DNA of 30,447 nt, taken from the UHGV virus genome UHGV-0176192; one strand, written 5' to 3'. Under the pieces are notes generated by a model. The model ran no database searches. It was given only the letters and a program-made list of their open reading frames with translations, and had not been told where the DNA came from. Made by a program: the position numbers and the translations under genes. Positions 1 through 30,447 of this stretch are shown here, piece after piece. Source of the stretch: a virus. Numbering within the stretch: position 1 is the first letter of the stretch; every line of letters starts with the position of its first letter.

Positions 1-49
1 CTGCACCCTCAGAACATCAGGAGGCCGCCCGAAAGGGCGGTAATAAATA

Positions 50-526
50 ATGCAAGAAATCAAAGAAAATATCAGACAACAGCTTTACGGGTTTTATATT
101 GCTTATGATTTGTGGCTGAGTAATGGGGCGAAACCCGGCGGGGTGTTTTCTCAAAGTTATGGTTTATGCGCCAATCTTTTTGATTATCTCACATTAATTG
201 GTGCCCCCAGCGAAGCGGCACTGGAACAATTACACACGGATTTCAGAAGTACCGGGCTGAATGAGGTGTTGCCATTTAACGAGAGTAAAGGGCATTACTA
301 TGAAGAAAAAGGGAACAACATGTGCCATATGAATCCGGCGCGGGCGGCGTGGGTCAGGGCACAGATGGTGCAGGCAGTGCCGGACGGACTGGTTAAGGCT
401 GTACGCTTCTATGAACAGGTAAAGTGTGAGAATCCGCCAGCTGAAACCGGAGCATGGAAAGACGCTGTTGACTGGGTACTCAAGGAGGCCTGCCAGGCTG
501 TAAACATTGGCAACAAAGGAGAGTGA
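50..526 (+). CDS. hypothetical prophage protein (158 aa)
   Basis: Uninterrupted ORF in the same orientation as the neighbouring phage genes; no motif I can name. Begins right after a GC hairpin (ggccgcccgaaagggcgg) at ~22-40. Confidence 0.5.
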   Translation: MQEIKENIRQQLYGFYIAYDLWLSNGAKPGGVFSQSYGLCANLFDYLTLIGAPSEAALEQLHTDFRSTGLNEVLPFNESKGHYYEEKGNNMCHMNPARAAWVRAQMVQAVPDGLVKAVRFYEQVKCENPPAETGAWKDAVDWVLKEACQAVNIGNKGE

Positions 527-527
527 T

Positions 528-746
528 GTGCCTACATTATTCAGAAAAGAATATCCGCGAAAAAGTAGAGCGACAGAATTTTTGTTTCTCATTCTGTTTA
601 TCGTGTTGATGACACCGATATCCCCGCTAATTTTTGTCTGGGCAATCGGGAAAATAATTGAGCCAGTTATTGAATTGTATAACGACGTGGTATGGGCGTC
701 ATTCAACACACTGCACAATAAAATTAATCCGTATAAGGAAAGCTGA
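528..746 (+). CDS. possible small membrane protein (GTG start, 72 aa)
   Basis: In-frame GTG at 528 preceded by aggag (517-521). Translation has a hydrophobic stretch (FLFLILFIVLMTPISPLIFVWAIG). Fills the 221-bp gap between ORF 50..526 and the HNH gene. Weak call. Confidence 0.25.
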   Translation: MPTLFRKEYPRKSRATEFLFLILFIVLMTPISPLIFVWAIGKIIEPVIELYNDVVWASFNTLHNKINPYKES

Positions 747-747
747 T

Positions 748-1113
748 ATGGCACTGACGAAAAAACAACGCGCAGAACTGCGCATGAAGTTCGGTGGTCG
801 CTGTGCTTATTGCGGCTGTGAACTTGGCGAAAAGTGGCATGCAGACCATGTAAAACCGGTCATTCGTTTTGCTGGAAATATGCTTCACCAGGAGCGTGAC
901 GATATATCCAACATGGTTCCGGCATGCCACCCATGCAATCTGCACAAGCATTGCAGTAGCCTGGAAGATTATCGGCGAATTATCAGTGATGGTCGTCGTG
1001 AATTCCTTGCGTCCGGGAAAGGCAAAGCGCTGGTTCGTATGGGGTTGGTTGAAATGAAATCTGACCCGGTTGTGTTCTGGTTTGAAAAATATCAAGAAGG
1101 GGCTACGGCATGA
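748..1113 (+). CDS. HNH family endonuclease
   Basis: ATG at 748 after aaggaa. Translation has CAYCGCEL...HADHVKP...NMVPACHPCNLHKH, the Cys-pair/His/Asn/His pattern of HNH nucleases. Stop overlaps the next start (ATGA). Confidence 0.8.
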   Translation: MALTKKQRAELRMKFGGRCAYCGCELGEKWHADHVKPVIRFAGNMLHQERDDISNMVPACHPCNLHKHCSSLEDYRRIISDGRREFLASGKGKALVRMGLVEMKSDPVVFWFEKYQEGATA

Positions 1114-1508
1114 CCACTTTTACCAATAGCAAACTAACAGACGAATACGTTTCAAATGCAACGTTGATTCGGCTCATTCTGTGGGCTGACCAGCACAATA
1201 GCCATTATGTTGTAGCGGCTCTGCGCGAGCTACAGGAGCGCCGCAAGGCTGATAGTGTGCCTGTAGAAATCAACGACGACATGGCTTACGCATTCCACCA
1301 TGCGCTTTCTGACTCATCGCCTGGCTCTGATGAAATCGAAGAAATTAAAACCGGGTTGCGTGCTGCCTTTGCCAATGTCACCGTCCAGCCGGTGCTGATA
1401 GTGCCTGATGAAATGGATTTGCTTACCTGCCATCTCGACGGCGTAACTGAAACATATGCTGATGGCTGGAACGCCTGCCGCGCCGCCATGCTTAAGGGAG
1501 ATAAATAA
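1110..1508 (+). CDS. hypothetical prophage protein (132 aa)
   Basis: ORF translationally coupled on both sides (ATGA overlap with HNH gene; TAATG overlap with next gene). Confidence 0.6.
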   Translation: MTTFTNSKLTDEYVSNATLIRLILWADQHNSHYVVAALRELQERRKADSVPVEINDDMAYAFHHALSDSSPGSDEIEEIKTGLRAAFANVTVQPVLIVPDEMDLLTCHLDGVTETYADGWNACRAAMLKGDK

Positions 1509-2071
1509 TGATTAATCGAACCAAACTGGAGCACATTCTCGAATATGCCAGGCAGCAGAAATGTATTGGGCAACTTTGTAAAATTCCACCAGGAGATATG
1601 GTTGAAATCGTGGAAATGGCCATGCGTAAGGCTGGCAACTCTCCGGTAACTCCGGCTCGCCTGCCTGGTGGTTTCACTATTGAGGATGCGAAGGAGTTAC
1701 ATGAAGACCTGGTACGCAGCCACATAAGCCAGGCTTTAAGTGGCGAGAAGATGAAAAAGAAAGATCGTGATGCTGATTTGCGCTGGATTCATGGCGTTAT
1801 AGTACAGGCAGCGTGGTTTGTGAAAGCTTCACTGGATGCGTTGCCTGAACCGCTGCGGGAGGAGAAGGGAGGAAGTGCCAACTGTACTGCCAGTCATGGT
1901 ACAACCGACAATCCACCAGTACCAGGCAAACAGACTGACGAATTAACCATGCTGGTTAAGCAATTGGTCAGTCAACTGAAGAAAGTGAAGCCGGACTGTA
2001 AATTGCCGGATAAGGCGATGGACTACCTGAAGCGGAACGAACTGATAAGTGCGGAGGATGTTTTGCGATGA
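1508..2071 (+). CDS. hypothetical prophage protein (187 aa)
   Basis: ORF with ATG overlapping the upstream stop; no recognisable catalytic motif. Confidence 0.6.
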   Translation: MINRTKLEHILEYARQQKCIGQLCKIPPGDMVEIVEMAMRKAGNSPVTPARLPGGFTIEDAKELHEDLVRSHISQALSGEKMKKKDRDADLRWIHGVIVQAAWFVKASLDALPEPLREEKGGSANCTASHGTTDNPPVPGKQTDELTMLVKQLVSQLKKVKPDCKLPDKAMDYLKRNELISAEDVLR

Positions 2072-2151
2072 CCTGGCCTGAAGCATTCACAACGGTAGGA
2101 ATTGCGATGGCGGTGGCGCTGATGGTGTATTCGATTTGCCGCTGGGGATAA
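2068..2151 (+). CDS. possible 27-aa hydrophobic micro-protein (MTWPEAFTTVGIAMAVALMVYSICRWG)
   Basis: ATG at 2068 overlaps the stop of the upstream gene (ATGA); ggagg at 2053-2057; single predicted TM-like segment; immediately followed by a strong intrinsic terminator. Confidence 0.3.
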   Translation: MTWPEAFTTVGIAMAVALMVYSICRWG

Positions 2152-2156
2152 CAAAC

Positions 2157-2188
2157 AAAAACCCCGGATTGATGGTCCGGGGTTTTTG
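2157..2188 (+). terminator. rho-independent terminator (possibly bidirectional)
   Basis: Stem ccccgga (2162-2168) / tccgggg (2176-2182), loop ttgatgg, followed by ttttt; A-run immediately upstream. Confidence 0.7.
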
Positions 2189-2525
2189 AAGGAAACAAAA
2201 CAGAAACAACAATTGCCGTTATCTGTTGTTACCATGGCAAGTAAACGTATCTCAGGCGAGCGCATTGCGCCGTTCTGACGCAGATAAACTAGCCCGGATA
2301 GATGGTGCTGGCAATAAAAAATAGCGTTTTCTTATCGGTGTCGGTAAGATTGCTGCGGGTGCTTGAGGCTGTCTGCCTCGGGCATGCCACTGTAAGGCAG
2401 ACAGAGAAAAGCCCCAGTTAACATTACGCGTCCTGCAAGACGCTTAACATTAATCTGAGGCCAATTTCATGCTAGACACATGTAGGTTAGCCTCTTACGT
2501 GCCGAAAGGCAAGGAGAAGCAGGCT

Positions 2526-2681
2526 ATGAAGCAGCAAAAGGCGATGTTAATCGCCCTGATCGTCATCTGTTTAACCGTCATAGTGACGGCACTGGTAACG
2601 AGGAAAGACCTCTGCGAGGTACGAATCCGAACCGGCCAGACGGAGGTCGCTGTCTTCACAGCTTACGAACCTGAGGAGTAA
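2526..2681 (+). CDS. hokD: Hok/Gef family type I toxin (51 aa), closest by recollection to HokD/RelF
   Basis: Translation MKQQKAMLIALIVICLTVIVTALVTRKDLCEVRIRTGQTEVAVFTAYEPEE: single TM helix plus the conserved RKxLCE(V/I)R...EVAxFxAYE signature of Hok/Gef toxins. aaggag at 2511-2516. An in-frame upstream ATG at 2469 also exists. Confidence 0.85.
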   Translation: MKQQKAMLIALIVICLTVIVTALVTRKDLCEVRIRTGQTEVAVFTAYEPEE

Positions 2682-2751
2682 GAGACCAGGCGGGGGAGAA
2701 ATCCCTCGCCACCTCTGATGTGTCAGGCATCCTCAACGCACCCGCACTTAA

Positions 2752-2770
2752 CCCGCTTCGGCGTTTTTTT
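2752..2770 (+). terminator. weak intrinsic terminator downstream of hok
   Basis: acccgcttcggcg followed by a T7 run; short stem with ttcg loop. A degenerate copy of the hairpin at 3848-3874. Confidence 0.4.
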
Positions 2771-2896
2771 GTCGCATTATGAGGTTGTAATTTTAGCTAC
2801 CATTAGACTATCCTAAGGATCTAAAACAGATCTATTTTGCATCAAATTTGGCGCATGGCTTTGCCAATAATCGGAAAACAAAAAGGACTCATTAGT

Positions 2897-3076
2897 ATGA
2901 GCTGCCCACTCAAAAAACACACGCGGTTGAGTATTCCGCCTCGCGATAAAAGCGTTGTGGCAGTCCTTCGCCCAGCGATTGATGGAAATTGCACACATCG
3001 CGAACAGGTAAAAAATGCTTTTGGTTTCGGTTTTTCTCGTTACGAGAAGGCCATGGAAGACCTTTCTAAAGTGTAA
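2897..3076 (+). CDS. hypothetical small protein (59 aa)
   Basis: ATG at 2897 preceded by aagga (2883-2887); alternative starts at 2855 (ATG) and 2837 (TTG). AT-rich context. Weak call. Confidence 0.3.
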   Translation: MSCPLKKHTRLSIPPRDKSVVAVLRPAIDGNCTHREQVKNAFGFGFSRYEKAMEDLSKV

Positions 3077-3128
3077 TGGATGAGTGCTGTACTCCATGGC
3101 TGATATTGTTCAAGGTGTGAGGTGACTT

Positions 3129-3338
3129 ATGTTTACAAGTGTTAAGTGCGGCATGTTGATTGCTGCTGGCTCTATATTGAACATATATCCGTCGGTATGC
3201 CCTGCTGCGCCCAGGAATCAGAGTGTTGACTCTGTTATGATTGGGAAGGACTGGAGCAAGGTTGGCGGTGATCTAACGAAAGCTATCGCATCATATGAGT
3301 CACAACAAAGCAAAGAAGAACAACGAAAAAACCGTTAA
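3129..3338 (+). CDS. hypothetical small protein with signal-peptide-like N-terminus (69 aa)
   Basis: ATG at 3129 preceded by gaggtga; hydrophobic N-terminus MFTSVKCGMLIAAGSILNIY. Weak call. Confidence 0.35.
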   Translation: MFTSVKCGMLIAAGSILNIYPSVCPAAPRNQSVDSVMIGKDWSKVGGDLTKAIASYESQQSKEEQRKNR

Positions 3339-3378
3339 TTCAGAGCCTCGTCAACTGAGAGCTGTTGATGAGGATGTT

Positions 3379-3831
3379 ATGGCCCGGGTCATGATGGAAG
3401 ATCCTGATTTACTGGAAAGAGTGAGTCGGCGCCTTCCCTTGGAATTAAAACGGGTTATAGTGTCGAAGATGACTATGTATAGCGGCCCATTGCCAGATCC
3501 AGATACATTGCTTCGCTATAAGCAAGTACAGGATGATGCAGCCGATAGAATTATAAAAATGGCTGAAAAGGAGCAAGCTCACAGGCATTCGACAGATCAT
3601 AAGCGTCTTGATAACGACAGAAAGGCTAAAGCTCTCGGGCAAATACTGGGGATTGCTTCAGTTGTTATGGTTTTAGCGTTATCTGCGTGGCTCGGATATT
3701 GCGGACATCCCGCTTCTGCAGCAACGGTGGCGACAGGGGTCACGGCCTCATTAGCTGCTGTTTTTGTTTTCGGTCAAAAATATAAAACCAAGCAGATGTC
3801 GCTTCAATCTAAAGATGAACCAGATGAGTAG
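3379..3831 (+). CDS. DUF2335-like membrane protein
   Basis: Translation contains YSGPLPDPDTLLRYKQV...DRIIKMAEKEQAHRH followed by two hydrophobic helices; this matches my recollection of the DUF2335 signature (SGPLPPP...L..Y...RI..MAE.EQ.HRH). Start uncertain: ATG 3379 (gagga upstream) or ATG 3295 (overlaps previous ORF). Confidence 0.6.
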   Translation: MARVMMEDPDLLERVSRRLPLELKRVIVSKMTMYSGPLPDPDTLLRYKQVQDDAADRIIKMAEKEQAHRHSTDHKRLDNDRKAKALGQILGIASVVMVLALSAWLGYCGHPASAATVATGVTASLAAVFVFGQKYKTKQMSLQSKDEPDE

Positions 3832-3847
3832 TTGACGGTTGTTTAAC

Positions 3848-3874
3848 CCACCCGCTTCGGCGGGTTTTTTGTTT
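3848..3874 (+). terminator. rho-independent terminator
   Basis: cccgc-ttcg-gcggg stem with tetraloop followed by tttttt g tttt. Confidence 0.7.
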
Positions 3875-3945
3875 TACGTATTCTGGTTTACAATCCACAG
3901 GCCAGCCTGAACAACTGGCACCTGCTGCGCCAGCAGAGAAAACCG

Positions 3946-4218
3946 ATGGCGCACAATACCAAACATCACAATTCTGATACCGACCTTGCCAGCAGGCACG
4001 GGCGGCGTTCTCATACATTCAAATATGACTGGTACCAGCATGACCCCTGCACTGAAGAACAGGCCGAATGGCTGATTCATAACTACCGCAGACGTGGGTA
4101 TGAGTTTAAGAAAGCCCTCAGCCTCGATTATCGTCACTGGATAATCTACGTCAGGCTCCCTTACTCCGAACGCCCACCGCGTCCGTCCCGCACATTCCAG
4201 CAACGCATCTGGAGGTAA
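3946..4218 (+). CDS. hypothetical protein (90 aa)
   Basis: ORF with ATG at 3946; stop (4216-4218) sits 2 nt before the GTG start of the next gene, inside its RBS region. Confidence 0.5.
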   Translation: MAHNTKHHNSDTDLASRHGRRSHTFKYDWYQHDPCTEEQAEWLIHNYRRRGYEFKKALSLDYRHWIIYVRLPYSERPPRPSRTFQQRIWR

Positions 4219-4219
4219 C

Positions 4220-5269
4220 GTGCGGGTATTAGTTCGACCTGCCCTGGTACCGGAACTCGGACTGGTGGTGCTAAAGCCGGGCCGTGAATCCATGCAGGTA
4301 TTTCATAACCCTCGGGTGCTGGTGGAGCCGGAACCGAAAAGCATGCGCGGTCTGCCGTCCGGAGTTGTTCCTGCCGTTCGCCAGCCGCTGGCGGAAGATA
4401 AATCATTACTGCCATTTTTCAGCGATGAGCGGGTAATTCGTGCTGCTGGCGGCGCTGGTGCACTGTCTGACTGGCTGTTGCGTTATGTCAAATCCTGCCA
4501 GTGGCCTCATGGTGACTATCATCACAGTGAAACCGTCATACATCGTTACGGTACCGGTGCGATGGTATTGTGCTGGCACTGCGACAACCAGTTGCGTGAC
4601 CAGGCATCCGAATCACTTGAGCAACTTGCTCAACAAAACCTGGCAGCATGGATGATTGACGTCATCCGTCACGCAATAAGCGGTGCGCAGGAGCGTGAAT
4701 TATCGCTGGCTGAATTATCCTGGTGGGCTGTCTGCAATCAGGTGGCGGACGCACTACCGGAGGTAGTATTACGTCGTTCTCTGGGGTTACGTGCGGAAAA
4801 AATCCGCTCAATGTACCGTGAAAGTGACATCATACCGGGAGAGCAGACAGCCACCAGCATACTGAAGCAGCGCACAAAAAATATTGTGCTATCGCCTCAC
4901 GTCCACCAGCAACAGAACTCACCGCAGGAAAAGGCGGTGGTCAGCATTGCCGTTGATCCGGAGTCTCCGGAATCTTTCATGAGGCGACCTAAACGTCGCC
5001 GCTGGGTGGATGAGAAATACACTCGCTGGGTAAAGATGCAGCCGTGTGCGTGTTGTGGTAAGCCAGCCGACGATCCCCATCACCTGATTGGTCACGGTCA
5101 GGGAGGGATGGGAACAAAGGCCCACGATATTTTTACGCTACCGCTGTGCCGGGAGCATCACAACGAACTTCATGCTGATCCGCTGGCATTTGAAGAAAAG
5201 CATGGTTCCCAGATTGATTTAATTTTTCGTTTTCTTGATCACGCCTTTGCAACCGGTGTGCTCGGGTAA
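4220..5269 (+). CDS. DUF968-like prophage protein with C-terminal HNH-like zinc-finger motif
   Basis: GTG start at 4220 preceded by ggagg (4211-4215). C-terminus has CACCGKPADDPHHLIGHG...HDIFTLPLCREHHNELH. Size and C-terminal motif match my recollection of the DUF968 family (YdfU-type) found next to rusA/Q in lambdoid prophages. Confidence 0.7.
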   Translation: MRVLVRPALVPELGLVVLKPGRESMQVFHNPRVLVEPEPKSMRGLPSGVVPAVRQPLAEDKSLLPFFSDERVIRAAGGAGALSDWLLRYVKSCQWPHGDYHHSETVIHRYGTGAMVLCWHCDNQLRDQASESLEQLAQQNLAAWMIDVIRHAISGAQERELSLAELSWWAVCNQVADALPEVVLRRSLGLRAEKIRSMYRESDIIPGEQTATSILKQRTKNIVLSPHVHQQQNSPQEKAVVSIAVDPESPESFMRRPKRRRWVDEKYTRWVKMQPCACCGKPADDPHHLIGHGQGGMGTKAHDIFTLPLCREHHNELHADPLAFEEKHGSQIDLIFRFLDHAFATGVLG

Positions 5270-5281
5270 AAGAGGTTACTG

Positions 5282-5653
5282 ATGCGTATAGAGTTTGTTT
5301 TGCCTTATCCGCCGACGGTGAACACCTACTGGCGTCGTCGTGGCAGCACATATTTTGTATCAAAAGCCGGTGAGCGTTATCGCCGGGATGTGGCACTTAT
5401 TGTTCGCCAGCAGCGGTTGAAATTAAACCTGTCCGGAAGGCTGGCGATAAAGATTATTGTAGAGCCACCGGATAAGCGCCGTCGTGACCTGGACAATATT
5501 CTGAAGGCACCACTGGATGCGCTGACACATGCGGGGTTGCTTATCGACGACGAACAGTTTGATGAAATCAATATTGTGCGCGGTCAGCTCGTTCCTGGTG
5601 GTCGGTTGGGCGTGAAGATTTGCGAAATTAGAGGTGATAGTAATGGGGCGTGA
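5282..5653 (+). CDS. rusA: RusA-family Holliday junction resolvase
   Basis: Translation MRIEFVLPYPPTVNTYWRRRG...RRDLDNILKAPLDALTHAGLLIDDEQF carries the RusA PPxxN...RxDxDN...D(A/S)L signature; agagg RBS 6 nt upstream. Confidence 0.9.
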   Translation: MRIEFVLPYPPTVNTYWRRRGSTYFVSKAGERYRRDVALIVRQQRLKLNLSGRLAIKIIVEPPDKRRRDLDNILKAPLDALTHAGLLIDDEQFDEINIVRGQLVPGGRLGVKICEIRGDSNGA

Positions 5654-6008
5654 TATGTATGAGGTTTTAGACCGCTGGGGGGCATGGGCTGCAGCAGAAA
5701 ATAGTGGTGTCGATTGGCAGTCGATAGCGGCAGGCTTCAAGGGGCTTCTACCACACGGTAAAAAGTCACGCCTCCAGTGTGATGATGATGAAGGTATTAT
5801 GATAGACGGTTGTGTGGCCCGCCTGCGGAAATATAAACCAGAGGAATATGAGCTGATCATAGCTCACTTTGTTATTGGTATCTCATTACGCACTATTGCC
5901 AAGAAGAGAAGATGTTCAGATGGCACAATTAGGAAGGAATTGCAGACTGCCATGGGGTTTATCAGCGGTGTAATAATAACTATAAACCCCATTATGGTAG
6001 TTAATTAA
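5643..6008 (+). CDS. Q: late-gene antiterminator Q (short QuuD-like type)
   Basis: Translation MGRDMYEVLDRWGAWAAAENSGVDWQSIAAGFKGL...SRLQCDDDEG...GC..RL resembles the short Q family of DLP12-type prophages as I recall it; gaggtga RBS; located directly after rusA as in lambdoid phages. Start could also be ATG 5655. Confidence 0.75.
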   Translation: MGRDMYEVLDRWGAWAAAENSGVDWQSIAAGFKGLLPHGKKSRLQCDDDEGIMIDGCVARLRKYKPEEYELIIAHFVIGISLRTIAKKRRCSDGTIRKELQTAMGFISGVIITINPIMVVN

Positions 6009-6576
6009 TGTGAATCCTATCACCAAGATAGTATAGTCCAAAAAATGTTGAAACAAGCATTTGCCATGTAAGGAATAAAAAGATAATGATATAGCACCAG
6101 TTTGCTATATCATTATTCAGTATGTTTATTAGTGGTGTGATAAAAGCGTTGAAAATCACTATGCATATGCTGAGGGCAGTTAAAAATGAAAATAACATGC
6201 ACAGAAATAATCTTCTGGTAAGTTTCTCTTGAGTGTCAATAATTCTACCATTTTCTTTTGTTCGTGTAATTTTAATAAAAGGAGTGCCATTAGTTCCTAT
6301 CAGAGGGTAGTCAATTTGTTCTCTGTTGAAAGTGGCTATTGCTGCAAGAGCTGCTATATAAAAACCTGGCAGATTTGATACAAATCCAGATATAGACTTA
6401 ATAAAGCCGCCATCTTTTAGTAGGTCTGATGTAGGTATTTTAAATAAATAAAAGTAAAAAAAAGAAATCACAGCAAGCCCGGCAGGTGCATAAAAATCGT
6501 ATGCGCACTTACCACTAATTCCCTTAATGAAAAGGTAACCAAACGGTCTAAATAAATGTGAAAATATACTAATCAT
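6001..6576 (-). CDS. predicted four-helix integral membrane protein (191 aa), second gene of AT-rich cassette
   Basis: Minus-strand ORF; four long hydrophobic segments (e.g. AGLAVISFFYFYLF, FYIAALAAIATF, LFLCMLFSFLTALSICIVIF, CYIIIFLFLTWQMLVSTFFGLYYL); start ATG 8 nt after the upstream stop with GAGG overlapping that stop (translational coupling); visibly AT-rich. Confidence 0.7.
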   Translation of the reverse strand: MISIFSHLFRPFGYLFIKGISGKCAYDFYAPAGLAVISFFYFYLFKIPTSDLLKDGGFIKSISGFVSNLPGFYIAALAAIATFNREQIDYPLIGTNGTPFIKITRTKENGRIIDTQEKLTRRLFLCMLFSFLTALSICIVIFNAFITPLINILNNDIANWCYIIIFLFLTWQMLVSTFFGLYYLGDRIHIN

Positions 6577-6583
6577 ATTAGCC

Positions 6584-7612
6584 TCACATGACCTCGATAA
6601 TCTTATTCACAAACTCCATGTTAATACTATCATAAGAATCCTTTAAGCGCGAAGAAAAACCATTTATTACACTCTTTTTGATAAATGTTTTTTCCAGCCC
6701 ATCCAGCCTTACATTTGAAGTTTGAAGGTCAACTTGTCTTGTGAATCCTGTCTCTGGCTCTTTGAATTTTATTTTTATTAAGTCATAACCTCCATTTTTA
6801 TCTTCTTTAAAGAAGTTTGAGACAGATTTTATCCATCCAAGGACATTGTTGGGGCCATGGTTTGGTACTAAGCGTAAAGTACTTTCTTTAGGAATAATAG
6901 CCGCGTTAACATCTGGCGCATTAATAGTTCTGTATTCATTCTTTACCAAAACGACATCAGAAAGCCCTTCTTTATTTATTTTATTGAACAAATCTTCATC
7001 TAACTTTCCAGATATATCAAAGACTGGCCTGTATAATACTTTTATTTTTTTCTTTGTTAAACTTGATACTTCATTTGTTAAAGTGTTACATGAAAAGATA
7101 TCTTCATTATCTTTGGCTACGTTAAAGAGAACTTTATTCAGGAAACCATTTATTTTTGCTGTGGAAACTCCTGGTATTGGCATAAAACTCATGTCATACG
7201 TTCGCATATTTCCGTCTAGAGAAATAATCATATGAGAAGAAACTTCGTAACCTTCACCTTCCTCATGTTTTGGTGATATTTCGGTGCGAACATCTGTATT
7301 AATGTTTTTTAATACAGTGGTGCTTCCATTTTTATCTACAGCATTAATTAAAAGACCAAGATGGCTGGGTTTTTTATCGGCTCTGTTTGATAAGAATATT
7401 ACATCTTGTAAAGTTAAAACTAAGTCTCCTTTTTCATAACTGTGCATCATTGCTTTACAATGTACTATTTTAGAAGCAAGTTCACGCATTGTTGGTACTG
7501 GGCAAACACAGTTCGATCTGATGCTATCATCAATTTTCTGTGTACGGTATTGTGTATCGATCGTAATAGTATGATGAGTTATTACTCTACTGAATGCGTC
7601 CAGTGTAGCCAT
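6584..7612 (-). CDS. hypothetical soluble protein (342 aa), first gene of AT-rich cassette
   Basis: Long minus-strand ORF with K/N/D-rich composition, no obvious signal peptide or TM segment, no motif I can name; AT-rich relative to flanks. Confidence 0.7.
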   Translation of the reverse strand: MATLDAFSRVITHHTITIDTQYRTQKIDDSIRSNCVCPVPTMRELASKIVHCKAMMHSYEKGDLVLTLQDVIFLSNRADKKPSHLGLLINAVDKNGSTTVLKNINTDVRTEISPKHEEGEGYEVSSHMIISLDGNMRTYDMSFMPIPGVSTAKINGFLNKVLFNVAKDNEDIFSCNTLTNEVSSLTKKKIKVLYRPVFDISGKLDEDLFNKINKEGLSDVVLVKNEYRTINAPDVNAAIIPKESTLRLVPNHGPNNVLGWIKSVSNFFKEDKNGGYDLIKIKFKEPETGFTRQVDLQTSNVRLDGLEKTFIKKSVINGFSSRLKDSYDSINMEFVNKIIEVM

Positions 7613-15353: not shown

Positions 15354-16858
15354 TGGCAATTCTTGATGATGTGATTGGTGTTTTTTCTCCCGGCTGGAAA
15401 GCTGCGAGGTTGCGCTCAAGGGCGTTAATTCGCGCTTATGAGGCCGTGAAACCCACCCGCACACACAAAGCCCGACGGGAAAACCGTTCTGCCGACCAGC
15501 TCAGTAAGTACGGGGCGGTTTCTCTGCGGGAACAGGCCCGTTTTCTGGACACCAATCATGACCTGGTAATCGGTGTTTTCGACAAACTTGAGGAGCGGGT
15601 GATTGGTGCAAAGGGGATCATTGTTGAACCACAACCATTACTGAAAAATGGTGATATGGCTACAGAGCTGGCAATGATTATCCGTCGTTTGTGGGCGGAA
15701 TGGTCTGTCAGTCCGGATGTGACCGGGCAGCATACGCGCCCCATGCTCGAACGTCTGCTGTTGCGTACCTGGTTACGTGATGGAGAAGTGTTTGCCCAGA
15801 TGGTCAGAGGCGCAGGTGCCGGGCTGGCGCGGACTGCTGGTGTGCCTTTCTGGCTCGAGGCAATGGAGCCGGATTTTGTGCCCATGCTCAGTGATGAGTC
15901 TGCGGGAATGAATCAGGGGGTTTTTCTGGATAAATGGGGCAGGCCGAAAAAATACCTGGTTTATAAAAATTATCCGGTTACCGGGCGACAGAGCGAAACC
16001 AAAGAGATCGCCGCTGAAAATATGGTGCATCTGAAGTTTACCCGCCGCCTTCATCAGACGCGTGGCACATCCATGTTGTCAGGTGTGCTGATGCGGATCA
16101 GTGCGCTTAAGGAATATGAAGATGCTGAGCTGGTAGCGGCGCGCATTGCTGCGGCACTGGGGCTGTATATTCGTAAAGGAGACGGGCAGGATTATGAGGA
16201 ACCTGTGACGAATAAAGATAATGATCGGGAACTGCATATCACTCCCGGCATTATTTATGACGATCTGCGTAAGGGGGAAGATATTGGCATGGTCAAATCT
16301 GATCGGCCTAACCCTAATCTGGAAACTTTTCGTAATGGTCAGTTGCGGGCCATGGCGGCGGGCACTCGTCTGAGTTTTTCCAGTGCAGCACGTAACTATA
16401 ACGGTACCTACAGTTCCCAGCGACAGGAGCTGGTTGAGTCCACCGATGGCTATCTGATCCTGCAGGACTGTTTTATTGGTGCTGTAACCCGTCCGGTGTA
16501 CCGGGCATGGCTGAATATGGTGGTTGCCGCGGGGTTGCTGAAAATTCCGTCGGATGTGGATATAAAAACATTATATAACGCAACATATTCTGGTCCGGTC
16601 ATGCCGTGGATTGATCCTGTCAAGGAAGCTGAAGCCTGGAAAATCCAGATTCGTGGTGGTGCGGCAACAGAATCAGACTGGGTGCGCGCCAGTGGTCGTA
16701 ATCCGGATGATGTTAAACGTCGGCGCAAGGCCGAAATTGATGAAAACCGCAGGCTGGATCTGGTGTTTGATACCGATCCGGCCTGCGATAAAGGAGGTGG
16801 TAATGCTGAAACAGAACGCGTGGTTTCGCGGCGAACCGAAGGCCAGCCTGAAGAATAA
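15353..16858 (+). CDS. portal protein
   Basis: 501-aa ORF immediately after the W-like gene (TGATG overlap) in the canonical portal position. Confidence 0.85.
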   Translation: MAILDDVIGVFSPGWKAARLRSRALIRAYEAVKPTRTHKARRENRSADQLSKYGAVSLREQARFLDTNHDLVIGVFDKLEERVIGAKGIIVEPQPLLKNGDMATELAMIIRRLWAEWSVSPDVTGQHTRPMLERLLLRTWLRDGEVFAQMVRGAGAGLARTAGVPFWLEAMEPDFVPMLSDESAGMNQGVFLDKWGRPKKYLVYKNYPVTGRQSETKEIAAENMVHLKFTRRLHQTRGTSMLSGVLMRISALKEYEDAELVAARIAAALGLYIRKGDGQDYEEPVTNKDNDRELHITPGIIYDDLRKGEDIGMVKSDRPNPNLETFRNGQLRAMAAGTRLSFSSAARNYNGTYSSQRQELVESTDGYLILQDCFIGAVTRPVYRAWLNMVVAAGLLKIPSDVDIKTLYNATYSGPVMPWIDPVKEAEAWKIQIRGGAATESDWVRASGRNPDDVKRRRKAEIDENRRLDLVFDTDPACDKGGGNAETERVVSRRTEGQPEE

Positions 16859-18863
16859 TTCCTGGTTCAGAATGAAAGCGGGTCATAAAAGTGACGCAGA
16901 TATTTATATCTATGACGAGATTGGTTTCTGGGGAGTTACGGCGAAGCAGTTTGTCAGCGATCTGAATGCGCTGGGTAATATCACCCACATTAATCTCCAT
17001 ATCAATTCACCGGGTGGCGATGTCTTTGAAGGCATCGCCATTTTTAATGCGCTGAAAAATCATGGGGCGTCCATCACTGTTTATGTGGATGGTGTCGCGG
17101 CATCCATGGCATCGGTCATTGCAATGGTGGGTGATCCCGTCATCATGCCGGAAAACGCATTCATGATGATCCATAAACCATGGGGAGTGAGTGGTGGCGA
17201 TGCGGATGATATGCGTGATTATGCCGACCTGCTTGATAAAGTTGAGTCGGTCCTGTTGCCTGCTTATGCGCAGAAAACCGGGAAAACCACCGATGAAATT
17301 GCTGCCATGCTGGCGGATGAAACCTGGATGTCCGGTGCCGAATGTCTGGCACACGGATTTGCTGACCAGGTGACACCGGAAGTTAAGGCAATGGCATGTA
17401 TTCAGTCAAAACGTACAGAGGAATTTAAAAAAATGCCGGAATCCATTCGAAATATGATTATTCCGCCACGCAACAGTGCAACGCGTGAACCTGAAAACAA
17501 AAATACTGCATCTCAGACACAGGATCAGACTACGGCTCCGGTTGCCACAACCGCGACTACCACAAATGCACCTTCCGCAGATGAAAGTAGTATCCGTGCG
17601 CAGGTACTGGCAGAGCAAAAAGCACGTGTGAGTGGTATTAATGAACTGTTTGGTATGTTTGGCGGGCGCTATCAGACATTGCAGGCCAGTTGTCTTTCCG
17701 ATCCGGAGTGCTCGCTTGAGCAGGCCCGTGAGAAATTACTTAACGAAATGGGTAAGGAATTTTCACCATCAAATAAAAATACCCCGGCCCATATTTATGC
17801 TGGAAACGGTAATTTTGTGGGGGACGGGATCCGTCAGGCGCTGATGGCGCGTGCCGGATTTGCTGAGCGTGAACAGGATAACGTCTATAACGGGATGACC
17901 CTGCGTGAATATGCCCGAATGTCACTGACAGAACGGGGGATTGGGGTTTCCGGGTATAACCCGATGCAGATGGTCGGGGCAGCGTTCACGCACAGTACGT
18001 CTGATTTCGGTAATATTCTGCTGGATGTCGCGAACAAAGCCATTCTGCAGGGATGGGAAGAAGCCCCTGAGACTTACGAACAGTGGACCCGGAAAGGTCA
18101 GCTGTCTGATTTTAAAATTGCTCATCGTGTGGGAATGGGGGGCTTCAGTTCTCTGCGTCAGGTGCGAGAAGGGGCAGAATATAAGTACGTCACCACCGGA
18201 GATAAACAGGCCACGATTGCACTGGCGACTTATGGTGAACTGTTCAGCATCACCCGTCAGGCCATTATCAACGATGATCTGAATATGCTGACCGATGTTC
18301 CGATGAAACTGGGGCGTGCGGCAAAATCCACGATTGCCGATCTGGTTTATGCCATTCTGACGTCTAACCCGAAGATCTCCACGGATAATGTGAACCTGTT
18401 CGATAAAACGAAACATGCAAACGTACTGGAGAACGCTGCAATGGACGTGGCATCACTGGATAAAGCTCGCCAGTTGATGCGCGTTCAGAAAGAGGGTGAG
18501 CGTCATCTGAATATTCGCCCTGCGTTCGTACTGGTACCGACAGCGATGGAGTCTGTTGCTAACCAGGTCATTCGCTCCTCAAGTGTCAAGGGGGCTGACA
18601 TTAACGCCGGTATTATTAACCCGGTGAAAGATTTTGCGACCGTTATTGCAGAGCCTCGTCTTGATGATAACAGCCAGACCACCTTTTATCTGGCTGCGGC
18701 GAAAGGTACGGATACCATCGAAGTGGCTTATCTCAACGGTGTGGATACGCCATATATTGATCAGATGGAGGGCTTCAGTGTGGATGGCGTGACAACGAAA
18801 GTGCGTATTGACGCTGGTGTCGCGCCAGTTGATCACCGCGGTCTGGTGAAATGTACGGCGTAA
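16803..18863 (+). CDS. ClpP-family prohead protease fused to (scaffold and) major capsid domain
   Basis: ATG at 16803 after aaggagg. The N-terminal third has ClpP/S14-like motifs (INSPGGDVFEG...ASMASVIAM); a low-complexity linker (TTAPVATTATTTNAP) is followed by a ~400-aa C-terminal domain in the capsid position. Confidence 0.8.
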   Translation: MLKQNAWFRGEPKASLKNNSWFRMKAGHKSDADIYIYDEIGFWGVTAKQFVSDLNALGNITHINLHINSPGGDVFEGIAIFNALKNHGASITVYVDGVAASMASVIAMVGDPVIMPENAFMMIHKPWGVSGGDADDMRDYADLLDKVESVLLPAYAQKTGKTTDEIAAMLADETWMSGAECLAHGFADQVTPEVKAMACIQSKRTEEFKKMPESIRNMIIPPRNSATREPENKNTASQTQDQTTAPVATTATTTNAPSADESSIRAQVLAEQKARVSGINELFGMFGGRYQTLQASCLSDPECSLEQAREKLLNEMGKEFSPSNKNTPAHIYAGNGNFVGDGIRQALMARAGFAEREQDNVYNGMTLREYARMSLTERGIGVSGYNPMQMVGAAFTHSTSDFGNILLDVANKAILQGWEEAPETYEQWTRKGQLSDFKIAHRVGMGGFSSLRQVREGAEYKYVTTGDKQATIALATYGELFSITRQAIINDDLNMLTDVPMKLGRAAKSTIADLVYAILTSNPKISTDNVNLFDKTKHANVLENAAMDVASLDKARQLMRVQKEGERHLNIRPAFVLVPTAMESVANQVIRSSSVKGADINAGIINPVKDFATVIAEPRLDDNSQTTFYLAAAKGTDTIEVAYLNGVDTPYIDQMEGFSVDGVTTKVRIDAGVAPVDHRGLVKCTA

Positions 18864-18886
18864 ACGTCGCAGACAACAACTCAGAT

Positions 18887-18907
18887 GGCCCGTAAGGGCT
18901 TTTTTTG
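18887..18907 (+). terminator. intrinsic terminator/attenuator after capsid gene
   Basis: ggccc-gtaa-gggc hairpin (short stem, GNRA-type loop) followed by 8 T. Confidence 0.5.
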
Positions 18908-18949
18908 TACCTGAAATCAGCCCCGCTCAGGGGCTGTGTGGAGACAGTT

Positions 18950-19273
18950 ATGGCAAAGAATTTTGTAGAAGACGGGAAAACGGTGGCGATTGTTGCTGGT
19001 GCAAATATCAGTAGCGGAGAGCTGGTACAGGTGGGCGATATTTTTGCTGTGGCACTGACCGATATTGCGAAAGGCGAAACGGGAGATGGTATCGCTGAAG
19101 GCGTATTTATGTTGCCGAAGCTGAAAACGGATGACATGAAAACGGGTAAGAAGGTTTATCTGAAGTCCGGAAAAGTTCAGCTGACGAACAGCGGCCCTGA
19201 TCCGCTGGTCGGGGTTGTCTGGGCAGATGCCGGAACCAGTGCAGAAGAAGTGCCGGTAAAACTCAATGTCTGA
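18950..19273 (+). CDS. small head protein (decoration/cement or FI-like), family uncertain
   Basis: ATG at 18950 after ggag; 107-aa Gly/Val-rich protein directly after the capsid gene. Confidence 0.5.
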   Translation: MAKNFVEDGKTVAIVAGANISSGELVQVGDIFAVALTDIAKGETGDGIAEGVFMLPKLKTDDMKTGKKVYLKSGKVQLTNSGPDPLVGVVWADAGTSAEEVPVKLNV

Positions 19274-19541
19274 TCCCTTTTCCCGGCTGGCAGCGCGTAT
19301 GGATGCGATCACGGTCAGAAAGATGGGAAAGACAGCCTCGATTAATGATGTCGATATGACAGTGATCCCGGGAGAAACACTGGCAGAGCTGAATGCTCTG
19401 TCCGGACCTGCGGTCTCTCTGGTGGTGTTTTCTTCGGGATACCGCCCACGGCGCGGGGATCGCGTTGTTTATGACGGACAACAATGGACGGTCACACGGC
19501 ATGAACGCTTTAACGGTAAGCCAATGATCTTTATTGAGTAA
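19266..19541 (+). CDS. head-tail joining protein, gpFII-like
   Basis: 91-aa ORF; ...RPRRGDRVVYDGQQWTVTRHE resembles the lambda FII motif (...LRRGDTLTIGEENFWVDRV); located before Z. Confidence 0.65.
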   Translation: MSDPFSRLAARMDAITVRKMGKTASINDVDMTVIPGETLAELNALSGPAVSLVVFSSGYRPRRGDRVVYDGQQWTVTRHERFNGKPMIFIE

Positions 19542-19552
19542 AGAGGTGTGGG

Positions 19553-20131
19553 ATGAAGGGGCTTGAGAATGCCATCCGCAATCTGAACAGCCTTGATACC
19601 CGTATGGTGCCACAGGCCAGCGCATGGGCGATAAACCGTGTGGCGCAGAAAGCGGTCTCGGTTGCCACCCGGCAGGTTGCCGGGAATACCGTTGCGGGAG
19701 ATAACCAGGTGAAAGGGATACCCCTGAAACTGGTACGTCAGCGTGTCCGGGTGTTTAAAGCCAGTCCGTCAGGAAAAATGACGGCCAGGATCCGCGTTAA
19801 CCGGGGCAACCTGCCCGCCATTAAGCTGGGGACGGCCCGGGTCAGACTGGCCCGGCGTGGTGGAAAACTGCAGTACCGTGGCAGTGTGCTGAAGGTGGGT
19901 AAATATCTTTTCCGGGATGCGTTTATTCAGCAGCTGGCGAATGGTCGCTGGCATGTGATGCGGCGTATTGATGGCAAAAATCGTTACCCCATTGATGTGG
20001 TGAAAATCCCGCTGTCCGGACCGCTGACACAGGCATTTGAAGATGCCCGCGACCGCATCATTACTGCGGAAATGCCGAAACAGCTGGGGTATGCACTGAA
20101 ACAACAACTGAGGTTATGGCTGACACGATGA
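19553..20131 (+). CDS. minor tail protein Z-like
   Basis: 192-aa ORF, same length and map position as lambda Z; agagg RBS. Confidence 0.7.
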   Translation: MKGLENAIRNLNSLDTRMVPQASAWAINRVAQKAVSVATRQVAGNTVAGDNQVKGIPLKLVRQRVRVFKASPSGKMTARIRVNRGNLPAIKLGTARVRLARRGGKLQYRGSVLKVGKYLFRDAFIQQLANGRWHVMRRIDGKNRYPIDVVKIPLSGPLTQAFEDARDRIITAEMPKQLGYALKQQLRLWLTR

Positions 20132-20529
20132 ACCGACATACACAAATCCGCCAGGTCGTACTGGCACGCCTTCGGGAACAGTGTGGAGACAGCGCCACGT
20201 TTTTTGACGGGCTTCCGGCATTTGTTGATGCGCAGGAACTGCCTGCCGTGGCGGTGTGGCTGAGTGATGCACAGTACACCGGAAAAATGACGGATGAAGA
20301 TGACTGGCAGGCTGTTCTGCATATTGCCGTCTTCATCCGGGCACAGGCACCGGATTCAGAGCTGGATACGTGGATGGAGAGCACCATTTTCCCGGCCCTG
20401 AATGATGTACCGGCACTTTCCGGACTCATCGACACCATGAACCCACTCGGTTTTAACTATCAACGTGATAATGAGATGGCCACCTGGGCGATGGCGGAAA
20501 TCACGTACCAGATCACGTACACGAATTAA
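20116..20529 (+). CDS. minor tail protein U-like (tail terminator)
   Basis: 137-aa ORF overlapping the end of Z, in the lambda U position. Confidence 0.7.
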   Translation: MADTMNRHTQIRQVVLARLREQCGDSATFFDGLPAFVDAQELPAVAVWLSDAQYTGKMTDEDDWQAVLHIAVFIRAQAPDSELDTWMESTIFPALNDVPALSGLIDTMNPLGFNYQRDNEMATWAMAEITYQITYTN

Positions 20530-20539
20530 GGAGGTGGTA

Positions 20540-21283
20540 ATGACCACACCAAATCCACTGGCAAAGACGAAAGGTGCGGGGACGACGTTCTGGATGTATA
20601 CCGGCAACGGCGATGCGTTTGCGAACCCTTTGTCGGACACTGACTGGCTGCGTCTTGCGATGGTGAAGGATCTGCAACCTGGCGAAATGACCGCTGATGC
20701 AGAAGATGACACTTATCTCGATGATGAAAATGCTGACTGGAAAACGACAACTCAGGGGCAAAAATCTGTTGGTGATACATCCGCGACGCTGGCCTGGCGT
20801 CCGGGTGACAGCGGACAGAAAAAACTGGTTCAGTTGTTCGACTCCGGTGAAGTCTGCGCGTTTCGTATCAAATATCCCAACGGCACTGTTGATGTTTTCC
20901 GTGGCTGGCTGAGCTCACTGGGTAAAACCATTGCCTCAAAAGACGTGATGACCCGCACAGTGAAAATCAGCGGTGTGGGGCGTCCGTATCTGGCAGAGGA
21001 AGGCACTGAAACCGTGGGCGTTACCGGGCTGACGGTGGCACCGGCATCTGCCAGTGTAAAAGTGGGAGCAACCACCACGCTGACCTTTACAGTAAAACCT
21101 GACGGAGCCAGTGACAAAGCGATCAGTGTGCATTCGACAGATCCACAGACTGCCACGGTGACCCTGAACGGGCTTGTGGCCACGGTGAAAGGCGTGAAGC
21201 AGGGCAGTGTCAGCATTGTGGGCATGACCGCTGACGGCGATTTTGTGGCAGTGGCTACGGTGGCTGTCAGCGCCGCAGGTTAA
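20540..21283 (+). CDS. major tail protein V-like with C-terminal Ig-like domain
   Basis: ATG at 20540 after aaggagg; 247 aa; C-terminus (...VTGLTVAPASASVKVGATTTLTFTVKPDGASDK...) resembles a Big_2 Ig-like domain, as in lambda V. Confidence 0.85.
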   Translation: MTTPNPLAKTKGAGTTFWMYTGNGDAFANPLSDTDWLRLAMVKDLQPGEMTADAEDDTYLDDENADWKTTTQGQKSVGDTSATLAWRPGDSGQKKLVQLFDSGEVCAFRIKYPNGTVDVFRGWLSSLGKTIASKDVMTRTVKISGVGRPYLAEEGTETVGVTGLTVAPASASVKVGATTTLTFTVKPDGASDKAISVHSTDPQTATVTLNGLVATVKGVKQGSVSIVGMTADGDFVAVATVAVSAAG

Positions 21284-21303
21284 CAGGACGATACTCATCA
21301 TTT

Positions 21304-21327
21304 GCCCCGGTTATCCGGGGCTTTTTT
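21304..21327 (+). terminator. rho-independent terminator/attenuator between V and G
   Basis: gccccgg-ttat-ccggggc stem-loop followed by tttttt. Confidence 0.65.
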
Positions 21328-21340
21328 GCAGGTGGAGAAC

Positions 21341-21730
21341 ATGATGTTTCTGAAACAGGACACGTTTAATTATGAAAAACAGTCCGTGATGCTCAGTGAG
21401 CTGTCCGGGCTGCAGAGAATTGAATATCTGGCGTTTGTTCAGCAGCGAACGGCAAAGTTTGATGCCGGGGAGGGAGAACTGCCGGAGGCTGAACGACAGA
21501 TTGCTTTTCTGCGGATGGGGATGGATATCAATGCCTGGCTGGTTTCCCGCTCCCTGTGGAATGCGGATCAGTCTAAGGATGTAGAGGCGCTTTGCGCATC
21601 CGTTATTACAACATGGTCGTATGATGCCCTGGGAGCGGGGGCGGAGATGGTTCTGTCGCTGAGCGGTATGGGAACCATTGAGAATGCCGGGGATGATGAG
21701 CATGAGGCGCTGACGCCGGAAAAGTCCTGA
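21341..21730 (+). CDS. tail assembly chaperone G-like
   Basis: Translation MMFLKQDTFNYEKQSVMLSELSGLQRIEYLAF... closely parallels the lambda G N-terminus (MFLKTESFEHNGVTVTLSELSALQRIEHLAL...). Confidence 0.8.
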   Translation: MMFLKQDTFNYEKQSVMLSELSGLQRIEYLAFVQQRTAKFDAGEGELPEAERQIAFLRMGMDINAWLVSRSLWNADQSKDVEALCASVITTWSYDALGAGAEMVLSLSGMGTIENAGDDEHEALTPEKS

Positions 21731-21738
21731 CGCGGGAA

Positions 21739-22068
21739 ATGCAGTTTGTCATGCGGCTTGCCCGGGAGTTCCGGCGGGCAGACTGGCGGCGGATGTTGTC
21801 GGAAATGTCGGCCACTGAGCTTGGTGAGTGGGGCGATTATTTCCGGATGCAGAGCTTCAGTGATGTGTGGATGGATGCGCAGTTTGCCTCGCTGAAGGCA
21901 TTGATCGTGAGAATGGTGTCCGGCAGCAGTGATGCTGCGGTGGCTGATTTCAGCCTTTTACCGGAAGAGAACGGGATACCGGAGCGAACGGACGAAGAAC
22001 TGATGCATCTTGGGGAAGGTATTTCCGGAGGTGTGCGTTATGGACCAGATAGCCAACCTGGTCATTGA
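21739..22068 (+). CDS. tail assembly chaperone T-like (probably expressed as G-T fusion by -1 frameshift)
   Basis: ORF in the -1 frame relative to G and open from 21706, overlapping the last 25 nt of G; A-rich ccggaaaag at 21716-21724 near the G stop. Coordinates give the ATG-initiated ORF only. Confidence 0.6.
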   Translation: MQFVMRLAREFRRADWRRMLSEMSATELGEWGDYFRMQSFSDVWMDAQFASLKALIVRMVSGSSDAAVADFSLLPEENGIPERTDEELMHLGEGISGGVRYGPDSQPGH

Positions 22069-25000
22069 TTTAGGGATTGATGCGGCAGAGTTTAAAAATG
22101 AAATTCCCCGTATCAAAAACCTTCTGAATGGTGCAGCCAGCGATGCAGAACGGTCTTCTGCCCGTATGCAGCGTTTTATGGAGCGTCAGACTCAGGCCGC
22201 CCGGCAGACAACGCAGGCGGCTTCTTCGGCTGCAACAGCCGCATCCGTCCATGCGCAGACGGTGGAGAAGAGCGCACAGGCTCATGAACGCATGGCCAGC
22301 GAGGTGGAGCAAACCCGCCAGCGCATGGAGGCGCTGAGCCAGAAAATGCGCGAGGAACAGGCACAGGCCATGGCTCTGGCGGAGGCTCAGGATAAAGCGG
22401 TTGCCGCGTTTTATCGTCAGATTGACAGTGTGAAACAGGCCAGTGCGGGGCTGCAGGAATTACAGCGTATTCAGCAGCAGATCCGACAGGCCAGAAACAG
22501 TGGCGGGATTGGTCAGCAGGATTATCTGGCGCTGATTTCTGAGGTTACTGCGAAAACCCGTGTTCTTACACAGGCTGAGGAAGAGGCTACCCGACAGAAA
22601 GTGGCGTTTATCCGTCAGCTTAAAGAGCAGGCAACCCGCCAGAATCTTTCTTCTTCTGAGTTGCTTCGTGCTAAGGCTGCCCAGCTGGGGGTAAGCAGTG
22701 CTGCAGAAGTGTATATCCGCAAAATGGAGCAGGCAGGAAAAGCCACGCATTCGCTGGGGCTGAAAAGTGCAGCGGCCCGCCGGGAGATAGGCGTTCTGAT
22801 AGGTGAACTGGCCCGCGGCAATTTAGGGGCGCTGAGGGGATCCGGGATAACGCTGGCTAACCGTGCCGGATGGATAGACACACTGATGTCACCGAAAGGT
22901 ATGATGCTGGGCGGGGTTATTGGCGGTATTGCCGCGGCCGTCTATGGTCTGGGTAAAGCCTGGTATGACGGTCAGAAGGAGGGGGAAGAATTTAACCGCC
23001 AGCTGTCGCTGACGGGGCATTATGCCGGAGTCACTGCCGGGCAGCTGTGGACGCTCAGTCGTGCTATTTCCGGGAATGGTATCACGCAACATGCTGCAGC
23101 CGGTGCGCTGGCTCAGGTGGTGGGGAGTGGTGCATTTCGTGGAAACGATATCGGTATGGTGGCGAGAGCTGCCGCACAGATGGAGCGATCGGTTGGTCAG
23201 TCGGTCAGCGATACTATAAGTCAGTTTAAGCGGCTGAAGGATGATCCTGTAAATGCCGCGAAGGCTCTGGACAATGAGCTGCATTTTCTTACTGCCACTC
23301 AGCTTGAGCAGATACGCGTCCTTGGGGAGCAGGGGCGGTCCAGTGATGCTGCACGGATAGCCATGTCTGCACTGGCAGAGGAAACCGGTCGGCGTACTGC
23401 GGATATTGATAATAATCTTAATGCGCTGGGCAGTACGCTGAAATATCTGTCTGATTTGTGGAGCCGTTTCTGGGACGCGGCCCTGAACATCGGTCGTGAA
23501 GATTCACTGGATGGGCAGATAGCTTCCTTACAGGAAAAAATTCAGCGGGCGAAAAAGTTTTCGTGGACGAATTCATCCACTCAGGTGGAGTACGATCAGC
23601 AGCGTCTTAACGATCTTCAGGAGAAAAAACGCCAGAAGGATTTGCAGGATGCAAAAGAGCAGGCAGAGCGGAATTATCAGGAGCAACAGAAACGCCGTAA
23701 TGCTGAAAATGCTGCACTGAACCGGATGAATGAAACGGAAGCAGCACGACATCAGCGTGAAATTGCGCGTATTAATGCCATGCAGTACGCCGACCAGGCT
23801 GTCAGGGATGCGGCGATACAACGTGAAAATGAACGTTACGAGAAAGCCCTGGCATCCGGTAAGAAAAAAACACGCGAAACCCGTAATGATGAGGCCACCC
23901 GGTTATTGCTGCAGTACAGTCAGCAACAGGCACAGGTGGAAGGGCAGATTGCTGCTGCCAGACAGTCAGCAGGCATTGCCTCTGAAAAGATGACAGAAGC
24001 GCATAAACAGCTTCTGGCTCTGCAGCAGCGCATCAGCGACCTGGACGGGAAAAAACTGACGGCAGATGAAAAGAGTGTGCTGGCCCGTAAAGATGAACTG
24101 ATTCAGGCACTGACGTTGCTGGATGTAAAACAGCAGGAGCTTCAGAAGCAGACGGCACTCAACGAGCTGAAGAAAAAAACAATTCAGCTGACCAGTCAAC
24201 TGGCTGAAGAAGAACGCGCTCAGCGTCAGCAACATGACCTGGATATCGCCACGGTGGGTATGGGCGAACAGCTGCGGCAGCGGTATCAGGTACAACTGAG
24301 TCTTCGCCAGAAATACCAGCAACAGCTGGAGCAGTTGAGGCGGGATAGTGAGCAGAAAGGGACATATAACACGGATGACTACAGAAAGGCCGAGCAGGCG
24401 CTGACGGAGAGCCTGAACCGACAACTGAATGAGAATCGCCGCTACTGGCAACAGCTTGAAGTTGTGCAGGGTAACTGGAAAAACGGTGCCATACGTGCGT
24501 TTCAGAATTTTACGGCAGAAGCGGATAATGCGGCAGGAACTGCTGAACAAATGTTTACATCGGCATTCAGCAGTGCGAGCGACGGGCTGGCGACATTCTG
24601 TACCACTGGCAAACTCAATTTCAAATCCTTCACCTCTTCCCTGCTGTCAGATATGGCAAAAATTATGGCGCAGATGACTATGATGCAGGCGGTAAAGGGC
24701 GTCGGTTCTTTATTTGGCTTTACGGCTAATGCTGATGGCGGTGTTTATCAGTCTGCTGATTTGAGTCGCTACAGTGGCACGGTGGTTAACCGTCCAACAT
24801 TTTTTGCTTTTGCAAAAGGCGCGGGTGTGATGGGGGAAGCTGGGCCTGAAGCCATTCTGCCACTGCGTCGTGGTGCTGACGGTAAGCTGGGGGTTGTGGC
24901 GGATATTGGTGGTTCAGGTATGGCGATGTTTGCCCCGCAGTACAACATCGAGATCAATAACGACGGCACGAACGGGCAGATAGGTCCGGCTGCCCTGAAG

Positions 25001-25090
25001 GTGGTTTATGATCTCGGGAAAAAAGCGGCAGCAGACTTTATGCAACAGCAGTCCCGTGATGGTGGACTGTATTCAGGAGGCGGGCGATGA
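22040..25090 (+). CDS. tail tape measure protein (gpH-like)
   Basis: 1016-aa ORF, ggagg RBS 8 nt upstream of ATG 22040; long coiled-coil-like Q/A/E/R-rich region and Gly-rich C-terminus; in the lambda H position. Confidence 0.9.
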   Translation: MDQIANLVIDLGIDAAEFKNEIPRIKNLLNGAASDAERSSARMQRFMERQTQAARQTTQAASSAATAASVHAQTVEKSAQAHERMASEVEQTRQRMEALSQKMREEQAQAMALAEAQDKAVAAFYRQIDSVKQASAGLQELQRIQQQIRQARNSGGIGQQDYLALISEVTAKTRVLTQAEEEATRQKVAFIRQLKEQATRQNLSSSELLRAKAAQLGVSSAAEVYIRKMEQAGKATHSLGLKSAAARREIGVLIGELARGNLGALRGSGITLANRAGWIDTLMSPKGMMLGGVIGGIAAAVYGLGKAWYDGQKEGEEFNRQLSLTGHYAGVTAGQLWTLSRAISGNGITQHAAAGALAQVVGSGAFRGNDIGMVARAAAQMERSVGQSVSDTISQFKRLKDDPVNAAKALDNELHFLTATQLEQIRVLGEQGRSSDAARIAMSALAEETGRRTADIDNNLNALGSTLKYLSDLWSRFWDAALNIGREDSLDGQIASLQEKIQRAKKFSWTNSSTQVEYDQQRLNDLQEKKRQKDLQDAKEQAERNYQEQQKRRNAENAALNRMNETEAARHQREIARINAMQYADQAVRDAAIQRENERYEKALASGKKKTRETRNDEATRLLLQYSQQQAQVEGQIAAARQSAGIASEKMTEAHKQLLALQQRISDLDGKKLTADEKSVLARKDELIQALTLLDVKQQELQKQTALNELKKKTIQLTSQLAEEERAQRQQHDLDIATVGMGEQLRQRYQVQLSLRQKYQQQLEQLRRDSEQKGTYNTDDYRKAEQALTESLNRQLNENRRYWQQLEVVQGNWKNGAIRAFQNFTAEADNAAGTAEQMFTSAFSSASDGLATFCTTGKLNFKSFTSSLLSDMAKIMAQMTMMQAVKGVGSLFGFTANADGGVYQSADLSRYSGTVVNRPTFFAFAKGAGVMGEAGPEAILPLRRGADGKLGVVADIGGSGMAMFAPQYNIEINNDGTNGQIGPAALKVVYDLGKKAAADFMQQQSRDGGLYSGGGR

Positions 25091-30447: not shown

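Follow-up and report, generated by a model that had tools for sequence, protein, structure and literature searches.

What does the small toxin gene in the early region of this phage genome belong to, and is it still in working order? The window analyzed here is the whole stretch of 30,447 nucleotides of virus genome UHGV-0176192. An initial annotation had marked a Hok/Gef-type toxin gene with a structured leader in its early region, and every feature listed there was found in place when the sequence was read. From our analyses, positions 2344–2771 very probably form a complete and apparently intact hok/mok/sok type I toxin–antitoxin cassette of the hokD/hokW subgroup, situated in the early (nin-type) region of a lambdoid prophage. 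The cassette is an already known element and the window holds an ordinary copy; it is not new, because similar copies are found in most E. coli genomes. As hok/sok is the textbook type I toxin–antitoxin system, and the hokD/hokW cassette has already been annotated in phages and genomes, the locus carries little weight as a discovery. Its main value lies in a correct annotation: mok, Sok, tac, fbi, ucb and dcb are mostly unannotated elsewhere, and automatic pipelines mark ‘hokD’ alone.

The toxin gene hok (2526–2681, plus strand) encodes 51 amino acids. Its assignment as a Hok/Gef membrane toxin was borne out by matches to Pfam PF01848 HOK_GEF (E 1.2e-23, 82.9 bits at a cut-off of 22) and to PHROG 251, ‘MokW-like host killing’ (E 2.8e-33); the NCBIfam Hok models matched the ORF below their cut-offs only (48.5 vs 73). 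The initial annotation had also placed the peptide closest to HokD/RelF, and indeed, at the DNA level, its coding sequence does not differ from that of K-12 hokD (relF). All of the best 80 IMG/VR loci that were kept encode the identical 51-aa peptide, and in 77 of these 80 the tac sequence is found upstream of hok. A Shine–Dalgarno (SD) sequence, AAGGAG at 2511–2516, lies 9 nt before the ATG at 2526, and its CAAGGAGAA is invariant in 41 of 41 aligned loci. HokD serves as a toxic control in recent work (bioRxiv 10.1101/2025.08.07.668861), and HokW was described as toxic, directed to the inner membrane and neutralised by sokW (PMC8621323). Given its identity to HokD and 92% identity to HokW, we infer that the window peptide is toxic as well.

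Upstream of hok, an in-frame ATG at 2469 had been noted earlier but left open. It is the start of mok, a reading frame of 70 amino acids (2469–2681, plus strand) that runs in the hok frame and ends at the same stop codon. Its own SD, GAGG at 2457–2460, is located 8 nt before the ATG. A GAGG-type SD together with a start codon for mok was kept in all 77 viral loci with a leader; unlike these two elements, mok codons 2–5 and the reading frame are variable among the same 77 relatives. In 66 of them mok is in frame with hok, and in the other 11 there is a 19-aa ORF in another frame. Likewise in K-12, mokC is in frame with hok and mokB is not. Such a pattern agrees better with a regulatory role of the reading frame than with a conserved protein product.

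The full-length hok mRNA would span 2357–2771 on the plus strand, i.e., about 415 nt, with its 5′ end at position 1 of the Rfam model and its 3′ end at a T-run. A search of the region against the Rfam hok/sok models, the check proposed with the initial annotation, gave a match to RF01794 at 2357–2531 that covers the full model (positions 1–157) with 118.7 bits (gathering score 59, E 9.8e-27), a score the same as or above those of K-12 hokC, hokB and 933W. Although RF01794 is named ‘sok’, it matches the hok-sense strand and in K-12 lies opposite to the annotated sokC and sokB strand; the match hence identifies the hok leader and not by itself Sok. Folding of the full-length RNA gave a minimum free energy (MFE) of −170.3 kcal/mol, with a z-score of −6.55 vs shuffles. 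The earlier proposal of a structured hok leader is thus supported by the Rfam match, by the fold z-score and by covariation.

A hok promoter −10 element, TAAGAT, is found at 2345–2350 on the plus strand, 7 nt before the transcript start at 2357. At the position of a TTG-type −35 the window reads TAGCGT (2322–2327). Relatives carry TAGAAT as the hok −10, with TTGCGG or TTGGCG ahead of it. Both the −10 element and the start of the hok transcript are conserved among relatives; however, the sequence upstream of the window −10 differs from that of most of them and lacks their TTG −35, and this upstream flank is common to only 26 genomes. At the other end of the transcript, the hok terminator (2752–2771, plus strand) appears weakened, reading CCCGC-UUCG-GCGUU plus a T-run where relatives read GCGGG. 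Its hairpin, GCGTTTTTTT, is predicted at −2.4 kcal/mol vs −9.2 kcal/mol for the usual GCGGGTTTTT, and the variant occurs in only 2 of the best 80 IMG/VR viral loci. As the terminator hairpin is down to 3 bp, the mRNA 3′ end and therefore the timing of processing may differ from that of relatives. A sigma-70 and terminator consensus scan of 2100–2900 missed the hok promoter, the Sok promoter and the hok terminator, since the promoters are non-consensus and the terminator stem has only 3 bp. These sites were therefore placed by homology to annotated and mutated ones.

Covariation points to a maintained RNA structure. In an alignment of 41 sequences, the named helices were 96.8% paired, compared with 38–46% when the partners were slid, a control that somewhat favours the structure because the window itself served to derive it. 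Both partners change in eleven pairs, vs 3.1 in shuffles, and three of these eleven fall in the 9-bp inverted repeat. Helix 1, formed by tac and fbi, was 97.6% paired, with both partners altered in two of its pairs. When plasmid and chromosomal relatives were searched for duplexes, the fbi partners were seen to change together with tac, for example GGCGCUU / GAAGCGCC in Klebsiella plasmids and GGGUGCCUGAGA / UCUCAUGGCACCC in hokB. For K-12 hokC, the duplex search returned an ‘fbi’ that is invalid, with IS186 lying 20 nt after hokC, and this locus was left out of the alignment for that reason. In a Citrobacter plasmid locus, the same search found no convincing fbi within 470 nt.

The elements of the RNA switch can all be placed on the plus strand. 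The translational activator element tac, GGGUGCUUGAGG, occupies 2357–2368 and pairs either with the fold-back inhibitory element fbi in the MFE fold or with ucb in the fold of the RNA truncated at 2716. The fbi element is CCUCAA-C-GCACCC at 2731–2743, and the tac/fbi duplex comprises 12 bp with one bulge (−21.5 kcal/mol). The anti-SD box ucb (AAGCCCCAG, 2409–2417) switches partners, from the mok SD region when the RNA is closed to tac when it is open; its GCCCC is invariant in 41 of 41 aligned loci. Equally invariant among the 41 loci is the GCCTC of dcb (GCCUC in the RNA, 2490–2494), which in the open form pairs with GAGGC at 2457–2461 in the mok SD region.

The 9-bp inverted repeat reported earlier, ctgtctgcc (2369–2377) and ggcagacag (2396–2404), is a conserved 5′ hairpin stacked beside tac. 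In the fold it spans 2369–2404 on the plus strand with ten pairs, 2369–2378 with 2395–2404, and corresponds to helix 2 of the alignment, in which 97.1% of cells are paired and both partners change in 3 of the 10 pairs. The initial annotation had assumed that hairpins of the leader hide the ribosome-binding site. The structured leader stands, but the 9-bp repeat itself hides no ribosome site; it is ucb that covers the mok SD. The palindrome GGCATGCC in the loop of the repeat (2381–2388) was considered as a functional site and rejected: most relatives read GGCATGAACAC, and since it is not conserved, it is probably incidental.

Three conformational states, nascent, closed full-length and open truncated, are recovered in silico, and they are those described for R1 hok (PMC9841398). 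For nascent RNAs of 29, 39 and 54 nt, the predicted MFE structure is a hairpin at 2359–2385 on the plus strand that contains tac and forms eleven pairs (2359–2369 with 2375–2385, GUGCUUGAGGC / GCCUCGGGCAU). This metastable 5′ hairpin corresponds to the transient structure of R1 hok (PMC9841398). In the fold of the full-length RNA, tac is paired with fbi and ucb (2411–2417) with the mok SD region (2455–2461), and a stem-loop, GGCGGGGGA-GAAA-UCCCUCGCC, is formed at 2689–2710 on the plus strand. The latter is helix 5 of the 41-sequence alignment, with two pairs that change on both sides, and by analogy it would presumably be the hairpin with which the processed, truncated mRNA ends; in R1 hok, mutating the equivalent 3′ hairpin led to loss of function (PMC9841398). 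When the RNA is truncated at 2716, the fold combines tac/ucb (2357–2364 with 2409–2415) and SD/dcb (2457–2461 with 2490–2494) with a Sok-target hairpin at 2463–2488. This target hairpin, seen in the fold of 2357–2716 and also a hairpin in the Rfam consensus, carries the plus-strand loop CUAGACA (2472–2478), in which a CUAG motif of the YUNR type comes first. In the full-length RNA, the closed form is 11 kcal/mol better than the open form; upon truncation at 2712–2720, the closed and the open tac/ucb forms lie at most 0.5 kcal/mol apart. These energies speak for a switch. The open conformation was the MFE structure for only one of five trial 3′ ends, so that the prediction is a near-tie and not a forced switch.

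An antisense Sok-like RNA had been proposed as well, and a Sok gene on the opposite strand is supported by mapping of 933W sokW and K-12 sokC, by its fold and by promoter identity. In 933W, sokW is annotated with 71 nt, which correspond to window positions 2477 to 2407, and K-12 sokC, with its 5′ end 8 nt inside mokC, leads to the same 5′ end at 2477. Sok would thus be an RNA of about 70 nt (2407–2477, minus strand), beginning with a single-stranded 5′ tail that is the complement of the mok start and the target loop and continuing into a long terminator hairpin and a U-rich tail. The Sok strand folds with −30.6 kcal/mol (z −5.53). At 2422/2449 and 2423/2448, the plus strand has C·A and A·C mismatches where the minus strand forms G·U wobbles, which makes for a better stem in Sok than in the hok mRNA. 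The second hairpin of the initial annotation, gcgtc (2428–2432) and gacgc (2439–2443), is the tip of this Sok terminator stem. The Sok promoter (2484–2512, minus strand) has a −35 of TTGCCT (2512–2507), a spacer of 17 nt and a −10 of TAACCT (2489–2484), and is identical in sequence to the sokW promoter of 933W/Sp5. In Sp5, primer YO-421 mutates the Sok −10, and the promoter-less construct lost the antitoxin protection against HokW (PMC8621323). As judged from the sequence, the window thus carries a putative cis-antisense Sok gene with its own promoter and terminator that overlaps the mok start.

Among loci with an identical Hok peptide, diversity peaks at 2465–2476, where the 5′ end of Sok, the loop of the target hairpin and codons 2–5 of mok coincide. 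The 77 loci, all with the identical peptide, have 17 alleles of the Sok tail/target segment, and the common alleles show a median of 6 differences in 16 nt. The loci compared for diversity were picked by peptide identity, and the low diversity of the coding sequence is partly due to this selection.

The neighbourhood of the cassette is that of a lambdoid early region, and all neighbours listed here are, like hok, on the plus strand. An HNH protein (658–1113) is followed by phage ORFs of unknown function, and the terminator scan placed a strong terminator-like hairpin at 2156–2188, upstream of the cassette. Downstream follow genes for DUF2335 (3295–3831), DUF968 (4220–5269), RusA (5282–5653), Q (5634–6008) and a DNA methylase (8222–9268), plus two tRNAs; beyond the methylase and the tRNAs lie terminase, head and tail genes related to those of mEp460 and cdtI phages. 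The early-region location proposed initially is hence confirmed as a nin-type region upstream of DUF968, RusA and Q. Equally, no relBE pair lies upstream, where the ORFs are phage proteins of unknown function, in agreement with a standalone module. A relBE-linked (relBEF) hokD arrangement was rejected on this ground and in view of the full leader.

The cassette is widespread. By megablast it was found in 102 phage records at 80–99% identity, including 933W and VT2-Sakai, where it is annotated as mokW/hokW/sokW. It is present in 4724 of 5426 complete E. coli genomes (~87%), in a median of 2 places per genome and a maximum of 9, and also on many plasmids. A full-length cassette match above ~96–97% was found neither among the complete E. 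coli genomes listed nor among the phage records; a full copy in Shigella flexneri is 96.9% identical to the window. In the alignment, E. coli M8, 933W and a Rac-type prophage share with the window a single conserved block that extends from about 2344, at the −10, to about 2757.

How might the cassette work? Its anatomy can be read from the window; we infer its dynamics from plasmid R1 hok/sok and Sp5 hokW-sokW. The weak promoter with its −10 at 2345–2350 would give rise to the hok mRNA of ~415 nt. While the RNA is nascent, the 5′ tac would be kept in the metastable hairpin 2359–2385. In the finished RNA, tac would pair with fbi and ucb would cover the mok SD, allowing neither translation nor Sok binding. 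Slow trimming from the 3′ end back to the 2689–2710 hairpin would then remove fbi, upon which tac would pair with ucb and the mok SD with dcb, and the target hairpin 2463–2488 would form. A constitutive, short-lived Sok could capture this processed RNA, and the duplex would be destroyed. If Sok were lost, mok would be translated from the ATG at 2469; its translation would drive that of Hok, and the 51-aa peptide would damage the inner membrane. The 3′ exonucleolytic processing, the RNase III cleavage of the Sok duplex and the short half-life of Sok are presumed here by analogy with the published systems (PMC9841398, PMC8621323).

By analogy with Sp5, the role of the cassette is likely the release of Hok when Sok disappears at prophage induction, helping lysis; prophage addiction or phage exclusion are possible alternative roles. 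The published role of hokW-sokW is to help lysis and phage release at induction: HokW is released at RecA-dependent induction after sokW RNA has vanished, growth arrest is faster and phage release is doubled (PMC8621323). What causes the loss of sokW at induction was left unexplained by the authors (PMC8621323). We may speculate, with low confidence, that diversifying selection acts on 2462–2483 and that Hok is released through early read-through, the two readings being linked. If so, the diversity of Sok tail and target could create orthogonal Sok–hok specificity classes, and co-resident copies on different prophages would be spared mutual neutralisation. The read-through part draws on the missing hok −35, the crippled terminator and the sense orientation downstream of the early operon. 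Antiterminated early transcription at induction might then run on across the cassette and block the Sok promoter, which is convergent with it; such occlusion would explain the loss of sokW RNA at Sp5 induction. The hypervariable Sok recognition segment, the replaced −35 and the weakened terminator are side observations that could serve studies of Sok specificity and of Hok release at prophage induction.

The same changes in the hok promoter and terminator could also be read as signs of decay. In that case the cassette would look intact but never be expressed at toxic levels, being carried along with mobile phage DNA like several chromosomal hok loci. Its hok gene lacks a TTG −35, compared with most relatives the stretch ahead of the −10 has been exchanged, the terminator is crippled, and K-12 hokD itself is a truncated remnant. 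Moreover, chromosomal hokA, hokB and hokC were reported to be without post-segregational killing, and chromosomal hok loci not to be activated by rifampicin, according to the literature as quoted in bioRxiv 10.1101/2025.08.07.668861. Against a silent relic, however, all regulatory elements are present and pair as expected, the peptide matches a toxic one exactly, the Sok promoter has the same sequence as a functional one, the hok −10 and transcript start are conserved, and hokW-sokW, at 93% identity, works in a prophage. We hence regard silence as improbable.

An intact cassette may, on the other hand, serve purposes other than lysis. It could kill cells that lose the prophage or the region, if a stable hok mRNA outlives Sok as in R1 post-segregational killing. 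This would agree with the anatomy shared with R1 hok/sok, down to a closed mRNA that is stable and a switch that activates slowly (PMC9841398), and with a roughly four-fold enrichment of hok genes in prophages (bioRxiv 10.1101/2025.08.07.668861). Yet deletion of hokW-sokW from Sp5 had no effect on growth, the Sp5 phenotype was measured at induction and not at prophage loss (PMC8621323), and the chromosomal hok loci tested gave no post-segregational killing, as cited in the same preprint; addiction therefore seems a rather doubtful explanation. The decay of Sok would also suit a response to transcription shut-off: a lytic phage shutting off host transcription would let Sok decay, and Hok would kill the cell, protecting the lysogen population by abortive infection or exclusion. 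R1 hok/sok on a high-copy plasmid cut T4 plating by 42% and also plaque size, in work cited in PMC8621323, but the effect on T4 is weak and was seen only at high copy number. With no defence genes identified adjoining the cassette, we consider such a defence role quite unlikely.

Of the known systems, hokW-mokW-sokW of 933W and Sakai prophage 5 (AF125520; PMC8621323) is 93.1% identical to the window at the nucleotide level over 405 nt. Like the window, 933W has tac, ucb, the mok start, dcb, fbi and an in-frame mok of 70 amino acids, and its carrier is a lambdoid prophage; even the same 27-aa hydrophobic ORF is found upstream of the cassette. The Sok 5′ tail and target loop, in contrast, differ at 6 of 16 nt, and the hok promoter has TAGAAT and TTGCGG in 933W compared with TAAGAT and no TTG in the window. 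The homology begins only about the −10, and the sequence after fbi is different. Also the position differs: the 933W cassette follows the tail genes at the extreme right of the map, whereas the window copy lies upstream of DUF968, RusA and Q and not at the hokW-type position at the prophage right end, adjoining the L0139–L0141 genes.

A closer match in position is given by the hok/mok locus of a Rac-type prophage (MN652886), which is 92.5% identical over the whole cassette and is located, as in the window, between the early genes and Q; the Qin position is likewise the same. The Rac-type mok does not share the hok frame, owing to an insertion of 1 nt ahead of the hok SD, and the Sok tail is of another allele. 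Plasmid-borne ‘hokD’ (e.g., NZ_MG288678) is 88% identical over the whole cassette. More distant are hok/mok/sok (parB) of plasmid R1 and related plasmid loci, which share the same architecture and the same RNA elements. Plasmid relatives such as pHCM1 and the Klebsiella plasmids match the same Rfam model at 89–107 bits and keep the tac/fbi pairing through compensatory changes. Nevertheless, the window Hok is only ~31–46% identical to the plasmid Hok peptides aligned; for HokW and R1 Hok, the published identity is 44% (PMC8621323). The plasmid loci have other leader insertions and deletions and are plasmid-borne, whereas the window copy is on a prophage. In the window, mok is in the hok frame.

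A further comparison is with K-12 hokD (relF) in the Qin cryptic prophage. Beyond the identical coding sequence, the 3′ UTR is nearly identical, the homology extending from window position 2512 to ~2772, and in both prophages a DUF968 (ydfU-like) gene lies downstream of hokD. K-12 hokD retains the strong GCGGG terminator stem, unlike the window. In K-12, however, the gene sits behind relBE, without a hok promoter, tac, ucb, the mok start or a Sok gene, and gives no Rfam match. As the homology to K-12 starts only at 2512, the window carries in full a locus of which K-12 retains the 3′ half alone, and displays what the truncated hokD looked like before relBE displaced the 5′ half.

Diversity within the hok/mok/sok cassette is concentrated at the site of Sok recognition. 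We compared the window with 77 viral loci that retain the leader, taken from the best 80 IMG/VR loci kept (L015-L094) and all encoding the identical Hok peptide. Across these 77 loci, positions 2462-2483 are hypervariable, a segment that comprises the Sok 5' tail, its target loop and mok codons 2-5. The Sok-tail segment occurs in 17 alleles among the 77 loci, the common ones differing from one another by a median of 6 per 16 nt, and the window-type allele is found in 7/77. Sok-tail alleles may act as Sok-hok specificity classes in genomes that carry multiple copies. A Shigella flexneri stretch (L005, CP182557) contains two hok cassette copies within 8 kb. Its complete copy shares 96.9% identity with the window; the second is partial, with only the leader, which is 94% identical and carries exactly the window-type Sok-tail allele.

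Strand assignment at such loci requires care with Rfam model RF01794. Although named 'sok antitoxin', it is built on the hok-sense strand and spans the leader between position +1 and the hok AUG (2357-2531 in the window). In K-12 (L013, L014), its matches fall on the other strand from the genes annotated as sokC and sokB, and strand calls made from RF01794 would therefore mislead.

At its left edge, the hok promoter (2322-2350) has a -10 element TAAGAT and no TTG -35 element, whereas most relatives feature TTGCGG or TTGGCG, followed by a 16-17-nt spacer and TAGAAT. The locus types become homologous only from about the -10 element rightward, as if a left recombination boundary of the cassette cut through the hok promoter. 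At the other end, the hok terminator stem (2752-2771) forms three base pairs versus five in relatives, with an arm reading GCGTT instead of GCGGG and a predicted hairpin energy of -2.4 kcal/mol versus -9.2 kcal/mol for the relatives' form. This weakened variant is common to only 2 of the 80 related loci and could lead to read-through or altered 3' processing.

In the Hok coding region, the Tyr47 codon TAC is followed by G (2664-2667), and TACGAA is almost invariant across the alignment. UACG is the target motif of TadA. The introduction of a bioRxiv survey describes A-to-I editing of hokB by TadA, with Tyr recoded to Cys, and mentions a similar phenomenon for hokC, hokD and hokE (10.1101/2025.08.07.668861).

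Upstream of the cassette, a plus-strand ORF (2068-2151) encodes a hydrophobic 27-aa peptide, MTWPEAFTTVGIAMAVALMVYSICRWG; its start overlaps the stop of ORF 1508-2071 via ATGA. A search for a family match to this ORF gave none, and it also occurs close upstream of the hok cassettes of Stx2 phage 933W, E. coli M8 and 14/80 viral loci. The upstream early ORFs are set apart from the cassette by a strong hairpin of 13 bp (2156-2188), which is bordered by runs of A and T and looks like a bidirectional terminator; this hairpin is missing from the equivalent position in 933W.

Further downstream, two minus-strand ORFs sit between Q (5634-6008) and the late genes. These ORFs (6001-6576 and 6584-7612, the latter encoding 342 aa that match PHROG 9879, of unknown function, E 1e-202) look like a moron-type insertion. 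Genes for tRNA-Thr (tgt) and tRNA-Gly (tcc) lie side by side at 9437-9590; they follow Q and a DNA methylase gene (8222-9268) and precede the lysis/terminase region, the position at which Stx phages have their tRNAs.

Follow-up and report, generated by a model that had tools for sequence, protein, structure and literature searches.

A C-terminal Big_2 Ig-like domain on the lambda V-type tail tube protein of an Escherichia coli lambdoid (pro)phage

Results

Organization of the locus

The window analyzed here is the whole 30,447-nt stretch of UHGV virus genome UHGV-0176192, read on one strand. The gene under study lies between U and the G/GT chaperone genes, upstream of the tape measure gene. 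With its neighbors it makes up a full tail module of the lambda type, in the order Z-U-V-G-T-H-M-L known from lambda. The features of this part of the window are as follows.

19266-19541, + strand: 91-aa ORF directly upstream of Z (Pfam "Gifsy-2," PF13856, E 1.8e-17)
19553-20131: Z (Minor_tail_Z; Pfam)
20116-20529: U (Phage_tail_U; Pfam), tail terminator
20540-21283, + strand: major tail (tail tube) protein gene, lambda V orthologue, 247 aa plus stop
20591-20995, + strand: N-terminal tube-forming domain of V, residues 18-152 (Pfam Phage_TTP_12, identity to lambda gpV-N, Foldseek)
20996-21019, + strand: inter-domain linker EEGTETVG, residues 153-160 (1/8 identical to lambda; low-confidence model)
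21020-21280, + strand: C-terminal Big_2 Ig-like domain, residues 161-247, folded core ~163-244 (Pfam, PDB 2L04, AlphaFold, Foldseek)
21341-21730, + strand: G (Phage_TAC_2; Pfam), tail assembly chaperone
21739-22068, + strand: T (Phage_tail_T; Pfam), in the -1 frame relative to G
22040-25090, + strand: tape measure (Pfam)
downstream of the tape measure: M and L (Pfam)

The V gene starts at ATG 20540, just after the stop codon of the upstream gene and six bases downstream of a GGAGG ribosome-binding site (20529-20533), and its stop codon occupies 21281-21283. This start agrees with the 744-nt gene annotated in phage cdtI and with Met1 of lambda gpV. A GTG start at 20465, which would yield a 272-aa product, was rejected since it overlaps gene U, has no ribosome-binding site and finds no support among homologues. 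Both the tube domain and the Ig domain are read in a single frame from one uninterrupted ORF (20540-21283). On this ground we rejected a programmed frameshift or a separate ORF, of the kind seen in SPP1 gp17.1*, as the origin of the Ig domain.

The original prediction, made from the letters and their ORFs, assumed a V-like protein of 247 aa and placed an Ig-like domain in its residues ~160-247. This description proved accurate: the C-terminal peptide of ~90 residues that it quoted was found exactly, as the 87 residues 161-247 encoded by nt 21020-21280. The nucleotide span that it gave, 21000-21283, was correct at its end but approximate at its start, which falls out of frame (translation from 21000 produces 9 stops, and codon 154 of V begins at 20999).

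Distribution of the V gene

At the DNA level, the V gene is 96-98% identical over its full length to its counterparts in phages cdtI, Ayreon, phi458, Tritos, and mEp460; the cdtI gene, at 98% DNA identity, is annotated as major tail protein. These phages and E. coli prophages thus carry effectively the same gene, with a few substitutions only. The likeness extends beyond V, as the same five phages match the second half of the window at 92-93% identity across 95-98% of its length. The closest protein cluster (P0002) is 98-99% identical to V and holds 3612 member sequences, and precomputed Pfam architectures give a tube domain followed by Big_2 for nearly all V homologues. The V gene was found in 1846 of 5426 complete E. 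coli genomes, nearly always on the chromosome, so that the window represents a lambdoid prophage or phage that is common in E. coli.

Sequence evidence for a two-domain tail tube protein

The identification of the product as a V-like major tail protein was borne out by PDB matches to lambda gpV, by Pfam and PHROGs profiles, and by the gene neighbors. In a search of all PDB chains, the top sequence match of V was the tail core protein V of Escherichia phage YDC107 (9MFE; E 2.7e-88, residues 1-245), and residues 1-245 aligned colinearly and without gaps to residues 1-245 of lambda gpV (6P3E and 8IYK; E 3.8e-86). The tube domain matched PDB entries 2K4Q and 7T2E at E ~1e-65. Phage_TTP_12 was detected on residues 18-152 over the whole model (1-135; E 7.6e-67), and V as a whole matched phrog_41, "major tail protein," along residues 1-246 (profile length 245; E 1.4e-122). 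An N-terminal tube domain homologous to gpV-N is therefore joined to the C-terminal region in a colinear, two-domain arrangement within a single frame, free of any programmed frameshift.

The C-terminal part gave equally specific results. Residues 160-245 alone matched the Ig-like domain of lambda gpV in its NMR structure 2L04 (E 6.5e-14), which was solved in 2010. In the Pfam search, Big_2 (PF02368) was found on residues 161-241 and covered profile positions 2-79 of 79 (78/79) with E 3.1e-12; the isolated domain scored 46.7 bits, beyond the gathering cut-off of 22.8 bits. The scores of Phage_TTP_12 and Big_2 in V both lie well past their Pfam cut-offs. The isolated Ig domain also matched Ig-bearing major tail, structural, and fibre proteins in PHROGs. 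Judged from these sequence matches, the beta-rich C-terminal pattern of V is not a product of chance.

Comparison with lambda showed that the likeness is uneven along the protein. The tube domain is 62.5% identical to lambda residues 1-152, while the Ig domain is 44.7% identical to that of lambda and the linkers are unrelated (1/8 identical positions). The two Ig domains are nevertheless of equal length and align without gaps. YDC107 V has the same two-domain layout, and represents a lambda-like allele at a distance similar to that of lambda itself; in the 9MFE chain matched by Foldseek, the N-domain (154 residues) is the part that was modelled.

Predicted structure of V

A usable AlphaFold model of V was built with a 50-sequence alignment of homologues (alignment A1). 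In this model residues 161-247 have pLDDT values of 83-94 and eight beta strands across 163-244 (163-167, 170-175, 178-186, 195-199, 205-210, 213-218, 222-230, and 236-244), forming an Ig-like beta-sandwich of ~80 residues at the predicted position. The eight strands match the "two four-stranded sheets" described for lambda gpV-C (PMC8718954). Foldseek superposed the Ig domain on 2L04 with a TM of 0.82 and an rmsd of 1.8 A over 84 columns, and on the Big_2 domain of a Paenibacillus Big_2-CBM56 protein (7QUZ) with an rmsd of 1.4-1.6 A. Thus, profile search, homology to a solved structure and structure prediction all place a Big_2 domain in the last ~87 residues of V, as had been proposed.

The model as a whole is less certain, with an overall pLDDT of 68, a pTM of 0.44 and an N-domain of only moderate confidence. 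The segments of low confidence (1-12, 48-79, and 147-157) fall on regions that are dynamic in lambda gpV-N (1-14, 50-78, and 149-153), the last of which corresponds to the linker of V (PMC8718954). The tube domain matched the lambda gpV-N structures 7T2E, 2K4Q, and 8K36 in Foldseek, and the best PDB match of the entire model was full-length lambda V (E 6e-28), at a global rmsd of 15-16 A, so that the orientation of the two domains in the model is not meaningful.

We also considered whether the C-terminal region might be no folded domain, but a chance beta-prone tail rich in Val, Thr, and Ala, or a mis-called or fused ORF. Its composition, rich in V, T, A, and G, would suit such a tail, and AlphaFold run on the single sequence of whole V returned a mean pLDDT of 40.7. 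The Pfam and PDB matches (E 3e-12 and 6.5e-14), the confident alignment-based model that matches 2L04, and the occurrence of the same two-domain ORF in isolated phages and in 1837 E. coli genomes all speak against it. The Pfam, PDB, AlphaFold, and Foldseek results refute this reading, which we hold to be practically untenable.

Further Foldseek matches of the Ig domain included T5 pb6, the phi29 capsid protein, the N4 capsid, SU10, and Leptospira LigA. [quoted passage not shown]

Divergence between the two domains

Averaged over 49 full-length relatives, identity to V was 84% for the tube domain, as against 62% for the Ig domain. From P0028, a very common E. coli allele, V differs at 7 positions in residues 1-157 and at 30 in residues 158-247 (alignment A1). 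The tube domains of these two alleles are 95% identical and the Ig domains 67%, and divergence jumps near the domain boundary. Faster change in the Ig domain fits an exposed accessory module. It may reflect relaxed constraint, diversifying selection, or exchange by recombination, that is, either mosaicism at the level of domains or quicker evolution of the exposed domain. We regard it as unlikely that the Ig domain of this prophage lineage is an exchangeable or positively selected module whose alleles have been selected for differing surface-glycan or mucus ligands. If this were true, the tail tube would be a second, tunable determinant of host range or niche.

Damaged V alleles also occur in public genomes. 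The version in Shigella dysenteriae (P0071, P0073, P0079, and P0093) is a 227-aa V in which a 20-residue in-frame deletion takes out the ...VGATTTLTFTVKPDGASDK stretch within the Ig domain; this protein no longer scores as Big_2. In P0095 and P0102, residues 1-176 of V are fused to a PF12421 region; a deletion within the prophage, from V into a downstream tail gene, appears to have joined the two. P0084 carries a frameshift inside the Ig domain.

Discussion

The region analyzed almost certainly encodes the Big_2 Ig-like domain at the C-terminus of a tail tube protein of the lambda gpV type, in a lambdoid E. coli (pro)phage that groups with cdtI, mEp460, and Ayreon. This architecture is already known and of textbook standing, and the gene is near-identical to annotated phage genes. 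V shares its N-terminal fold with lambda gpV, in which a short linker likewise leads to a C-terminal Big_2 domain (2L04 for the isolated domain; full-length structures 6P3E, 7T4F, and 8IYK). A review table of tail tube proteins with Ig domains includes the Big_2 domain of lambda gpV (PMC9022992, Table 3), and in enterobacterial siphophage clusters Ig-like domains are found on ~70% of tail tube proteins (PMC9022992). The gene at 20540-21283 should accordingly be annotated as a tail tube protein of the lambda V type that ends in a Big_2 decoration domain. Beyond annotation the importance of this assignment is small, the allele being a further natural variant whose Ig domain is 45% identical to that of lambda. 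It would lend itself to comparisons in which the domain is deleted or exchanged, and it does not make the question of adhesion vs. stabilization newly testable.

By homology to the cryo-EM structures of lambda (6P3E, 8IYK, and 8K36; PMC8718954; PMC12617516), the N-domains of V would assemble into stacked hexameric rings that enclose the tape measure protein. One Ig domain per subunit would then stand outside the tube, giving a few hundred copies per tail, and by the same homology the domain would be an accessory that is dispensable for tube building. In Ur-lambda, the tube consists of 31 gpV discs (PMC12617516). In lambda, the Big_2 fold of gpV-C lies on the exterior of the tube, parallel to its axis (PMC8718954). 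The Big_2 domain of T5, by comparison, points outward at a right angle and does not touch the tube (PMC8718954). Equivalent Ig domains are dispensable in SPP1 and other phages (PMC8718954; PMC9022992). The domain probably raises infectivity by two routes. It would touch the neighboring subunit laterally, at its beta1-beta2 loop, with an effect on tail assembly or stability, and it would also form a dense, weakly binding array for host surface glycans, and possibly for mucus.

The first route would make the Ig domain chiefly a structural or assembly element that braces neighboring subunits and aids polymerization or stability, as opposed to an adhesin, and we consider this a real possibility that falls somewhat short of probable. 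In lambda, the contact of gpV-C with the adjacent subunit is small and involves its beta1-beta2 loop (PMC8718954), and the Ig domain adopts three ordered helical arrangements on the Ur-lambda tube (PMC12617516). In the account of Pell et al. (2010) relayed by PMC8718954, removal of gpV-C lowers biological activity ~100-fold, but tails still form, which sits less easily with a role in assembly. The Ig density of lambda in cryo-EM is also weak and flexible, and an Ig-Ig interface was not resolved (PMC8718954; PMC9022992). With the Ig domain of V at only 45% identity to that of lambda, the lateral contact may not be conserved here, and the quick divergence of the domain fits a tightly constrained interface poorly. 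Moreover, a structural role does not exclude adhesion.

The second route would make the domain chiefly a weak glycan-binding module that improves capture of the phage by LPS, capsule sugars, or gut mucus ahead of receptor engagement by the tip protein J; this too is a real possibility, although we stop short of calling it probable. Weak binding to surface carbohydrates, as the original prediction also suggested, is the standard, if unproven, hypothesis for phage Ig-like domains, and is credited to Fraser et al. (2006) by PMC10721106, PMC8718954, and PMC9022992. T4 Hoc binds mucin, in a report cited by PMC9022992, and the structural neighbors of the V domain include a Big_2 domain beside a carbohydrate-binding module (7QUZ) and the Leptospira adhesin LigA. 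Rapid divergence of an exposed domain is compatible with changing ligands, but relaxed constraint would explain it equally well. Adhesion "remains to be experimentally verified" for tail tube proteins (PMC8718954), a ligand having been demonstrated for no tail tube Big_2 domain, that of lambda gpV-C included (PMC8718954; PMC9022992), and no binding-site motif was identified in the Ig domain of V. The stabilizing role and the weak-adhesion role of the V domain are both live, and they are not mutually exclusive.

Other features of the window

Unlike the tail, the head module of this phage (16611-19273, + strand) does not resemble that of lambda.

16611-19273, + strand: head module, with one long ORF that combines a ClpP-type protease (residues 109-255) and Phage_capsid_4 (residues 452-747)
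18905-19273, + strand: Phage_cement_2 decoration protein, after the protease/capsid ORF

Given a non-lambda head of a ClpP-protease/capsid fusion plus a cement protein, and a lambda-type tail, the phage is a mosaic, like cdtI and mEp460. The Pfam description of PF13856, "ATP-binding sugar transporter from pro-phage," looks misleading for the ORF at 19266-19541. Its position makes a head-tail joining or tail completion protein more likely, and phage cdtI annotates the counterpart as a minor tail protein.

Another stretch, 7690-11846, is 94% identical to the region of Stx2e phage phiP27 that bears stxA2e/stxB2e (phiP27 15528-21321). It contains the following features.

8222-9268, + strand: DNA methylase gene, upstream of the tRNA pair
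9437-9512, + strand: tRNA-Thr(TGT)
9516-9590, + strand: tRNA-Gly(TCC)
10152-10544, + strand: holin (lysis gene), downstream of the tRNA pair
10806-11189, + strand: M15 peptidase (lysis gene), downstream of the tRNA pair

The phiP27 span is ~1.6 kb longer than 7690-11846, and this stretch of the window has no toxin-sized ORF; it therefore looks like a phiP27-like late-region layout from which the stx operon is missing.

Within the late operon, the 57-nt gap between V and G contains a perfect 7-bp, all-G+C hairpin (GCCCCGG TTAT CCGGGGC) followed by TTTTTT (21304-21327, + strand), and the same 24-mer occurs at the equivalent site in phage cdtI (L001, 8961-8984). The hairpin could attenuate transcription or stabilize the V message, and so give a high ratio of V to G, T, and H.

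The T frame (-1 relative to G) is open from 21706 and the G stop lies at 21728-21730, so any G-T frameshift would be confined to 21706-21730. The GGGAAAG slippery heptamer of lambda was not found in this overlap. The lone candidate slip site is G GAA AAG at 21718-21724 (a Lys A-AAG slip), and a GGGAAAT lies just past the G stop.

The tape measure protein is 1016 aa long from ATG 22040 (1026 aa from the listed TTG), whereas lambda gpH has 853 aa (PMC12617516). If the tape measure sets tail length in proportion, this tail would exceed that of lambda by about a fifth and would carry correspondingly more copies of V and its Ig domain.

Follow-up and report, generated by a model that had tools for sequence, protein, structure and literature searches.

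A probable -1 frameshift site, G GAA AAG, between the tail assembly chaperone gene G and gene T of a lambda-like tail module

In the window, that is, the whole 30,447-nucleotide stretch of virus genome UHGV-0176192 analysed here, genes G and T are predicted to be expressed in part as a G-T fusion, produced by -1 tandem slippage of the ribosome on the heptamer G GAA AAG near the 3' end of G. We assign this reading a probability of about 85%. The geometry of the two genes, their homology, the nucleotide conservation of the heptamer and the coding constraint on the T frame are direct observations, and are presented below together with the rival explanations for the expression of T.

The G/T overlap and the proposed slip

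The 20.5-26 kb portion of the window is a lambda-like tail module with the gene order V, G, T, H, followed by M and L, in which G and T are flanked by V, the tail tube gene, and H, which encodes the tape-measure protein (Table 1). Pfam searches assigned G to PF06894 (Phage_TAC_2; E 8.7e-40, 122 of 126 profile positions covered) and T to PF06223 (Phage_tail_T; E 5.1e-15, full-length profile). G can start at ATG 21344, giving 128 aa, or at ATG 21341, giving 129 aa; the spacing from the Shine-Dalgarno (SD) sequence GGAG (21334-21337) suits ATG 21344 better, and the 128-aa form appears in the RefSeq record of E2348/69 and the 129-aa form in the mEp460 annotation. The H protein is 1016-1026 aa long, and its gene, preceded by a strong SD, begins inside T, the two sharing 29 nt. 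Between V and G lies a GC-rich terminator-like hairpin, at a place where the mEp460 and N15 records annotate a terminator; it may lower the transcription of G, T and H, and may set the ratio of V to G/T/H expression. Outside the tail module, positions 2357-2531 (+) match the Rfam sok antitoxin RNA (RF01794) over its full length with 118.7 bits, suggesting that a toxin-antitoxin system of the hok/sok type is encoded early in the window. At the slip site itself the Rfam scan returned no family match.

Table 1. Features of the G/T region, in window coordinates.
Feature	Position	Strand	Remarks
V, tube protein	20537-21283		PF16461 and Big_2
Terminator-like hairpin	21304..21327	+	GCCCCGG-TTAT-CCGGGGC followed by T6
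G, tail assembly chaperone	21344..21730	+	PF06894; stop TGA 21728-21730
GAGG, weak SD-like element	21705..21708	+	9 nt upstream of the heptamer; -5.6 kcal/mol
G/T overlap	21706..21730	+	25 nt; -1 frame open, 0 frame still coding
Proposed -1 slippery heptamer G GAA AAG	21718..21724	+	sole in-frame A_AAR element of the overlap
T segment, -1 frame, post-slip	21724..22068	+	first codon GTC 21724-21726; stop 22066-22068
ATG, T start in database annotations	21739..21741	+	8 nt after the G stop; T codon 6
H, tape-measure protein, client of G and G-T	22040..25090	+	TMP_2, Tape_meas_lam_C and TMP_4

The 0 frame of G ends ACG CCG GAA AAG TCC TGA. The -1 frame is closed by stops at 21694, 21697 and 21703 and then stays open from 21706 to 22068. 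The original prediction had placed T in the -1 frame, open from 21706 and overlapping G by 25 nt, with ccg gaa aag at 21716-21724 and the -1-frame ATG at 21739, and all of these coordinates held on retranslation. The remaining in-frame heptamers of the overlap (GGCGCTG, GCTGACG, GACGCCG, GCCGGAA, AAAGTCC and GTCCTGA) have no re-pairing potential. In the proposed heptamer, bases 1-3 read G G A and not XXX, and thus depart from the P-site half of the canonical X_XXY_YYZ pattern; the A AAG at 21721-21724 conforms to the canonical YYYZ part, with cognate re-pairing from AAG to AAA in the A site. The predicted fusion, 21344..21724 joined to 21724..22068, has 241 aa, with ...ALTPEK running into VLTREMQF... 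at the junction. When it was aligned with the lambda, Gifsy and Fels fusions the junction Lys column was invariant, and G GAA AAG fell at the position of the lambda heptamer G GGA AAG.

The bare string GGAAAAG is not rare in the window (10 copies against 5.0 expected, a number reached in 5 of 100 shuffles), so that the case rests on frame, position and conservation. What exceeds chance is the frame of the heptamer, its location in an overlap of just 25 nt and the lack of any change at the homologous position in relatives with no more than 35-55% identity in G.

That ribosomes slip here, that both tRNAs slip in tandem, how often this happens and that the products act as chaperones are all inferred. 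Most ribosomes would read TCC and then TGA, releasing the 128-aa chaperone G, and a small share of those translating G would slip back one base on the heptamer. Peptidyl-tRNA-Glu would move from GAA to GGA, keeping G:C at position 1 and A:U34 at position 3 and accepting G.U at position 2, and aminoacyl-tRNA-Lys (mnm5s2UUU) would move from AAG to the fully cognate AAA. Reading in the -1 frame from GTC 21724 to 22068 would then yield a G-T fusion of ~27 kDa, which, as in lambda, would bind the tape-measure protein H by its G part and recruit the tube protein V by its T part. The prophage also carries genes for tRNA-Thr(UGU) and tRNA-Gly(UCC) (window 9437-9512 and 9516-9590, +), the latter of which decodes GGA, the codon that the P-site tRNA would face after the -1 slip; the match is probably a coincidence, and the tRNA genes ordinary rare-codon supplementation.

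Re-pairing of tRNA-Lys from AAG to AAA is a hallmark of efficient bacterial -1 sites (PMC4066793). In the dnaX context, the data of Tsuchihashi and Brown tabulated in PMC6787027 (Supplementary Table 3) give 81% for A AAA AAG, 57% for G GGA AAG and 20% each for A GAA AAG and G AAA AAG, with G GAA AAG absent from the tabulated variants. The 20% obtained with A GAA AAG implies that a P-site tRNA-Glu on GAA is tolerated even with a mispair at position 1; G GAA AAG, in which that pair is restored, should therefore shift at least as well. In E. coli the A_AAG tetramer without a stimulator gave 0.15% against a background of 0.11% (PMC4066793), which suggests that P-site re-pairing probably matters and, taken together with the lack of a conserved stimulator at the G/T site (see below), that efficiency could be low. 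By analogy with lambda we estimate a slip rate in the low single-digit percent at most, probably in the range of or below the ~4% of the lambda G-T frameshift (PMC3296357).

Distribution and conservation of the heptamer

The occurrence of the site was surveyed by scanning viral contigs (three scans) and species-representative genomes (one scan) and by adding single phage records, retaining loci where T lies in the -1 frame relative to G and the overlap holds an A_AAR element in frame. The census comprises 301 loci encoding 181 distinct G-T proteins, which fall into 31 clusters at 80% G-T identity. The -1 relation was found in 301 of 305 loci, the four exceptions having indels or internal stops. 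Two damaged loci, IMGVR_UViG_2869970738_000006 (L306), where a deletion of ~30 nt takes out an A AAA AAG site together with the G stop, and IMGVR_UViG_2734481909_000001 (L205), where the G tail contains an indel, probably come from defective prophages or reflect errors of assembly. Another group (L127-L139 and L146-L149, genome_contigs) has a G/T region 100% identical to that of lambda on short contigs of ~1x coverage, labelled Neobacillus, Oceanobacillus, Kitasatospora, Shewanella, Pseudomonas, Leeuwenhoekiella, Paenibacillus and others, and most likely represents contamination of those assemblies with lambda DNA.

Heptamers are distributed among the 31 clusters as GGAAAAG (23), GGGAAAG (3), AAAAAAG (2), GGCAAAA (2) and GGGAAAA (1), and no cluster, at either 80% or 90% identity, contains more than one of them. 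GGAAAAG, invariant in 205 loci, is the majority state of the family and the lambda heptamer G GGA AAG a minority one, confined to the clusters of lambda itself, of a lambda-like Stx2a/E. albertii type and of Edwardsiella. AAAAAAG belongs to VT1-Sakai and Stx1 phages, GGCAAAA to Kluyvera and Ewingella, and GGGAAAA to Providencia. Carriers of GGAAAAG include the plaque-forming phages mEp460 and Ayreon as well as phi80, N15, Gifsy-1, Gifsy-2, Fels-1, mEp043 and a Klebsiella phage, and prophages of Citrobacter, Kluyvera, Kosakonia, Enterobacter, Providencia, Sodalis, Symbiopectobacterium and other hosts. That the window carries a decayed lambda site in a dead prophage was considered and rejected, given the presence of the heptamer in isolated phages and in 23 of the 31 lineages. 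The original prediction of a lambda-like G-T shift on the A-rich GAAAAG is supported by the alignment with lambda, by the single A_AAR element of the overlap, by the 23 clusters sharing the heptamer and by the constraint on the T frame. It overstated how unusual the site is: the same heptamer is annotated in N15 and predominates in the family.

The G/T segment of the window is 97.5-98.6% identical to that of isolated phages including mEp460, cdtI, Ayreon, Tritos, HannyBb and phi458, and occurs in 1845 of 5426 complete E. coli genomes (~1/3). In E. coli E2348/69 (L156, NC_011601 1072810-1075865) the tape-measure gene beside an identical G/T allele is flagged as a frameshifted pseudogene, so decayed prophages account for at least part of the 1845 E. 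coli copies. The records of mEp460, Ayreon and E2348/69 (RefSeq) list G and T as separate genes, with T beginning at a non-conserved ATG and no mention of ribosomal slippage; the G-T fusion is consequently missing from protein sets built on them. In the Gifsy-1 and Gifsy-2 records the T homologues are described as frameshift products. These two Salmonella prophages and Fels-1 share ~68-70% DNA identity with G/T of the window and have G C-terminal tails unrelated in sequence to that of the window, and all four nevertheless end G with CCG GAA AAG YCC TGA.

Conservation was profiled over the 31 cluster representatives anchored on the heptamer. The mean majority-base fraction was 0.94 within the heptamer, 0.52 in the 30 nt upstream and 0.75 in the 45 nt of T-coding sequence downstream, and heptamer positions 4-6 did not vary in any of the 31 clusters. 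The preceding codon is variously CCG, GCG, CTG, TTG, ACG or GTG (Pro, Ala, Leu, Thr, Val) and ends in G throughout, except that in the Stx-phage type TCA precedes AAA AAG. Base 1 of the heptamer is in every cluster identical to the first base of the P-site codon, as simultaneous slippage would need in order to keep P-site tRNA pairing at position 1. The sequence of the G protein does not explain this match, and neither does the T frame, which is not yet read at that point. Lys is encoded by AAG in all 205 GGAAAAG loci, compared with 24% of E. coli Lys codons. These sequence patterns support selection on the heptamer at the nucleotide level.

A pre-shift motif, E-x-x-[T/S]-x-[E/G/K]-K, is conserved within the otherwise variable C-terminal tail of G. 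In the 31 representatives it appears as GA at -14/-13 (96% and 93% conserved; window 21704-21705), part of a Glu codon four codons upstream, and as C at -4 (87%; window 21714), in a Thr/Ser codon. Protein constraint, part of an SD-like element and a nascent-peptide effect are all possible readings. A more speculative view, on balance unlikely but worth stating, is that G GAA AAG prevails as the shift site of the family, may even be ancestral to it, and engages two mnm5s2U34 tRNAs (P-site Glu and A-site Lys), so that the G:G-T ratio and hence tail assembly of these very common prophages would hang on host 2-thiolation (Tus/MnmA), with the nearly invariant upstream E-x-x-[T/S]-x-E-K perhaps acting as a nascent-peptide or mRNA modulator. 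If true, the dependence on thiolation through both tRNAs would exceed that shown for lambda through tRNA-Lys alone.

Alternative routes to T and candidate stimulators

Most database annotations begin T at ATG 21739, and mEp460, cdtI and the RefSeq PGAP annotation give a separate T CDS from that codon; on this reading a fusion would be unneeded. However, just 2 of the 31 clusters have an ATG at the equivalent position, where the rest have CTG, CGN or CTT, and Gifsy-1, Gifsy-2, Fels-1, lambda, phi80 and N15 are all without it; the next ATG, at T codon 10, occurs in 12 of 31. The SD of ATG 21739 is weak and abuts the start codon (anti-SD pairing of -4.3 kcal/mol with no spacer, compared with -6.4 for G and -10.8 kcal/mol for H). 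Moreover, coding constraint in the T frame begins directly after the heptamer, upstream of this ATG, with a -1-frame codon periodicity of 0.77/0.85/0.63 for codon positions 1/2/3, and T codons 1, 2 and 5, all upstream of it, are conserved as V/A/I, L/F and Glu (Glu in 28 of 31 clusters). Without exception the open T frame extends back into G, with an overlap of 16-79 nt across the 31 clusters, and T of lambda is made only as G-T (PMC5009743). ATG 21739 is probably not the physiological start of T, and its independent use in place of a fusion is very improbable.

A slip of tRNA-Lys alone on A_AAG, with the preceding GG playing no part in P-site re-pairing, is a more credible competitor, although still a rather unlikely one. 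Among tetramers, A_AAG is the one on which E. coli ribosomes slip most (PMC4066793), non-canonical NNA_AAG sites are used in nature (PMC5009743), and two lineages have G GCA AAA, where a P-site tRNA-Ala cannot re-pair; the poor P-site re-pairing in these lineages indicates that full tandem re-pairing is not obligatory in the family. In five clusters, moreover, the Lys codon abuts a stop codon, an arrangement that would favour slippage in the P site while termination is slow. Yet tetramers need a strong stimulator, and none is conserved at the G/T site. Nor does a single-tRNA slip explain why base 1 is G after six different codons and A where the P-site codon is AAA, a fit to tandem slippage in 31 of 31 clusters. 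The lineages with TAG immediately after the site carry G GCA AAA, G GGA AAA or G GAA AAG variants (L095 from Kluyvera, L097 from Ewingella, and L125, L111 and L141 (Providencia)); TAG follows directly in all three AAA-ending heptamers, which suggests that slow termination promotes the slip in TAG-adjacent lineages.

Slippage of RNA polymerase on the A run, deleting one A from the mRNA, could in principle also generate the fusion, but its probability is close to negligible. For polymerase slippage to be productive, a run generally has to be ~7 or more bases long, and the run here has only four A. The conserved final G (AAG and not AAA) and the GG prefix likewise suit tRNA re-pairing and not polymerase slippage. 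The evidence on its side is the homopolymeric A4 run itself and the existence of some bacterial and phage genes in which transcriptional slippage yields frameshifted products (PMC5009743). Tandem ribosomal slippage on G GAA AAG is the best-supported reading.

Elements that could stimulate this slip were sought on both sides of the heptamer. A downstream stimulatory structure, contemplated in the original prediction, did not emerge: folding of the window sequence downstream of the site was no better than that of shuffles (z -0.82 for 106 nt, z +0.76 for 60 nt), and RNAalifold on 27 representatives gave 0 consensus pairs downstream of the heptamer, so that no structure was either significant in the window or conserved. 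A GCCAG...CUGGC helix of 5-6 bp, starting 5-6 nt after the heptamer, occurs in phi80 (L157), N15 (L163) and Enterobacter/Kluyvera-type relatives (the carriers also including L107, L108, L100, L096, L120, L140 and L142; columns 12-17 with 40-45 of alignment A2). Its spacing is right for a frameshift stimulator; only 69% of cells are paired overall, and the helix is disrupted in the lineages of the window, Gifsy and lambda. Upstream, GAGG (Table 1) is a possible minor stimulator. Mean anti-SD pairing over the 27 representatives was ~-3 kcal/mol at spacings of 7-10 compared with ~-1 elsewhere, a signal confounded by GA-rich acidic codons, and the element is missing in many lineages including lambda.

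Comparison with known frameshift systems

The G/G-T frameshift of lambda at G GGA AAG was reportedly established by Levin, Hendrix and Casjens in 1993 and by Xu, Hendrix and Duda in 2004 and 2013. Lambda resembles the window in having homologous proteins (35% identity over G-T), the V-G-T-H order and, as predicted for the window, a -1 shift with an A-site slip of tRNA-Lys(mnm5s2UUU) on A_AAG, and both are without a strong stimulatory structure. They differ by one base in the P-site codon, GGA (Gly) in lambda, preceded by GCG, and GAA (Glu) in the window, which places tRNA-Glu in the P site. Each would have one non-Watson-Crick pair after the slip, at the middle position (G.U) in the window and at the wobble position in lambda. 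The overlap is 25 nt in the window and 64 nt in lambda.

E. coli dnaX shares with the window a tandem -1 slip, predicted in our case, with tRNA-Lys on an A-site AAG and, if GAGG is counted, an SD-like element ~10 nt upstream. It has a strong SD and a stem-loop and reaches ~80% shifting (Tsuchihashi and Brown 1992), whereas in the window GAGG stands alone, without significant structure, and the product is a truncation in dnaX and an extension in the window. Like the window, the G_CGA_AAG site of IS1222 and the A_CGA_AAG site of B. subtilis cdd (PMC5009743) depart from X_XXY_YYZ, and in them the slip on A_AAG is essential; their P-site codons cannot re-pair, whereas G GAA AAG can re-pair at all three positions if G.U is allowed. 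IS elements also rely on downstream structures, while the window family is without a conserved one. Motifs of the type NNA AAG are said to have been tested by Licznar et al. in 2003. The PRFect study lists 'twofour' among non-canonical backward motifs, a class that GGAAAA would fit by motif name, and discusses G.U pairing of tRNA-Glu with GGA. A literature search combining the string GGAAAAG with 'frameshift' matched only unrelated primer and mutation papers. The G-T frameshift is conserved among tailed phages (PMC5009743). Pipelines limited to X_XXY_YYZ would overlook the commonest shift site of this family.

N15 provides the closest precedent. For its genes 14/15 the RefSeq record (NC_001901) carries a misc_feature at 10027..10033, 'slippery sequence for -1 translational frameshift', which reads GGAAAAG. 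As in the window, the genes are homologues of lambda G/T in the -1 geometry, with the identical heptamer at the homologous position. The two differ in context: in N15 the heptamer is preceded by GCG, followed by five more 0-frame codons before the G stop and backed by the GCCAG...CUGGC hairpin 5-6 nt downstream, whereas in the window it is preceded by CCG and separated from TGA by a single codon (TCC), in a lineage without the hairpin. The overlap and heptamer observed in the window are real and were correctly interpreted, and with the N15 annotation the proposed shift site is already known both in kind and in sequence.
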